Source: a virus
Lineage: Duplodnaviria > Caudoviricetes
Length of the DNA: 64,000 nt
IMG/VR virus record: IMGVR_UViG_2836880742_000002
Location: 1 to 64,000 of that record
Strand: one strand, 5' to 3'
Positions 1 to 64,000 of the stretch are shown in pieces. The position numbers and the translations under genes were made by a program. The notes beneath the pieces are model-generated. The model did no database searches and had not been told where the DNA came from. It was given only the letters and a program-made list of their open reading frames with translations. Position 1 is the stretch's first letter; each line of letters opens with the position of its first letter.

Positions 1-114
1 CTATATGAGATTCCAATATAAAACCGGCAGCAACCGGCAATAATCCATATACGGGATATTGTCGGTACTGTCAATCAGCTCATTTATATAATCTTCTTCT
101 TGCATATTAAGATA

Positions 115-549
115 TTATGTATCCACAAACATTTTTTTCATTTCGAGTATGTCTTCCGCTTTTATTGTCACCTTTCCCAATTCACCGACAAGCATGTCTA
201 ACAGCGGATTATGAGGAAGATTCAGCACAAATTCACCCTTACCTACGGTAATGGGAATAATCCCAATTTCATATTCCTGCACATCCATTTCCTTGAATAA
301 GTCAATAAGCATGTCGATGGCGGCATCTGTGTCAATCACTCCATTTTCATCCCCCACGAAAAGCATGATACGCTCCACCATGCTGTTTATTTTTAAATCT
401 TCTTTCGCAAGGTAATTGTAAAGTCCCCGCTTTAGTATGACCCTTGTTTGTGGTTTCTTTGGAAACAGGGCATCAATCTTACTCCCAGTCCAATTTTTTA
501 TGGCTTCTTTTATTCCCTCTTTCAATTTTATAACATCCGATGTTTCCAT
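115..549 (-). CDS. Hypothetical phage protein
   Basis: 144-aa ORF starting 2 nt after the stop of the upstream ORF. Confidence 0.7.
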   Translation of the reverse strand: METSDVIKLKEGIKEAIKNWTGSKIDALFPKKPQTRVILKRGLYNYLAKEDLKINSMVERIMLFVGDENGVIDTDAAIDMLIDLFKEMDVQEYEIGIIPITVGKGEFVLNLPHNPLLDMLVGELGKVTIKAEDILEMKKMFVDT

Positions 550-551
550 GA

Positions 552-1034
552 TTATTTCTTTTTAGGTTTCCCGTTTTTCATATCGATGAACTCCTGCCAG
601 GTCATGTCACTGTGTTCCGTCATATACTCCCGGAACAGCGCGTCCCTTTTGGCTGTTTCTTCCTTGGCAGCCCTTGACATCCTCTTCACGAACGAAAGTT
701 GTTGTTCCAAGATGGCTTTCCCTTCCGGTGACGATTCTATCCGTCCCTTGACAAGCATAAGGATTTCAGCGTTTACCATTTCCTGAATGGCCACACTGTT
801 TTCATAATATTCTTTGTTGTTCACCAATACAGATTTTTCCTGCTCGTTAAGAGAAGATACAATCTTGTCTATCTCATCCCATAACGGCGTGGATGTCCTT
901 TGATGCCCGGGAACGGGTTGAACAGGCATATTCCTTAACTCTTGCAATTTCTGTGCATACATTTCATTCTGCCGTTCAAGTTGTTCCAAACTCGGCCGGT
1001 TCCCTAATAACGGGTCATTTTCAAACATTCCCAT
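552..1034 (-). CDS. Hypothetical phage protein
   Basis: Start reassigned to ATG 1034 (MGMFEND) after an A-rich leader; the longer ORF overlaps the upstream gene and a hairpin. Confidence 0.7.
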   Translation of the reverse strand: MGMFENDPLLGNRPSLEQLERQNEMYAQKLQELRNMPVQPVPGHQRTSTPLWDEIDKIVSSLNEQEKSVLVNNKEYYENSVAIQEMVNAEILMLVKGRIESSPEGKAILEQQLSFVKRMSRAAKEETAKRDALFREYMTEHSDMTWQEFIDMKNGKPKKK

Positions 1035-1066
1035 GATAATATCTTTGTTAGTGGTTTTTAATGGAA

Positions 1067-1098
1067 AGTGGTATCGCCCCCGAAGGGGCTTTACCACT
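1067..1098 (-). other. Intergenic C(UUCG)G hairpin
   Basis: AGTGGTA-xx-GCCCC/GGGGC-xx-TACCACT stem with a UUCG loop on the minus strand. Confidence 0.6.
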
Positions 1099-1122
1099 AA
1101 CGCTTCTTCCTGCGTGCCGGTT

Positions 1123-1887
1123 TTACGCCGTCGGTGCTGTGCCCTGCCTGCGTGCGCAATCGCATCCGAAAGGGTTTGCACCCTCCAATACCGTTGTTGT
1201 CGGTGTGCTCGGCAAACCTACCACACCATAAATGGCACGACAAGTCTTACGGTCTGTATAACACATGCTTTCTTTCAAAACGCCTTCCAATCCCATTTGG
1301 ATAATCTTGTTTTGATAAAGGTTGGCGATTTCCATGCCATACACTTTCTTATCCAATTCACAGAACTTCTCCGAGTAACGCTCGTTGATCGTGTCATACA
1401 AGTCTCTCTGTCCCTTGTACAGTCCGAATGCGGCCGTATTCAGTTTTTCGCTCATGTGGTCATACAGGTCACGGGAAGCCTTATAGTTTCCAAAGTCTCC
1501 TTCCACTTGAGACTTCCACAGGCCAAACTTTTCAGCCACGTCCGTATCCCGGTGGGCATACATCTGTTCCATGGTGTTCACTTTCAGCCCCCAAATGGTG
1601 TTGGTTAACGCAATGGCATCCTCACACTCCTTTTCCCATGCCTGAAAGGCTGTAGGAGCCGCACCGGAACGTCCTGCAATGGCATCACTGACGGTGTTGA
1701 TATTCACGTTTTCAGGCATTCCTCCACCGATTCCCAACCCGCTTCTACGGGATGCACCCCACAAGCCCAAAGCTGTTCCGGCAATACCGAAGCCCAACGC
1801 CGTTCCGGCCATACTCTTGGAAGCATACTCTTTCTTGCCGTCCTCGTAGACTTTTTTTTCCACGATTTCTTTCTTCTCTGTATCCAT
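1123..1887 (-). CDS. Hypothetical phage protein with Gly/Ala hydrophobic segment and Cys-containing tail
   Basis: 254-aa ORF; GTALGFGIAGTALGLW; TATTTTTG promoter-like box upstream. Confidence 0.7.
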   Translation of the reverse strand: MDTEKKEIVEKKVYEDGKKEYASKSMAGTALGFGIAGTALGLWGASRRSGLGIGGGMPENVNINTVSDAIAGRSGAAPTAFQAWEKECEDAIALTNTIWGLKVNTMEQMYAHRDTDVAEKFGLWKSQVEGDFGNYKASRDLYDHMSEKLNTAAFGLYKGQRDLYDTINERYSEKFCELDKKVYGMEIANLYQNKIIQMGLEGVLKESMCYTDRKTCRAIYGVVGLPSTPTTTVLEGANPFGCDCARRQGTAPTA

Positions 1888-1957
1888 AATTAAATCTATT
1901 TAATCCGGCCAATATTAACCGTATCACAAAAATATGGATACATGGCGAATAAAAAAA

Positions 1958-2251
1958 TCAGTTCTTTCCCAACTCATTCCCGATTCTTTCCCGATATATT
2001 CCCATCATTTTCCCGCACCTCACACGCGAAGAAAAATTGGACAGCATATAGTTTACCGCGCGTTTCGTCTTGTGCACCAATAATGCAATCCGGGAAGGGT
2101 AGAAGCCCTCCTTGGAAAGGAAATACACGAGAAGGTAACGCGCATCAACCACCTCCGTTTCCTTGCTTCCCGACAATATGATTCTTGGTGAAATCTCCGT
2201 TTCCCTGCTGACAACCTGAATAATCTCATTAAAAATATCTTCCTTGCACAT
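1958..2251 (-). CDS. Small HTH protein resembling the DnaA C-terminal domain
   Basis: IIQVVS...ILSGSKETEVVDARYLLVYFL...IALLVHKT pattern. Confidence 0.6.
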   Translation of the reverse strand: MCKEDIFNEIIQVVSRETEISPRIILSGSKETEVVDARYLLVYFLSKEGFYPSRIALLVHKTKRAVNYMLSNFSSRVRCGKMMGIYRERIGNELGKN

Positions 2252-2272
2252 ACAAAATCCGATTTTTATTCA

Positions 2273-2280
2273 TATCTTTG
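2273..2280 (+). promoter_or_regulatory. Bacteroidetes -7 promoter box
   Basis: TATCTTTG matches TAnnTTTG; lies immediately before a structured region. Confidence 0.55.
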
Positions 2281-2283
2281 TCA

Positions 2284-2404
2284 TACCACATGACAAGGCG
2301 TTTATATACAACGATAGCTCGCGATGAAGACATAAAGCCCTCAACGCGCGAGCTATTTTCGCGTCTTGTCATGTGGTAATGCAAGGAACGTTGGGGGCTT
2401 TTTT
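2284..2404 (+). ncRNA. Candidate pseudoknotted small RNA
   Basis: Perfect 14-bp (2284-2297/2365-2378) and 10-bp (2314-2323/2347-2356) stems, 13-bp loop-tail pairing (2334-2346/2389-2401), U-tract at the end; three G-U pairs only on + strand. Confidence 0.6.
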
Positions 2405-2431
2405 ATACTCCCGTCCCCGAAGGAGTAAACA

Positions 2432-2875
2432 TTACTTTTTCAGCCTGTACACAAACCTCCCGAATCCTATAAGGATGCAAACGACCACGGCCACGAGCGC
2501 AAAGCCCCCATAGTGCAGCTTCGTTTCCTCCCACCTCGAAAGCTTCCGCTCCACAGGATAAGGCACGCCAACGCTGTCCGTCCTCACCGACACCAACGTG
2601 TCCCTCACCACGCGCTCCCTCCAGTGCGTCCGGTACTTGTATTCCGTCCTATACACCGTGTCCCTCTCCGTCCTCAATTCCACGTGAATCGAATCCTTCA
2701 AGTAAACACTGTCCACAGACCACCGCGCACCATGCACGCTGTCTATCCTCACCGTCTCCACCGGCACGTACTGCACCCGTGCACATCCGCACACGGCAAA
2801 CAACGACAGCCCCACCACGAGCCAGAACACCGGCACCATCAGCCAAGGCCAGAACACTTTAAAAAATCTATTCAT
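2432..2875 (-). CDS. Lipoprotein with C-terminal TM helix; putative unimolecular spanin
   Basis: Hydrophobic signal with lipobox-like AVCGC, C-terminal TM and basic tail; downstream of endolysin; start reassigned to ATG 2875. Confidence 0.6.
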   Translation of the reverse strand: MNRFFKVFWPWLMVPVFWLVVGLSLFAVCGCARVQYVPVETVRIDSVHGARWSVDSVYLKDSIHVELRTERDTVYRTEYKYRTHWRERVVRDTLVSVRTDSVGVPYPVERKLSRWEETKLHYGGFALVAVVVCILIGFGRFVYRLKK

Positions 2876-2899
2876 TCCTACTTCTTTTTGTGGCAACGA

Positions 2900-2940
2900 A
2901 AAAGCGGCAACCCCGACTTGTTTATGTGGGATTGCCGCTT
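2900..2940 (-). terminator. Putative intrinsic terminator after the Panacea pair
   Basis: AAGCGGCAA...TTGCCGCTT stem followed by U-run on the minus strand. Confidence 0.5.
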
Positions 2941-3054
2941 GATTAATGAAATGGTTTCGTGTGGCTTGGTTACTATTCTCCTGATGCAAAATGATAGCCC
3001 GTTGAAACCTACCTTGTGAGCCACGCAAACACGTAGCCTTTCAATTCCAAGGGG

Positions 3055-3438
3055 CTATCTTTTGGGATGGAATAAATATTTTGCGACAAAATTGAATATC
3101 CCTATCACATTGGCCAACGATGTGGTAAGTAGGGTAATAAGTACACTGTCTGACAGTAAGATTGTCCTACGTCCACTTAAATATACGATGACCAAAGAAG
3201 CTAACATATACAAACACATGAATCCAAATATCACGTAACTGAATATTTTCCGTTGCTCACGGTCTTGTTTAAGTCCCTCTATTTCCTCCCTTTGGCGGTC
3301 TATCTGTGCACGCAGGTAGTCTATTGTCAGTTCATTGGACGTTTGTTCCAACAAATTCACCTGTGATTCTTCGGATTCCTCCTTGTCCTTGCCTTCATCA
3401 GAAAGGATTCGCATAAGGTCTTCAAACTTTCCTTTCAT
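3055..3438 (-). CDS. Coiled-coil plus 2-TM protein; putative toxin partner of Panacea
   Basis: 4-nt overlap with the Panacea gene; two hydrophobic helices. Confidence 0.6.
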   Translation of the reverse strand: MKGKFEDLMRILSDEGKDKEESEESQVNLLEQTSNELTIDYLRAQIDRQREEIEGLKQDREQRKIFSYVIFGFMCLYMLASLVIVYLSGRRTILLSDSVLITLLTTSLANVIGIFNFVAKYLFHPKR

Positions 3439-3950
3439 GAATTGTGTGACTTTAATACAGTTTCAACAAGCTTTTCATAATACAAGGCTGTTACTTCATC
3501 CGGAATGGGAACATTTTGTTCTGGTATATAACAAACAGACCATGGCGTGCCCTTCCGGTGCGTCAAAGCGACCATCTCGGCATCCGTAAAATCAAGGTAA
3601 CGCTTCCATACCATCTCGACAATTTTCTTTGCCTTGTCACCCTCCAACACAGGCTCCGGAAATGAAATCGTACAATTCTTTTCGTCCCAATCCATCACAA
3701 CGGCCTTTTCTGTTATAGGGCCGGCTTTGTATTGCTTGAAAGAATGGTAGACGGATGGAATTACAGGCCCGTATTTCCATGCCTCCACCTTGTCAAAACG
3801 GTTGTCAAGCAAAGATTCTTTGTTTATCGCCAAAGAGAATCCGTGAGCTATATAGACACGTTTCATCAAACCTAATTGCGTCAGGTTCTTATTCTCCTTT
3901 TTTGCTAAATCAATGAGATAATTAGCCACAGAAAGTGCATTATCTTTCAT
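3435..3950 (-). CDS. Panacea (DUF4065/SocA-like) antitoxin domain protein
   Basis: VANYLI, EAWKYGPVIPSVY and LTH...PW motifs. Confidence 0.85.
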   Translation of the reverse strand: MKDNALSVANYLIDLAKKENKNLTQLGLMKRVYIAHGFSLAINKESLLDNRFDKVEAWKYGPVIPSVYHSFKQYKAGPITEKAVVMDWDEKNCTISFPEPVLEGDKAKKIVEMVWKRYLDFTDAEMVALTHRKGTPWSVCYIPEQNVPIPDEVTALYYEKLVETVLKSHNS

Positions 3951-4087
3951 ATTTTAACATTTGAATAGGACAAAAATAGAGTAAATTGTCCATCTTTCCA
4001 AGTTTGTTAAGCCTTATTTGTCTTCATTAACTGCAATCCCACCAAGTCAAAGATCGCTTCCCCGCCACCGGGTTAATAATCATTCAT

Positions 4088-4222
4088 TCACATCGCCAAC
4101 GCCCGTGCCAACATCCAGACACCAAAAGCCAACACGAGGAAGACCAACCAAGGCGGCAAACCCTTCCCGTCGCCCCCTCCGCCGTCGTCAAGCATCGGCC
4201 AGTATTCATCACTCGTTCCCAT
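4088..4222 (-). CDS. 44-aa single-TM protein (absent from the ORF track)
   Basis: MGTSDEYWPMLDDGGGGDGKGLPPWLVFLVLAFGVWMLARALAM, starts 2 nt after the endolysin stop. Confidence 0.5.
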   Translation of the reverse strand: MGTSDEYWPMLDDGGGGDGKGLPPWLVFLVLAFGVWMLARALAM

Positions 4223-4224
4223 GT

Positions 4225-4668
4225 TCACGCGATATTAAAGAACCTGTCAGCCTCCCATTTCCTGCGCTTCACCAGTCCGTCAAGCTTCCGCTTCTTCCCG
4301 GCCACCGTGGCATACACCCACCTCATGAACTCCGCACGCACCTCCGCATCCGGCGCGCAAGCCCGTATTTTCTTCAAAAGTGTGGAACCGGCCAACGCGT
4401 CGCACCCAAGGTTGTACGCGAAGTCCACCAATGCGTCGAACTTGTTCTGCCGCTCCGTCACGCCTAATTTGTCCACGAATGCCTCATATTCTGCCAAGTC
4501 GCGCCTGAGCTGCCGTTCCGCTTCGCCCTCCGTCATCTTGTCGCCGCGCTTCACGCCAACCGTATGTCCGTAGCCTATCGTCCACACGCCCGCCGGGCAC
4601 TTGTAAGCCGTGCCACGGAAACCCTCGAATCTCTTTATCGCCTCAATCAATGTGTTGCTCGCTTTCAT
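4225..4668 (-). CDS. Endolysin, GH24 phage lysozyme
   Basis: IKRFEG...AYKCPAGVWTIGYGHT, FDALVDFAYNLG, GLVKRRKWE. Confidence 0.93.
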   Translation of the reverse strand: MKASNTLIEAIKRFEGFRGTAYKCPAGVWTIGYGHTVGVKRGDKMTEGEAERQLRRDLAEYEAFVDKLGVTERQNKFDALVDFAYNLGCDALAGSTLLKKIRACAPDAEVRAEFMRWVYATVAGKKRKLDGLVKRRKWEADRFFNIA

Positions 4669-4680
4669 GTCATCCTATAT

Positions 4681-4866
4681 TTAATTCATTACCAATATTT
4701 TTTTCCTTGCGCAGGCATCCTCCCACACAATAAACAGCCAAGAAGAAACAAAACAAGCAGCAATCGTAAATAAAACTATCAACATTCCCATCTTTATCTC
4801 CTTTTTTTGTTTAACTTTGCCACCGCCTCCCGTGAGGGACGCTTGAAGAACTAACATGTTTTTCAT
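4681..4866 (-). CDS. Small membrane protein
   Basis: 61-aa ORF with one hydrophobic helix, immediately upstream of endolysin. Confidence 0.4.
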   Translation of the reverse strand: MKNMLVLQASLTGGGGKVKQKKEIKMGMLIVLFTIAACFVSSWLFIVWEDACARKKILVMN

Positions 4867-4912
4867 GGTATAAAGTTTTTAAATGGAGGGGAGGCGGCGT
4901 GCCTCCCCGTTT

Positions 4913-5130
4913 TCATGACCCGCTTCCCTTAAGTGCTTCTATTTCATCCCTTAATGCAGAAATTTCCGATTTTATGGCCTCAATTTTATCATTTAGTTCT
5001 TTTCCCATTGCGGCGGATAGCGGCTTGTCTGTGCTGCTATTAGTGAGTGTATTATTAACATCTGCAACTCTCACTAAAGAGTCCTGTTGTATTAGGTTAA
5101 TAGAATACCCACTACCAGTTGAATAATGTA
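4913..5130 (-). pseudogene. Orphan C-terminal fragment of a tail-fibre-like gene cut off by the insertion
   Basis: Translates ...VNNTLTNSSTDKPLSAAMGKELNDKI...EIEALKGSGS*, the same repeat type as in 25186-26115 and 27866-29269; no start on this side of the junction. Confidence 0.75.
5125..5130. repeat. Left junction direct repeat AATGTA
   Basis: Identical to 25170-25175; collapsing the copies restores a reading frame. Confidence 0.7.
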
Positions 5131-5483
5131 TTTAGAAGCGTAGAACAACCAAAAACAACCAGAAATACTCAAGCGTAAATCTTTATCTATCAGCATATTC
5201 TAAAAATTAACACTTTTCGGCTGCTTTTTGATGCTTCCCAAATTTCCACATATTTTTGAGACGTATTTCTGACGTGGAGAATTTGTGGAGCTTGTTTTTT
5301 GTCACATCATGCAGACAGTTCACAAGGGTTTACAACCGTTTACGACAAGCGACAGCAACCGTTCCTTCTTGCAGCGATGGTAACATCGTGCAGAAAGGCG
5401 ACAACGGTTGACTTCCGTTTACTTCCATTCACCATTTCAGGGATACACGATTAAAGGAATGAACCAGTAAACGATAAAGCAGC

Positions 5484-6425
5484 ATGAAAACAACCAGAAA
5501 ATGCAGTTTTTGCGGCAAGTCATTTGTAACCCGGAGCGGGGTACAGAAATATTGCAGCGAGGCTTGTCAGGCGGAAGCCAAACGAGCCAGAACGGAACAG
5601 AAAAACAATCTTTTCAAAGTCGCCCAACCCTTGATGGAGATACAGCATCAGGAGTATCTCACCTTTTCCAAAGCAGCCACGCTCATGGGCTGTTCCCGGC
5701 AGTATGTTTACAAACTTGTAGCCCTCGGCAAGCTGAAAGCCTCACGCATCAGCAACCGCATGGCATTCATCCGCAAGGCAGACATCGAGCGGATGCTGGA
5801 GGGCAACCCTTACCATCGTGTCCTGCCCGGCTGCACTTCCACACCGAAAAAAGCCGCTTCATCTTCTTTGCCTGCCAAAAGAGAAAAGAGGGAAAAGGAT
5901 ATAGATGAAGTAATGGACTTCTATTCAGGTGAGAATGTGATGTCGCTCTTCAAGGTCAAGCAGTCGTGGCTCTATACCACCGCCAAGCGTAACCGCATCC
6001 CCATCTGCCGCATCGCTGGGAAGAACTATTACAGCAAGAAGCATGTTGACGAGTTTTTCGGTGTGGCTGTAGATACAAGCAATATCACTGACTGGCTCCT
6101 GATTGAAGAAGCGGAAGAACTGTTCGGCATGAAGCCGACCGCACTCCGGGCATACGCCCACCGCCACAAGATACCGACCAAAAGAGAATACGGGCGCACC
6201 TACTACTCCAAATCCCATTTGGATGAACTCCGCAGGACAGACCTCATAAACGATGAACGCTACTACACCGTGGAACAAGTCCGGCAGATTTACGGGCTTT
6301 CCTCAGCCAACATCAGCCATATCGTCAAGGTGAAGCGCATCGAAAAGATAAAGGTCGGAGTGAAAAACCTGCTTTTGCGCTCCGATGTGGAGCGTGTCAT
6401 GGCTGAAAGGGAGAAACAACCGTGA
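5484..6425 (+). CDS. Zn-finger plus multiple excisionase-type HTH DNA-binding protein
   Basis: CxxC...CxxxC N-terminus, then repeated YLTFSKAA/WLLIEEA/YYTVEQV HTH units. Confidence 0.75.
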   Translation: MKTTRKCSFCGKSFVTRSGVQKYCSEACQAEAKRARTEQKNNLFKVAQPLMEIQHQEYLTFSKAATLMGCSRQYVYKLVALGKLKASRISNRMAFIRKADIERMLEGNPYHRVLPGCTSTPKKAASSSLPAKREKREKDIDEVMDFYSGENVMSLFKVKQSWLYTTAKRNRIPICRIAGKNYYSKKHVDEFFGVAVDTSNITDWLLIEEAEELFGMKPTALRAYAHRHKIPTKREYGRTYYSKSHLDELRRTDLINDERYYTVEQVRQIYGLSSANISHIVKVKRIEKIKVGVKNLLLRSDVERVMAEREKQP

Positions 6426-6559
6426 GCAACCGACATTTCCGGAAAATTATTTCAAAATGATTGCCGTGGAGGTATTCACGGTTGTTTCACGTTGTTCCTT
6501 TGTCACCGTAAACACGGGGACACCTCCGAAAATGTACAACCAGTTAAAACAACATCATT

Positions 6560-7678
6560 ATGAGCAAATGCAAGACAGTTACCTTGCGCAAGCGCAAGAT
6601 TAAGAACGGTACACAGTATTCGCTGTGTCTGGACTATTATCCCGGCTATCGTGACAACACCACCATGAAAGTGATTACACGTGAAGCTCTGGGAATTTAC
6701 ATTTTCGCCAAACCCGCCAATCAGCAGGAGCGTGACTTCAACGCACGCATGATGAAAAAGGCGGAGATACTTCGCAACAGGCGTTACGAAGCCATCTTCA
6801 ACGAAAATAACGGCTTCTTTGACAAAGCCAGGATGAAAGGGGATTTCCTCGCCTACTTCAAGGAGCTGGCAGAGAGGAAGAATATCAAGTGGCAGCACGT
6901 TTACAAGCACTTCGAGCGGTTCGTGAACGGCAAATGTACCTTTGAGGAGGTGGACGTGGACTTGTGCCGCAAGTTTATGGAATACCTGCTTAACGCACCC
7001 CAATCCATACACACCAACCAAAAACTGCATGTCAATTCTGCGGCAGGCTACTGGTCGGCTTTCCGTGCGGTACTTCACACCGCCTACCGGGACAGGAAGA
7101 TAAAGGAGAACCCAAACGGATTCTTAGACCGCATCGAGTGTATTCCCACCATGAGGGAACATCTGAGCCAAGAGGAACTGATATGGCTTGCCGAAACCCC
7201 TTGCGAGGAAGATGTCTTGAAAAGGGCTTTTCTTTTCGCCTGCCTGACCGGACTGCGGAAGAGCGACATCAGGCAGCTCACTTGGCAGCAGATACAGCCG
7301 TACACCAACGGTAAGATGTTTGTGACCACCCGTATGCAGAAGACGAAGCAGATTGTACACAACCCCATCAGTGATGAAGCCTACGGGCTGCTCGGAGAAC
7401 GGTGCGAGGGGCTTATCTTTGACGGATTCAAGGACAAGATGCTTCAAGGACCGCTCAAACGCTGGCTCTTGGCGGCAGGCATTACCAAGAAGATAACCTT
7501 TCACTGCACCCGGCATTCATTCGGAAGCCTGCACGTGGAAATGGGTACGGACATGGCTGTCATACAAGCCTATATGGGACACAAGAACATTACCACCACA
7601 CAGATTTATTCCAAGATGGCGGCACAGCAGATGTGCGAGGTCGTGGACAAGATAACCCTGAAACGCAAGGAGACATAA
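6560..7678 (+). CDS. int: Tyrosine integrase of the element
   Basis: TGLRKSD, K, HCTRHSF, MGH...TTQIY catalytic residues. Confidence 0.93.
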   Translation: MSKCKTVTLRKRKIKNGTQYSLCLDYYPGYRDNTTMKVITREALGIYIFAKPANQQERDFNARMMKKAEILRNRRYEAIFNENNGFFDKARMKGDFLAYFKELAERKNIKWQHVYKHFERFVNGKCTFEEVDVDLCRKFMEYLLNAPQSIHTNQKLHVNSAAGYWSAFRAVLHTAYRDRKIKENPNGFLDRIECIPTMREHLSQEELIWLAETPCEEDVLKRAFLFACLTGLRKSDIRQLTWQQIQPYTNGKMFVTTRMQKTKQIVHNPISDEAYGLLGERCEGLIFDGFKDKMLQGPLKRWLLAAGITKKITFHCTRHSFGSLHVEMGTDMAVIQAYMGHKNITTTQIYSKMAAQQMCEVVDKITLKRKET

Positions 7679-7702
7679 GGCATCCTCAAAGTCCGGGATA
7701 TT

Positions 7703-7751
7703 CATAGGGAGCGGTTATTGCGTGGAGCTTTAACCGCTCCCTATGTTTTTT
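7703..7751 (+). terminator. Intrinsic terminator
   Basis: CATAGGGAGCGGTTA/TAACCGCTCCCTATG 15-bp stem followed by T-run. Confidence 0.8.
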
Positions 7752-7923
7752 ACCCACCATTCCTTAAAAAGTCCTTAAAGTACGATAATCGGGTACGATT
7801 TCGGACATTTGGTGAAAAACATTGAAAAAGAAACCACTAACCAAGGATAATGAGCAATAATTGGAAGAAGACTATTAAATTTGCGAAAACAGCAACAAGT
7901 AACAACCGAATAAGACAAGAAAC

Positions 7924-8745
7924 ATGGAACCGTCCGTAAAAGACAAACATATCATTTGGGGATTTGTCGGCTTTGCCATCCTCCTAATATCTTCCATAGC
8001 GACACTGGTTGTCGCAGATAAATTCAATCAGGACAACTTTGTGCGTCTGATAGTCTTTGTATGCAGCAACCTCCTTGGCTGGCTGCTCTATTTCTCTTTC
8101 CAGACAGTCATTTTCGACACATACGAAATCTACCGAATCAAGTTCGGCAAGAAAAAGACACCTGTCGAAATTGCAGAAGTTCGGGAAGACCAGCCCCAAG
8201 ATGCACACAAGCCTGTACCCCCGGCATCAATGTCGACAGGAGGGGAAGCAGCCCCGGATATAAGACCGACAGAGATTGCCATATCTCCGGAACTTCACGA
8301 GAAAAACCGTGCCGACTACGAGGACAGGGAGCAGCGGGAAAATGAAGAGCGCATCGCTATGGTCATGGAATACATCCATTTCATTATGCCCCGAATTGCC
8401 GACAAGGAGACCGTGAACCACATCTGTGGTGAGGTCAACAACTGGATGCGGCTTCACAGTTACAAGCCCAAGCCAATAAAAGGACGGCTGACCAAAGACA
8501 TTTCAAACATTCCGCTCCGGCATTTCGTGTGGAATATCTCCGAGCGTTTCATGTACAAGAAATACTACACGGGGGACAACCGTGCCCGCTTCATCAGCAC
8601 CCTTTTTCCACGGGAGTTTGCCGATACGGACATAGCGACCATCAAGAACTTCAAGGTAGAGCCGTTAAAGACACTGATTCCCATTGACGAGCCGGAAAAC
8701 GGCAGACTGGATTTCCATTATCCGGCAGATTATGTACGGAAATAG
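7924..8745 (+). CDS. Membrane-anchored element backbone protein
   Basis: Two N-terminal TM helices; LRHFVWNI motif; between int and xis. Confidence 0.6.
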   Translation: MEPSVKDKHIIWGFVGFAILLISSIATLVVADKFNQDNFVRLIVFVCSNLLGWLLYFSFQTVIFDTYEIYRIKFGKKKTPVEIAEVREDQPQDAHKPVPPASMSTGGEAAPDIRPTEIAISPELHEKNRADYEDREQRENEERIAMVMEYIHFIMPRIADKETVNHICGEVNNWMRLHSYKPKPIKGRLTKDISNIPLRHFVWNISERFMYKKYYTGDNRARFISTLFPREFADTDIATIKNFKVEPLKTLIPIDEPENGRLDFHYPADYVRK

Positions 8746-8954
8746 TATAACCAGCCTTTCCATAACCAATAATCGTAAGTATTCAACAACAGATAACTAT
8801 CTGTTCTACACCGCTTCCCGAATAATTTTGCCCGTCATTCACGGTTGGGCATCATTATTCGGGAATTATTTTGCAATGACCATTCGTGGAAGTATTCACA
8901 GCTGTATCATTCCAGTCCTTTGCGCCAAGCCTTACAAAAGAGGCGACTACGCAA

Positions 8955-9329
8955 ATGGAAAAAACAGTGATTACATTCAACGACCTCCCGGAGGTCGTGG
9001 CTCAGCTTCGGGACGAGGTGATGAGCCTGAGAAACCTGCTTACCGAGCAGCGCAGTGTGAACAATGCAAAGGCGGTGGACACCCATGTCCCCATGTCAGT
9101 GGAAGAGGCGGCGGAATATCTGGGCATTCCCAAAGGCACGCTCTACATGAAGCTGTCAGAGGGAAGCATTCCCGCCACCAAACCCGGCAAACGATATTGC
9201 CTTTACAGGGACGAACTGGACAAATGGCTGGAATCCTCCCGTAAGAATCCCGTACCCCTGTCCGATGAGGAACTGAGCGAATCCTTATCTTCCTCCCACC
9301 GCCGCAAACCCGCTCCACGTAATTGGTAA
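8955..9329 (+). CDS. Excisionase-family HTH protein
   Basis: MSVEEAAEYLGIPKGTLY...IPATKPGKR...ELDKWL. Confidence 0.8.
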   Translation: MEKTVITFNDLPEVVAQLRDEVMSLRNLLTEQRSVNNAKAVDTHVPMSVEEAAEYLGIPKGTLYMKLSEGSIPATKPGKRYCLYRDELDKWLESSRKNPVPLSDEELSESLSSSHRRKPAPRNW

Positions 9330-9334
9330 ACGTC

Positions 9335-10474
9335 ATGGAAGAGGACAAGAATTATATCAGTCTGATACATGGCGACCTGACGAGGGCGACCCAAGTGCAG
9401 CACGGAATGCCGGACAGCATCGGTGTAATGAGTATCAAGACCGCCAACCGGACGATACTTGAAGCATCGCTGTTGCCCACGCCCCGTGCGCTGTGGGACA
9501 GTTTCTGGTATGAGGGGGAACTGTCCTGCCTCTTTGCGGATTCCAATGTGGGCAAGTCCATCCTTGCTGTGCAGATAGCCGACCGTATCGCCCGGACGGA
9601 CAATGTGCTGTATCTGGATTTTGAACTGTCCGAAAAGCAGTTCCAGCTCCGCTATACCAACGAGCATGGGAAGCCCTACACCTTTCCCGAAAGGCTGTAC
9701 CGGGTTTCGCTTGACTGCAATTCGTTGCTGGAAGCCGATTTCGAGGAAGCCATCATGGGAGGTATCGAACAGATGGCTCTGCAAACCGGGTGCAAGATTT
9801 TCATCGTTGACAATCTTACCTATCTGTGCTGTGCTATGGAGAAGGGCGATGCGGCAGGACGGCTGATGATACAGCTCAACAACCTCAAAAAGAAATACGG
9901 GTTGTCCGTCCTTGTGCTGGCGCATACGCCAAAACGCTCTTTGGACTGCCCCATCACGTCCAACGACCTTGCCGGCAGCAAACGGCTCTACAATTTCTTT
10001 GACAGCGTGTTCGCCATCGGGAAGAGTGCGCAGGATGGAGAGCTTCGCTATGTAAAACAGCTCAAAGTCCGATATGGGACATTCTCCCACGATGCGGACA
10101 ATGTAATCATCTATGAGATTGAGAAGGTGGACGCTTTCCTGCAATTTGTGTTCAGGGGCTATTCAACGGAAAAAGAACACCTGAAAAAACTTGGCGACAA
10201 TGAATCCAGCCAGAGGGACTGCCAAATATTACAATTGTCCCGGTCGGGAAAGTCCGTCAGGGAAATAGCCTCACAGGTAAATTGCGGAAAATCCACTGTC
10301 AGCCGGATAATCCAGCGCAACAGGAAAGTGGAGGAATCTACTGTTCCAAGTGTCCCGCTGTCCCAACCCGGAGGAAACGGGACGGTGGGACAATATGGGA
10401 CAGGTGGGACAACGGAGGAAACAAGGCAGACGGAGTTGTTTATCGGTCAGGAAAGAGAGGAGGACAAGCCATGA
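9335..10474 (+). CDS. RecA/AAA-type ATPase (helicase-like) with C-terminal HTH
   Basis: Walker A ADSNVGKS, YLDFELS, IVDNL, LAHTPK, LAGSK. Confidence 0.8.
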   Translation: MEEDKNYISLIHGDLTRATQVQHGMPDSIGVMSIKTANRTILEASLLPTPRALWDSFWYEGELSCLFADSNVGKSILAVQIADRIARTDNVLYLDFELSEKQFQLRYTNEHGKPYTFPERLYRVSLDCNSLLEADFEEAIMGGIEQMALQTGCKIFIVDNLTYLCCAMEKGDAAGRLMIQLNNLKKKYGLSVLVLAHTPKRSLDCPITSNDLAGSKRLYNFFDSVFAIGKSAQDGELRYVKQLKVRYGTFSHDADNVIIYEIEKVDAFLQFVFRGYSTEKEHLKKLGDNESSQRDCQILQLSRSGKSVREIASQVNCGKSTVSRIIQRNRKVEESTVPSVPLSQPGGNGTVGQYGTGGTTEETRQTELFIGQEREEDKP

Positions 10475-10615
10475 AACAACCTGTACATATCTGTATGAAG
10501 GATAACCGCCTTGTTTATCAGAACGGTAATAGTACAAGCGGGAATCTGATTTCCCAAAGTGTCCCAAGGTGTCCCACTGTCCCGACCCACAGGACGTGGG
10601 ACAATGGGACAGGAC
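10342..10615. repeat. Two clusters of convergent TGTCCC/GGGACA hexamers (iteron-like)
   Basis: 10342-10411 and 10560-10615 each have 3 TGT(C/T)CC followed by GGGAC(A)/GGAC copies. Confidence 0.65.
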
Positions 10616-10651
10616 GGTAATAATTTCATTGAAAAATAGAGGAGGCAAGCA

Positions 10652-11764
10652 ATGGGTAATTATACATTACAGAAATATAAAGGAACGGCAACACGGCATA
10701 CCTGCCCCAGCTGCGGGGACAAGCGTTCTTTCACATACTATGTGGATGAAAGCGGTACGCCCCTGCACCCGTCTGTCGGCAGGTGCAACCATGAAAGTAG
10801 CTGCGGGTATCATTACACTCCAAAGGAGTATTTCCATGACCACCCCGAATGCCGTACTGCCAACGGTTTATCTTTTGGCAGGCAGAGGTCAGAACGGAAG
10901 TCTGTGCAGATACCACCACAAGCAACCATAGGCTGCATACCGCCAAAGTATGTGGAGAGGTCGCAAAGCGTGCATAGCAATTTTTTCCGCTTCATTTCAT
11001 CGCTCCTTGGTTCCTATTACGGCAGCACGGCAAAGGAAGTGTTGAAGAGGTTGCTGGAAGAGTACCGTTTGGGAGCTACCCGTGACGGGGCTGTCATCTT
11101 CTGGCAGATAGACCGCACAGGCAGGGTACGCACGGGCAAGGTGATGCAGTACAATCCCAATGACGGACACCGTGTCAAGGACGGACAGGCATCGGCAGTG
11201 GACTGGATACACAGCCTGCTTAAAAGGCGGCATGAGCTGGCAGAGGAATGGCAACTGTCCCAATGCTTGTTCGGTGAACACCTGCTGGGCACTTATCCTG
11301 ACAAGGTCGTGGTCTTGGTGGAATCTGAAAAGAGTGCCGTTATCGGCTCTGCCATCTTCCCCGGCTATGTATGGCTGGCGACAGGCGGCAAGAGCCAGTT
11401 GGGAGAGGAAAAGCTCCGTGTGCTGACCGGGCGCACCGTGCTCTTCTTTCCCGATGCGGACGGATATGAGGAATGGAAACAGCGTGCCGAAAACATGACT
11501 TTTTGCAAGACGGTCGTGTCCGACATCATTGAGAAGAATGCCACCCCGGAACAGAAAGCGGCACACATAGACATAGCCGACTGGATTGTCTTCCAGATAC
11601 GGGAAAGCAAAATAAATTGTACAGCCGACCACTTGGTGGAGGCGGAAAGAATCCTCTGCCGGATGATAGAAAAGAATCCCGTCCTGCAAAAGCTGATAGA
11701 TGATTTTGACCTCGTACTGGTCGGTGCATCCCCAATCGGCAGCAGCGGCGAAAACCCTCCATAA
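10652..11764 (+). CDS. Zn-ribbon/Toprim primase-like protein (DUF6371 type)
   Basis: CPSCG...GRCNHESSCGYH; VESEKSA, WLATGG, FPDAD Toprim motifs. Confidence 0.8.
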   Translation: MGNYTLQKYKGTATRHTCPSCGDKRSFTYYVDESGTPLHPSVGRCNHESSCGYHYTPKEYFHDHPECRTANGLSFGRQRSERKSVQIPPQATIGCIPPKYVERSQSVHSNFFRFISSLLGSYYGSTAKEVLKRLLEEYRLGATRDGAVIFWQIDRTGRVRTGKVMQYNPNDGHRVKDGQASAVDWIHSLLKRRHELAEEWQLSQCLFGEHLLGTYPDKVVVLVESEKSAVIGSAIFPGYVWLATGGKSQLGEEKLRVLTGRTVLFFPDADGYEEWKQRAENMTFCKTVVSDIIEKNATPEQKAAHIDIADWIVFQIRESKINCTADHLVEAERILCRMIEKNPVLQKLIDDFDLVLVGASPIGSSGENPP

Positions 11765-11818
11765 CGGAGAAGAATGGAAGCCGTAGGCTGTGGGTAAAAG
11801 ACAATGGCTTGCCATTGA

Positions 11819-11863
11819 TATAGCCCACTATAACTACACGCTCCGCTTTCGTAGTTGTGGGCT
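11819..11863. other. Putative oriT
   Basis: Minus strand GTTATAGTGGGCTATA resembles the pMV158-type MOB_V nic region; inverted repeat AGCCCAC..AACTAC/GTAGTTGTGGGCT; 15-bp direct repeat at 11912 and 11972; upstream of relaxase. Confidence 0.6.
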
Positions 11864-12047
11864 CTCCCGAGGGGATTAAGGCTTTGCCCTAATAACCCAC
11901 TCAGGGCGTTTCACCCCTAAGAACCCAGAGCAAAGAGTGACCCTCTCTTTGCAATCTTCGCTTATGGGTTGCACCCCTAAGAACCCCGTGCGGTTATGAG
12001 CGGACAGCAATAAGTTTAATCAACAACCCAAATCAAATTTTGAGAAT

Positions 12048-13514
12048 ATGGCTACAAAAAGCAGCATACACATCAAGCCTTGCAAGACCTCGTCAAGCGA
12101 GGCTCATAACCGAAGGACTGCCGAGTATATGCGCAATATCGGCAAGTCCAAAATCTACATCGTGCCCGAACTCACTGCCAATAATGAGCAGTGGATAAAT
12201 CCCGGCTTCGGCAATCCCGACCTGCAGGCGCACTATGACTACATCAAGCAGATGGTCAAGGAAAAGACAGGTCGTGCCATGCAGGAAAAGGAGCGTGAAC
12301 GCAAGAGAAAGAACGGAAAGATAATCAAGGTGGCGGGATGCTCGCCAATCCGTGAGGGCGTGTTGCTCATCCGACCGGACACGACACTGGCAGACGTGCA
12401 CAAGTTTGGCGAGGAATGCCAAAGACGTTGGGGCATCACACCGCTCCAAATCTTCCTGCACAAAGACGAGGGGCATTGGCTGGGCGGACAACCCACCCAA
12501 GAAGACAAAGAAAGTTTCAAGGTGGGCGAAAAATGGTTCAAGCCAAATTACCATGCGCATATCGTGTTCGACTGGATGAACCATGACACAGGCAAGAGCC
12601 GCAAGCTCAATGACGAGGATATGACCGAAATGCAAAGTCTGGCATCCGACATTCTCCTGATGGAGCGTGGGCAGTCAAAGGCTGTTACAGGCAAGATACA
12701 TTTAGAGCGAAACGATTTCATCATTGAGAAGCAGAAAGAGGAAATGAAGCGTCTTGACGCTACAAGGCAGTACAGGGAGCATCAGTTGGAAATAGCGAAT
12801 AAGAAAATGCAGGAAACGGAAACCATAACCAACGCCCTTATCGAAAAGGCAAATGAAAAGGAACGGCAGAGTGAATACCTTGACAGGGCTATCAGCGAGA
12901 AACGCTCCAAGCTGAACAGGGAAAAAGGGAGCGAACTTCTGAATGCCGCTGTCGGCTGGGCTACCGGGAAATCGAAAGCCCTGAAAAATGAAATAGAGGA
13001 TTTGCGCAGCGAAATTTCCACGCACGAGGAAACCATTGAGCGGTTACAGGATAAAATCCAGACCATACAGAGTGACCACCACCGGGAACTGATGAAACTG
13101 GAAAGTAGGCATCAATCAGAGTTGAGCCGCAAGGAAGCAGAACATGCACAGGAAACCACAAGGCTTAAAAACCGGATTGCATGGCAAAGCCATATCATCG
13201 GCTGCCTCAGTTTCCTGCTGCTAAAAACAAACGACATCTTCCGCAAGGCTGTTCACTGTATTGTTCATTTTGCCCGTGATTATTACAAGCCCCGTTTTGA
13301 TACGGAACAGGTGTCGGACATCAAAAGTGCCCTTAACCTGTTTGGGGAGGACAGGCAATCACATCGGGCGGCAGGTGATTTCCTGTATTTCACAGCCAAG
13401 CAAAAGGGCGGGTTTGACAATCGGGAGCAAATCAAAGCCAGACGGGAAGTAGATAATGTGGTAGAGGGACATTATGACCAACAGCAGAAAAGAGGTTTTT
13501 CTATGAGAAGATAA
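12048..13514 (+). CDS. MOB_V (Mob/Pre) relaxase
   Basis: HNRR motif I; HKDEG...NYHAH motif III; long coiled-coil C-terminus. Confidence 0.85.
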   Translation: MATKSSIHIKPCKTSSSEAHNRRTAEYMRNIGKSKIYIVPELTANNEQWINPGFGNPDLQAHYDYIKQMVKEKTGRAMQEKERERKRKNGKIIKVAGCSPIREGVLLIRPDTTLADVHKFGEECQRRWGITPLQIFLHKDEGHWLGGQPTQEDKESFKVGEKWFKPNYHAHIVFDWMNHDTGKSRKLNDEDMTEMQSLASDILLMERGQSKAVTGKIHLERNDFIIEKQKEEMKRLDATRQYREHQLEIANKKMQETETITNALIEKANEKERQSEYLDRAISEKRSKLNREKGSELLNAAVGWATGKSKALKNEIEDLRSEISTHEETIERLQDKIQTIQSDHHRELMKLESRHQSELSRKEAEHAQETTRLKNRIAWQSHIIGCLSFLLLKTNDIFRKAVHCIVHFARDYYKPRFDTEQVSDIKSALNLFGEDRQSHRAAGDFLYFTAKQKGGFDNREQIKARREVDNVVEGHYDQQQKRGFSMRR

Positions 13515-13550
13515 TTCTCTTAATTTGTATAATAACTTTTTGCAATAAGA

Positions 13551-13586
13551 ATAGCCTAATAGAGTTTTAGGATTCCATTAGGCTAT
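13551..13586. terminator. Hairpin between convergent mob and hsdR
   Basis: ATAGCCTAAT...ATTAGGCTAT. Confidence 0.5.
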
Positions 13587-13602
13587 CTTGTTCTATTTTA
13601 CG

Positions 13603-16600
13603 CTAACTTTCGTCATCTGAATCCGCATAAAGTTCGCATTGACGGATAACGGTTTCGAGGGCTGCTTCTTGTTCTTCAGGCGGGTACTTGTACTTTTTGA
13701 GCAATCGTTTTACCAGAGAGCGCATCTTGGCACGAGCTGATTCTTTCTGTCGCCAATCAATGGTTTTACTACTGCGTAAGGCTTCAGTCAATTCCTTTGC
13801 CATAGCAACAAGTTGGTCGTTTTCATAGAAATCCCGTACAGCTTGCGGTTTTGTCAAGGCATCATAAAAAGCTTGTTCTTCTTCGGTCAGCCCCAATTCA
13901 GACGCTTGTTCTGCATTAGCTTTCAACTCTTGTGCCATTTTAAGGAGTTCCTTGATAACTTCCTCGTTGGAAATCAATCCACGCAAATATTCGGCAAGAC
14001 GGGCATCGAGCATTTCGCTGAATTTCTCGGCTTCAACCATTCTCTTTTTAGCGTGCTTTTTTATATGCTCTTCAAGCAAGCGTTTGAGCAGTTCGAGTGC
14101 AAAGTTTTTCTCTTTCATCTCGGCAATTTCTTTCAGGAAATTCTCATCAAAAAGAGAAAATTCAGAGCCTTTGGTATTGAGTATTTCCACCACGCCATCT
14201 GCTTTGATTGCGACTTTGAGCAACTGCGTAATACGCTCATCTATGATTTTTCGAGTAATCTGCTTATTCCCGGAAAGACGTGACAGTAATGTCCTTACAG
14301 CTTCAAAATATGCCTCTTCAAAACGCTCAGCAGGAGTCAGCAAACTGCGACAAAGTGAAGCCGCTTGCGACAAACGCTTGCTTTCTTCCATAAAGACTTT
14401 TTGAGCTTCAGAAGAAACTTTATCTTGAGCAGCAGGTTCTGATGGGACAAGATTATTCTTATCAAGTAACACATTTACACCACCTCTAATGAGGTTGGCT
14501 CGTTGCAGATTTGAACAATCAGAAAAAGCAGAATAATCATAGCCGTTCAGACATTCCCGACATCGCTTTAAAGCTGAAACAAACTGCTGATAAGCGGTTG
14601 TCTTGATATTTGGGTCTCCGAAGCGTTTTTTGTCGCGTCCTGTATAATCGTGCATGGCTTTTTTCAGAGCTTTGGCAATACCGATATAATCCACCACCAA
14701 ACCGCCGCTTTTTTCAGGAAATACACGGTTTACCCGAGCGATAGCCTGCATCAGATTATGTCCTTTCATCGGCTTGTAAACATACATTGTTGCAAGCGAG
14801 GGCACATCAAATCCCGTGAGCCACATATCCACGACAATAGCGATTTTCAGGGATGAGTTGTTATCCTTAAACTGGCGAGCCAGCTCCTCCTTCCTTGCGC
14901 CCGAGCCGATAATATCGTTCCATTCTACGGGGTCTTGGTTTCCTTGCGTCATAACCACAGCGATAATCTCTTTCCACTGTGGACGAAGTTCTATCAGTTT
15001 TTTATAGATGTCTATCCCGGTGGCTCGGTCAATCGCTACAATCATGGCTTTTCCTGTAAGCAGGTCGGCACGGTTATTCTCGTAATGGTCTATGATGTCC
15101 TTGCATAATGTGTCAATAGTCTGCGGGGCTGAAAGCAGGGCATGAAGCCGTGCATTTTCATCCTTGGAGCGTTTAATGTCCTGCTCCTCCGCCCCCTCTT
15201 CAGCAAGTTTGTCATACTCGCTGTCAAGCAATCTGAGTGTGTCATCATCCAAATCCAATTTCAGCAGGCGGCTTTCATAATAGACAGGAACAGTTGCCCC
15301 ATCTTCCACAGCTTGGGTCATATCGTAAATGTCGATATAGTTGCCGAAAACCTCCCTTGTATCGTTATCGTCTTGTTCGATGGGAGTACCCGTAAAGCCG
15401 ATAAATGCGGCATGAGGCAAAAGTTTACGCACAATAGCTGCAAAACCGAGTTTCAACTCTCCTGTTTCAGTATCTATTTTTGTTTTGGTGTTTGATTGTG
15501 TACGGTGGGCTTCATCACTAATCACAATCACATCAGAACGGTTGGTGATTAATTTTTCACGGTCTTTGAATTTCTGGATATTGGCAAAGATAATACCGTG
15601 ACTTTTACGCTTTTCAAGCAATTCATATAAATGTTCTCCATCGGTAGCCTTGACAGGCTTTTGACGTAAATAATCGCTGCAAGCTGCAAAGGTACTGTGC
15701 AGTTGATCATTCAAGTCAAGACGGTCAGTTAGTACAAGCAGGGTTGCACTCAACAGATTCTTTAAAAGCTGGTGGGCATAGAACACCATCGAAAGACTTT
15801 TACCTGAGCCCTGTGTATGCCAAAATACACCGATTTTTCCGTCTTTACGTTGCAGGGCTTGCTTGGTACATTCGAGAGCTTTCTTTACAGCAAAATATTG
15901 ATGATAGCCTGCAAGAATACGGGCTTTTTTATCCACTCCCATCGTGAGAGTAAAATCAGCAATAATATCAATGAAACGATGTTTGACAAAGATACCATTG
16001 AAGAAAGTTTCAAAATCGGCAAATGCCGTGCTTTCATAACTTCCGTCTGTGGTTTTCCACTCCATATATCGGTCGAGTGGTGCAGTAATCGTACCCACCC
16101 GAGTGTCTGCCATATCACTTATTACGAGCATTTGACAAACAGTAAAGAGCTGTGGAACAATACGCATATAGTTTTGCAACTGTTGGTGGGCTTCCTCCGA
16201 ATTAGTAACTTCACGAGAAGGAGACTTCAATTCAAAGACGGAGACAGGCAAACCGTTGATGAATACCACGATGTCAGCACGTTTGGTAGATTTGCCATTT
16301 ACTACAGTCCATTGATTAGCTACAACAAAAGAGTTATTGTCTATATGGTCAGGGTTCGTTTCGATTATCTTGATATGGTCGCTGCGTAATGTGCCTTGAG
16401 CAGTCTTAAAAGTCACATCCAAACCGTTTTGTATCCAATCGGTAAGAGTAATATTCGCACCAACCAAAGGTAAACTGAATTGTTCGCGTATTTGACGGAT
16501 GGCTTCATCTACGGCTGCGGCTTTGTCTGTTCCATTGATGACCAACATTGCCTTACGCAATACTCCCGGTATGGTTGCATCAGTAAGTTCCCGACCTGTT

Positions 16601-16707
16601 TCGGCTTCAAGTTCCGGACCATAATGATATTCATAGCCCATTCCCTTGAACAATGAGATTATTGATTGCTCATATGAATCTTCTGTAAAATAGAACGTAT
16701 TAGGCAT
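13603..16707 (-). CDS. hsdR: Type I restriction endonuclease subunit R
   Basis: VFELKS, HTQGSGKS, DEAHR, FTGTP, LTGFD, QAIARVNR. Confidence 0.96.
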   Translation of the reverse strand: MPNTFYFTEDSYEQSIISLFKGMGYEYHYGPELEAETGRELTDATIPGVLRKAMLVINGTDKAAAVDEAIRQIREQFSLPLVGANITLTDWIQNGLDVTFKTAQGTLRSDHIKIIETNPDHIDNNSFVVANQWTVVNGKSTKRADIVVFINGLPVSVFELKSPSREVTNSEEAHQQLQNYMRIVPQLFTVCQMLVISDMADTRVGTITAPLDRYMEWKTTDGSYESTAFADFETFFNGIFVKHRFIDIIADFTLTMGVDKKARILAGYHQYFAVKKALECTKQALQRKDGKIGVFWHTQGSGKSLSMVFYAHQLLKNLLSATLLVLTDRLDLNDQLHSTFAACSDYLRQKPVKATDGEHLYELLEKRKSHGIIFANIQKFKDREKLITNRSDVIVISDEAHRTQSNTKTKIDTETGELKLGFAAIVRKLLPHAAFIGFTGTPIEQDDNDTREVFGNYIDIYDMTQAVEDGATVPVYYESRLLKLDLDDDTLRLLDSEYDKLAEEGAEEQDIKRSKDENARLHALLSAPQTIDTLCKDIIDHYENNRADLLTGKAMIVAIDRATGIDIYKKLIELRPQWKEIIAVVMTQGNQDPVEWNDIIGSGARKEELARQFKDNNSSLKIAIVVDMWLTGFDVPSLATMYVYKPMKGHNLMQAIARVNRVFPEKSGGLVVDYIGIAKALKKAMHDYTGRDKKRFGDPNIKTTAYQQFVSALKRCRECLNGYDYSAFSDCSNLQRANLIRGGVNVLLDKNNLVPSEPAAQDKVSSEAQKVFMEESKRLSQAASLCRSLLTPAERFEEAYFEAVRTLLSRLSGNKQITRKIIDERITQLLKVAIKADGVVEILNTKGSEFSLFDENFLKEIAEMKEKNFALELLKRLLEEHIKKHAKKRMVEAEKFSEMLDARLAEYLRGLISNEEVIKELLKMAQELKANAEQASELGLTEEEQAFYDALTKPQAVRDFYENDQLVAMAKELTEALRSSKTIDWRQKESARAKMRSLVKRLLKKYKYPPEEQEAALETVIRQCELYADSDDES

Positions 16708-17248
16708 AATAGATTGGAATTAAATTATCATTTATACGGCGGTTCAACTCGATTTTGCTATCAAGTGAAGAAAGAATTGAAGCTATCTTTTCTTGCGTTT
16801 CCAAATCTGGTACTTCAACCTCATAGTTGGAGAATGAACTTTTATTTATAATAGGTACGGCAGTGGAAGTTTTACTAAGATAATTCAATTCCTTACCGAC
16901 CAATGTCATGAGATAATACACAAAATCAGCATCAAACCGCCGATTGGGGATAATAGAATTAAACTGTTGGTTGGTTATAGTTGGTTCTGATGTCATTACG
17001 ACCTTACCCAAATCAGTACCAATACAACTTACGCACACAGAGTGCGGAGGGAGCAAACAATTTTTCACTTCGTTCAATCCTTGTTCTGTAAGGGTCTTAC
17101 CTGTTTTAGGAACGGACTTATAAGATAAGTCATCTGATGGGGTAAGAAAAGGAATATCACCGCCATAGTTTTCAACAATAGATGTTCTGGGAGTTTTCCC
17201 AGTAACAACTTTGCCAATATCTGATATGTGTATTTTCTTTAGCTCCAT
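16700..17248 (-). CDS. hsdS: hsdS 5' half (single N-terminal TRD) ending at the recombination core
   Basis: One TRD then QEKIASILSSLDSKIELNRRINDNL, then an unrelated 7-aa tail. Confidence 0.85.
   Translation of the reverse strand: MELKKIHISDIGKVVTGKTPRTSIVENYGGDIPFLTPSDDLSYKSVPKTGKTLTEQGLNEVKNCLLPPHSVCVSCIGTDLGKVVMTSEPTITNQQFNSIIPNRRFDADFVYYLMTLVGKELNYLSKTSTAVPIINKSSFSNYEVEVPDLETQEKIASILSSLDSKIELNRRINDNLIPIYYA
16721..16746. repeat. hsdS recombination repeat copy C
   Basis: 26-bp identity with 17937-17962; contains core TAAATTATCATTT. Confidence 0.85.
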
Positions 17249-17264
17249 AAATGAGAATTTAGCA
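17244..17264. repeat. 21-bp direct repeat over the hsdS start codon
   Basis: TCCATAAATGAGAATTTAGCA, identical to 18466-18486. Confidence 0.85.
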
Positions 17265-18470
17265 ATTAAATTCGTTAATTTTTAGCTCGCCAGACATCAG
17301 CTTCGGGAGAAGCGAATCTCGCAAAGAAATGAATTTTTCATTTTGATCCGTATTCTTTATCATAACCTCTTTCATTTTCAAATAGAGGTTATTAAACTCA
17401 ACTACAACATCAGATGTTGGGTATATTATTTTTATAAGCGACAAATCATTATAGCCGAGCGATTGTCTGACTCCACCAATAGCTCTTAAAGCAACTTCGT
17501 CTTTGAACATAGCTGTTCTTTTGAAAAAGTCGAAGAAATACTGGTAATTAGGTTCACACTCAAAAACGACATAGACTGGGCTAACACAACCCACAAAGTC
17601 GAAAGTATTTAACCCGATTGAGCCAATGTTAATACGAGCTGGATTATAAGCAAATGATAAAGGGTTGACAATTAGATATTTTGATAAGTCTTTGCTAAAT
17701 ACTTGTTTGGTGAAGTATTCTTCTGACAATACCAATTCTCCTGAATTTATAGGAGACAGCACTGTCACATCTTCACGATTGCCAACCTTTTCTGTTATTT
17801 GCTTTGTGACTTCACCTAAGCTAACAACTCTCCAACCTTTGGGTATCAATCCAAGCTCTGAATCTACAAATTCACCGCCTCTGAATGGCTCGAAGTCTAC
17901 GAACCACGACTTGAACAACGCCTGCGCCTGCTGCTCTAAATTATCATTTATACGGCGGTTCAGTTCAATTTTATCATCGAAGGAGGAAAGAATATCAGCA
18001 ATACATCTCTGCTCTTCAAGTTTTGGCAATAAAATAGGTATTTCAGCCATTAGCTTTGTGTTAATAGAAGGCATTGTTGCACCAACTGCTATACTCTTAA
18101 TATATTGCTTAACAGACTCTTTGCAGAAATAGTAATATAAAAATAATGGATGGCAATTATTGCCACATCTAACGCGCAAGCATCTACCAGAAAAAAGCCA
18201 ATCATTTTCAGCCGAAGTTACATATGAGCATCTATCTACAGAGCCAACGCGACTAAATACTATATCCCCCTCTTGTAGCAAATATTTAGAAAGCCTCTTT
18301 TTATCATCATCAGAGACCAATGGCAGATTTTGTTTTGAAAATCGCCTATTCCCTAAGTGCTCAACTGTTACTATAGGAGTTCCAGTCGAAACATAGTCTT
18401 CATTATGTAATTGACTGCCAAAAGGACCAGTCCGTACCTCTGCAATATCTGATAATTTATATTCTTCCAT
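17259..18470 (-). CDS. hsdS: Complete type I specificity subunit (two TRDs)
   Basis: TRD - ELNRRINDNLEQQAQALFKSWF - TRD - LRDSLLPKLMSGEL; start reassigned to ATG 18470. Confidence 0.93.
   Translation of the reverse strand: MEEYKLSDIAEVRTGPFGSQLHNEDYVSTGTPIVTVEHLGNRRFSKQNLPLVSDDDKKRLSKYLLQEGDIVFSRVGSVDRCSYVTSAENDWLFSGRCLRVRCGNNCHPLFLYYYFCKESVKQYIKSIAVGATMPSINTKLMAEIPILLPKLEEQRCIADILSSFDDKIELNRRINDNLEQQAQALFKSWFVDFEPFRGGEFVDSELGLIPKGWRVVSLGEVTKQITEKVGNREDVTVLSPINSGELVLSEEYFTKQVFSKDLSKYLIVNPLSFAYNPARINIGSIGLNTFDFVGCVSPVYVVFECEPNYQYFFDFFKRTAMFKDEVALRAIGGVRQSLGYNDLSLIKIIYPTSDVVVEFNNLYLKMKEVMIKNTDQNEKFISLRDSLLPKLMSGELKINEFNC
17937..17962. repeat. hsdS recombination repeat copy B
   Basis: Core TAAATTATCATTT shared with 16721-16733 and 20313-20325. 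Confidence 0.85.
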
Positions 18471-18480
18471 AAATGAGAAT

Positions 18481-19581
18481 TTAGCAGTTAGTTTGACCAT
18501 CCAATTTATCTTCTATCTCTTTGATTGATGGCATTGTACCTTCAACCTTTTCAGGATAGAGCTTTTCAAGCTCATATTCGGATATTCCGAGAGGCTGGCT
18601 GCTTGATTCCAGCGCATATTGAGCCAATGTGTTGTTCTTCTGCTTACAAATAAGCAATCCGATTGTGGGATTGTCTCGTCCCTCTTTGCGAAGTAGATGA
18701 TTACAAGCGACAACGTAACCACCCAACTGACCTGCGTCAGCAAAATCGAATTCTCCGATTTTTACTTCAACTACGACATAGCAAGATAATCTGAGATTAT
18801 AGAAAAGCAGGTCTATAAATTTTTCCTTCTCAGCTATTTGCAAGCGATACTCTTTGCCTACATAGGCGAATCCGGTACCAAGTTCCAACAAAAAATTAGT
18901 GATATTGGTCAGCAGTGTATCTTTCAGTTTGCGTTCATTGTATTTCCCACGCAAACCAGTGAAAGAGAAATCGTAGGGGTCGCGTGTTAATTCCTGTGCC
19001 AAATCGCTATCCACATCTGGAAGTGTATTCTTAAAATTTGTCAGAGCCTTACCACTTCGCTCATACAGATTTGTACCCAACATATTCAGCAATATATCTC
19101 TACTCCAACCATTTTCCAATGTTTGGCGTACATAGAACAAAGCCTTACTTGAATCATTGGAACATTTGTCTATGATATAGCGGTGATGCCCCCAAGGTAT
19201 TGAAAACAAATCGGAGTATAATCTTTCCACAAGTTGTGGAAGATTTTCCTTTTCAGATTCTTCCACAACTTGTGGAAGAATTGCAACCTGTTGGTTATAA
19301 AGGGTATAAAATCGCTTTGCGTATCGAATTGAAGTTTCGGACAGTCCTTCAACATCAGGCATTTCATGACGCAAGTCACGGCTTAATGTAGCGTAAAACT
19401 TACTGCCATACTTGTTATCTGCTTGTTTCTCCTCAATATCTTTACCAAGCTCCCAATAATAGCGCAGCAGTTCTTTATTCACCTTTATTGCTGCCTTGAT
19501 TTGGCTACCACGATAACGCTTTACAAGCTCATCAACCCATAAAGAGTAATCCTTATCTAATATGCCGATTGATTTATCCAT
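18481..19581 (-). CDS. YhcG/DUF1016 PD-(D/E)xK nuclease-family protein
   Basis: YWELGKDI, IPWGHH, RDPYDF, LLELGTGFAYVG, IDLLFY...VVVEVK, PTIGLLIC. Confidence 0.9.
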   Translation of the reverse strand: MDKSIGILDKDYSLWVDELVKRYRGSQIKAAIKVNKELLRYYWELGKDIEEKQADNKYGSKFYATLSRDLRHEMPDVEGLSETSIRYAKRFYTLYNQQVAILPQVVEESEKENLPQLVERLYSDLFSIPWGHHRYIIDKCSNDSSKALFYVRQTLENGWSRDILLNMLGTNLYERSGKALTNFKNTLPDVDSDLAQELTRDPYDFSFTGLRGKYNERKLKDTLLTNITNFLLELGTGFAYVGKEYRLQIAEKEKFIDLLFYNLRLSCYVVVEVKIGEFDFADAGQLGGYVVACNHLLRKEGRDNPTIGLLICKQKNNTLAQYALESSSQPLGISEYELEKLYPEKVEGTMPSIKEIEDKLDGQTNC

Positions 19582-19583
19582 AA

Positions 19584-20325
19584 TTATTTTTCGGTTTCTA
19601 TTTCATTAATTTTCAACTCACCTGACATTAGCTTTGGTAAAAGTGTGTCACGCACTTTTGCCTGTTTTGCATTTTCAAGGCTGTTAGAAAGTATCGTTTT
19701 GATGAAAGGTAGAACTATTTCGCCAAACTTTTTCACATAAGGGCTTTCATTTGAGTATATGGGCAAACATTCAACATCTTTAGTATTAATTCCGGGAATC
19801 GCAGCCTTACCTCCAATTGAATTTAATTGGTTCATAATGTATGGTGTTTGCATATAAAAATAAGCAAACACATTATAGCCACAGTCCATTAAGTCCAAAA
19901 GAAAAACGTGTTCATTGATATACATTTCATTGAAAGGGAATCCTTCTCCAAAAATAGTGAAATTTGGAATAAAATACCCCGGCTTGCCCCCGTCTTTGTA
20001 AATCAATAGTTCATATCCATTAATTTTTCCTTTTTTTATCGTTTGAGCATATTCTTCGGGGATATATTTTGTCTTAGAGTAATCATAATATCCCAGCCCC
20101 TTAATGTTTTCTGCTCCAATGCTCGGAACGCCTATCAATGTAGCTCCACCTTTCGGTCTTTTCCCGCTTTCTATATTATGAGGTATATTTTCAATATATG
20201 TTATTGGTAGCTCTTTAGGAGTACTCCCCAATACAGAATTGACAAATTCACCGTCCCTGAACGGCTCGAAATCCACAAACCAAGCCTTGAACAACGCCTG
20301 TGCCTGCTGCTCTAAATTATCATTT
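19584..20325 (-). pseudogene. hsdS: Silent hsdS 3' half (single C-terminal TRD) starting at the recombination core
   Basis: Homology starts at NDNLEQQAQALFKAWF and ends RDTLLPKLMSGEL; the upstream part of ORF 19584-20381 is not HsdS-like. Confidence 0.8.
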
Positions 20326-20382
20326 CCGTGTCTATTTTGGAAAAAAGATGTGCTTCTACCATATGTCGAACAATACCACATG

Positions 20383-21375
20383 CTAATTTATAAATTTACG
20401 GTGAGAGAGTTTGACATTATTTTGATTAACCATCGCATAGTGCATGGTGGTGTCAATCTTGACATGACCAAGCAAGCGTTGCACTTGCTCCACAGGCATA
20501 CCTTTGTCTATAGCCATAGTAGCCAAGGTACGGCGGAACTTATGAGGGTGAACACGTACGATTTTTGCCAAACGACCGATTTTGCGCAAACGGGTTTCCA
20601 CGCCCGAAATCTCAAGCCGTTTATGCGGTTTTGCCAACGAAACAAAAAGTGCTTTGTTCCGGTCTTTACGAGAAGTCAAATATTGTTGCAAATGAATTTT
20701 TGCACGGGCGTTGAAGTAAACAATACGTTCCTTGTTGCCTTTGCCGAAAACAATACATTCGCGCTCGGAAAAATTGATGTCTTCACGATTGAGCTTCACC
20801 AGTTCACCCACACGCATACCCGTAGAAGCCAACAAATCAATAATGGCAAGGTCGCGAATTTTGGTACAACTATCCCGTAGCTGTTCGATATTCTCATCAC
20901 TCAACACCTCTTTCACCTGTGTCCCAGTTTTTACCTTGTGTATCCTGCGGACAGGACTTTTGACAATATAGTCTTCTTCTTCAAGCCAAGCGAAGAATGA
21001 CGAAAATATCCGACGGATATTATCAATGGTCACTTTGCTTGATTTGTTCTTTCTTTGGAATACAGCGAGGTAGGCTCTGATGTCTTCTGTCGTGTAGTCG
21101 GTTATCTTCTTAGGCATCTTTTTGAATAGTTGCCGAATGGTAGAACCGTAGTATTTGATTGTCGGAGTAGTGCAACCCTCCACTTGTTTTGCCGACAGAA
21201 ATATATCAAGCAAACGGTCGTTAGACGCTGCATTTTCGTGCAGGGTCTCGCCATCCTCTGTAATAGTGTATTTGCTTACAACTTGAAGCAACACACTATT
21301 AAGGTGAGCTACTTGTTCAAAACTTAATACTTCTGCCATTGCGGTGCTGATTTCCTGAATTAATTTTTCTTTCAT
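20383..21375 (-). CDS. Tyrosine recombinase inside the R-M operon
   Basis: TGMRVGEL, GKGNKER, HPHKFRRT, LLGH...TTMHY. Confidence 0.92.
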   Translation of the reverse strand: MKEKLIQEISTAMAEVLSFEQVAHLNSVLLQVVSKYTITEDGETLHENAASNDRLLDIFLSAKQVEGCTTPTIKYYGSTIRQLFKKMPKKITDYTTEDIRAYLAVFQRKNKSSKVTIDNIRRIFSSFFAWLEEEDYIVKSPVRRIHKVKTGTQVKEVLSDENIEQLRDSCTKIRDLAIIDLLASTGMRVGELVKLNREDINFSERECIVFGKGNKERIVYFNARAKIHLQQYLTSRKDRNKALFVSLAKPHKRLEISGVETRLRKIGRLAKIVRVHPHKFRRTLATMAIDKGMPVEQVQRLLGHVKIDTTMHYAMVNQNNVKLSHRKFIN

Positions 21376-21418
21376 ATCCTCGTTATTAATGTGAATCTAA
21401 CGAAGAGTAGAAGTCGTT

Positions 21419-22960
21419 TCATTTGACGGTAAAACCGATACTTGCCAACCGTTTACGAATTTCATCTTCAAGCGTATGTGATTGGGCAAACAAATCCGAA
21501 AGTTCGGAAGTAAGGCGTTCCATCTTTTCTTGGAAAGGTTCTCCGTCTTCCTCCACTTCAGCAATACCGACATAACGTCCGGGAGTAAGAATAAAGTCTT
21601 GCTTTTCTATATCTTGAATAGTGGCAATAGCAGAAAAACCTTTTTCAGTTTCAAGCGTCCCGGCACGAAACTGTTCAAAGGTATCTGCTATGCGTGCAAT
21701 ATCATTGCCATGGTCTTCTGTTTCTTCTCCACAAGAAAGTTCACGGTGCGTACGGTCTTTCATATAACCCATGTTACGGGCATCTATAAAAAGCGTTTTG
21801 CCCGGTTGTGCCTTCTTCTTTGTCAAGAACCACAGACAACAAGGTATCTGCACATTGTAAAATAATTGCGATGGCATGGCAATAATGCTTTCCACTAAAT
21901 CGGCTTTGACAATATTTTTACGGATTTCTCCCTCTGTGCCTTGCTGTGATGATAACGAACCGTTAGCAAGAACCAGACCGATACGTCCATTGTCTGCCAA
22001 GTGGTATAGCATATGCTGCATCCATGCAAAGTTGGCATTACCCTCCGGTGGTATTCCATATTGCCAGCGTGGGTCATCTCGTAATTGGTCGCCACCCCAT
22101 TTAGAAATATTGAACGGTGGATTAGCCATTACGAAGTCCGCTTTGAGAAACGGGTGCTTGTCATCGTGGAAAGAATCACCGGAACTATCACCAAAGTTGG
22201 CTTCAATACCACAAATGGCAAGGTTCATTTGTGCCAACCTCCACGTGTTGCTGTTGAGTTCCTGCCCATAAACAGATATTTGATTGATATTACCCCGATG
22301 TCGTTCGATAAACTTACTACTCTGCACAAACATACCTCCCGAACCACAGGCAGGGTCAAAAATTTTACCCTTGTAAGGTTGGATAACTTCAACTATGGTA
22401 CGGACAACACAGGAAGGCGTATAGAACTCACCGCCTTTCTTACCTTCTTCGCGGGCAAATTCTCCAAGGAAATACTCATATACACGCCCAAGTACATCGC
22501 GAGCTTCAGAACCGGTAAAATGCAGGTTGTTTTCAAATATATCAATTACATTACCCAAGCGGCGTTTATCAAGCTCCGGTCGGGCATAGTTTTTGGGAAG
22601 AATACCTTTAAGTTGCTTATTCTCTTTCTCCAATGCTTCCATTGCCGCATCCACAACAACTCCAATTTCAGCAGTAAGTGAGGCTTTAACAATTTTGTCC
22701 CAACGGGCATCAACAGGAACAAAAAATATGTTATCGCCAATATATTCATCCGGGTCTTCCTCAAAGCCAGCACCCTCTGCAATCAGTTCATCGTGTTTGA
22801 CTTTGAAGCAGTCGTTGATATATTTTAGAAAAACAAGTCCGAGTACAACACTTTTATACTCGGCAGCATCAAGGTTGCCACGCAATTCGTTTGCGGAATC
22901 CCATAACGTCTGCTCGATGGTTTTCTTTGCTACATCTTTTGTTTTTGCTTTTTTTGCCAT
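21419..22960 (-). CDS. hsdM: Type I N6-adenine methyltransferase subunit M
   Basis: GEFYTP, DPACGSGG, NPPF; start reassigned to ATG 22960. Confidence 0.96.
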   Translation of the reverse strand: MAKKAKTKDVAKKTIEQTLWDSANELRGNLDAAEYKSVVLGLVFLKYINDCFKVKHDELIAEGAGFEEDPDEYIGDNIFFVPVDARWDKIVKASLTAEIGVVVDAAMEALEKENKQLKGILPKNYARPELDKRRLGNVIDIFENNLHFTGSEARDVLGRVYEYFLGEFAREEGKKGGEFYTPSCVVRTIVEVIQPYKGKIFDPACGSGGMFVQSSKFIERHRGNINQISVYGQELNSNTWRLAQMNLAICGIEANFGDSSGDSFHDDKHPFLKADFVMANPPFNISKWGGDQLRDDPRWQYGIPPEGNANFAWMQHMLYHLADNGRIGLVLANGSLSSQQGTEGEIRKNIVKADLVESIIAMPSQLFYNVQIPCCLWFLTKKKAQPGKTLFIDARNMGYMKDRTHRELSCGEETEDHGNDIARIADTFEQFRAGTLETEKGFSAIATIQDIEKQDFILTPGRYVGIAEVEEDGEPFQEKMERLTSELSDLFAQSHTLEDEIRKRLASIGFTVK

Positions 22961-23293
22961 GGTCGTATATAAAAGCAAAACTCCATCACTATCCCTGCGA
23001 GGCAGACCAAAGCCTATAAGACAGCGAAGGAGTTTCGTATGTTATTTATTCTTATTCTTCAGGTCATTAGCGCAGTTGCTTTTTCAGTCACAAAGGTAAT
23101 GCCTTTTCGTGGATTTTCTTGCATAATCCAGAAATAACTATTATTTGAACCTCACGTTTCATTAACTTAACATCAATGATGTATTCGACAACAGAGACAA
23201 ATTACCGACTAATATTATCATAATAAGATTACCAAACATTGCCATACATTGCAGTGAAATAACAGAAATCAGCCTTAGCCCTATGTGTGAAAA

Positions 23294-23896
23294 TCATTCT
23301 TTTTTGTCAGTTCGCTTCAAATATTCATTAAGAACTTCTCTTGCATAATAATAGCCTCTTTCTTTGAATCTATTCCATGATATAATCAACAGTATCATTG
23401 CAATCGGCCAAAACTGCCATTCGTTATAAAAACGAAAAGCACACAGAGTGTCTGCAATCAATATTGTTGTAAGCATTGTTCGTGCCCAAGCATATTGGGC
23501 ATTAAAAGCTGGAACTCTACAATCCTCACATCCATTGACTTTTCTCATGGCACATCCGAACATTTTCCGTTCAGAGGCATGTTGGTCATTCAATTCTTTT
23601 TTCAACGTTGCTATTGCTTTTTCGGCTTCATAGAATTTAATACGCTTACATCCTGTCCAATTTTGTCCATTCACTAATGTAAGCAGTTTATCTGATGGCA
23701 TACCATTTATTGTTTTGTAATAAAAGCCTTCAAGCAAGCTTCCGATAGCATTAATAAAATATCCAGCTAAATATCCTAATGCCAGATATACAACACCATC
23801 TATTTCTATATTTCCGATAAAAAGATAATTAATGGTGGCCACAATAGTTACACCTATTATGGTATTTGATAATAAATCGTAGTATTTTATATCCAT
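23294..23896 (-). CDS. Multi-TM membrane protein
   Basis: Two N-terminal and two C-terminal hydrophobic helices; 13 nt downstream of the MBL gene. Confidence 0.7.
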   Translation of the reverse strand: MDIKYYDLLSNTIIGVTIVATINYLFIGNIEIDGVVYLALGYLAGYFINAIGSLLEGFYYKTINGMPSDKLLTLVNGQNWTGCKRIKFYEAEKAIATLKKELNDQHASERKMFGCAMRKVNGCEDCRVPAFNAQYAWARTMLTTILIADTLCAFRFYNEWQFWPIAMILLIISWNRFKERGYYYAREVLNEYLKRTDKKE

Positions 23897-23909
23897 AAGT
23901 ATTTCATCT

Positions 23910-24854
23910 TTAAACTACTAACGTTCCCGCATAATACCAATCTACAATAGAAAATCCATAAACGGTTCGCGTAATATTTCCTTTTCCTTGTTTAGCTTTT
24001 AGGCATGTGGGCTTATTATTAATTTTATTTTTAGTGTAAATATGCACTTCTTTGCCATCATTTTCAAAACGTATATCTCCAGCTGCATTTTGAGTAATAG
24101 TCTGCCTTGAATCACCGTAGTCAATATGCTCGGATGGCGCATTACCTATGATGATTAATTTAGGGTTTAATGCCTCTAACAAATCATTAGGAACAGCTCC
24201 TGATTTGCGACCATGATGTGGCTGAAACAATATGTCAACTTGTGGAATATTATTTTTGTATTCATCGTAGTATGCTTGTTGCATTTCTGTTTCCAAATCC
24301 CCCATCCACATATAAGTAGCACCATTTTCTATGCTATATGTGAAAATTGGGCAAATATTATTTACCTCTTTGCCTTCGGAAACAAGTTTAAGTGCCTGCT
24401 TAAATTTTTCGTTTTCTAAATCGGGCCACATGAAATTTATTCCAGAACACCCATTCTCGTCATTTGTTTCATTGAGCCAAGCACGTCTAATGCCACGCTT
24501 TATGGCAAAATTTTTATTAGCAAGTAGCCAATGGTAGCGAGTTAAACTATCATCGTTATCATCTGTCGGACGATTATTATCTACCGCGTAAAAATTTGTA
24601 ATTTCCCAACTATCATCCAAATATTCTATGCCTGCTATATGATCGTTGTCCGGATGTGTTGATATAAAACGACAAACTCTACCAGCAGACTCATTTTTGA
24701 TCTCTTTTATAATTTCATCTTTGCGGGCATTATTCCCATCACCATCTTTTAGATAGCAATCAATAACAGTAAAATTTCGGGAACCATGTTTGATATAGAA
24801 CATATCCCCTCGAATATCTCCCTCTGGGAATGAATAAGACTTTACTATGGACAT
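23910..24854 (-). CDS. ComEC-like metallo-beta-lactamase-fold hydrolase
   Basis: VIDC, THPDNDHIAG, MGDLE, PHHG motifs; no signal peptide. Confidence 0.85.
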   Translation of the reverse strand: MSIVKSYSFPEGDIRGDMFYIKHGSRNFTVIDCYLKDGDGNNARKDEIIKEIKNESAGRVCRFISTHPDNDHIAGIEYLDDSWEITNFYAVDNNRPTDDNDDSLTRYHWLLANKNFAIKRGIRRAWLNETNDENGCSGINFMWPDLENEKFKQALKLVSEGKEVNNICPIFTYSIENGATYMWMGDLETEMQQAYYDEYKNNIPQVDILFQPHHGRKSGAVPNDLLEALNPKLIIIGNAPSEHIDYGDSRQTITQNAAGDIRFENDGKEVHIYTKNKINNKPTCLKAKQGKGNITRTVYGFSIVDWYYAGTLVV

Positions 24855-25169
24855 GCTAATTTAATTTAAAATGTTTATACTTAAAATGGCAAACTATATG
24901 CCGAATGTCTTTCTACAATCAAAAACTGACAAAAAGTCAGTGCTTGGCACATTTTCTTATTTGACATAATGGTGGATGTAGTTCATCATTATGTCCTCCG
25001 AAACAACATCACAACTTTTAAAGAAATATAGTACCATTTGTGATGGTTTAAATGAATGAAAAAAGAAGTGGAATTTTGGAACAAGCTGCATCGAGAGAAG
25101 GAGAAGGTGTCAGTATTGACACTTTAATGAGTTAAGAATCAATAAAAGCGTTAAATCTTCGTCCTTTAG

Positions 25170-25175
25170 AATGTA
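25170..25175. repeat. Right junction direct repeat AATGTA
   Basis: Identical to 5125-5130. Confidence 0.7.
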
Positions 25176-25185
25176 CCATTAAAGA

Positions 25186-26115
25186 TTAAGGCCATATTTC
25201 TGACTTATTACTTGCAAAATATTGAGTAATAATCGGTTGCAAATACATATACTGTATACTAACAAAATAGGTATATGTAAGTGTAACAAACATTATATTT
25301 AGGTCCTCAGAGTTATTAGCATATACACTAGCAGGTATTAATATATTATTTGTTTCAACAAATACAATATTTCCCGTATTTACAGCATCTACCCATCTAT
25401 CATAGGTAAAGTCTCCCAAAAAGGATTGAATAACACCTGTATTACTATCAGTACTGAGGTTTTCAAACCCTTTTAATATATACACTCCGTACTTCTTCCC
25501 GTTAAACCAAATACTATTCTCATCTTCGCTGAATCGGATGCTGTCAAATGCTTTTTTGTCCTCCTTCGACATCAAACCGTCCTTGTCCGCAGAGGCCGGA
25601 TTTGAGATTTCCGCAATCTTGTCATTCAACACTTTACCCTGTGCGGCCGAAAGAGCACTTTCTTCATTATCAGAATTCAGGTTGTTTATGACATTGGGGA
25701 CAACTACTAAAGTTTCAAGGGATATTCTATCTGATGATATTGAGTATACAAAAATGCCATTGCCTGCATTTATATAAAATCCAATAAATCCATCAAGCTT
25801 GACGATTCCTGCAGGAATATATGCTATAATCCCATCATATCCAATTGAAACTTTTGCAATTACGACTTTATGATTTACGGCTTCCACAAACTCATCCCAA
25901 TTCCCTACAATAGATTCCACGTCTGTTGTAGACCAATCTTTTGTCGTTTCTAAAGCTCCCGGTAAAATGTAAACTACGTTTCCACTCACATACTCATTGA
26001 TTCTCTCCAACAGCACATGCCCGTTCCGCTCACCCTCCTGGAACGGGATGCCCTCTTTCCCCGTCAGCTCCGTGCGTTCCGGGGTCTGTAATATCGTCTT
26101 TCCTTCTACTGCCAT
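25186..26115 (-). CDS. Tail-fibre-associated protein
   Basis: VINNLNSDNEESALSAAQGKVLNDKI and ASADKDGLMSKEDK fibre-type repeats. Confidence 0.65.
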   Translation of the reverse strand: MAVEGKTILQTPERTELTGKEGIPFQEGERNGHVLLERINEYVSGNVVYILPGALETTKDWSTTDVESIVGNWDEFVEAVNHKVVIAKVSIGYDGIIAYIPAGIVKLDGFIGFYINAGNGIFVYSISSDRISLETLVVVPNVINNLNSDNEESALSAAQGKVLNDKIAEISNPASADKDGLMSKEDKKAFDSIRFSEDENSIWFNGKKYGVYILKGFENLSTDSNTGVIQSFLGDFTYDRWVDAVNTGNIVFVETNNILIPASVYANNSEDLNIMFVTLTYTYFVSIQYMYLQPIITQYFASNKSEIWP

Positions 26116-26117
26116 GA

Positions 26118-26336
26118 CTACTTGTGTCTTAATTGTTTCCTTACTGTCCTTCTTGTCACCTCCACCATCATAACGGGGCTTCCGTCAGCCCAAAGCCAAG
26201 CCTTGCCTTCCTCCAAGAGCAGGGCGTTGCCGACAAGCTCATACGGGTCCCCGCGCCCTATGATGCCGGAAGAATTGGCGCGGGTCGTTCCCAACCCCGC
26301 CATGTTCAACCGTGAATAGTTCATCCTCTCCATCAT
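26118..26336 (-). CDS. Hypothetical phage protein
   Basis: 72-aa ORF coupled to both neighbours. Confidence 0.55.
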   Translation of the reverse strand: MMERMNYSRLNMAGLGTTRANSSGIIGRGDPYELVGNALLLEEGKAWLWADGSPVMMVEVTRRTVRKQLRHK

Positions 26337-26620
26337 TCCGCCTCCCTGATAGTGGCCTTCGTCACTTCCGACATGCTCTCAATCCTGATGTGCATCGGAT
26401 AAACGCCGTGTCCGAAGCACCAGTCTATGAACTGTCCGGGATTGTACAACGTGTTCGGCAGGATGCACGGCACGAACGTCCCCTCGTCCGAACTCCGCTG
26501 CGAGATGTAAAACCCGCCGCCTTCCTTCCGTTCCAGATGGAGAGCATAGTCCGCGTTCACCGTCTCTTCCGCCACATACCTGTCACCCTGTAGGGTGAAA
26601 TTCAAATTCCTGAGTGCCAT
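26333..26620 (-). CDS. Hypothetical small beta-rich phage protein
   Basis: 95 aa; resembles the N-terminal part of 49141-49740. Confidence 0.6.
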   Translation of the reverse strand: MALRNLNFTLQGDRYVAEETVNADYALHLERKEGGGFYISQRSSDEGTFVPCILPNTLYNPGQFIDWCFGHGVYPMHIRIESMSEVTKATIREAE

Positions 26621-26621
26621 G

Positions 26622-27083
26622 TCACTTTTCCTCCTTCTTTACTGTATTATTCTCATGTTCCCTTTGAAACAGAAGCTCTGCCGCCATCTTGGCTATCTCG
26701 TCCTTGTTGTCGATGATTACCCTCATCGTCTTCTCCGCCTTCCGGAGTTCCTCCTTCTGCCATGATTTCTCCCTTACCGACACGAACTCGCAGAAAATGC
26801 AGTAAGCCGTCCACAACATCGAGAACACCGGTATGGGAACCACCACGCAGCACAGGATGTCGATGAAGCACAACGTCAGGAAAGGCGTGAAGTACTTCTT
26901 TGCCTTCGTGGCCGTCTTCTTGTACCCCGTGGAAGTCCGCGCCTCGCCGCGTTGTTTGGCCTTTTGTACCCCAGAGACCAAATCCACGGCCATTGCGCCT
27001 ATCGTGGCCGCCACGCATAATGCTATCAGTATGATGTGGTTCATCATGTGATTTTCTATAAAATCAATAATCACTTTTTCCAT
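26622..27083 (-). CDS. Putative holin
   Basis: Three hydrophobic segments; DLVSGVQKA...STGYKKT...EFVSVREK pattern; charged tail. Confidence 0.75.
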   Translation of the reverse strand: MEKVIIDFIENHMMNHIILIALCVAATIGAMAVDLVSGVQKAKQRGEARTSTGYKKTATKAKKYFTPFLTLCFIDILCCVVVPIPVFSMLWTAYCIFCEFVSVREKSWQKEELRKAEKTMRVIIDNKDEIAKMAAELLFQREHENNTVKKEEK

Positions 27084-27250
27084 TACAATGCTTTTTTTAG
27101 TGTTACAAAATCCTCACCGTGCCACAAGACAAGACCCGCACGACATACGATCCAGGAACGCGATGGGGTTCCCGTTTTTCCACTTCCGGCCATAACCGCA
27201 CGTTCCGCCCTATGGAACCCCAATGCTTATCCATGGCCATCTTCCTTTAA

Positions 27251-27856
27251 TCAGTACACCGCTTTCTTCAACTCCGCAACCTCCCCGCGCAACGCCTCCA
27301 CCTCGGCCATGAGTTCCGCCACGCCTCTTTCCTCCAAAGCCACCGGCATGCCCGATTTGGCCGAAACCAATGAGATTTTCTTCCATGCCGTCGTGCTGTC
27401 AGGCACCTTCCCCATGAAGGAACGGTGGTATATGTTGCCATCCGAACTGAAACCCAACTGGTGGTAATAATTTCCCGCGTTCGTGTGCAACGTCAACACC
27501 CCGTTGGCATTGCTTCCATGCGGGAAAAGTCCTGCCGTGCTCGCCAATACGTCCGAATCGAAATACACGCCAGGTATTGCACTCGTCCGCGTAATGATTC
27601 CATTCGTAGACCCGCCCGAAGCGTTCATGTTCTTGATCCGAAGCTCCGAGCCGCTCCAATACACCTTCCCGTTGAACACGATGCAATCCGAGTCGGTCGC
27701 AAAGAACAACGCCTGCGGGTTGGACCCCGTCAATGACAAAGCCTGCGCCCGCGTCTTGCTCGCGTACACCTCCAAAATCTTCCCCGTGGGGGAGGATGCA
27801 AGGGGGACAATGCCGCCTTGCTCCCGGTCTTCCGAATCAATCACTTTCTCGTCCAT
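27251..27856 (-). CDS. Tail-fibre-like protein
   Basis: N-terminus paralogous to 27866-29269 (EVYASK...FATD...IVFNG); coiled-coil end. Confidence 0.6.
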   Translation of the reverse strand: MDEKVIDSEDREQGGIVPLASSPTGKILEVYASKTRAQALSLTGSNPQALFFATDSDCIVFNGKVYWSGSELRIKNMNASGGSTNGIITRTSAIPGVYFDSDVLASTAGLFPHGSNANGVLTLHTNAGNYYHQLGFSSDGNIYHRSFMGKVPDSTTAWKKISLVSAKSGMPVALEERGVAELMAEVEALRGEVAELKKAVY

Positions 27857-27865
27857 AAGCCATGA

Positions 27866-29269
27866 CTATTTGATGGTAAGGGCGGCTTTTATCGAGTCGG
27901 CTATCGACTTGGCAGAGTTCGCCGTGTTCGTTGTCGTAGTCAGCTTGTCATTCAGGGCTTTTCCTTGTGCTGCCGATAGTGCCTTCGCCGTGTCCGTGGA
28001 AGTCAGGCTGTTCACCACGTCGCTTTTGTTCAGCTTGGCATCCACCTGCGACTTCAACGCCTTTCCCTGGGCAGCCGAAAGCGCGGCATCCGTGCGGTCG
28101 CTCGTCAGGCTGTTGATGACCTCCGTCTTGTCCGACAACAGCACGAGGTCACCGTCCTTGCATACATAAACGCCCTTAAAAGAACCTGCCGAAGGCATCA
28201 CGTACACCTTGCCCTCTATCGGCTTCCTGGCCAAGCCGTCACTTCCGGCAAGTTCGGCATATTGCTTGGCCTTGTTACTGTCATCGGCAATGGACCAGTT
28301 GTTATAATACGTACCGTCAATACGGTAACACAACTGTTTCATGTCTTTCAGGTAGACCAGGCTTCCCCCTGCCTTCGTGGACGATGCCTGCTGCACCGTC
28401 TGCGTGCCCCCCACAATCTGGTCGAGCAGCACCGGGACGCAAGCCTCCTGCACCGTAATGATGCGCTTTGTCACGTTCGTGCTAGCCACCGTGTTGCCCG
28501 CTGCCACCTCCTTCACGTCTATGTAATCGTCCACCACCTCGCTCCGCTTCACCTGCGCGTCGTTCGTCACGTTCGACAGCCCCACCTGGGCTTTCGTCAC
28601 CCCGTGCGGGTTGCTCTTGTTCCCCGTGTGCGAGGTCAGCTCCGACTTCGTGGCATAAGTTTTTGCCGCGTCGGCCGCCTTCAGGAACACCGACAAGTCC
28701 ACCGTGCCCCCCAGGGCGTCCCAGTTGTCGTCGTTGTGGTCACTGGCCGAAGTGTTCGTCACGCATACCACGTTCGTCCCCGCCGGGTACTTCTTGCCAC
28801 CCAACGTGAACTCGGCCGTCACGTTCCACGTGTCGCCCTTCACCGCGTTCGTCAGCGCGAGCACATCGGCAATGGTCGCTTTCGTCCCCATTACCTTATA
28901 CACGCTGCCCAGTTTCGAGTTGATGGCATTGTTCATCTCTTCCATTGTAGGAAGCGCGTCCACCAACGCCTTCAACGCCTTTCCCTGCGCCGCGCTCAAA
29001 GCCTTGTTCGTGCTCCCGTCCGTAAGGCTGTTGATTATCTCCACAAAATTATAAACCACGCCGTTGAACACGATGCGGTGCGTGTCCGTGGCGAAACACA
29101 TCGCCCCCGGCTTGCTCGATGCCAAAGCCTTCGCATCCGCCTCCGACTTCGAGGCATATACCTCAAAAAGTTGTCCCACCGGGCCACTGGCAATGGGCAT
29201 GATGTCCCCGTTGTCCGCGCCGTCCATATTCCACGAGGAAATAGGTTCTTTTACTTGTTCTTCCATCAT
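27866..29269 (-). CDS. Tail fibre protein
   Basis: Three NSLT...ALSAAQGKAL repeats and NPHGVTKAQVGLSNV repeat. Confidence 0.8.
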   Translation of the reverse strand: MMEEQVKEPISSWNMDGADNGDIMPIASGPVGQLFEVYASKSEADAKALASSKPGAMCFATDTHRIVFNGVVYNFVEIINSLTDGSTNKALSAAQGKALKALVDALPTMEEMNNAINSKLGSVYKVMGTKATIADVLALTNAVKGDTWNVTAEFTLGGKKYPAGTNVVCVTNTSASDHNDDNWDALGGTVDLSVFLKAADAAKTYATKSELTSHTGNKSNPHGVTKAQVGLSNVTNDAQVKRSEVVDDYIDVKEVAAGNTVASTNVTKRIITVQEACVPVLLDQIVGGTQTVQQASSTKAGGSLVYLKDMKQLCYRIDGTYYNNWSIADDSNKAKQYAELAGSDGLARKPIEGKVYVMPSAGSFKGVYVCKDGDLVLLSDKTEVINSLTSDRTDAALSAAQGKALKSQVDAKLNKSDVVNSLTSTDTAKALSAAQGKALNDKLTTTTNTANSAKSIADSIKAALTIK

Positions 29270-29279
29270 TTTCCAATTA

Positions 29280-30119
29280 TTATTTAACAATCAAAGAAGC
29301 ATCCGCATACTTCTTCATCACAGTCGTGTAGTATAAGCTGCCGATATAAGTCAGCTCTATCTTTGCCGACTCCATCTCGTCCAACGAAAAGGTATTTCCG
29401 TTGATGTGGGTCCATGTGGTCGGGTCATCCGGCAAGGTGACCGATTGCGTGCCTTCCTCGCAGAATACGAATATCTCAATCCTGTGCCCGGATTTGGGAG
29501 TGCCGGCTATGCTTAACGACTGTGGGGAGCTGATGCTTATGTCAACCATGTCCACGTCCGCCGGTATGCCCGAAAGGGTGTCTGCATGCTCCACTTTGGG
29601 ACCTTTGGCCATCTCCGTCACCACGTTGAAGTCGATGAGTTGCACCATTGCATTCCCATTGAAGAAGTACAGTCCAAGATTCCCCGTCTGGGCATGGCGC
29701 ATCAGGTAAACCTTGCCCGCTATGGGAGAGTTTCCGTCAAAGCCGCAGAGGAACTCACGCTTTTGGTAAGCGAAAGGCGTCACCGAGGAATCCGACCAGT
29801 TATTATGGAGTTTCCCGTCTTCTCCCGTGGCATAGATTTTTTTGCTTCGTTCATAATAAACCACGGACTTCACTTTGGTGACGGATGACATTTCCGGCAT
29901 CGGAATGGTCGTGTCATTGTAATCACAGATGCCAATGCCTTGGGAAATTGCCGTGTTGAATATCAATCCGGAAAGAGAAGAGCTTGTTGCCATTCCCGGA
30001 GATTGGAGGTCGGACAAGGAATTGGCCAGTTCAAAGCCGCTTCCTCCCTCATCAAGCAACCTTGCCAATTCATCAAGCAACCGGTTGACTTCCGCCACAG
30101 TCCTGTTTAATTGTGCCAT
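29280..30119 (-). CDS. Tail-associated protein
   Basis: Shares NNWS...PIxGKVYxM segment with the fibre; follows the tail tip gene. Confidence 0.55.
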   Translation of the reverse strand: MAQLNRTVAEVNRLLDELARLLDEGGSGFELANSLSDLQSPGMATSSSLSGLIFNTAISQGIGICDYNDTTIPMPEMSSVTKVKSVVYYERSKKIYATGEDGKLHNNWSDSSVTPFAYQKREFLCGFDGNSPIAGKVYLMRHAQTGNLGLYFFNGNAMVQLIDFNVVTEMAKGPKVEHADTLSGIPADVDMVDISISSPQSLSIAGTPKSGHRIEIFVFCEEGTQSVTLPDDPTTWTHINGNTFSLDEMESAKIELTYIGSLYYTTVMKKYADASLIVK

Positions 30120-30139
30120 ATCTATTATTGTTTTGTTTT

Positions 30140-33100
30140 TTACATAAACTTTCCTATTCTACGCTGCCAAAATATTGCTTCGTACCCGTTCATTACGCCT
30201 GCACGGCATTGCAATGAAGCGAACTCCCCTACATTCAAAGTCCGGCTTGTAAAGCCCGTAGGGTCGAAATCTTCAGAGGAAGCACCGGAAAGGGCGAACG
30301 CCGTGTTGCTCATATTGTACATTATGACATATTGTCCCACGAGCGACCTTATAAAATTCTTTCTTTCCTCATCTTGTGTCACGTAATAATCTGACAGGCC
30401 CGGAAGGTACAATGGTGGAATTTCGGTGAACTCGCCACTGAAAACCACATATCCGCCAAGCTTTTCAAAATCAATTTCATATTCTCCTTCAAGTCCGTCA
30501 ACAGGTTTCAGGTACTGTCCGATGTTGGTTTCTGTGATTACGGTACGTGATTTTCCAACATACCCCCTGAATATGCCTTCATTGGCAATTATAATACCCT
30601 CGAACTTCCCGTTCTTGGACTCGGTGCTCCCGTCCTCCAACACCTTGAAGTTACCGTTGGCGGTCACCGCGCCTTCAAGCGATATATTTTCTCCCTTGAT
30701 GTTGACATCCCCTTTTTCAATGTCGATACCGACTTCCTTAAGGCCGTTGTTGATACCGATATGCACAGAATCCGCCGTCTGTTTTATCTCGCTCCGCAAA
30801 TCCTCGTCCAAGTCCTCCACCGAAGACGTGATTTCATCAGCCCTCTGCTCCAACTTGGAAATGCTGCCGCCATGGGATTCCAAGTCGGTGACCACGTTCC
30901 TGATGGCACCGTCCAAAAGCTCGAACCTCGCCGACACGACGCTTCCGTCCTCCATCACGAAATTACCCTTGAAAAGGTTCCCGTGAGGTGATATTCTTGT
31001 CACGAGTTTCCCTTCAAGCGAAAACGAGTTCACACCGGCATACTGGGCGACGTAAGGGGAATCTTCCCCGTAGGCCGAGAGGACAACCACATTCTGCCGG
31101 GAAGCGTCAAAGGCATTCCCTACCGTGACAATATTGTCTTCCGCCAAAGGCACGGTGCTCCCCTCCATGTATTCCCCCGCATCGTCAGACAAATCAATGT
31201 AATCCTCGCCCACACCAACCACTCTCCTCCAGTAGAACTGGTTCGATACCCCTTCGTACACCCCTTCTTTGATATTGAACGTGCGGCACTGCGCATTGTC
31301 GCCAACCCTGAACTCGTTGACAATCCTTTTGCCTCCGTCGTCATTCACAAAGAAGCAGCGGTATGCGGTCACACGCCCCACAGAACCAAATTCCTCCACC
31401 GGCTCGCCTTCGGAATCATACACTTTTTCTCCCGCCGCGTCGATGACGATATTGTCCGTTATTTCCATTACCCTGGAACACACCATCCCCGCAGGAGACA
31501 GCACGTTGGTGCCCCCGGTATGGTAAGCATGCTTTATCTCCAACGAGTCGAAATAAGCCTTCATGCGCACGTACAACTCGTCCACTTCAAAGTACGAGCG
31601 TCCCGCCGCGTTCTTTTTCAGCAATCCGTAGCCGCTCCCGAGAAGCCCAGTGACAAAGTTGTCGCTCGAAAGGTCGCCACGAAGCAGCAGCGAGGCCAGT
31701 TCCGCAGCCCCGTCGGAAGAGATCTGGCCGCCGGATTCGCCGGATGAAAAACTACCGATTATCAGCCCTTGGAGGAAAGTAATGATGCCCGAAGCGGTAT
31801 CATCGTTTAACTTTGAAAGGAACTTCTTGGCCAGTTCTTTGTTGTTCTTTTCTATCCCTTCTTTTATCTCCTTGTCTGTCCTTAGCGAAGAATAGGCGTT
31901 TGTATCCGACGGCTCGGTTTCATCGTCCTTCTTTATCAAATACACATTTGTACCTGATGTTGAAGAGCTTACCTTTCCAGGAAAGTAACTGCTTCCGTTC
32001 AGTTTGATGGAATCTATCTTGTCTTCAAGTGCGCCAAGACGGGAATAGGAGGCACTTTCACCGATGGTATACACCGGAGAATCCCATGGAATGTCAAGTG
32101 CAAGTTCATAGCCAAGCACACGCATGGTACGGGGGCTTGGGAAGAATGAGGGGTTGTTGACCGTTACCTTCTGGCCTACATCGAAAGGACAAGGTGTTTC
32201 CTGTGCCTCATTACGTGCCTTTGACCAGTCTGACATGAGTTTGGCCGACACGGTGCCGATGTTGTTCCTGATTTTCTCGGCATACTTCTCTGCTTCAGAT
32301 TTCAGTTCCTCTTCCGCTTCTGGGACAAGGTTCTCAAAAACATATTCCGTGTCGTATCCGGCCATGACAAATTCATTCCCGGCCTCTGGTTTTATTACCG
32401 TATCCGGCAAACGGCCCCCGTAGTCCTCGTTGGCCACTATTTCAAAGCATGTGGACGTATTGTCACTCTTTTCCGGAAGGAACGTAAGGCCGAATGTAAG
32501 TCCGGCAAGCTTTCCGGTTTGGAAGGTGATCGTAAGTTTCTCTGAAATCACATAGGAATTGTCGAACCCCACAAGCCCGGTGGTCTTGATGGTATACACC
32601 GGTACTTTCATTCCTGTGGGTTTCTTTTCCTCGCCTTCCGTGACATCAATCATTTCTTCCCCAACAGAAGATATGGAAAGCACCTTGCGTGGATAGACGT
32701 AATCGAAAGTCACGATGCCCTCTATCACTTCGTCTGGTGACATGTCGGGGTATACGTCTATATACGGTGTGCCTTCAGGAAGCATCAGCCTGCGTTGTAC
32801 AACCCCGTTTACCGTAAGGCCGTCAACGTCGGAATTGAAATAACCAATGGGGATTTTCATCCTTACGAGATTTCCAATTTCCACTTTCCTCCCCTGTGAC
32901 GAAGGCTCAAATTCAGAAATGTCACCACGAATACAAAGCTTGTTGAAAAGAATCTCGTTCGCGTTACCCTCAGAAACCTTGTATGATGGATTGAAAACAG
33001 CCTCATATTTATGGCTGTTATCTGTAAATTGCAAATATGATGAAGCTCTTTCACCAACAGATACAAACGTCTCAGTACCTTTTATACCAAGGAAACAATA

Positions 33101-34300
33101 ACCTTCTACGTCTCCATTTTCACAATCAAACTGTATATTGATGATTATTCGTGAACAACCATTTGGAACGATTAATTGAGAATCTGGAATATTGAAAGTC
33201 TTTTCCGCAAAACCGTCAACATTTTCCTCGTAGTCTAATATGTGGTCGGACGATTTATCCGTGTATAAAAAACAACGGAATTTTTTAAACCTGTAAGGTA
33301 TTGATGTATGCCTGAATGTAAATTGAAGACCTGAAAGAACGCAATTATATTCAGTACCATAAATCAATCTGTTAGTAGAATCAATATTTGCACTGTTATA
33401 CAAATCAAATTGAAATACATTGCTTAGTGTTGTTCCTACACCAACCTTCATGTTTTGCCCTTGTTCTATAATGACAGGAAGGGAATGTCTGCTCCTTACA
33501 GAATCTCTAAAATATCCAACCACCAAATCTTTATCCAAATCAAGTGGTGCATAATTTTCTCCATTGACATTCAAGGAAACACCTGGTTCCTTCTTTACCG
33601 TGAACTCCAGTTTCTTCCGGTACCGGGATGATATGTTCTGCGTGGAGCCGAATGCGTATATGCGCGTGAAATATTCACCGCTGCTCTTGGACAGGCTCAT
33701 GGTTTCTGCCTCTTCGCCAAGGCTTATTTCCACAGCTTCCCCATTCTCACAACGTCCGAAACGGATTTTCTTGCCCTCAATCCACCATTCGCAGTTTGCG
33801 GCTTCCGCAAGGGAGGTAAGCGCATCTATGAGGTTGGTGTTGGAATAGTGCATGACCAAGGCATCCACGTTCACGTCATTGTCTATCTCATATTCATAGT
33901 CCTCACCGTTAAATTGGAATCCCCATGCTTTCAGGTTGCGCAGGAAGATGTCAAGATGGTATGAAAGTTGCGCCGTCAAATCCCATGCCGCCTCATTGCC
34001 TCCCGTTTCAGGGGTGTACTTGAAAACCTTGTTCTTCCACTTCATGTAAGAGGCTTCCATCTTCAACTCATAGTCATAACCGCCCGTGGAATTGTTGAAA
34101 GATGGCTTCTGGTCTTCTATGATTTCAAAGCGGCCAAACTCGCACTCTGTATGACAGCCGAGTTTGAACCGGACGGGATAAAGCAAGGAAAATTTGAGCG
34201 TGATATAGTCATCTTTCATCAACTCAAATTTTCGCTTGCTTCCTACACCTATCGGTGTGGACAAAACTAATACCTCGTTGTTATCCTTTATTTCTATCAT
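30140..34300 (-). CDS. Large tail tip / host-specificity protein
   Basis: ~1390 aa after distal tail; TRIYAFGSTQNI motif; start likely ATG 34300. Confidence 0.8.
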   Translation of the reverse strand: MIEIKDNNEVLVLSTPIGVGSKRKFELMKDDYITLKFSLLYPVRFKLGCHTECEFGRFEIIEDQKPSFNNSTGGYDYELKMEASYMKWKNKVFKYTPETGGNEAAWDLTAQLSYHLDIFLRNLKAWGFQFNGEDYEYEIDNDVNVDALVMHYSNTNLIDALTSLAEAANCEWWIEGKKIRFGRCENGEAVEISLGEEAETMSLSKSSGEYFTRIYAFGSTQNISSRYRKKLEFTVKKEPGVSLNVNGENYAPLDLDKDLVVGYFRDSVRSRHSLPVIIEQGQNMKVGVGTTLSNVFQFDLYNSANIDSTNRLIYGTEYNCVLSGLQFTFRHTSIPYRFKKFRCFLYTDKSSDHILDYEENVDGFAEKTFNIPDSQLIVPNGCSRIIINIQFDCENGDVEGYCFLGIKGTETFVSVGERASSYLQFTDNSHKYEAVFNPSYKVSEGNANEILFNKLCIRGDISEFEPSSQGRKVEIGNLVRMKIPIGYFNSDVDGLTVNGVVQRRLMLPEGTPYIDVYPDMSPDEVIEGIVTFDYVYPRKVLSISSVGEEMIDVTEGEEKKPTGMKVPVYTIKTTGLVGFDNSYVISEKLTITFQTGKLAGLTFGLTFLPEKSDNTSTCFEIVANEDYGGRLPDTVIKPEAGNEFVMAGYDTEYVFENLVPEAEEELKSEAEKYAEKIRNNIGTVSAKLMSDWSKARNEAQETPCPFDVGQKVTVNNPSFFPSPRTMRVLGYELALDIPWDSPVYTIGESASYSRLGALEDKIDSIKLNGSSYFPGKVSSSTSGTNVYLIKKDDETEPSDTNAYSSLRTDKEIKEGIEKNNKELAKKFLSKLNDDTASGIITFLQGLIIGSFSSGESGGQISSDGAAELASLLLRGDLSSDNFVTGLLGSGYGLLKKNAAGRSYFEVDELYVRMKAYFDSLEIKHAYHTGGTNVLSPAGMVCSRVMEITDNIVIDAAGEKVYDSEGEPVEEFGSVGRVTAYRCFFVNDDGGKRIVNEFRVGDNAQCRTFNIKEGVYEGVSNQFYWRRVVGVGEDYIDLSDDAGEYMEGSTVPLAEDNIVTVGNAFDASRQNVVVLSAYGEDSPYVAQYAGVNSFSLEGKLVTRISPHGNLFKGNFVMEDGSVVSARFELLDGAIRNVVTDLESHGGSISKLEQRADEITSSVEDLDEDLRSEIKQTADSVHIGINNGLKEVGIDIEKGDVNIKGENISLEGAVTANGNFKVLEDGSTESKNGKFEGIIIANEGIFRGYVGKSRTVITETNIGQYLKPVDGLEGEYEIDFEKLGGYVVFSGEFTEIPPLYLPGLSDYYVTQDEERKNFIRSLVGQYVIMYNMSNTAFALSGASSEDFDPTGFTSRTLNVGEFASLQCRAGVMNGYEAIFWQRRIGKFM

Positions 34301-34378
34301 ATTACCAAAAGGGCCGTGCATCTTCACACAGTATATTTATTGCCAAATATACAAATAATATTTGAAATCCAATCACTT

Positions 34379-34807
34379 CTATTGAGAATTATTAATAGTC
34401 CTATTTGATGGATTATATTCACATACCCTTAAACCAAATTTAATAATACCATCCACGATACCACTTAGTTTTTCACAAGATAAATATTGCATTCTATAAA
34501 TTATATCAGGTTGATAAATCGTACCTATTTCTAATACTCCTTTTGCAAGTTCTTCGCAGAAACCATTATATTTAGAAAATAAATCAGTTTTATTTTTGGC
34601 AACCATGTGAATTTCTAATGTTATTGTACGCTCATCAACTTTAACATTAGAAATCACCATTCTTTTTCCATGTTCTAATCTTGACTTATTTTCAATTAAA
34701 TCTTTGTTTGGAGGAGGAGTCATCAACGTTAATAAAGCTCCATTTTCCAAACCTATCCCCCATTCTAAATATGCATCTTTCCCATTTATAAACAATTCAC
34801 CTTTCAT
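34379..34807 (-). CDS. Distal-tail-like protein
   Basis: Follows tape measure; LFINGKDAY..WG, DERTITL. Confidence 0.65.
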   Translation of the reverse strand: MKGELFINGKDAYLEWGIGLENGALLTLMTPPPNKDLIENKSRLEHGKRMVISNVKVDERTITLEIHMVAKNKTDLFSKYNGFCEELAKGVLEIGTIYQPDIIYRMQYLSCEKLSGIVDGIIKFGLRVCEYNPSNRTINNSQ

Positions 34808-34809
34808 GG

Positions 34810-37800
34810 CTAACTTAATGATTTTATAATAGAATCTAACTTTTCACTAAACTGTATCAGCATGCTTTTGCTACATTTTTGTATATCAAACAAGTACCCA
34901 TTTGAAGACAATGACAAATTACGTATTTCTGACAACAAATTATTTATTGAAACCACATTTGAATTTAAATTTGACAACAGTGACAAGCTATTTAATATCT
35001 GACTTTGTATTTCCTGAATGGCCGTGAGCCTTCCGTTGGTCTCATCCACGCTTTCTTGGGATGCCTGTACCTTGACCGCGCTACTGGCCTGCCGGTCGGA
35101 AGCCACGCCTGACGTTTTCCACCCGAAATCGTTCATGAGCTGTTCCCGGTCGGCAAGCATTTGTTCTGTAAGTTCTTTTTGTTCTTGCCGTAGCCTTTCT
35201 GCTTCCTCCGGAGTAAGCTTGCCACCACTTTCTGAATCTGCCGCCCATTGGTTATATAGGCTTTCTATTTCGTCCTTATACTTGTTGGCTATAAGCGAAG
35301 AAAATATGGCATTCTGCAAATATTTCTCGAAATTGTCGGCAAAGTCTTCGTTTGTTGAATCCAAGTCGGACAGCAAATCCACATATCCGCTTTTGAACTC
35401 GTCAAGGCCGATTCCGGTCAATGCCTCTTTTTCCTTTTGGGCGATTTCTTCCAACTGCTCCCCATAATCCGCTATGTTCTGGATGTAGTCGATGAACTCG
35501 CCGTTCACCTCACCCAATACGGACACAAGCCTTTCATCCGTCAATAGCTTCTCCATCTGTTCGGAAGACAAGTCCCACAATTGGTATTCAGCCGTTATCT
35601 TCTCTCCAACGAGGCCGGATATGCGTTCGTAATCTTCTGCGGTAAGACGGTCATTTATACGGTATCCAAGAGAATGGGAACCGGCACTACTTCCGCTTGA
35701 AGCCAACTGTTTGATGAGTTGCCGTTGACGCTCTATCTGTACATTGACAAGCCTTGCAGCTTCGTCGGCGGCTTTCTGCGCCTCGATGCCGTAATCAATG
35801 TCAATATACTCCATTTTCTTGTCTATGAGTTGGTCCCAAATGTCTATCAGGGTATCATATTGGGATTTCAAGGCTTCATATTCCGAGTAGTCGGCACCAA
35901 ACTTTTCCTTGAAGAAGCCACCTATCCCTGATATAATTTTCATTCCGGCACTTATGGCGGCCAGTACTGTGGATGCTTTATCCAAAGCCGACATTTCCGC
36001 ATTTATCGCCTTTATGGCACCCACCGCTTGTAATGAAGATGACGCGATGCCTCCGGCCAAAGAGATGATTTCACCGAATGTTCCCCCTACAGTATCTCCT
36101 ATCTCCTCGAATACATCGTTCACATCGGTAAGAACTTTATACAGCTTGTCCCAATCCTTTGTGGACTTTCCGGGAGATACCTCTTCTTCTATCTTTTTCT
36201 TTTCAAGGGCATTTCTTAGCGTGTCCACTTTCGCCCTCTTGCCCGCCAAATCAGGATTGTCCGGGTCACTGATTTCCATGTTCATCATCTCCTGATATGC
36301 CTGATTAAGCAATTCACGGAGTTTTTCAAGTGACAAGTCAATTACGTTGTCAGCCCATGAATTAAAACTTTCCTCACGGGCGGCAAACTCATTGTCAATG
36401 GCTTTTAACGTTTCCTCTTCCTGATAATCTATTTCTTTCAACTGGGCACCGGAAGCACCGGCATTCTTATATCTTTCCCTTTCCTTGGCAAACTTTTCCC
36501 TCGTGGCATTGTACTTCGTGACATAGTCCTGATATTCAGAAAGGGAATCCTTGTAAAAATCCGCTATTTCCTTTTTCTGCCTCTCCCTTGCCTCTTTTCC
36601 CATCATGTCGAACGCGGATGTATCAACACTTACGGAAGAAGAATCAAATGCTTTTGTCTTATAGTTCTTGTCATTGGACGCTTTCAACTTCTCCTTGGCA
36701 TCAAAGGCATCCTTTTCCATTTGTATGATGGCATTGACGTAATCCTGACGTTGGTGGCCAATCTCCTGCAACTCTTTTTTATGGTTGAGTTCCATTTGGG
36801 CTTTCTCTTTCTCAAAACCTTCATCCATGGCATCTATCCGAGATTGGGCCACTTTATTCTCCAAATCTTCCTGTTGGCGGATGCGGTCTGTGGTATTCTT
36901 CCTTTCGAGTTCGGAAATGTGGTTTTGCTGTTGAGAAATAGTATTTTCTTGTTTGGTTGTTTGTGGCTTACTGCCCGTTACGCCAACAAGGTCTTTGTAA
37001 GCCTTTTCTGTGGCTTCCATTTTCTCACGGGCTTCCTTCACTTGCTTAGAAGTTGCCTTTTGGTCTTTTAAAATAGCTTCATAGCCTTTCTTGGCTTTTT
37101 CCCAATCGGCCTTGGCGGCTACAAAATCTTGTTGATAAGTGGTCTGCCCTTGATTACGGGAATTTAACACCCTTTCCATCGCTTGCTTTTCGGACTGCAA
37201 CTGATTGCTTGACTTGATTCCGGGTAATATGCCGCCAACGACCTTACCTGCCCGAAGGTTCTTTCCCATTTTCTGTGCATTCTCTAATCGTTTGAGCAAG
37301 CGTTCCCTAACTTTGATTTCACCTTCAAGCTGCCCATTTGAATAACCTGATAAATCTGACAGTATTTCATCATATTCCTTTTTGTTGACTTCTTCCTGTT
37401 TCAAATCACGCTGCTTAACGAGATTGCTTCTTTCATTGGCTAGTGATTGTACAGATAGCCCTGCACCAGATTTTGAGGCAAACTTTATAGCTTCGTTAAG
37501 TTTGTCAATTTCAGCATTAAGCCGTTGAAGTTCCTCTTCATCCGCAACCTGCTTTCGATGCTTGTCTTCTTCATTAATTAACTTTTTGATATTTAAAATA
37601 TCGCGAAGCATATCTGCTTCCGTCTTATACTGTTTGAATATATCAGGATATTGCTGTTCTAATCGGATTAAGGCTTTCCTCCTGTCATCTGTGGAAGATT
37701 GTTCGTCTTGCGCAACGGATAAAAGAGCCTCTATTTCAGCCTTATGTTCTGCTGTTTTCTTCGCAGATTCTTCAACTGACCTGTTGTAAGCATCAATTCC

Positions 37801-38898
37801 TTTTTGGCATTTGTCCGTATTATTTGCTGAATTTAACAAAGCAATGCCTAATGCTGTCACAGAAGTAGCTACAAGCACATAAGGATTGGCAAGCATTGTT
37901 GCATTTAAAATTCTTTGTGCCTTTGCAGTTAATACTAACCAACCATAATGAGCACGTTCTGCGACAGTGAGAGCTGCAATACCAGAAGCCTGTAAACTTT
38001 GCAAAGCGGTAACAGTCATTACGGCTACTTTGTATGTACCATAAGTAGCCACAAGACTAAGCAATACTTTTCCCACCTGCTCGTAATTTTCGACCAAAGA
38101 TGAGGCGGTACCAAGAACATCATTAATTACACCTTCGTTGGCTTGTCCGATTTCGTTGAACATCATTGAAATGCTGTCACCGATATTGGATATTTGCCCC
38201 GAAATAGTTTTGCTTTGGGCTTCCATCAAGCCACCGAATTTTCCTCCTTCATCAGTAAGGCTTTCGATAACTTTCTGCACTTCGGGGAAACCAACCCTAC
38301 CTGCTTCAACCAACCCTCTGACCTCGCTTTCAGCTACACCAAACTGTTTTGCCAATTCAGCAATCATAGGAATACCACGCCCTGTGAACTGATTAAAATC
38401 CTGTGTATACAAACGCCCTTGAGACATTGTAGTCCCATAGAGATACACCAAATCATTCAATGGAATAGAAAGCCCCGCAGCAATATCGCCAAGCCGAATA
38501 AGAGTTTTATTAATGTCTTCGGCGGAAACGCCGTATGCGAGCAATTGCTTGGCTCCGTTTGCCACACTTTGTAAATCAAAAGGAGTAGTCGCGGCTGTTT
38601 CCACCATTTGAGCCATTAGGGCATCAGATTTCTCTTTGCTCCCAAGCATGGTATTAAAAGCCACTTCTAACTGTTGGAACTCACCACGTACTTTTACAAT
38701 ATTGCTTACCAATTCTTTGGCGGTAAAGCCTGCGCCAAATGCAGTTGCCGCTTTAGTCATGCGACTGAACATGTCCTCTATGCTCATGCCACTCCGCTCA
38801 ATCTGCTTAGACGTGTCCTTTACCCCTTGCTCTGTTTCTCTCAACTTGCGCATGAAATTGGAATTGTCTCCAGTTATATCAAAATGCAATCCTGCCAT
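34810..38898 (-). CDS. Tape measure protein
   Basis: 1362 aa helical; AATTPFD, QFTGRGIP tape-measure motifs. Confidence 0.92.
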   Translation of the reverse strand: MAGLHFDITGDNSNFMRKLRETEQGVKDTSKQIERSGMSIEDMFSRMTKAATAFGAGFTAKELVSNIVKVRGEFQQLEVAFNTMLGSKEKSDALMAQMVETAATTPFDLQSVANGAKQLLAYGVSAEDINKTLIRLGDIAAGLSIPLNDLVYLYGTTMSQGRLYTQDFNQFTGRGIPMIAELAKQFGVAESEVRGLVEAGRVGFPEVQKVIESLTDEGGKFGGLMEAQSKTISGQISNIGDSISMMFNEIGQANEGVINDVLGTASSLVENYEQVGKVLLSLVATYGTYKVAVMTVTALQSLQASGIAALTVAERAHYGWLVLTAKAQRILNATMLANPYVLVATSVTALGIALLNSANNTDKCQKGIDAYNRSVEESAKKTAEHKAEIEALLSVAQDEQSSTDDRRKALIRLEQQYPDIFKQYKTEADMLRDILNIKKLINEEDKHRKQVADEEELQRLNAEIDKLNEAIKFASKSGAGLSVQSLANERSNLVKQRDLKQEEVNKKEYDEILSDLSGYSNGQLEGEIKVRERLLKRLENAQKMGKNLRAGKVVGGILPGIKSSNQLQSEKQAMERVLNSRNQGQTTYQQDFVAAKADWEKAKKGYEAILKDQKATSKQVKEAREKMEATEKAYKDLVGVTGSKPQTTKQENTISQQQNHISELERKNTTDRIRQQEDLENKVAQSRIDAMDEGFEKEKAQMELNHKKELQEIGHQRQDYVNAIIQMEKDAFDAKEKLKASNDKNYKTKAFDSSSVSVDTSAFDMMGKEARERQKKEIADFYKDSLSEYQDYVTKYNATREKFAKERERYKNAGASGAQLKEIDYQEEETLKAIDNEFAAREESFNSWADNVIDLSLEKLRELLNQAYQEMMNMEISDPDNPDLAGKRAKVDTLRNALEKKKIEEEVSPGKSTKDWDKLYKVLTDVNDVFEEIGDTVGGTFGEIISLAGGIASSSLQAVGAIKAINAEMSALDKASTVLAAISAGMKIISGIGGFFKEKFGADYSEYEALKSQYDTLIDIWDQLIDKKMEYIDIDYGIEAQKAADEAARLVNVQIERQRQLIKQLASSGSSAGSHSLGYRINDRLTAEDYERISGLVGEKITAEYQLWDLSSEQMEKLLTDERLVSVLGEVNGEFIDYIQNIADYGEQLEEIAQKEKEALTGIGLDEFKSGYVDLLSDLDSTNEDFADNFEKYLQNAIFSSLIANKYKDEIESLYNQWAADSESGGKLTPEEAERLRQEQKELTEQMLADREQLMNDFGWKTSGVASDRQASSAVKVQASQESVDETNGRLTAIQEIQSQILNSLSLLSNLNSNVVSINNLLSEIRNLSLSSNGYLFDIQKCSKSMLIQFSEKLDSIIKSLS

Positions 38899-38959
38899 TG
38901 GCCTTTTCGATTTATTATGTATTGTGTATCATCACACAATTCTGTTCTATATTTTAATA

Positions 38960-39673
38960 TCAATCACTAAAAATCGCCCTTATTTTATCGGTATTTCGTG
39001 GGTCATCCCCATTAATAATTTCATTATTATCAAACATCCTAAGTTCTTTACGTTCATCCTCACTTAAATAGACGGTATTTATGGAATCAGCCATAAGCAT
39101 CTGTAAATTCATATAACTGACTTCCCATACAACATAATTGACCGACCATCCGTAACGCTGACACGCAAAGTCTATCAATGAGCCATAGATACTTTTGCCT
39201 CCAAATGAAATACTTCCGTTTCCTTTTTTATTTTTTAGTTCTGAAACACGTTTGCGCACGGCACGTTCCTTGTCTAAACCTAAATATTTGATATACCCCT
39301 CAATGTCATTCCATGTAAAGGTAAGGACTAATAACTGTGCCAATTCATCCTTATTCAGCCGCTTAAAAAAGAAATTTTGTCTTTCTAATACTTTGTCTTC
39401 ATTCTGAATATCTTCTTTACGTTTTAGGCTATGATACGCTAATATGCGGCAAACTATAGCTTTCTTGTTCTCGCATAATCGCAGGGCTTCCATGTAGGGG
39501 TTGGTAGCCAGAATATCTTTCTTTATTTCTAATCCTTCTACTAATCGTGAGATTAGATAATTCTTGCCTAACGTGGGTTGATACAACAAAAAACGCCGAC
39601 CGTCAATAGTGAAACTGATAGGTTTCTCCATAATCGTGTCTGCGATATTCATTTCAATGTCTTTATTTTCCAT
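38960..39673 (-). CDS. Putative tail assembly chaperone
   Basis: Position between tail tube and tape measure. Confidence 0.6.
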   Translation of the reverse strand: MENKDIEMNIADTIMEKPISFTIDGRRFLLYQPTLGKNYLISRLVEGLEIKKDILATNPYMEALRLCENKKAIVCRILAYHSLKRKEDIQNEDKVLERQNFFFKRLNKDELAQLLVLTFTWNDIEGYIKYLGLDKERAVRKRVSELKNKKGNGSISFGGKSIYGSLIDFACQRYGWSVNYVVWEVSYMNLQMLMADSINTVYLSEDERKELRMFDNNEIINGDDPRNTDKIRAIFSD

Positions 39674-39691
39674 AAAGCTAATATGAATTAG

Positions 39692-39761
39692 AGCGCATCT
39701 AAGGAATCGAACCTTAACCTTAAACAGGATTGTTCATATGCTACCATGACACCAAATGCGC
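39692..39761 (-). ncRNA. tRNA-Gly-like RNA with 6-nt anticodon loop
   Basis: GCGCATT/GATGCGC-T acceptor, GTGT/GCAT D arm, TGAAC-AATCCT-GTTTA, TAAGG-TTCGATT-CCTTA. Confidence 0.75.
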
Positions 39762-39813
39762 AAAACACGTGGGTACAAAAGCCCCCACGTTCGGCTGTTG
39801 TCCTATCGAAAAC

Positions 39814-40302
39814 TTACTTACTTTCTTCAATAGTGACGGTAAGAGTATCATCACTTCCCGTAACTTTAATTACTCCCCATTTTACCTGATTGCCACTTTC
39901 CGGCTTCAAAGCATCATGGGTATAAGTAATCATACCGCCATCTTGTGAAGTGAAACTATCTTCCGCCGATACGGTAGATTTGTCAATCATAATACCGGGA
40001 ACGGTCTCATCTTCCGGTTGTACAGCGACCGCATAGTTATTGGCAATGATTCCGTCATTCTGCTCAAACGGCATAGTCTTGCCCTTCGCCACACGAATTT
40101 GATAAGCCAACGCATAAGTGTTCTTGGTGTAACGAACATCTTCGTTTTCACCGCCTTCCACTTTCGCTTCCTGCTTTTCACCTTTTGTAGCCGTCAACTG
40201 TGTTGAGTTCTCGACAGGAACAGGTACTTCCTTCCATTTTGAAGAAGGAGTATCCAAATCTTTGATAAAAATTCGGGGTTTTCCCCATCCGATTACAGCC
40301 AT
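39814..40302 (-). CDS. Major tail tube protein
   Basis: 162 aa beta-rich; position after tail terminator. Confidence 0.7.
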   Translation of the reverse strand: MAVIGWGKPRIFIKDLDTPSSKWKEVPVPVENSTQLTATKGEKQEAKVEGGENEDVRYTKNTYALAYQIRVAKGKTMPFEQNDGIIANNYAVAVQPEDETVPGIMIDKSTVSAEDSFTSQDGGMITYTHDALKPESGNQVKWGVIKVTGSDDTLTVTIEESK

Positions 40303-40324
40303 AGTTCTATATCACTTAATATAG

Positions 40325-40753
40325 TTAAACATCATTATTAATCTCAATATACAGTTTGTTATTGATGAAATGTTCGGTATGCCCATCCTCGAAGGAAACG
40401 CCTGTCGGATTAGTCTTTTGGCTGCATTCCGAAGGCACTGTGTGAAAATCATCCTTACGTATAGAAAAAAGGAACTTGGATAAGTCGCACAATTCACCGA
40501 CACGTTCGGTAGCTTCTTCCCATGCCTTTGTTTCGGCATTCCATTTGTCACGGACATAGATGTTGACATTCACATAAGCCCGTTGAGTTTGACCGCATCC
40601 TTCATTGGAAAGGACTGATATGACTATATCCTCCTTGTCCGATTTATTCGGTCTACCCTTTTTGCTTAATTTCCCAGTTACGGCACGTTCAAGTTCCGCC
40701 CCTTTGATTTTGTGATACACAAAGTCTTTTATTTCAACATCCGACTTCATCAT
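40325..40753 (-). CDS. Tail terminator-like protein
   Basis: Size and synteny. Confidence 0.55.
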   Translation of the reverse strand: MMKSDVEIKDFVYHKIKGAELERAVTGKLSKKGRPNKSDKEDIVISVLSNEGCGQTQRAYVNVNIYVRDKWNAETKAWEEATERVGELCDLSKFLFSIRKDDFHTVPSECSQKTNPTGVSFEDGHTEHFINNKLYIEINNDV

Positions 40754-41220
40754 TTAGCAATCTGTCTTTTTAGTTTTTCAAGCATCTTCGACACCTGGTC
40801 TCTTGCCCACAAGTCCGTTGATGCAAGTACATCCTTGTTGTCCATCGCTTCCACAAGTTCAGCATAATTCATTCCAGCTACCACAACAAGCACATAATCA
40901 TTGGAATACCTTTTTACAAGTTCTTCCGCCAATTCCTTGCCTTCTTTGACACCTTCTGAACCTTGCTTCACTTGATTAAAGTCTGAGTATTGAATTATGC
41001 TACCATTTTTGGCAATAACATAACCGACAGAACTGCGAAGATTGCCCGTTCGGTCGTACCAACTATCTTTTCCTGAACGGTCACGTACTTTGGTGACGCA
41101 TTGTTCTCCCAAACGAGCCAACGCACGAACAGTAAGACGTTCTACACGTTCGGCTTCTTTCAGGAGAGCCTTATTCACTTTCTCAAGTCTGGTAGTCATT
41201 CTTATACCCATAATTTGCAC
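40750..41220 (-). CDS. HK97 gp10-like neck protein
   Basis: DRTGNLRSS and YAELVE motifs. Confidence 0.75.
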   Translation of the reverse strand: MQIMGIRMTTRLEKVNKALLKEAERVERLTVRALARLGEQCVTKVRDRSGKDSWYDRTGNLRSSVGYVIAKNGSIIQYSDFNQVKQGSEGVKEGKELAEELVKRYSNDYVLVVVAGMNYAELVEAMDNKDVLASTDLWARDQVSKMLEKLKRQIAK

Positions 41221-41543
41221 TGTTTTTGGTAGTGATGAAAACCTTTTACTTCAAATTCCCGCTCAATTCCTCCGAGCAAGCTAATCCTGACCCTATCGCC
41301 AATAGCGAACGACTTGCTATTGGAAGGAAGATATATGGTGTATGAATATTTACGTACCACACCGTCTTCAAAAGTCCTCTCTTCAGCTTTGCCGTTAGGG
41401 ACTGCATCGCATGGAATATTACCTTCCCAATGGCTTTCTCCCTCGTGGTAATTGCCGTTCTCATCGTCATATCCGGGTGTTGCCACGAGATATTGTAACT
41501 TATGCGGTTTAAAATCCACTACAGACATACGCTTATCCTCCAA
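41202..41543 (-). CDS. Head closure-like protein
   Basis: Size and synteny. Confidence 0.55.
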   Translation of the reverse strand: MEDKRMSVVDFKPHKLQYLVATPGYDDENGNYHEGESHWEGNIPCDAVPNGKAEERTFEDGVVRKYSYTIYLPSNSKSFAIGDRVRISLLGGIEREFEVKGFHHYQKQCKLWV

Positions 41544-41862
41544 TATAGACCGTTGGTTTTGCTTCCAACTCCTTCACTGGCTCACCAATGGATTGGTAAA
41601 TGGAATTGGCTTCATTCAGAATAGCAATCAGTTGCTTATCGGATAAACTACCGACCGATTTGTCCGCTTCGGAGAAATTGACAGCTTGAACCAAAGACCA
41701 AAGACAATCCGCAAAAGCACCGCGATACGATTCTGAGTGCATAACCTCAGATGTACACTCTTCTTCACCATCAAGAGAACGGTAAATCAAAGCATTTTCA
41801 ATAAATCCGACAGAAATATCGTAATGTATTGCATCTTTCAGTGCTTGTTGGATTGTCTTCAT
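41533..41862 (-). CDS. Head-tail adaptor-like protein
   Basis: 109 aa helical, follows capsid gene. Confidence 0.55.
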   Translation of the reverse strand: MKTIQQALKDAIHYDISVGFIENALIYRSLDGEEECTSEVMHSESYRGAFADCLWSLVQAVNFSEADKSVGSLSDKQLIAILNEANSIYQSIGEPVKELEAKPTVYIGG

Positions 41863-41865
41863 AAC

Positions 41866-43233
41866 TTATGCTGATTTATGAGTTTCTACTGCGGCTTTAA
41901 GAATCGCTTCGTCAGAATCATTCAATTTATTCACGGCAGCAATCAACTTATCGTCTGCAATGTTTGTAGCGAGGTTTTTGCCGGTGATTTTATTGAACTC
42001 CTTGACAAACTCCGGTTTCTTGTAAGCCTGCCCCCAAATGGTGATTTTCACATCGCTTGAATCAGAACCTTCCGCTGTTGTATCCACTACTTGCGCTTCT
42101 GAAACATCAAGGATGTAAATCTGGTCTACATCCTCTGTTGTATCCACTACTTGCGCTTCTGAAACATCAAGGATGTAAATCTGGTCTACATCCTCAATAA
42201 TGGGAGCGACAAAAGCCTGACCGGAAGTAATCTCACGCAACGGATTCACAAGCGAATACTTGGAAATCAGTTTGAACGTGTCCACCAACTGATAGATTAC
42301 ATTCTTCACCGGATTGGACTGCTCGGCCAGACGACCGTAGACCAACGTACCGACAACCTCGTTGCAAATGAATACAAGGCGGTTGGCATTCCAAGGTTTC
42401 ACGGAACGCTTTTTGCCATCCTGCTCAAAAATAACAGATCGGTCTATCACTTTAAAGGCGATACCGTTATTGTCATCGGCAAAAGCCTCGTTAAATTTAG
42501 AGGCCGTCGGAGTGGGCAAAATCGTTTCAGCCGTAAATGACTGTCCATTGTAGTTTGCAACTAATTCTTTTGCACCCTGAGTCTGACGGAGTTTATCAAA
42601 CATTGACTTGGCAATGCAGATTTCGATAATCGTGTTGCCGTCCGCATCCGCCTTTGCAATCACACGCTTGATGTCTTCAAGAGAAATTTCATTTTTGACT
42701 GTCGCTCCAAACGTGTTCTTAGGGAAATAATTGAAGTTCAAACGCAGTAATGCGTCCGGAGTGTCTTCGTCTTTGATTGCAACATACCCGTTGGACAAAG
42801 CAAACAAGAAGTTATACTCATTGCGCTCGTCAATTCCGACAGAACATGCGACAGGATCGTCCGACAGCTTCTTGGCTATGTTCTGGGCGTTACCTCCCTG
42901 AGCTTCCATGACATTGATGTTATTGATGTCGGATTCCTTTAAGATTTTTGACATTCCGATTTTGGGAAGCTTCCCGTTGGCGGAAGCGATACTGTCACGA
43001 GACTTGATTGGAAGTTCCGAATCCACCGCAACAAAATCCGCTGCGACATAAGTCGTGTTCACAGACGTACTTTCCCATTTGTTGTCCGGTGAAAACTCTG
43101 TACGAAGCATAGCATTCTCACCTTTATGCAGATAAGTGAGCTTCCCGTTTCTCTTACCGTTCACCTTTTCAATAAGCCGCTGCAACTTCGGGAAGAACTT
43201 GGCGACATATTTTGCAAATAATGATTCATTCAT
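41866..43233 (-). CDS. Major capsid protein
   Basis: 455 aa after scaffold and decoration genes. Confidence 0.8.
   Translation of the reverse strand: MNESLFAKYVAKFFPKLQRLIEKVNGKRNGKLTYLHKGENAMLRTEFSPDNKWESTSVNTTYVAADFVAVDSELPIKSRDSIASANGKLPKIGMSKILKESDINNINVMEAQGGNAQNIAKKLSDDPVACSVGIDERNEYNFLFALSNGYVAIKDEDTPDALLRLNFNYFPKNTFGATVKNEISLEDIKRVIAKADADGNTIIEICIAKSMFDKLRQTQGAKELVANYNGQSFTAETILPTPTASKFNEAFADDNNGIAFKVIDRSVIFEQDGKKRSVKPWNANRLVFICNEVVGTLVYGRLAEQSNPVKNVIYQLVDTFKLISKYSLVNPLREITSGQAFVAPIIEDVDQIYILDVSEAQVVDTTEDVDQIYILDVSEAQVVDTTAEGSDSSDVKITIWGQAYKKPEFVKEFNKITGKNLATNIADDKLIAAVNKLNDSDEAILKAAVETHKSA
42075..42195. repeat. Perfect 60-bp tandem duplication in capsid gene
   Basis: 42075-42135 equals 42135-42195; EDVDQIYILDVSEAQVVDTT twice. 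Confidence 0.95.
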
Positions 43234-43248
43234 AAGTTACCTCCTTTT

Positions 43249-43644
43249 TTAATCATGTTCAAAAACAAGGGTTGGAACAGCCGCTTTCAAGGCAGCTTTG
43301 ATGGTATCAAGCGGATAAGGGCTTGCCATATCATTCACAACTCCGGTGTGCATAATCGACACGAAGGGTTCTTTCACAGATTTAGTAGCACCACATACAC
43401 CTACGTATTCATGACTACCCGGCAAACTTTCATAAGTATCCCCGACAGAATTTACGGGCATAGGCTTATATGTGTCATTTTCCGTATCGTGAATAATTAC
43501 GTGTCCGGCACGTATATATTCTCCTTTAAAATCACTTACATCCAATACTTTGCCGCCTTGAATCCCAGCAATGTATTTGCGAATGACTATCGGGTCATTA
43601 CCAAACCCAAACGATTCAATTGTTCCTACATCTACTACGCTCAT
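43249..43644 (-). CDS. Head decoration-like protein
   Basis: 131 aa between scaffold and capsid. Confidence 0.6.
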   Translation of the reverse strand: MSVVDVGTIESFGFGNDPIVIRKYIAGIQGGKVLDVSDFKGEYIRAGHVIIHDTENDTYKPMPVNSVGDTYESLPGSHEYVGVCGATKSVKEPFVSIMHTGVVNDMASPYPLDTIKAALKAAVPTLVFEHD

Positions 43645-43663
43645 GTTAAATTCATTTTTAGTT

Positions 43664-44383
43664 TTACAAATCAGCCAAAGCGTCTATTTCAGCATCGCTA
43701 AATGGCTCATCTTGTTTTCCTGAACCCTTACCACCGGCAGCAGGAGGGTTTGCCAATGTAGCCAAACCCGCATCCGCACGTTCTTGGTTGTAATTCTTCA
43801 GGTCTTCCTCCACTTCGGAATAGAACTCCTCAAACTCCTCATCGGTTTCAAACTTCATGCGGTCGAAACTCTTAAGGATACGACTGCCGAAAGAACCCGA
43901 ATTTTTGAGCAACTCATTGAGTTTGGATTTTCTTGACGTAGCGACCTTCTCGCCTTTCAATACAGAAATCTCGTTGGTGAGGCTGTCCACTTTGTCGAGC
44001 AACCCTTTTGCCCATGCCGGAGCATCATCATTCTTTTCGTTGTTTTGGGAATTGTTTTTGTTTGAACCCGGTTGACGATTATTTTTTTGTGGTTCGTTAT
44101 TATCATCTTCGTCATCGGTTTCATCGTCATCATTCTTTCTGCGTGCGTCTTCAGCAAGACGATTGGCATAGGACTGGCTGACTTGCAGGAATGGGAGAAC
44201 CGCATCAATTCGTTCTTCGACTTCTGCGTTTACATCCTCATCTAAGGCATCTTCTGCGGAGGTCAGGTTATCGGCAATTTTAGCGGCGATACCCATCAGC
44301 TCCTTTTTATTGAACCCGAACGCCTTCACTTTCGGTTTCAACATCAATAGAACTTTTTGTTTTCTGTCCATTGTACAATACAT
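43664..44383 (-). CDS. Capsid scaffold protein
   Basis: Acidic, low-complexity, PAWAK motif, upstream of capsid genes. Confidence 0.7.
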   Translation of the reverse strand: MYCTMDRKQKVLLMLKPKVKAFGFNKKELMGIAAKIADNLTSAEDALDEDVNAEVEERIDAVLPFLQVSQSYANRLAEDARRKNDDDETDDEDDNNEPQKNNRQPGSNKNNSQNNEKNDDAPAWAKGLLDKVDSLTNEISVLKGEKVATSRKSKLNELLKNSGSFGSRILKSFDRMKFETDEEFEEFYSEVEEDLKNYNQERADAGLATLANPPAAGGKGSGKQDEPFSDAEIDALADL

Positions 44384-44546
44384 TTAGTTAAAAACACGAA
44401 TAGCCTGCGCAGCAACGTATGCCAACAGACTATCCGTGTAGAACTAACCTCAAACAATGGAAGGTTTAAATGTGATTTTGCTTGCATTTGCAATATATCA
44501 CAACGACAAGTTCTGTGGCGTACATCTTCATACGCATTTCTTATGA

Positions 44547-44576
44547 CAAAGATAATAAAAATGATTGAAAAACAAA
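44547..44576 (-). promoter_or_regulatory. Promoter of the head operon
   Basis: TTTG-N18-TATCTTTG on the minus strand. Confidence 0.6.
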
Positions 44577-44727
44577 CATATAATATATATTTTTTTACGA
44601 AAGAGTAGTATTTTGTTCTTAATCACCCATTACAGCGATACCTGATAGACTGAAATCTATCAGGTACACTTCAAGAAACGTTGGCCGAAGCCCAAACGCA
44701 CTATTATTGTCTTGTCATTGTGGCCGT

Positions 44728-45168
44728 TTATATTAATATCCCTTCGTCTAACATCGAGTAGTATTTATCATCACTGATTATAATGCTATCAAGTAATTTT
44801 ATACCAAAGAGGTCAAGTCCTTTCTTTATTTCATCAGAAAGCTTTATATCCTCTTGGCTTGGTTTTATGTTTCCTGATGGGTGATTGTGTACGAAGATTA
44901 CAGCCGAAGAAAGCGCATCAATAGCGTATTTGGCTATAATCCTTCTATCTACTAAAGTTTGGCTTATTCCACCTTGTGATATTTTAGCATACCCTGTTAT
45001 GTTATTGGCCTGATTCAATAAAATAATAAAAGCACTTTCATAGATTAATACATCTTCGTGATAGAACTTTCTGGAAAAATTAAACGCATCTTCTGAAGAA
45101 CGTACTTTGATTATTTCAAAATCTTGTTTCTTTGCTGTTATGCTGTATTCTACGGCTTTCTTTTTCAT
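44728..45168 (-). CDS. RadC-like JAB domain protein
   Basis: E...HNHPSG..PSQED...LLDSIII. Confidence 0.88.
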   Translation of the reverse strand: MKKKAVEYSITAKKQDFEIIKVRSSEDAFNFSRKFYHEDVLIYESAFIILLNQANNITGYAKISQGGISQTLVDRRIIAKYAIDALSSAVIFVHNHPSGNIKPSQEDIKLSDEIKKGLDLFGIKLLDSIIISDDKYYSMLDEGILI

Positions 45169-45210
45169 TGCTCTTTATATTGTGTAGGGCTTTTGCCCTA
45201 CCGGTTAAAC

Positions 45211-45495
45211 TTATCTTTTATCTATCACTAAGTAATGTTCCGCCAAGCATTTCACCCATTGTATACGATATTTCTTAGATGGATGATTCCATTCTATATC
45301 TCTTATAGCAGAAAGAATATCGGATGTGCTTTCTTTATAATATCTTGCCAATATCATCAATACATTATAGCTTTCTTGCGGTGTAAAATGTAAAGAACGT
45401 CTGTACCTCTTTGCTGTTTCATATACCCTTTTTGAGAACGATTCAACAGTCTCAAAATCTTCTTTTTTATAATTGAAAAGGTTTGTTGCTTTCAT
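45211..45495 (-). CDS. Hypothetical protein
   Basis: 94-aa ORF behind a repeated promoter block. Confidence 0.6.
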   Translation of the reverse strand: MKATNLFNYKKEDFETVESFSKRVYETAKRYRRSLHFTPQESYNVLMILARYYKESTSDILSAIRDIEWNHPSKKYRIQWVKCLAEHYLVIDKR

Positions 45496-45650
45496 TGCTC
45501 TTGTCTTTTAATTATTAGTATTATATGTTTCTTTTATTTGATATATAAAGATACTCATTTTCAGCGAGTTAACAAAATATCTACACAAGTAATTTACTCA
45601 TAATCAGAAGTTTAACTTTTGCTCACTTTGAGCGTAAACAGATACAAAAA
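45491..45650. repeat. Dispersed promoter/leader repeat, copy 1
   Basis: Gap-free alignment to 52571-52730; 105/123 identical over 45505-45627 by hand count. Confidence 0.85.
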
Positions 45651-45697
45651 AAGAGCGACTTAAAAGCCACTCTAACATCTAAAAATAAACAGAAATT

Positions 45698-46129
45698 TTA
45701 TCCTATCAAATACCTATATGCTTTGAGGTATTTATTCAATCTCGCCAAATCCTTCTCCGTGATTTGCTCCAGCCGAGTAATATCCATGTTATCTTCCAAG
45801 TCGTGTATTTTCACTTGGCGGCCAATAGGACTGAGGTATGAACGTTTAACAAAATCTTCATAGCTTTCTTCTTCATTACGGGTGACAGACAGTATCGCAT
45901 CTACAATATTACGAGGGAATCCTTCTGAAAGCAAATATTCAGGTGTGATGTTTGTATCTTCTATCGTATCGTGCAACAAAGCAACAATACGCTCATCATC
46001 GGTCTTACAACGGTTGGACACACGAATAGGATGAAAAATATAGGCTGCTCTAGCTTTGTCTACTTGCCCTTCATGAGCTTTAGCTGCTATCTGGAGAGCT
46101 TTTTCTAATAAAGGATTAGTAACTGTCAT
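45698..46129 (-). CDS. aph1: HD-domain small alarmone hydrolase (Aph1/Mesh1-like)
   Basis: AHEGQVDK...YIFHP, LLHDTIEDT, VKIHDLEDN; downstream of the MuF-synthetase. Confidence 0.75.
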   Translation of the reverse strand: MTVTNPLLEKALQIAAKAHEGQVDKARAAYIFHPIRVSNRCKTDDERIVALLHDTIEDTNITPEYLLSEGFPRNIVDAILSVTRNEEESYEDFVKRSYLSPIGRQVKIHDLEDNMDITRLEQITEKDLARLNKYLKAYRYLIG

Positions 46130-46343
46130 ATTCGTATTTGGATATTTCTTTACCACCAAGAATTACGTTGCAAATTGTTTCATTTGATTGTGGTAATTCA
46201 ATCTCTTTGCGACCTCTATGTTTAAGGAATGATTTTGTTCTATCATCTTCATATACAAGCCGCACTACCGCTTCTTCAAAATCATCTAATAAATAAATGA
46301 TTTCTCCGACCTGTAGTCTTTTTTGTAGAATCTTTTGGTTCAT
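46116..46343 (-). CDS. Putative immunity protein of the MuF toxin
   Basis: 75 aa directly after the toxin; own promoter-like TATCTTTA at 46353-46360. Confidence 0.6.
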   Translation of the reverse strand: MNQKILQKRLQVGEIIYLLDDFEEAVVRLVYEDDRTKSFLKHRGRKEIELPQSNETICNVILGGKEISKYEYDSY

Positions 46344-46367
46344 ATTTATATGTAAAGATAGTTATTT

Positions 46368-47972
46368 TTATTGGAAATGCCTATAATATTCAATTGATTT
46401 TTGAGCTATTTTTTGCGCCTCATTGCTTGCCTTATCAAGAACGCGCCATTCTTCGTAATATTTATGTCCAAGCCCTCCTTCCATGCCGGTTTGCTCCTGT
46501 ATCTCTTTCCAGCGTTTCTCGCCAAGAATGCGTTTGGCATCCTCTGGTTTTTCTTTCGCATAAATCATTCGTTCTGTATTGACCTGTATTTCTGCTGTAA
46601 GCCCATCCGAAGTTTTAATATTTACAATGTTTCCGCTATATCCCATAAAAGATTCCGGTCTTTGCCTTTTAAGCCTTAAGAACACATTCATGTCGGATAG
46701 CTCAGCTAGAACATTTTCTATCTGACCTTTGGGTACTATGATAGTAGTCCTTACAGCATCCTTTATATCGTATGGGGTTATATTTTCAGTTGTGACCTTT
46801 CTTGTGATGGATGCAGCACTCTTGAAATTTACGGGAGTTACGAAACCTTTATTCTTGAATGCTATTCGTTCAGCAAAAGCCTGCACCTCATTACCTACTG
46901 ATGATGCACGCTTTACGACTTCCGAAACAGAACCTTCAACTGTCACTTTCTGATAGACGGATTTGTTGTCACGCAAAAAGTACGGTAAAGTGTTTCGTTT
47001 CTTTGCTTCTTTAATTCTTTCCTGATTGTCAAGCACCCACTTTTTAAATCCGTCCGGTACGTCTTTCACCTTATTCACGCTTGTAGTGTCAGTTTCACTA
47101 CGCCCATCCCATTCCCAAAACTCTTCCTCCGTCTTTAGAATTGGTATCTTATAACATCTATCAAGCGGATGCCAACCAGTCCATACAAAATCTTTTGGAT
47201 ATTTACCTGCAAGCATGTCGCAAATATCGTGTTCAGGGTGGGTGTTGCTTAACTTGATTTCATACCCTACCACAAAATCAAACTGTTTCCAACGTTCGTT
47301 CTCTGCCGTGCGGTAGGCCATGTTGACTTCGGAAGCAGCCAAACGCAAAGAGCGGTATTCACAATCCACAGCTTTACTTGCTTTGCCAAATCTTTCCTTG
47401 TAATCCTTTTGTAATCTTGGAAAGTCAAGCAGGTATTTGGATATTCGCTTACTCAATGTAACCGCACTTGTTCCTTTCTGAATGGCGCACGATATAGCAT
47501 CTTCAAGTTCTTGCTTGTACAAAGCAGACTGATTCCACAGTTTATCCGAAATAGTGAAGCCTTTGTCTGTACGGTTCTGAAATGCTTGCAGTGCGTTACT
47601 GTTAGTTTGGTAGAAGACCTTGTACTTTTCTTTGTCAATCGTAGCATCGTATGCCTGCAAGACTTTGTTTGCCAACAAGTCTTGCGCCTCGTTGCTGTTC
47701 TTCCATTCTTCGGACGTTCCGCTATAAATGATCGTATTAATGTCTTCGACAAACCGTTTTTGTAAATCCTTGATACGTTTTTTCGTTTGTGGATAGTCCG
47801 ACCATTTGAACAGTTTTTCATTATCGCTCGAATAATCAGTAATTCCGATTATTCGAGCGGCCTCCAAATTCAAATCTTCATAGATGGATTCCACGAGCGT
47901 AATATACTTGGCAAGCCGAGTATTCAGTTCGCTGTATTTTCGCTTTTGATTGGGAGTTTTAGGTTTCGCCAT
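46368..47972 (-). CDS. apk2: MuF minor head protein with C-terminal RelA/SpoT-like synthetase toxin (Apk2-like)
   Basis: MuF RLAASE...ICD...WHPLDRC; then KSAASITRK, KDAVR, GY, EIQ, HKYYEEWR. Confidence 0.75.
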   Translation of the reverse strand: MAKPKTPNQKRKYSELNTRLAKYITLVESIYEDLNLEAARIIGITDYSSDNEKLFKWSDYPQTKKRIKDLQKRFVEDINTIIYSGTSEEWKNSNEAQDLLANKVLQAYDATIDKEKYKVFYQTNSNALQAFQNRTDKGFTISDKLWNQSALYKQELEDAISCAIQKGTSAVTLSKRISKYLLDFPRLQKDYKERFGKASKAVDCEYRSLRLAASEVNMAYRTAENERWKQFDFVVGYEIKLSNTHPEHDICDMLAGKYPKDFVWTGWHPLDRCYKIPILKTEEEFWEWDGRSETDTTSVNKVKDVPDGFKKWVLDNQERIKEAKKRNTLPYFLRDNKSVYQKVTVEGSVSEVVKRASSVGNEVQAFAERIAFKNKGFVTPVNFKSAASITRKVTTENITPYDIKDAVRTTIIVPKGQIENVLAELSDMNVFLRLKRQRPESFMGYSGNIVNIKTSDGLTAEIQVNTERMIYAKEKPEDAKRILGEKRWKEIQEQTGMEGGLGHKYYEEWRVLDKASNEAQKIAQKSIEYYRHFQ

Positions 47973-47978
47973 TGTATA

Positions 47979-48341
47979 TTATTCGTTCTCAATTCTATCT
48001 GGTGCAGGCATCTCCAATAATCGAATAGCTTTGATTGTTTCTTTTCCTTCAAGAATAGCTTTACATAAGCGGTGATAACCATCTGCTATTTGCCCGACAT
48101 TATCTAATATGATAGGGTAATCAAGTGAGCAATCGAGCACTCGTTTACACTGAAAGATAAAACTATGAAGTTGATTACACTCAAATGGTTCTGCCGTTAA
48201 ATCAATATTCCACAAAGGCATATCAAGTATAGGATATTCTTTTATCTTTGCAAAATCATAGAGAGTTTGAGCATTCCAAATCTTATTGCCACGATGATAT
48301 TCGCTTTCAGCGAATGTCATATTTTCAACTTGAACTTTCAT
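47979..48341 (-). CDS. ParB-like domain protein
   Basis: YPIILD...IADGYHRL. Confidence 0.75.
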   Translation of the reverse strand: MKVQVENMTFAESEYHRGNKIWNAQTLYDFAKIKEYPILDMPLWNIDLTAEPFECNQLHSFIFQCKRVLDCSLDYPIILDNVGQIADGYHRLCKAILEGKETIKAIRLLEMPAPDRIENE

Positions 48342-48419
48342 AAAACGGATATTTAAGCCAGTAGCGCAAGTCTGAACTTACGCTACCTTTACTTATTCTA
48401 CAACTTGTCAGACAAGTTA

Positions 48420-49124
48420 TTACACAATCTCCCAATCTTCGGCAAACACATCACTAATAGACGGAACCCATGAATCGGCACGTCCTGTATTCTCATTGTA
48501 GATAAGGCACTGGTCTGTGTAGCAAATGAATTTCCTGCCTTTCATAATAAGGTCTTTCGCTGATTGTGAAAGTGATTGCATCTTCGGGATAATATCGCTG
48601 TTGATGCGTGCAGGAACTTGCTTGACTACAAATAAACCTTTGCCGTTCCATCCATTTCTGCGAAGTGCAAATCCTGCGCATAACAAGGATATAGCTATAC
48701 CAAACGGTAAATTGTTACATCCACCATTTCCGTTTTCCATTTTTGTGTAACGGATATTAAGAAGATGTTGGTAATCTTTCATAATCCCTGTTTGCGCCAA
48801 AAGCATGGCTCTTGTATCATCATCAAGTTCTTCAAATTTACTACTAAGGACAAAGTTCTTCAATCCTGAAAGCCGGCTAGACAACTCGTTTCCCTCGATA
48901 AGCATACGGTCAAGCGGCGTATCTGCTAGTTTGTAAGCGTTTTCAAACACATCTTTAGGAGACCAACTTTCATAGCCATCTTCATAACGAACATGATAAC
49001 CAAACTCAGTCTCTTCATGGTTTTCAATGTCATTACCATAGGGGTTTCTACCAGTTTTTTGTACGAAGTCGCCTAATTTCATAGGTTCGGCTTCAACCTG
49101 TTTTGTTCCAATGTACTTTTTCAT
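48420..49124 (-). CDS. Three-domain protein ending in DUF2829/Tad2-like domain
   Basis: C-terminal FGIAI...RNGWNGKGLFV...WVPSISDVFAEDW. Confidence 0.75.
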   Translation of the reverse strand: MKKYIGTKQVEAEPMKLGDFVQKTGRNPYGNDIENHEETEFGYHVRYEDGYESWSPKDVFENAYKLADTPLDRMLIEGNELSSRLSGLKNFVLSSKFEELDDDTRAMLLAQTGIMKDYQHLLNIRYTKMENGNGGCNNLPFGIAISLLCAGFALRRNGWNGKGLFVVKQVPARINSDIIPKMQSLSQSAKDLIMKGRKFICYTDQCLIYNENTGRADSWVPSISDVFAEDWEIV

Positions 49125-49140
49125 ATCTATAAAGATTTAA

Positions 49141-49740
49141 TCATTCTCCGGAAGTATATGTACCAGTAATAGCCGCGGTGCTTTCATCGTCCAAATGTGC
49201 CGTACCTGAAATGGTAGTTCCGGTAATATTCAGCTCGATGGAGGTGATTTTTGCGCCCGTTGCTCCTTTCGCGCCGTCAGCACCGTCCTTGCCTGCGGCT
49301 CCAGGCACACCATCTTGCCCATTTTTGCCGTTTTCACCTTTCTCACCTTTGAGGTTCTTAAACTCGAAGTTGAGATTGCCTTCTTGCAATGACACCTCAA
49401 TACTCGGCACACCAGTATTGCCATCCACGCTTGCCGTAGCTCCAGCAATAGCCTGTCCGCCATTTCCGCCTTCCGACTGTACGATTACCATTTTAGCAGC
49501 TTTGACCTGCGTCTTGCTGATGATGCGTATCATCATTCCGGCGGGCACGTCCAAATCAAACACCCGTTTTCGGCAATCGAACTCCAACCGGTCGTAAGAA
49601 CTCGGCTCCATGCCGGGCATGTGACGGTAAAATGCCAAGTCGTCCGCCGTGCCGTTGTCCACCTGAATCACACACTTCCCTTTTGATGCGAAGTCGGCCA
49701 CGTACAAGCCGCCCTTTTCGCTGAATAAAATACTTTCCAT
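49141..49740 (-). CDS. Collagen-like repeat protein
   Basis: GXY run [33 protein letters not shown]. Confidence 0.7.
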
Positions 49741-49763
49741 ATTGATGATAATTTGATTAGATG

Positions 49764-51173
49764 TTATTGTGCCCCTGTTTCAAACAAGTTGCTTATCCTG
49801 TTTTGTGATGTGGCGACTTCTTCTTTCTGTATCTGTTCCAATGTCGATTGCGCATCGTTAGAATATCCGGCCTGCCCGATGGACTCTAGTTGCGACATGA
49901 TGGGCTTGCCCCCGTTCAGCTTGAGCAAGCGGTCAGCCACCGCATCCTCGTCCTGCTGAATGAAGGGCGTGATGACGTTTTCCACTTCTACGTTGTCCAC
50001 CTCACGAGCCCATGCTTTGTTCATGTGTTTCACATACTCTTTCACCACGCTTGCTTCCCTATCGAAGAACTCGATCCAAGTGCCGCTCTCGTCGCCCACT
50101 TTCAGATGTGCGTCCGTTAGCAGCATCTGCCGGGCATCGTATCCGATGTTGCCCAAGGACATCATGTTGTCGAACGACACGTCGGGCATTTGTGCCTGCA
50201 TCCAGTAGAACTTCAGCAGGGTGTCCACGTGGTATTTCAGTGCTTCGATGGATTGCGACCAAGAGACGTATGAAACATCGCCATTGTTCTCCACACGGTA
50301 CACCCTACGGCTTTCGCCTTTCATTTCGTTTCCTTTTATTTCACCTGCGATTTTCAATACCGGTGCCGCGTTGTAGGCTATCACGTCGGAGTTGCGCGAC
50401 AGGGTGTATTCCAGTTCTTCACGGATGCGGGTCAATCCCCAGTAGATAGGAACAGGTCGGAAAGCGTATACTCCGGGAATTTTTAGCAGTTTTATTTCCT
50501 CGGAATTGGCAACCGATGTCCACCCTTCGCCCTCCTGCTTCCACTTGTAATACCGCTCGGCCGTGTAAGTCTCGAATATCGTCACTTCCTTGTCCTTGAC
50601 TTTTTTCTTATACTCAAAGGACATAGCCAGCATATCGTCTAATTCGTTGAATAACGGATAGAGTTTCACGCCATCCATCGGTGAATAGGTCTTGCACTTC
50701 AGCTTATACTGGCTAGGAAATCCGTACAACGTGTTGGGCTTCTTCACCACGTACCAGATGGTGAACACCTCGCAAGAGGCGAAATAAGCCGTGCCGCGCC
50801 GGATGTTCTCGCTATCAACGCGTGCATACTTGTAAATGGCTTCAATGGCCTTGGCTATCTGTTGCCGCGTTTCATTGCCTTCAATGTTATGGTAAATGCG
50901 CTTGACTGGGATGGCGAACATAAATTCCGTCATGCGCTTGGTGAGAAGTTTCTCCAAACCGACATAGATGCGTGCGGCTTTACCTATCAGATTGCCGTCT
51001 TTGTCGTATTTGTCCTTACGCTCCACATGGTCTGTTATAATATCATGTAAAGTGGGTTCGTAGGATTTAATCAGACAATCCCAAGATGGAACATCAACAG
51101 ACTTTTCTTTCAAATCGTTGATGATGTTATCAGCAGACCTATTGCTGTCTAATATAGCGGTGATTTCGTCCAT
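49764..51173 (-). CDS. Portal protein (SPP1-type)
   Basis: 469 aa between terminase and MuF. Confidence 0.85.
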
Positions 51174-51324
51174 AGACTAGTATCGTACTCCTTCATACGG
51201 TGATGGTTATAACTTCTGCAAAGTTATAAATTTCGATTGAATAACAATCGTTTTTATAAAAAAGAAAACGCAACTATCAAAGTAATTGCGTTATTATAAT
51301 ATTATAAGTTTTATCCGTCAAATT

Positions 51325-51654
51325 CTACCATAAAGCAATCTTTCCGGCATTTCCTAAATCAAGGGTTGCTGTAGTTATTCCGAGTGCTTTAAAAATTTTC
51401 CTCATAGATGTAAGGGTTATACTCTTGCCTTTTTCAAATTTTGATATTTGTGCCCTTTGCACGCCAATCTTCTCACCCAATTGCTCTTGAGTGAGTTTCT
51501 GAGCAAGACGCGCATTCCGTATAGCTTCTCCTACAAAGTAATTTTCTACTTCTTCTTTGAGCTGGGCTTCTACTGCGTCACGTTCAGGCGTACCTACCTT
51601 TCCAAATAGTTCGTCCTTGTAATCATCGAAAGAATGTAAATTCATCTGTGCCAT
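51325..51654 (-). CDS. Xre-HTH antitoxin (HigA-like)
   Basis: IRNARLAQKLTQEQLGEKIGVQRAQISKFEKG. Confidence 0.85.
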   Translation of the reverse strand: MAQMNLHSFDDYKDELFGKVGTPERDAVEAQLKEEVENYFVGEAIRNARLAQKLTQEQLGEKIGVQRAQISKFEKGKSITLTSMRKIFKALGITTATLDLGNAGKIALW

Positions 51655-51660
51655 ATTATA

Positions 51661-52008
51661 CTACTTATTTTTATCCTTCTTACTGAAATATTCCTTTCTT
51701 ATCGCTTCCGCTCTTTCTATCTCCTTATCCGGTGTCTTCTGGGTCTTTTTGATAATCCCATGCGTTGCGATTATCAAAGCATCAATGTCTGTATCCCAAA
51801 ATGTGAACAGTCGGTATTTTATCCCGTTAAACAACGTACGAAGTTCCCAGATGTTACTTCCTTCCAACTTCTTGTAAACTTCATTATCCATTACACCTTG
51901 TTCTACTTTCATGACATTGTATGCTATCTTTTTTTGAGCCTGAACTGAAAGAGATTTTAGAAAAGCATCTGCTTCATCAGTCATTATAACTTTTGGATGT
52001 TTCCTCAT
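51661..52008 (-). CDS. RelE/HigB-family toxin
   Basis: IWELRT...YRLF...THGIIKKTQKTP..EI; toxin-first order; start likely ATG 52008. Confidence 0.85.
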   Translation of the reverse strand: MRKHPKVIMTDEADAFLKSLSVQAQKKIAYNVMKVEQGVMDNEVYKKLEGSNIWELRTLFNGIKYRLFTFWDTDIDALIIATHGIIKKTQKTPDKEIERAEAIRKEYFSKKDKNK

Positions 52009-52099
52009 CGTTTTTAGTTTATAGTGCAAAGATAGTAATTTGTTTCTAAAAAGCGATACAACCGCGTCTAAAATCTATTTTTACCTTATATAGCACTGT

Positions 52100-52399
52100 T
52101 CAAAAATCACAAGCGTATGTATATTGCAGCTTCAGATTATCTAACGCTTTTTCTGTAACAAGGTACGCATATTGTCCGTCACTACCTATACGCTTGATAG
52201 AACGTGTTTCTTTAAGAACAACAGGTTTATTGAAGATAATTTCATACCTGTTCCCACAACTCATTATCAGAAAATCAACGCTACGTTTATATTTGTCCAG
52301 TTCTGTTTCTTTGTATTCGCCTTTAGAAATGAAATCAGGATTAGGTACCAAATAGCCTTCCGCTACCAATTCTCCATTTTGATTATATACTTTCATCAT
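52100..52399 (-). CDS. Hypothetical protein
   Basis: ORF with likely start MMKVYNQ. Confidence 0.55.
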   Translation of the reverse strand: MMKVYNQNGELVAEGYLVPNPDFISKGEYKETELDKYKRSVDFLIMSCGNRYEIIFNKPVVLKETRSIKRIGSDGQYAYLVTEKALDNLKLQYTYACDF

Positions 52400-52407
52400 A
52401 TAAGGTT

Positions 52408-52575
52408 TTAATAACAGATGCAAACCAAGTACCTTACCGCTTTAGACAAGCTGTAATCTGAATGATATTCAATGTATAAATGGTAATTACGTTCAATTGA
52501 CTTCTTTGCCTCAGATTTATTACAACCGATTTTAACAGCTTTTGCCAACAACTGTTCTTTAGTATAAGTTTTCAT
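52408..52575 (-). CDS. 55-aa hypothetical protein (absent from the ORF track)
   Basis: MKTYTKEQLLAKAVKIGCNKSEAKKSIERNY...; ATG aligns exactly with that of 45495 in the repeat. Confidence 0.55.
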   Translation of the reverse strand: MKTYTKEQLLAKAVKIGCNKSEAKKSIERNYHLYIEYHSDYSLSKAVRYLVCICY

Positions 52576-52730
52576 TACTCTCGACTTTTAATTGTTAGTA
52601 TTATATGTTTCTTTAATTTGATATGTAAAGTTACTCATTTTTAGCGTATTAGCCAAATATCCACATCGCTAAATTATTTATAATCAGAAGTTTAACTTTT
52701 GCTTACTATTGATGTGGACAGGCACAAAAA
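52571..52730. repeat. Dispersed promoter/leader repeat, copy 2
   Basis: Offset 7080 from copy 1 with no indels. Confidence 0.85.
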
Positions 52731-52832
52731 TGCTCCGACTTTCACAAGCCAGAGCACATAGAGCAATGAAAACTGCATACTAAAAGAAACAATAATACAG
52801 CTTTCGATACAAAGTTATAGTAAATCTTTGAA

Positions 52833-54344
52833 TTACAAGAAATCTCGAAGCAATTCTTCATCACTGATATAGTCAAAATCATGTGGATAAAATGTGTTTG
52901 CCAATGCGTCCATATAGTCAGGAGACCGCTTGATTCGTTTCTTGATTTCTTCCTTCGGTTCAATAATAATCCGACCGTCGCTTTGGAATTTCCAATGCGT
53001 TTCGGTAGCTTCTTCCATGAGCTTATCACAAGGAGGCAAAGCCGCACCAAATCCATTTTTGGGATTTAGCCAGTCACGCAATGACCAATAACAATAAGCA
53101 CGCATATTGGCAAATTCATATTGACCTGTTATATCATGCAGCCCTCTCGCTCCTTCCGAATACTTGCAAGAATAGGCATTCTTATACCCAAGTTCCTCCA
53201 AACGGGAATACACTCCTGCACCTTCGCCGATGGTATCAATGAAAGCCTTTGCGTTCTCATCTGAGAGATACGAAATGTGCATCCCTGCCACGTGCATGTG
53301 GTCAGCCTTGCCAGCCGATTGGTGAACTTCAAATTTAGGTACATAATTGCCATATCGAGGACACACCACACTATCATCACGTCCCATACCTGCAACGTCA
53401 GAGCCAAGCCTACATGATTTTGTAGGAGTAAAGTCTTCTTCCTGGAGACGATGCCAATTTTCGTTGGCTATCTCTATCCACTCGTATGGGATAAGTACGT
53501 CTTCCGACACTTTCGGGAACATGCCAAGCACTTTGACACGGAAAAGGTCGTTCGGACGATACAAACAGCCTTCCCACTTGAAATCTCCTTCCCCCGCATT
53601 GAAATCTGCTTGTTGAATGGGAGAGCACCAGTTTATTACCTTATCTTTTACCCATTCATAGTTGACTTGCCCGGGAATTATCAACTGCTTGCTGACTACG
53701 TTTTCCGCATTCAACGAGTTAAGTCTGAACTTGGCAAAGCGGTCAGACTTCATCGCACGTGCCGCATAGCCGGTAGTGATGTTGGGATTGAACACAATAA
53801 GTAGCCGGGAGTTTCCCTGCAAATTGCCTTCAATCGCATTATAGATGGTTTCGGATATACCGGACGCTTCAGTAACTACAAACATGGTGTTCACGGCATG
53901 GAATCCAGACCACGCCTCCATGTTGTCGTCACCACTCTTAAAACCCGTCAAAAACCATTCATAATAATTAGTTCGGATTCCTGAAGACAACAAACGACCG
54001 GGCAAAATACCTGCATTACGAAATAAACGGGAAACTTCCGGTATCATAATATCCTTGACCTGACGACCTGAAGGTGCAGTCATTGCAATCTTGGTATTTT
54101 TTACCAACTTACCATCTTTCCAACGAGGAGTAAGGTACATGAAACACATGGCTGCACAAGCTGCGATATAGTCCTTTCCCCTTGATGTACCACTGGCTAC
54201 AGCTGTCATAGGATTATGCTGGACAGAGTGAAGGATAGCCTGTTGTTCCTTATCCAGCCTTGCATGGAGAACGTCATGTGCGAACTTGCACCAGTCCTCC
54301 CGCCATGCCTTCATGTATCGTATGGCCTTGTCTACCTTGCTCAT
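52833..54344 (-). CDS. terL: Terminase large subunit
   Basis: SGTSRGKD Walker A, VVTEA Walker B, GSDVAGMGRD and SPDYMDAL nuclease motifs. Confidence 0.92.
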   Translation of the reverse strand: MSKVDKAIRYMKAWREDWCKFAHDVLHARLDKEQQAILHSVQHNPMTAVASGTSRGKDYIAACAAMCFMYLTPRWKDGKLVKNTKIAMTAPSGRQVKDIMIPEVSRLFRNAGILPGRLLSSGIRTNYYEWFLTGFKSGDDNMEAWSGFHAVNTMFVVTEASGISETIYNAIEGNLQGNSRLLIVFNPNITTGYAARAMKSDRFAKFRLNSLNAENVVSKQLIIPGQVNYEWVKDKVINWCSPIQQADFNAGEGDFKWEGCLYRPNDLFRVKVLGMFPKVSEDVLIPYEWIEIANENWHRLQEEDFTPTKSCRLGSDVAGMGRDDSVVCPRYGNYVPKFEVHQSAGKADHMHVAGMHISYLSDENAKAFIDTIGEGAGVYSRLEELGYKNAYSCKYSEGARGLHDITGQYEFANMRAYCYWSLRDWLNPKNGFGAALPPCDKLMEEATETHWKFQSDGRIIIEPKEEIKKRIKRSPDYMDALANTFYPHDFDYISDEELLRDFL

Positions 54345-54706
54345 TTTTCATCATCCGGCAATTCCTGCATTAGTTTTTCAAATGGATTAATCGTAATATC
54401 TTGCTCTATTTTCTCTGTATATCCACGGTCTCTCATCTTGGTCTTACTAAGCCAAATAAGCATAGTGTTATCCTGTTCTGTAATGGCCTTCGTAAACATG
54501 ACTGTTTCGAGTTTGTCTTTGAAAGATTCTTCCACTTCCTCCCATTGCTTGCGAAATTCTTCATCCTTTTCTCTCCACTTATATGCAAGAGTACGAGATA
54601 TTCCGGCAGCTTCACACGCTTTTGTTACATTCAACAGTCTTGCATCAAGCGCATTAAGAAAAATCTCTTTCTTTTTCTTTACAGGAATCCTAAATTTCTG
54701 TGCCAT
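54341..54706 (-). CDS. terS: Terminase small subunit
   Basis: HTH NVTKACEAAGISRTLAYKW; overlaps terL; start ATG 54706. Confidence 0.8.
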   Translation of the reverse strand: MAQKFRIPVKKKKEIFLNALDARLLNVTKACEAAGISRTLAYKWREKDEEFRKQWEEVEESFKDKLETVMFTKAITEQDNTMLIWLSKTKMRDRGYTEKIEQDITINPFEKLMQELPDDEK

Positions 54707-55394
54707 CTTTATTTCCCTCCAATACGTTATTAACAATTTCCAGCATCTTGCAAACACTCAATGCCTGTGCCTTGATTTTATACTTGGCTTGTACTTTAGC
54801 ACTTACTTCGTTTAATCTGCGCATTGTTTCTATGTCTAACAAAGTAAGATTTCCAAGTTCCTTTTCGGAATAGCACTCTAGCGTCTCCATGAGTTTATCA
54901 AACGACACTTTCTGGGTATCGACAAACATTAAAGTAACCGGAACAACTTCATTATTAGGCATTTCAACCGTATAGTTAATGTCCCTCACGCTTTCTAATA
55001 CTTCATTGCTGATATGGGCGTATTCCTTTAATGCCACATCTGTTATTTCATCAAGAAGTTGCTTTAAGACCTCTGCATCGTCCTGTCCGACAATACTGTT
55101 GTGGCTCAACTGTGTTGCCAACAACCAATCATTAGACGTATCAGACTCGTCAATATACATTACATGGATAGATGTCAGTCCTGCCATCTTCGCAGCCTGT
55201 GTCCTATGGTTGCCACTGACAACCGTATATGTTCCATCCTCATGCTTTACGCAGAACGGAACAGAGGATAATTGCCCATCTCTACGAATATTATTCACAA
55301 GTGCGTTAAACGTATCATTACTCATAAAATGAGCATTCTTCTTGATAAGTTTAATGTCAGAAAGCTGAACTTCTGCTATTTTGAATTTCTCCAT
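54690..55394 (-). CDS. ParB-like domain protein
   Basis: NAHFM...VVSGNHRTQAA...HNSIVGQDD. Confidence 0.85.
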   Translation of the reverse strand: MEKFKIAEVQLSDIKLIKKNAHFMSNDTFNALVNNIRRDGQLSSVPFCVKHEDGTYTVVSGNHRTQAAKMAGLTSIHVMYIDESDTSNDWLLATQLSHNSIVGQDDAEVLKQLLDEITDVALKEYAHISNEVLESVRDINYTVEMPNNEVVPVTLMFVDTQKVSFDKLMETLECYSEKELGNLTLLDIETMRRLNEVSAKVQAKYKIKAQALSVCKMLEIVNNVLEGNKDGTEI

Positions 55395-55397
55395 TGT

Positions 55398-57485
55398 TTA
55401 CTCCTTTCTCGGTTCGTTTCCGTATTTCTGTACAAATGCCTTTAAAATCTCATCTAATTTTCCACGAATGCCTGCGTCTTGGATATAGTGAAGTTTTCCC
55501 ACGCATCTTTCATGTAATTTGAAAACTCCCCGATACTTCATACTTACGGGTTTATCAGTAAACACAGACGTGGCAATAATCCCACATTCGTGTTTGTACC
55601 GAATATCCAACTCTGCTTTAAATTCCGTTGAAAGCACCCCTGTAATGAGCAATCTGCTTAACTTCTGTATCGGATGGTCTATCACAAAATCTGATTTCAT
55701 CCAAACAGCATCCATGCCATATTTGCTTACTTTCAGAAAGTCAAACATACAAGCTCCAAATACATAATCATCCAAGAACCACAGGTAACAGAACGGTGCG
55801 GATCCAAGTATAATGCCCTTCTTTAGATATATCATCCGCAAGTAGTCTATTTCCGCCATAGAAGCACGGATGAAACGTAACTTACTTTTCTCGGTAAGTA
55901 TGTAATCATCCGGCAGCCGTTTGTATTTCAACGGGATGATGGTACGCTTATTGAAACTGTTCTCGCCCGTATCTCCAACATTGGAGTAAACATAAGTACG
56001 CTGGTCTTTGAAAACCTCCCTGCGTCCCATAAAGCCGTGTTGTGATAATAGCATATAATTCACCAACCCTTCGTCTATCTCCGAATACTTGGTATGGGTA
56101 CGTTCCTGCCAACCGAAATCATCCAAAAGAAAACGCTGCAAGGCGTTGCTTGTAGCTTTCATGCCGGAATGAAACTCGTTCTGGTAAATCATGATATCGT
56201 TTTCATTGCAGTTGAGTATTGCATCCGATATATCTGCACAATACAAAACTTCAATGTTCTTCGGTTTAAGATTATCGACAAGTTTTTGATACCTCTCCGT
56301 GTATTTCTTCTTGTAGTAATCCAACCGGGCTATAAAATCATCGTATAGTGATTTATGGTAAATGTCTTGTGAGTTCTTATGTTTCTTGATAGCATTGAAC
56401 AAATGAATAGAAGCAACAATCTCTGCTGGATTGTCCGACCGGATGTCCATGAAACTATATTCCTCATTAAAACACAACTCTCTCACTTCTCCTTTGATTG
56501 CTTTGTACATGAGGTAGATAAAATACTCTTTCGTGTACACTTTTATCTCACGGTTGGTAAGCACTTGCTCTATATCCATATAGTAGGAGTTTACTATGTG
56601 GGCGATGTCGAACTTTGAAGCCTCTTTTTTTATGTAAGAAAGCATACGGTTGGTCTTCTTGAACATCTGACCAACGATTGTTACATTATCCGAATGCTCT
56701 GCTGCCCACAAAAGAGGTTTGTGCCTTTGCGGAACTTTAGAATAATCAATATGGAATGCTTCAAGGCATTTTTCAATCGTGGTAAGTTGCTTGTATTCTT
56801 CCATATCCTCATGTAAGTAAGCATATTCCACGAATGAATACATAAATTTGATTGTTTCCAGCACTTTGTCAAAATCCCATGAGCTATTGAAGATGCGGAA
56901 CTCACATGTGCCAATTTTAGAGATTGAACACAGATTGAGCCAATACCTTATATGCCCTCTGTCCGAACCGTTGCTGAACACTTTTAACAGATTGTCAACT
57001 GTGTCAACATTCAAAACTCTTTGTACTACATCCCAAGGAGGACTTGGTACAAGATACTTCGTTTCCCACCATTCGGCAATGTCAAAAATCCGTTTGATTG
57101 GATATGCGGTATAGTAAGAAAGCGCGAACATCCGTTTAATAACATCCAAATCCATATCCTTGATATACAGATGCGCATCAAACCCCTCATTCCACATGAG
57201 ATAACTCCCGGCATCTCTCATCGTTTGGATGAAATCTTTTAGTTCCTGTAAATCTTCAACGCAGTAATGATATGGCCGGGTGTTTATCTCACCACCAAAC
57301 TGACCATGATGCGTGACTGCCGAACCGTCCGAGTTATTCATCATGGTTAGCTTGTTATCCGTCCACTTGTAACCAGATGGAAGTGGTATGCGTTGTTTGT
57401 CACCATCAGCAAATTCCAATTCCATGCCAAATGTACGATTGGCGATATAGTCAATCCAGGGCTTATCTATATTCATGTTCTGCAT
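55398..57485 (-). CDS. Amidoligase (COOH-NH2 ligase) fused to a C-terminal GNAT/Mom-like domain
   Basis: RTFGMELEF, GEINT, AHLY, RYWLNL, GTCEFRIFNSS; C-terminal YLWFLDDYVFGACMF...KLSRLL...FTDKPVSMKYRG (C-terminal call is less certain). Confidence 0.65.
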   Translation of the reverse strand: MQNMNIDKPWIDYIANRTFGMELEFADGDKQRIPLPSGYKWTDNKLTMMNNSDGSAVTHHGQFGGEINTRPYHYCVEDLQELKDFIQTMRDAGSYLMWNEGFDAHLYIKDMDLDVIKRMFALSYYTAYPIKRIFDIAEWWETKYLVPSPPWDVVQRVLNVDTVDNLLKVFSNGSDRGHIRYWLNLCSISKIGTCEFRIFNSSWDFDKVLETIKFMYSFVEYAYLHEDMEEYKQLTTIEKCLEAFHIDYSKVPQRHKPLLWAAEHSDNVTIVGQMFKKTNRMLSYIKKEASKFDIAHIVNSYYMDIEQVLTNREIKVYTKEYFIYLMYKAIKGEVRELCFNEEYSFMDIRSDNPAEIVASIHLFNAIKKHKNSQDIYHKSLYDDFIARLDYYKKKYTERYQKLVDNLKPKNIEVLYCADISDAILNCNENDIMIYQNEFHSGMKATSNALQRFLLDDFGWQERTHTKYSEIDEGLVNYMLLSQHGFMGRREVFKDQRTYVYSNVGDTGENSFNKRTIIPLKYKRLPDDYILTEKSKLRFIRASMAEIDYLRMIYLKKGIILGSAPFCYLWFLDDYVFGACMFDFLKVSKYGMDAVWMKSDFVIDHPIQKLSRLLITGVLSTEFKAELDIRYKHECGIIATSVFTDKPVSMKYRGVFKLHERCVGKLHYIQDAGIRGKLDEILKAFVQKYGNEPRKE

Positions 57486-58341
57486 ATCTCAACTTGACTA
57501 ATGATTTATAACTGGGTGTAAATACAACAAAGTCTCCAATGCAATAATCTGAGCAACGACCATTGATTACGTCCATTACAGTGTATTCGCTTGAGCTATC
57601 TGAATATTGTAAACCGTTGTCAAAGCAGCAACACTCATTCATGTCAGCCATAGAATACCCACAATCAAGAAGTATCTGGCTGCGTTCCGGATAAACGCCT
57701 ACGACCTTAGTCCACAATTCAATACCGTTTACACCTAATTTGTTTTCATTGCCATTGTATGGAATTGTGCCAAATAGCATATATTCTCCAATGCGTACAT
57801 CGCTTATGAATTTAGGCAGGTTTTCATTCTGTCCTAACCAAAAGCTACCACCTAAACTGATTGATTCAATATCGCCATTCAATGTTGCCCATATTTTACA
57901 CAGTCGTTGCATATCCGGTCTGCTTCCATTCAAACAACCAGAGGTTATCATCCCGTAAGCATGGGCGTTATCATCGCAAGAACGAACCATCTTTGCAATC
58001 TGTCTTGCTTCAAACAAACTTACCCCTTCTCTATTATCAAACGCATTGATAGGAATATAGATATTCTTGATGCATCTGTCTACAACGCAATCCATTACAT
58101 CATACGTGGTAGTAACCACTGCGCCTTTTTGATTACGCCTAGCCTTTCCAATAGAGTAACACACACTATCTTCAAAGTGAAGCGAAAAAATATCATTATC
58201 AACTCTATGATGGAGATGCTTCCAAATATCCTCATAAAAATCTTTGAACATGAGCGAAACAGGAACATTTACAAGTGTTTCCGCTTTCTTGATGTTCTTA
58301 ACAATGTTGTCTGTATATATAATTACTTTCATAACTCCCAC
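57463..58341 (-). CDS. Fold-III PLP enzyme, alanine/ornithine racemase-like
   Basis: N-terminal Lys (SLMFK), NREG, SLGGS, VRIGEYMLFG, SSSEY. Confidence 0.75.
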   Translation of the reverse strand: MGVMKVIIYTDNIVKNIKKAETLVNVPVSLMFKDFYEDIWKHLHHRVDNDIFSLHFEDSVCYSIGKARRNQKGAVVTTTYDVMDCVVDRCIKNIYIPINAFDNREGVSLFEARQIAKMVRSCDDNAHAYGMITSGCLNGSRPDMQRLCKIWATLNGDIESISLGGSFWLGQNENLPKFISDVRIGEYMLFGTIPYNGNENKLGVNGIELWTKVVGVYPERSQILLDCGYSMADMNECCCFDNGLQYSDSSSEYTVMDVINGRCSDYCIGDFVVFTPSYKSLVKLRYAEHEYR

Positions 58342-59228
58342 TTCAAAATGACACGTTCAACTCCTTTGTATTTTGTAGCACGTTTAGGCGAGAAACCAGC
58401 ATTGGTGAAACTTTTAATACTTGCGTCATTCTTGGGTGAAGTCATGGCAAATATTTCTTGTACTCCATTGGAGACCAACCTTGCAATATTTGCATTAAGA
58501 AGAATATACTGAAACCCATTACCTCTGTAATCTGAACTGACAAAACATTTATCAACGTATGCTGTACCGTATTCTGTAAAATAAGCAAGTGAATAAGCTA
58601 CAAAAGAGCCGTCCAGCCATAAGCCATAACTGCAACCGGATTGCAAACATTTCGCTATATCCTGAGGTTCTGATGCAAAGCATATTTCAGGATTAGATAG
58701 TAAGGCTTGTTCCATTGTTTCAATCTCGGTCATATCAAACATAGACAGAGACTTGACTTCCATTTTACATTCAATACTTCCTCTATGGGTAGGAAATAGA
58801 GGCTCGTATCGGTCTATCCATGCTTTGGAGAGGAATGCATCAACATCTGTTTGAGACAACAATGCTTTTCTGTAATTGTCAAAAATGCCTAATACAAATT
58901 CTTTATGTTTGGTTAGTTGCTCATTCTTCAAAGGACACTTGCCACTACGGAAAACAAAACCTTTCTTTACCGACTTTACCCACAAAGGATAAGTTCTACA
59001 CATGATAGGTTTGTAACCATTGTCACATGACTTACAGTCTTTAGCGATACATTTTACCTTTTTACCGCCAAAGTAATCATTGTCTATAATTCGTAAATGA
59101 GATATTTCCTGCTCGTGCCCGTTAAATTCATAGGGCAAAATAACGATATGCCCGTCCGAACCGAACGAACAACACTTCCAGCCGCAGTCAGATTTTTCAC
59201 ATGCTCTTATTAGTCCTTTTCCGTCCAT
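58329..59228 (-). CDS. YkgJ-like Cys-cluster domain fused to GNAT acyltransferase
   Basis: CxxxxCxxxCC...KPIMCRTYP; VSSDYRGNG acyl-CoA motif and NDASIKSFTNAGF. Confidence 0.8.
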   Translation of the reverse strand: MDGKGLIRACEKSDCGWKCCSFGSDGHIVILPYEFNGHEQEISHLRIIDNDYFGGKKVKCIAKDCKSCDNGYKPIMCRTYPLWVKSVKKGFVFRSGKCPLKNEQLTKHKEFVLGIFDNYRKALLSQTDVDAFLSKAWIDRYEPLFPTHRGSIECKMEVKSLSMFDMTEIETMEQALLSNPEICFASEPQDIAKCLQSGCSYGLWLDGSFVAYSLAYFTEYGTAYVDKCFVSSDYRGNGFQYILLNANIARLVSNGVQEIFAMTSPKNDASIKSFTNAGFSPKRATKYKGVERVILKWEL

Positions 59229-59265
59229 ATTCTTGGGTTGTATATAACTTCATATACTTTATTTG

Positions 59266-59335
59266 AGCGGAAACAGGGAATCGAACCCCACTCTTTGGCT
59301 GGAATGCCAACGCTCTACCGATGAGCTATTTCCGC
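59266..59335 (-). tRNA. tRNA-Gly(UCC)-like with non-canonical 6-nt anticodon loop
   Basis: GCGGAAA/TTTCCGC-T, GCTC/GAGC, TTGGC-ATTCCA-GCCAA, TGGGG-TTCGATT-CCCTG. Confidence 0.8.
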
Positions 59336-59395
59336 ATTTGCCAATACTGCCAAACCACCGCTTGCTTGGCAAATCTGACAGCATCCCATCAAACT

Positions 59396-59860
59396 CTATT
59401 GATGGTTGGCTAATAAATCTGGATTATCGTAAATATTTCCTTTTAGTTCATATTCATATGAAATTGTTCCATGTGCATGCCCATCATTCCAATATGAGGA
59501 ATATACAAAACGCGATACAACATAGTCTTTATAAGACTTATGTTTTATACCAAAAACTCCATTATCAAAGCATACTTCACTTATTAAACCGTAGTCGTAT
59601 CCATTTGTGACAATTTGTTCAACAATATCGCCCTCATAAATCTCTTTACCGTTCCTATCTTGTAGCCCTGTGTATTGTCCAACGGTTTCATTTTGTACTT
59701 TTGTTGCAACTATCGTGATAGTGTTTCCTTCATCAGATAATGTCGTTTCGGTACAAGCGTGGTATATGTAATATTCGCCTTGATTTTCTATAAGGTCTCC
59801 GTACATCCATTTTCCGCTATCAAGGCTTTTTCCTCTGAATCTTATTCTTTTCATATTCAA
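59396..59860 (-). CDS. YopX-family protein
   Basis: IRFRG...GQYTGLQDRNGKEIYEGDIV...GNIYDNPDLL. Confidence 0.9.
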   Translation of the reverse strand: MNMKRIRFRGKSLDSGKWMYGDLIENQGEYYIYHACTETTLSDEGNTITIVATKVQNETVGQYTGLQDRNGKEIYEGDIVEQIVTNGYDYGLISEVCFDNGVFGIKHKSYKDYVVSRFVYSSYWNDGHAHGTISYEYELKGNIYDNPDLLANHQ

Positions 59861-60258
59861 AACAAACTTGCTTGTTCATACTTAGGTCCTTTCTTCTCAA
59901 CAACTCCAAATTCTGCGATTTCAATTCCAGTCTTTTCAGTCAGCCATTTTGCCAAAATATGACGATGGCAGAAATCTCCCGGCTTTTCGTAGCAGCAAAG
60001 AGCGACATCTTTACCATTGCCTAATGCTTGGATTTGTTCTAAAACCTTTCCCGCATCCTGTTTGGCAAGAATGTCATCATACATTTTAAGATATTCTTCA
60101 TGCGAGCAAGCTCCACTTATCATATATCTCGTAGGACAAACATTCAACATTTGAGGAGCTTGAATAAATCTTGGTCTGCCAATAGCGACACAGATTATCA
60201 TTACTCCTGCTTCATTCAGTTTCCGGGCATTCCCGAAATATGATGTGTAAATCTTCAT
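59857..60258 (-). CDS. DUF488-like protein
   Basis: IYTSYF...ALCCYEKPGDFCHRHILA. Confidence 0.75.
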   Translation of the reverse strand: MKIYTSYFGNARKLNEAGVMIICVAIGRPRFIQAPQMLNVCPTRYMISGACSHEEYLKMYDDILAKQDAGKVLEQIQALGNGKDVALCCYEKPGDFCHRHILAKWLTEKTGIEIAEFGVVEKKGPKYEQASLF

Positions 60259-60364
60259 TTTCTTCTTATTTACGTTGTAAAGATACTATTTTTGTTTGAA
60301 AAACAATCATTTTTTTACGCTAAAATAGGCTAAACTACCACGTTTTTGCCATTTCTATGACTTT

Positions 60365-60589
60365 TTAATAATCTCCTACGTGCAGTAAACTTGCTTCGGA
60401 GTGGAAATTTATATCATCTAACCGATATTCTATGAGTAAACAAGTGTATTCATCACCAATTTTACGGTGTCTTTGATGTTTCTTGGCAAGTGCTTCCAGT
60501 TCTTTGCCTGATAGTCCATACCCGTTCTTTCGGTTAAGGTTCTTCATCCTATCTTTGTCTTTTTCTTTCAGGTCTTCGTATGTCTTCAT
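60365..60589 (-). CDS. Hypothetical protein
   Basis: 74-aa ORF in a co-oriented small-gene array. Confidence 0.5.
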   Translation of the reverse strand: MKTYEDLKEKDKDRMKNLNRKNGYGLSGKELEALAKKHQRHRKIGDEYTCLLIEYRLDDINFHSEASLLHVGDY

Positions 60590-60750
60590 GGCTCAATCCT
60601 CCTCAAATTCATCTTCATATACAAATATATGTTTGCCACTTCCACAAATCTCGACTTCCCATTTATATATGTTCGGCCAATATTCGATTAGGATGATGTT
60701 CCGATAGCCTTTATATGACTCTTTTAATGTTGCTGTTCTCATTGTTCTAT

Positions 60751-61035
60751 TTATCCGTTATACGTTGCTGCTATTTCTTCTGCTTTCAATTCTTTGGTAA
60801 GTTCGCCATTCTTGTAGAATCGTACTGCCACAACACGAACCGTATCTGATAAGAACCGACCGCAATCATTAGTCAGTTTTGCTTGCAACTTAATTGCTTT
60901 AACCAAACTCTTGGTGCGTTTCTTGATTGTCTTCTTGAAACCGAAAACGTAATCTTCGGTATCAATCTCAAACTGGTAGGTATCAGAGCGCAGTATCTGA
61001 TTAAGTTCGGATGTCATTTGCTGTATTCTATTCAT
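60751..61035 (-). CDS. Hypothetical protein
   Basis: 94-aa ORF in the array. Confidence 0.55.
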   Translation of the reverse strand: MNRIQQMTSELNQILRSDTYQFEIDTEDYVFGFKKTIKKRTKSLVKAIKLQAKLTNDCGRFLSDTVRVVAVRFYKNGELTKELKAEEIAATYNG

Positions 61036-61046
61036 TATCCTATATT

Positions 61047-61481
61047 TTAAAGTGATTTCAAAATATTCATGTTAGCTGTATCGGTACTAATTATGAAACG
61101 ATAAACAAATCTACAATCAGAAAACTCACATCTATATTTTAATCCAAGTTCTCTTAGTTTATTCTCTACCATTTCTACATTGTTTTTAAACCCAAACAAA
61201 GAGTTTATTCCAATGCCGTATGATGCAGGATAAACAGACATAGTAGAACTGAACAACTTGCGTAGATAATTGGATAAGTTTCGATAAGATGATTTTTCGC
61301 TGATTTTGTCAAGCAACCATTCAACAGTTACTTCTTTTTGCTTAGGAGCCTTAATCGACCTATAATCTATATAGATGTAATTACCTTTTTCAAAAGGAAC
61401 TTCATTACAATTATCATCATGTGCCCAAATATTGTAACCAAGTTCGTTCAATTTGCTTATTGTTTCTTTTGTAATCTTCAT
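61047..61481 (-). CDS. Hypothetical protein
   Basis: 144-aa ORF in the array. Confidence 0.55.
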   Translation of the reverse strand: MKITKETISKLNELGYNIWAHDDNCNEVPFEKGNYIYIDYRSIKAPKQKEVTVEWLLDKISEKSSYRNLSNYLRKLFSSTMSVYPASYGIGINSLFGFKNNVEMVENKLRELGLKYRCEFSDCRFVYRFIISTDTANMNILKSL

Positions 61482-61493
61482 TGCTTATGTATA

Positions 61494-61703
61494 TCAAAGA
61501 TTATCACCCGGCAATTTAACACCTGCATTTCGGAGAGCGATTGTCATTTCTCCAATGAAACCATTAAGCTCATTGAAACAATAGGTTCTTTGAGGAATAC
61601 TCATAGCAATCTGGCATTGAATGCTGTTTAACCCGAAATCGACAGCTGCTTTTACTATGTTTTCTATGAATACTTTTCTCTGACTTTCTTTGTTCGTTTT
61701 CAT
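61494..61703 (-). CDS. Hypothetical protein
   Basis: 69-aa ORF behind a promoter-like block. Confidence 0.5.
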   Translation of the reverse strand: MKTNKESQRKVFIENIVKAAVDFGLNSIQCQIAMSIPQRTYCFNELNGFIGEMTIALRNAGVKLPGDNL

Positions 61704-61994
61704 TACTCTTATTATTTAAGTTGTTATTTTGGATATGTAAAGATACAAATAATATATTGAATATCAATAGTTTACATCTAAAATACCGAGAGCTTAAACT
61801 TTGTTTAACTTTTGAATCTCAGCAACTTACGGTCAAGCATCCGGGCAAAGACACCGGTCGCGAACACCGTCTCACGACCCTTGTCATCCTTGCAGCGGAT
61901 ATACACGTCCGCATCCTTGCAGGACTTGTAGAACTCGTACAGATTGCCGTATGGCTGGATGACATCACGAAATATTTGCGACGCCGTTTTAGAT

Positions 61995-62240
61995 TTATGA
62001 TAACCTCCCATACCCATATTTTCCAAACAGCAATGCCTTGCTTTTCTCAATCTCACTATTGGTATCAATGCCTATCTGTTGGTAAAATCCAGCATTCCCC
62101 GAAAGACACTCATGCGCTATCTTCAACGTCCTGCGTTCTTCTTTGGTGAAACCTATGCGAAATTTGGAGAAAATCGCCAGTGCAGATTTAAAGTCACCGC
62201 ACCGAAGCAACGACACTGCTTTATTGGTTTTCGTCTTCAT
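61995..62240 (-). CDS. Hypothetical protein
   Basis: Likely start MKTKTNK at 62240. Confidence 0.5.
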   Translation of the reverse strand: MKTKTNKAVSLLRCGDFKSALAIFSKFRIGFTKEERRTLKIAHECLSGNAGFYQQIGIDTNSEIEKSKALLFGKYGYGRLS

Positions 62241-62400
62241 AAGGATAAATTTCTCTGCCTTCAAAATCATCAGCCGTAAGCACGACTTCCTCACAGTCTA
62301 TCATTTCCTCTACTTTCTCTAAAGCGACATCATAATCTTCAGCTTCGACCTCTATGACTTTTGAGAGGGCTTCGATTATCTTGAACTTATACTTCATCAT
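62221..62400 (-). CDS. DpnD/PcfM-like small acidic protein (absent from the ORF track)
   Basis: YKFKIIEALSKVIEVEAEDYDVALEKV...EEVVLTADDF. Confidence 0.6.
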   Translation of the reverse strand: MMKYKFKIIEALSKVIEVEAEDYDVALEKVEEMIDCEEVVLTADDFEGREIYPYEDENQ

Positions 62401-62412
62401 ATTTCACCTGTG

Positions 62413-62850
62413 TTAATCATTCATTATTTCATCAATCTTATCGTATCCTTTAATAGCTTCAATTACCAAACCTGGCTTGACGTTGAACAAGTATTTCAGT
62501 TCATCATCAGTAAGGACAGAGCAAGCCTTATGGCAAATGTCATGTATAGTAATGCATTCTTCCAGTCCAAGGTTCTCTTCTTGTCCGTCTTCAACAATGG
62601 CGGCAAGTCCATATCCAAACCTGTTATTTTTCTTATCCGTTCGATATTGGCACAAATCTTTTACAAATCCGAGTTTTACCCCAAATTCGCCATCGTGTTC
62701 TGAAAAATCTGCGAGGTTCTCAATCAGCCCCTCACTGTCATCAGCGTAAAGTCTATATACTTCTGCATCCTCATTTTTGAATAATGCAATGGCTGTATTC
62801 TTTTGTACTACAAGCCATATAAAACCGTCCTTTGTAATCTTTGTTCTCAT
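62413..62850 (-). CDS. Hypothetical protein
   Basis: 145-aa ORF coupled to neighbours. Confidence 0.55.
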   Translation of the reverse strand: MRTKITKDGFIWLVVQKNTAIALFKNEDAEVYRLYADDSEGLIENLADFSEHDGEFGVKLGFVKDLCQYRTDKKNNRFGYGLAAIVEDGQEENLGLEECITIHDICHKACSVLTDDELKYLFNVKPGLVIEAIKGYDKIDEIMND

Positions 62851-63137
62851 AACCTTAACTCTTCCATTATTTGTATTGCCACTTTATTTGCCTCGTCTGT
62901 CCTGTTGTCTTCGACAATCTGACTATTCATCCAGTTGGATTGCCATTCTATGTAACCAATGTCATTGCAGGACATCTTAAAACCCTCATATAAGTATGAG
63001 TATGCAATCTTTTCTGCAAGACCTTGTACATGATAGCCAAGACGCATGCCTGCCAATATCCTCACGCACCAACCAACACCATTGCGAATTGTTTTTTCGT
63101 CATTATCAGTAGTTGTCATTGATTTTATCCTCCACAT
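62847..63137 (-). CDS. Hypothetical protein
   Basis: ORF overlapping neighbours; start uncertain. Confidence 0.45.
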   Translation of the reverse strand: MWRIKSMTTTDNDEKTIRNGVGWCVRILAGMRLGYHVQGLAEKIAYSYLYEGFKMSCNDIGYIEWQSNWMNSQIVEDNRTDEANKVAIQIMEELRL

Positions 63138-63291
63138 TATGAATAAACTCCTCTATCATTTCTTCAAGCTCCCAACGCAAATCCTCTTTATCCAGATAGG
63201 AACAGTACGTTTTTGCATTCTCCATCGATTGCAGAATATTCCTTACCGCATACTCTTGTTTTTCGGTTAGGCTTAATAGTGATGTATTCAT
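63106..63291 (-). CDS. Hypothetical protein
   Basis: Likely start MNTSLL, 4-nt overlap with the upstream gene. Confidence 0.45.
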   Translation of the reverse strand: MNTSLLSLTEKQEYAVRNILQSMENAKTYCSYLDKEDLRWELEEMIEEFIHNVEDKINDNY

Positions 63292-63938
63292 ACTTGTTCT
63301 CCCCATAGCTTTTTAGCCAATTCGTATTTCTTTTGCAGTTCATTCGCCTCTTTCTTGGCGTAGGTCAGAGAATAGGAGTGTTCCCGTGGATATTTGCCGG
63401 ATTTCAGCCCTTCATGGTATTCCTTAGCGACTTCCAACTCATGTTCATAGAAATCTATACTTTCCGGCATAGAAAGATTGATAGTTTTAGCGCGTTTTTC
63501 CCAATACTTGGCTACTCTTTCATGTTCGGCAGCTTTGTCGCTAAACTCAACACTTTTGCCCATATTATTCCAGGCATCATCAATCATTTTGCGATGCCGT
63601 TTCTCGCTATGATGTCCGACTTTGATAGGCTCACCGAGAGAAAGGAAATCAGCATCTTTATTTGACTTGTTATAAAATTCAGTACTCTTGCGTTCTGCCG
63701 ATGCAGCCCATTCACGTCTGCGTTCAGCTCTTTGCTTCGCCCATTCCTGAACATTGAAGCCATCGGCACGGACTATTGAATAGTAATAGAATCCGTCACG
63801 TTCAAAGACCAGGTTAAAGACTACGCTTTCGTTCTCCTTACCGTACTTTGTGGTAACGGGGATTATTTCTCCTTTCTCATGTTCTTCTTCACACTTTGCC
63901 AAAAATACGTTTGGCGCAAACTTGTAATACGTGTTCAT
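63288..63938 (-). CDS. DUF3560-like protein
   Basis: GEPIKVGHHSEKRHRK motif. Confidence 0.75.
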   Translation of the reverse strand: MNTYYKFAPNVFLAKCEEEHEKGEIIPVTTKYGKENESVVFNLVFERDGFYYYSIVRADGFNVQEWAKQRAERRREWAASAERKSTEFYNKSNKDADFLSLGEPIKVGHHSEKRHRKMIDDAWNNMGKSVEFSDKAAEHERVAKYWEKRAKTINLSMPESIDFYEHELEVAKEYHEGLKSGKYPREHSYSLTYAKKEANELQKKYELAKKLWGEQV

Positions 63939-64000
63939 TGCTCTTTTAATTTAAGTCGTTCAATTTCGTTGGTTTAAAATAAATATCCCGTTCAATCGTA

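Follow-up and report, generated by a model that had tools for sequence, protein, structure and literature searches.

We identified a prophage module in which a crippled glycine tRNA and a set of enzymes lie just ahead of the DNA-packaging genes. Within the 64,000-nt stretch of viral DNA that was analyzed (the window) and a comparison set of about 250 viral loci, the conserved core of the module is a Dam-like/GNAT enzyme with a cognate ParB-like protein, often preceded by a DUF488 gene, and this core is repeatedly joined to tRNA-Gly-like RNAs. Sequence comparison supports regarding the tRNA-like RNA as a non-canonical tRNA-Gly that is under selection and linked to the enzyme family across very distant phages, the linkage recurring in phages of Mycobacterium and Gordonia. 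With a probability of roughly 0.6, we propose that the module carries out Gly-tRNA-dependent hypermodification of phage DNA bases, extended by amide ligation.

Organization of the module

Every element of the run listed in an earlier note on this DNA (tRNA-Gly mimic, Cys-cluster/GNAT protein, PLP enzyme, fusion enzyme, ParB, terS and terL) was recovered on the minus strand. The range given there, 54341-59335, holds the other listed elements but not terL, and the gene set, although its members are real, omitted a conserved DUF488 gene upstream. The features are as follows.

60258-59857, minus strand: DUF488 (DUF488-N3a) gene, 133 aa (Pfam PF22751, E 7.7e-10)
59335-59265, minus strand: tRNA-Gly-like RNA with 6-nt anticodon loop AUUCCA (ARAGORN and Rfam)
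59228-58329, minus strand: Cys-rich N-terminal domain plus GNAT acetyltransferase, 299 aa (Acetyltransf_1)
58341-57463, minus strand: fold-type III PLP enzyme, 292 aa (AF2 model and Foldseek)
57485-55398, minus strand: three-domain fusion gene, 695 aa (Pfam and Foldseek)
56736-57485, minus strand: Amidoligase_2 domain of the fusion, about residues 1-250 (PF12224)
55971-56648, minus strand: Dam-like middle domain of the fusion, about residues 280-505 (PF22555, Foldseek)
55401-55928, minus strand: GNAT-phage-like domain of the fusion, about residues 520-695 (PF22559)
55394-54690, minus strand: ParB-like protein, 234 aa (phrog_7405, ParB_N)
54757-54341, minus strand: terS, terminase small subunit (phrog_4044, 4.7e-13)
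54344-52833, minus strand: terL, terminase large subunit (phrog_2, 2.5e-29)
39691-39761, minus strand: second tRNA-Gly-like RNA, 6-nt loop AAUCCU, in the tail-gene region (model R1)

The terS ORF, the first gene of the packaging module, overlaps the 3' part of the ParB gene. This gene order is not due to chance, as it recurs in 74/74 related viral loci whose sequence extends upstream far enough. The module had been called packaging-linked, and its genes do adjoin terS and terL, the link being one of gene position.

A tRNA-Gly-like RNA accompanies the enzyme across phages

ARAGORN called the 59335-59265 RNA as 'tRNA-???, anticodon (tc)', reflecting its 6-nt loop, and the Rfam tRNA model matched it with 53 bits (E 3e-9). 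The cloverleaf is its minimum-free-energy fold (z = -3.5), with 0 of 200 shuffles equally stable. The RNA carries G1-C72, C2-G71, G3-C70, G4-C69, U73 and the loop CC, and it retains the D-loop GG, U55 and a canonical T loop, its sole defect being loop length; given the intact D-loop GG and T loop, it may still be usable by the ribosome. The second mimic scored 55.3 bits (E 3e-9) with model R1, which was built from the Gly-like tRNAs themselves; ARAGORN and Rfam did not detect it, and its minimum-free-energy fold was not a cloverleaf. The full records behind two comparison loci (L001 and L016) also carry a second tRNA copy at a similar distance.

Judged by their bases, the module tRNAs look like charge-only carriers that have kept the GlyRS identity set (G1-C72, C2-G71, C35, C36 and U73) and lost decoding features. 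Among 31 aligned tRNAs, C2 and the loop CC are invariant and G1, G3 and U73 are each present in 30, and the conserved bases are the bacterial GlyRS determinants reported in passages of PMC10464925. Decoding features are lost across phages by a 6-nt anticodon loop, by a 32-38 pair that can close and so reduce the loop to 5 nt, or by a D loop without GG combined with G55 and variability at positions 33 and 34.

Within the window's own group of 75 viral loci, blastn-short found the tRNA in 71 and ARAGORN added L056, while 58 of the 60 loci scanned with ARAGORN had the 6-nt-loop tRNA; these counts and those below are not independent events, since many loci are kin. L056, a relative at 79% identity, keeps the loop AUUCCA, and its acceptor, anticodon and T stems have each changed in a compensatory way. 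In 80 divergent loci with the long form of the enzyme, the form found in the window, terL is 66-87% identical and the enzyme merely 23-31%, and a Gly-type tRNA lies just upstream in 74, with at least 59.9 bits under model R1. Non-Gly tRNAs scored at most 51.4 bits with this model, and mini-tRNA matches (27.9-39.8 bits) ranked below ordinary non-Gly tRNAs. Among 80 diverse short-form loci, an R1 match (E <= 0.005) was present no more than 500 nt upstream in 20 (modal gap 21 nt), with matches farther upstream in 9 more and directly after the ParB gene in 4. In Mycobacterium phage Argie the tRNA-Gly, enzyme and ParB-like genes are consecutive, and in Gordonia phage Sting an unannotated tRNA-like match lies 58 nt upstream of the enzyme gene. 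A tRNA is not obligatory nearby, as no Gly-like tRNA was found in the fetched flanks of 47/80 short-form and 6/80 long-form loci, nor at L241-L248. Other isoacceptors share the site: it is a hot spot for tRNA genes, with Phe, Cys, Ser, Asn, Arg and Met tRNAs as well.

The fusion enzyme and its ParB-like partner

The 695-aa fusion had been read as an amidoligase joined to a GNAT domain; both are present, with a Dam-like domain between them that was overlooked. The Amidoligase_2 match (PF12224, E 1.3e-7) covers residues 64-218, and 18 columns of the amidoligase domain do not vary among 12 divergent long forms, all of which are kept in the window's fusion, including G20, E22, E24, H105, D110, R180, N184, E195 and R197. 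We propose that the domain may act as an ATP-dependent carboxylate-amine ligase. For the middle domain, the PF22555/PF22556 matches are weak in the window's fusion (PF22555 E 0.0048) and strong in relatives (PF22556 up to E 5e-33 in divergent long forms), and in Foldseek E. coli Dam (2g1p) aligned with it across 279 columns (E 1.1e-3). The window's long form has a Rossmann/Dam fold, but the alignment shows that the short-form motifs VGCSGNF, HSND and FPPTY have been lost, SAM-like and PP(T)Y-like motifs among them; the domain is no direct argument for adenine as the target in this phage. The Dam-like fold is retained in every family member, one of which (P0099) is fused to a restriction-endonuclease-like domain.

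The C-terminal domain (about residues 520-695) is GNAT-like, as the earlier note had held: PF22559 ('Phage GNAT-like domain') matches residues 534-663 at E 5e-25, and the best Foldseek matches are GNATs, the first being 8osp at E 1.2e-4. Its motifs SDF, KLS(K/R)L and TSVFTDKPVSMKYRGVF are almost unchanged across both architectures, and we propose that it is a Gly-tRNA-dependent transferase. The combination of enzymes had been thought undescribed, and a full-text literature search found no published account of it with a tRNA-Gly mimic; however, PF22555, PF22556 and PF22559 are already Pfam families, so the enzyme architecture is catalogued though uncharacterised. The label 'Mom-like' was not borne out, membership of the Mom family by sequence being rejected (hhalign probability 0.1%), and Mom ranks 25th among the Foldseek matches, after ordinary GNATs.

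The ParB-like protein matches phrog_7405 at 3e-56 and Pfam ParB_N with 25.9 bits, just under the 26.3 cut-off, and carries KNAxxM and SGNHR motifs. A homologue is present in 80/80 divergent long-form loci and, at short-form loci, accounts for 51 of the 67 ORFs called next downstream of the enzyme gene. Passages of PMC13229309 report experiments in which ParB-like proteins activate phage DNA base-modifying dioxygenases, and we propose that the protein described here is a DNA-loading or activating partner of the enzyme. DUF488 homologues lie upstream in 77/80 divergent long-form loci and in the window's own group, and DUF488 is the family met most often in ORFs immediately upstream of short-form genes (PF22751 in 17/74, PF04343 in 11/74), making it a conserved upstream neighbour and a candidate component of the module.

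Variable putative tailoring genes

The 299-aa protein contains Acetyltransf_1 at residues 179-279 (E 2.6e-8) and a Cys-rich N-terminal half that yielded a weak lead (PF03692, CxxCxxCC, atlas score 0.83). In L053, L056 and L064 the homology is confined to the GNAT half, and the matches in L241-L248, L288 and L318 likewise begin at residues 146-173. We propose that this protein provides an N-acylation tailoring step.

The 292-aa protein had been called a racemase-like PLP enzyme. Its fold-type III PLP fold was upheld by the AF2 model (pLDDT 93.1) and Foldseek, although the Pfam match is weak (D-ser_dehydrat, E 0.005). The top Foldseek matches are D-threo-3-hydroxyaspartate dehydratase (4pb5, 3wqc; E 3e-13), followed by D-Ser dehydratase, D-Thr aldolase and alanine racemase (including 3anv and 4v15; TM 0.7-0.77). 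Lysine K33 within SLMFKDFYE is invariant, as are DNREG, TSGC, GGS and RIGE. Relatives, named 'predicted amino acid racemase' or 'type III PLP-dependent enzyme' in their sources, begin at MKV, three codons inside the listed GTG start, and the PLP gene is directly upstream of the long-form gene in 14/14 divergent loci with downstream sequence. We propose that this enzyme, of the racemase, D-amino-acid dehydratase or aldolase type, would supply a further tailoring step. Tailoring genes interchange between sister phages: where the window has a GNAT and a PLP enzyme, others carry an ATP-grasp ligase together with an opine dehydrogenase. Just as typically, amidoligase, ATP-grasp, opine dehydrogenase and PLP enzymes belong to the metabolism of peptides or small molecules.

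Proposed function and alternatives

In the proposed mechanism, the ParB-like protein would load or activate the Dam-like/GNAT enzyme on phage DNA, and the GNAT domain would move glycine from glycyl-tRNA onto an exocyclic amine of a base in dsDNA, most likely N6 of adenine as with Mu Mom. The donor would be the phage's own tRNA-Gly, which retains the identity set and so could still be charged by host GlyRS, and which the ribosome could not readily use because the anticodon loop has 6 nt; glycine would thus be channelled to DNA without competing with translation. At the adduct's free amine, the amidoligase domain would attach a carboxylate that is probably an amino acid, the PLP enzyme would racemise, decarboxylate or otherwise edit the ligated residue, and the Cys-rich GNAT would acylate an amine as a cap. 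Sister phages that swap in an opine dehydrogenase and an ATP-grasp ligase would be expected to make different end products. The sequences show the gene layout, the domain folds, conserved residues of catalytic type, the linkage of the genes and the features of the tRNA. We infer GlyRS charging, the GNAT domain's use of the tRNA, the DNA target, the base and the chemical steps with their order, and the same applies to the pathway that the earlier note had envisaged, with amino-acid transfer to a base followed by ligation, PLP chemistry and acylation. Amine- and carboxyl-handling, variable tailoring enzymes agree with an amino-acid adduct that is later elaborated, and the pointers to DNA are the Dam-like fold, the cognate ParB-like partner, the P0099 fusion and the adjacent terminase genes. 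No thymidylate-synthase-family gene was found in the 88.5-kb record by a search whose control was positive in 10/14 genomes, and a 5-hmdU route is therefore not self-encoded.

The same enzymes could draw on a Gly-tRNA donor yet have a target other than DNA, such as a small molecule, a cell-wall precursor, or a protein of the host or of the phage (structural or packaging), which they would glycylate and extend much as Fem and L/F transferases or the tRNA-dependent enzymes of natural-product synthesis do. The known GNAT-fold aminoacyl-tRNA transferases other than Mom act on peptides, lipids and proteins (passages of PMC13219725), the amidoligase, ATP-grasp, opine dehydrogenase, PLP racemase-like and acetyltransferase genes make up a classic set for tailoring peptides or metabolites, and the long form lacks Dam-type motifs. 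We nevertheless regard a non-DNA target as unlikely, because every member retains the Dam-like fold, the cognate ParB-like partner is nearly universal, one member carries the restriction-endonuclease-like fusion and the module consistently adjoins terS and terL.

It is less probable still that the tRNA-like genes are unconnected to the chemistry and the enzyme uses acyl-CoA or another donor. The tRNAs would then be decoys or spares against tRNA-targeting host defences, signals for RNase P to process the mRNA of the operon, or unusual decoders whose 6-nt loop perhaps reads a doublet for programmed frameshifting. Such roles fit a hot spot with other isoacceptors, the many family loci that have no nearby tRNA, the normal D and T loops of the window's tRNA and a second mimic that sits among tail genes, distant from the enzymes. 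They do not fit the extreme Gly-identity bias, which recurs in unrelated phage lineages and in different places, whether 21 nt upstream or immediately behind the ParB gene; moreover, GlyRS determinants are kept while positions 33/34, the D arm and position 55 decay, a pattern opposite to the needs of a decoder and beyond those of a processing signal. We consider it very improbable that the tRNA is substrate rather than donor, with the enzyme modifying or acylating Gly-tRNA like TacT or AtaT toxins, or altering a tRNA base, to reprogram translation during infection. GNAT toxins that acetylate glycyl-tRNA are known and adenine-methylase-like folds have RNA among their substrates, but the ParB-like partner, the amide ligases and a crippled, phage-encoded substrate beside the enzyme would be left unexplained, and no toxin/antitoxin-like pairing was seen.

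Comparison with known systems

Mu Mom moves glycine from Gly-tRNA-Gly onto N6 of adenine in dsDNA (passages of Silva et al., Nat Commun 2026, PMC13219725), in agreement with the earlier note, which had it reported to use Gly-tRNA. Mom, whose product is 6-NcmdA, resembles the proposed module in its GNAT-fold domain, phage DNA-modification setting and late action. Use of glycyl-tRNA has been shown for Mom, whereas here the link is genomic, and only the module has Dam-like and amidoligase domains, extra tailoring enzymes, an obligate-looking ParB-like partner and a dedicated phage-encoded tRNA; by term search, the main text of the Mom paper (PMC13219725) does not name a phage tRNA, ParB or an amidoligase.

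Thymidine hypermodification in phages M6, ViI and PaMx11 uses 5-HMUDK, aGPT-Pplase, PLP enzymes, radical SAM enzymes and an acetyltransferase, and shares with the proposed module a post-replicative, multi-step amino-acid decoration, PLP and GNAT tailoring and combinatorial gene swaps. Its clusters include amidoligase genes that passages of PMC8989533 note as uncharacterised. There, free glycine attacks phosphorylated 5-hmdU, whereas here the amino acid would be derived from tRNA; a general profile scan of eight cluster genes turned up no kinase or aGPT-Pplase. In the ParB-dependent phage T-dioxygenases (5mYOX) a cognate ParB-like protein likewise adjoins the base-modifying enzyme, and its adjacent-encoded ParB is required for activity (passages of PMC13229309); these are Fe/2OG dioxygenases, and for the module a ParB requirement is suggested by gene linkage. 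The CmoX/CmoY system for 5-carboxymethylcytosine-glycine resembles the proposed module in that an ATP-dependent amide ligase adds an amino acid to a base adduct, with ParBc proteins as common neighbours (PMC12783734), but its ligase is asparagine-synthetase-like rather than Amidoligase_2, and its handle comes from a C5-MTase homologue and Cx-SAM, with tRNA not involved.

The closest parallel to the tRNAs comes from staphylococci, where dedicated non-proteogenic tRNA-Gly species, which keep GlyRS identity and have a shortened anticodon loop and lost G18-G19 and U55, feed the GNAT-fold transferases FemX/A/B (passages of PMC13443448). Module tRNAs likewise retain GlyRS identity and have translation features damaged in parallel ways, although the window's tRNA keeps GG and U55 and is defective in loop length alone; here, the tRNA is phage-encoded and genetically tied to a DNA-type enzyme.

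Organisation and conservation of the gene cluster

The provirus record spans 88.5 kb, of which the window is the first 64 kb, and the genes that make up the cluster are all on the minus strand. Pfam and PHROGs bore out the labels that the earlier note had attached to these genes.

Genes of the cluster in the window (coordinates, strand, gene or product)
60258-59857, minus, DUF488
59860-59396, minus, YopX
59335-59265, minus, tRNA-like gene
59228-58329, minus, Cys-rich/GNAT protein, 299 aa
58341-57463, minus, PLP enzyme, 292 aa
57485-55398, minus, fusion protein, 695 aa
55394-54690, minus, ParB-like protein, 234 aa
54757-54341, minus, terS
54344-52833, minus, terL

This feature is real and strongly conserved. 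The window group consists of 75 viral loci with close relatives of the fusion protein (66-91% identity); as far as their flanks extend, they preserve the order GNAT, PLP enzyme, fusion, ParB-like protein, terS and terL. DNA nearly identical to the window was not found among cultured phages. Some loci (L018, L072, L053, L056 and L241-L248) carry 0.7-1.8 kb of additional DNA between the fusion gene and the ParB-like gene.

The fusion protein combines amidoligase, Dam-like and GNAT domains

Pfam scans of the fusion protein and its relatives revealed three parts: Amidoligase_2 (PF12224; 32.2 bits in the fusion, cut-off 22), a Dam-like part matching the Pfam 'Phage DNA Adenine Methylase-like domain' 1 or 2, and PF22559, the 'Phage GNAT-like domain' (E = 5e-25 and 88.6 bits in the window protein, gathering cut-off 27). 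The Dam-like part scores 16.6 bits in the window protein, which is under the Pfam cut-off, and exceeds that cut-off in relatives with full-length alignments. Sequence searches against the PDB yielded only noise for the fusion and 0 matches for a profile of the short form, the Dam-like plus GNAT enzyme that occurs without an amidoligase. The fusion was modelled with AF2 (pLDDT 85.3), and its Foldseek comparison with the PDB placed GNATs at the top, followed by E. coli Dam (E = 1.1e-3, 279 columns).

The family occurs in two architectures, the short form of about 430-460 aa and a long form of about 670-700 aa, in which the amidoligase comes first, and at 50% identity it comprises 409 clusters (E <= 0.001) or 113 clusters (E <= 1e-10). 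Both forms keep the GNAT motifs SDF, KLSKL and TSVFTDKPVSMKYRGVF almost without change, while VGCSGNF, HSND and FPPTY are motifs of the short form that are missing from the long form. PF12224 proteins are glutamine-synthetase-like carboxylate-amine ligases, in which conserved acidic, histidine and arginine residues of active-site type are presumed to be catalytic. All 18 columns that are invariant across 12 divergent long forms are retained in the window protein (18/18), suggesting that its amidoligase domain is likely active. Two short-form relatives are built differently: P0099 has a restriction-endonuclease-like domain (MTES_1575/DUF559) at its C-terminus, and the Dam-like domain of P0084 is interrupted by an HNH domain that may be an intein or homing element.

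The earlier note had described the C-terminal domain as 'GNAT/Mom-like', a label of which only the first half stands. The GNAT fold was upheld by the domain structure check, in which GNATs led the Foldseek PDB matches, and by the PF22559 match, whereas a sequence relation to Mom, the GNAT-fold DNA modifier of phage Mu, was not found. Mom (8bv8_B) is among the Foldseek matches of the fusion at rank 25 (E = 1.2e-3, TMt 0.47). A 25-sequence profile of the GNAT domain compared with Mu Mom by hhalign gave a probability of 0.1% (E = 0.55), the sole aligned stretch, spanning Mom residues 109-130, was non-significant, and phmmer of the fusion against PDB sequences returned no match to Mom. R111 and S124 are described as essential in Mom, which has an HTH-like insertion (PMC13219725). 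For want of a sequence relation we rejected membership of the Mom family for the GNAT domain; its mode of action may be like that of Mom.

The tailoring genes are exchanged between related phages

The PLP label, previously backed by a weak Pfam match, was settled by a confident AF2 model of the 292-aa protein (pLDDT 93.1). Foldseek matched its TIM-barrel plus beta-domain fold (TM 0.7-0.77) to D-threo-3-hydroxyaspartate dehydratase, D-serine dehydratase, D-threonine aldolase and alanine racemases, with E values of 3e-13 to 1e-9. All 32 sequences compared share K33, a lysine of PLP-binding type near the N-terminus, and the protein carries the usual phosphate-cup motifs. The model thus predicts a fold-type III PLP-dependent enzyme with a reaction of the racemase, dehydratase, aldolase or decarboxylase type. 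For the Cys-rich half of the 299-aa protein the sole lead was a weak atlas match to CxxCxxCC (score 0.83).

The PLP gene adjoins the long-form gene on its upstream side in 14/14 divergent loci with downstream sequence, and the PLP-linked long forms include some that are just 27% identical to that of the window. In other sister phages the place of the GNAT and PLP genes is occupied by an octopine/nopaline-dehydrogenase-like gene, and an ATP-grasp (D-Ala-D-Ala-ligase-like) gene lies between the ParB-like gene and terS.

Replacement and added genes in two sister-phage loci
L171, 4875-6011 and 8763-9614
L185, 4941-6005 and 8769-9617

No homologue of the 299-aa GNAT or of the PLP enzyme was found in the 80 divergent sister-phage loci. 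The tailoring enzymes all act on amines or carboxylates, and the end products of sister phages with exchanged tailoring genes presumably differ. Clusters for DNA hypermodification are described as showing such swapping between otherwise syntenic phages (PMC8989533).

The enzyme, a ParB-like protein and often DUF488 form the core

Of 67 callable ORFs next downstream of the short form, 51 are clearly homologous to the ParB-like protein of the window (E values of 1e-14 to 1e-44); the ORFs come from a set of 80 diverse loci, the other 13 of which gave no downstream ORF under the calling rule. Among the divergent long-form loci, a ParB homologue is present in 80/80 and DUF488 in 77/80, and among the ORFs that immediately precede short-form genes DUF488 is the commonest family (PF22751 in 17 and PF04343 in 11 of 74 ORFs). 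The core therefore consists of the enzyme and the ParB-like protein, often with DUF488. ParB_N, taken as a sign of the ParB/Srx (ParB-CTPase) fold, scores 25.9 bits in the window protein, slightly below the cut-off of 26.3; the protein matches several ParB PHROGs (phrog_7405, 3e-56), and SGNHR, a candidate GxxR-type box, is conserved across 27 sequences. DUF488 (subclade N3a), present in the window at 59857-60258 on the minus strand, recurs upstream of this enzyme family in diverse phages, including the short-form loci L078-L157. Neither the papers found nor PDB sequences gave a useful functional lead for DUF488.

The window encodes tRNA-Gly mimics with a 6-nt anticodon loop

The tRNA-like gene of the cluster, hereafter the mimic, folds as a cloverleaf with G1-C72, C2-G71, G3-C70, G4-C69 and U73, and its loop AUUCCA, closed by C-G, makes a 6-nt anticodon loop. 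The reported determinants of bacterial GlyRS are G1-C72, C2-G71, C35, C36 and U73 (PMC10464925), and by sequence and alignment the mimic retains them all. The D loop contains GG and the T loop reads UUCGAUU, so that G18-G19 and U55 are not lost; the normal elbow is a weakness of a non-proteogenic reading. The T stem begins with two wobble pairs, which at most hints that EF-Tu determinants are weak and that the mimic is kept out of translation.

Of the 75 related loci, 60 were scanned with ARAGORN, which reported the same 6-nt loop in 58; blastn-short found the mimic in 71 of the 75. L056 has a diverged copy whose loop is identical to that of the window, with compensatory changes in three stems. 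This recurrence, together with the compensatory changes, indicates that the 6-nt loop is not a sequencing slip. L003 and L053 have no upstream sequence, and L064 lacks the mimic at the locus, its full record containing one weak match (44.4 bits) about 13 kb downstream.

A second mimic lies between tail genes at 39691-39761 on the minus strand (loop AAUCCU, 6 nt). It was not detected by ARAGORN or Rfam and scores 55.3 bits with R1, a covariance model that we built from 31 Gly-like tRNAs and that picks up degenerate genes missed by ARAGORN. The full records of L001 and L016 also have a second copy, 18-20 kb away from the first. Other unusual tRNAs adjoin Gly-like mimics. ARAGORN assigned a four-base anticodon (aaaa), hence an 8-nt loop, to the tRNA at L165:4559-4632, which lies in the tRNA hot spot next to a Gly-like mimic, and in L011 and L013 (3382-3455) a tRNA-Phe with anticodon AAA stands beside the mimic where relatives have GAA. 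A at position 34 is rare in bacterial tRNAs except tRNA-Arg(ACG).

Gly-like tRNAs accompany the enzyme in other phages

In sister phages whose enzyme is only 23-31% identical, Gly-type tRNAs occupy the equivalent place in 74/80 loci. The 'acc'-type tRNAs among them have U-G-C in the T loop (G at 55), no GG in the D loop and variable positions 33/34; they have thus lost G18-G19 and U55, and they often stand in tandem with a normal tRNA-Gly(CCC). In Mycobacterium phage Argie and its relatives, an annotated tRNA-Gly directly precedes the short-form gene, which is followed by the ParB-like gene. The anticodon arm of the Argie tRNA can be closed to a 5-nt loop, and in actinophage-type copies an additional closing pair brings the loop down to 5 nt. 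In Gordonia phage Sting (GenBank PQ201089), R1 picked up an unannotated tRNA-like element (L076:5560-5631; 38 bits, loop CCCCC), which ends 58 nt before gene 28. Although annotated as 'DNA methyltransferase', gene 28 encodes the short form with its Dam-like and GNAT domains, and a ParB-like gene comes next.

Applied to the 80 short-form loci (E <= 0.005), R1 gave 20 loci with a match within 500 nt upstream, with a modal gap of 21 nt to the start codon, 9 more loci with a match farther upstream and 4 with a match right after the ParB gene; the absence of a mimic from the fetched flanks of the other 47/80 is a weakness of the linkage. R1 is biased toward its source tRNAs, and its weak matches (27.9-39.8 bits) score below ordinary non-Gly tRNAs; they were accepted on the strength of ten displayed alignments, in which the ends read GCG...CGCU and the short loop contains CC. 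The tRNAs in 14 short-form loci comprise 10 Gly or Gly-like, two Met, one Gln and one 'Ser(act)', the last being a mini Gly-like tRNA by R1. The linkage is weakened further in that the site is a tRNA hot spot also holding other isoacceptors, and as many loci are kin, the counts overstate independent events. The four Gly-like tRNAs at or just past the end of the ParB-like gene (L130:2750-2822, L142:6990-7062, L145:5822-5894 and L146:5192-5263) imply that the linkage was rearranged or acquired more than once.

In the alignment of 31 tRNAs, neither C2 nor the CC of the loop varies and G1, G3 and U73 are each present in 30, while the features lost among Gly-like tRNAs are the full 7-nt loop, U33, G18-G19 and U55. 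We read this pattern of kept GlyRS determinants and lost decoding features as probable selection for glycine charging rather than decoding.

A proposed pathway and its relation to known systems

The reading that we favour, with a probability of about 0.6, is a variant of tRNA-dependent DNA hypermodification with a dedicated, phage-encoded glycine carrier. The host GlyRS would charge the mimic with glycine, and the ParB-like protein would bring the enzyme to DNA or activate it there, for which ParB-dependent phage T-dioxygenases provide a precedent (PMC13229309). The GNAT domain would then move glycine onto a base amine, much as Mom is reported to transfer glycine from Gly-tRNA-Gly to N6-adenine in dsDNA (PMC13219725), after which the amidoligase domain, the PLP enzyme and the Cys-rich GNAT would extend, edit and cap the adduct. 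We infer every chemical step of this scheme.

As to the base attacked, the 88.5-kb record has no thymidylate-synthase-family gene, which speaks against a 5-hmdU route encoded by the phage itself and favours a canonical base as the point of attack; the thymidine-type route that the earlier note had drawn on was rejected, as a self-encoded one, on this ground. Given a DNA target, we hold adenine N6 to be the acceptor with somewhat less than an even chance. The order of VGCSGNF, HSND and FPPTY along the short-form chain may recall methyltransferase motifs for binding SAM and the target adenine. The long form lacks the Dam-type motifs, a weakness of the DNA-adenine reading.

A wider reading, to which we give slightly less than an even chance, is that phages of hosts as different as Bacteroidales-type, Mycobacterium and Gordonia encode a private non-proteogenic tRNA-Gly donor for ParB-guided aminoacylation of DNA bases by the Dam-like/GNAT enzyme, and that swappable ligases, the PLP enzyme, opine dehydrogenase and acetyltransferases then build varied peptide-like side chains in a combinatorial 'DNA peptidylation'. 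If true, a tRNA species would here, for the first time, be dedicated to DNA modification.

The earlier note recognised the enzyme combination from no described pathway, and our literature searches agree. Those on amidoligase, GNAT, ParB and phage, on tRNA-dependent hypermodification and ParB, on aminoacyl-tRNA and DNA hypermodification, and on non-proteogenic tRNA-Gly and phage returned only Mom papers and unrelated work, and PF22559, PF22555 and PF22556 were named in no paper of the collection searched. The main text of the Mom paper (PMC13219725) does not mention ParB, an amidoligase or a phage-encoded tRNA.

If the favoured reading is true, tRNA-dependent DNA modification would be widespread and diversifying, not confined to Mu Mom, in a family of 409 clusters at 50% identity. 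It would predict chemically rich new base adducts, which could be a barrier to restriction and other defences that target DNA and could serve as DNA-labelling handles, and ParB-like and DUF488 proteins would gain a concrete role. The cultured phages Argie and Sting, which are non-pathogenic systems, have a minimal version, consisting of mimic, enzyme and ParB-like protein, in which this surprising reading is directly testable.

A parallel to the carrier is the staphylococcal non-proteogenic tRNA-Gly that feeds Fem transferases, for which the same feature losses are described as those in the phage tRNAs (PMC13443448). The window mimic shares with it the GlyRS determinants and the shortened loop, but keeps G18-G19 and U55. 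If true, the phage system would be the second natural case of tRNAs removed from translation for a GNAT-fold transferase, here encoded by a virus and aimed at DNA.
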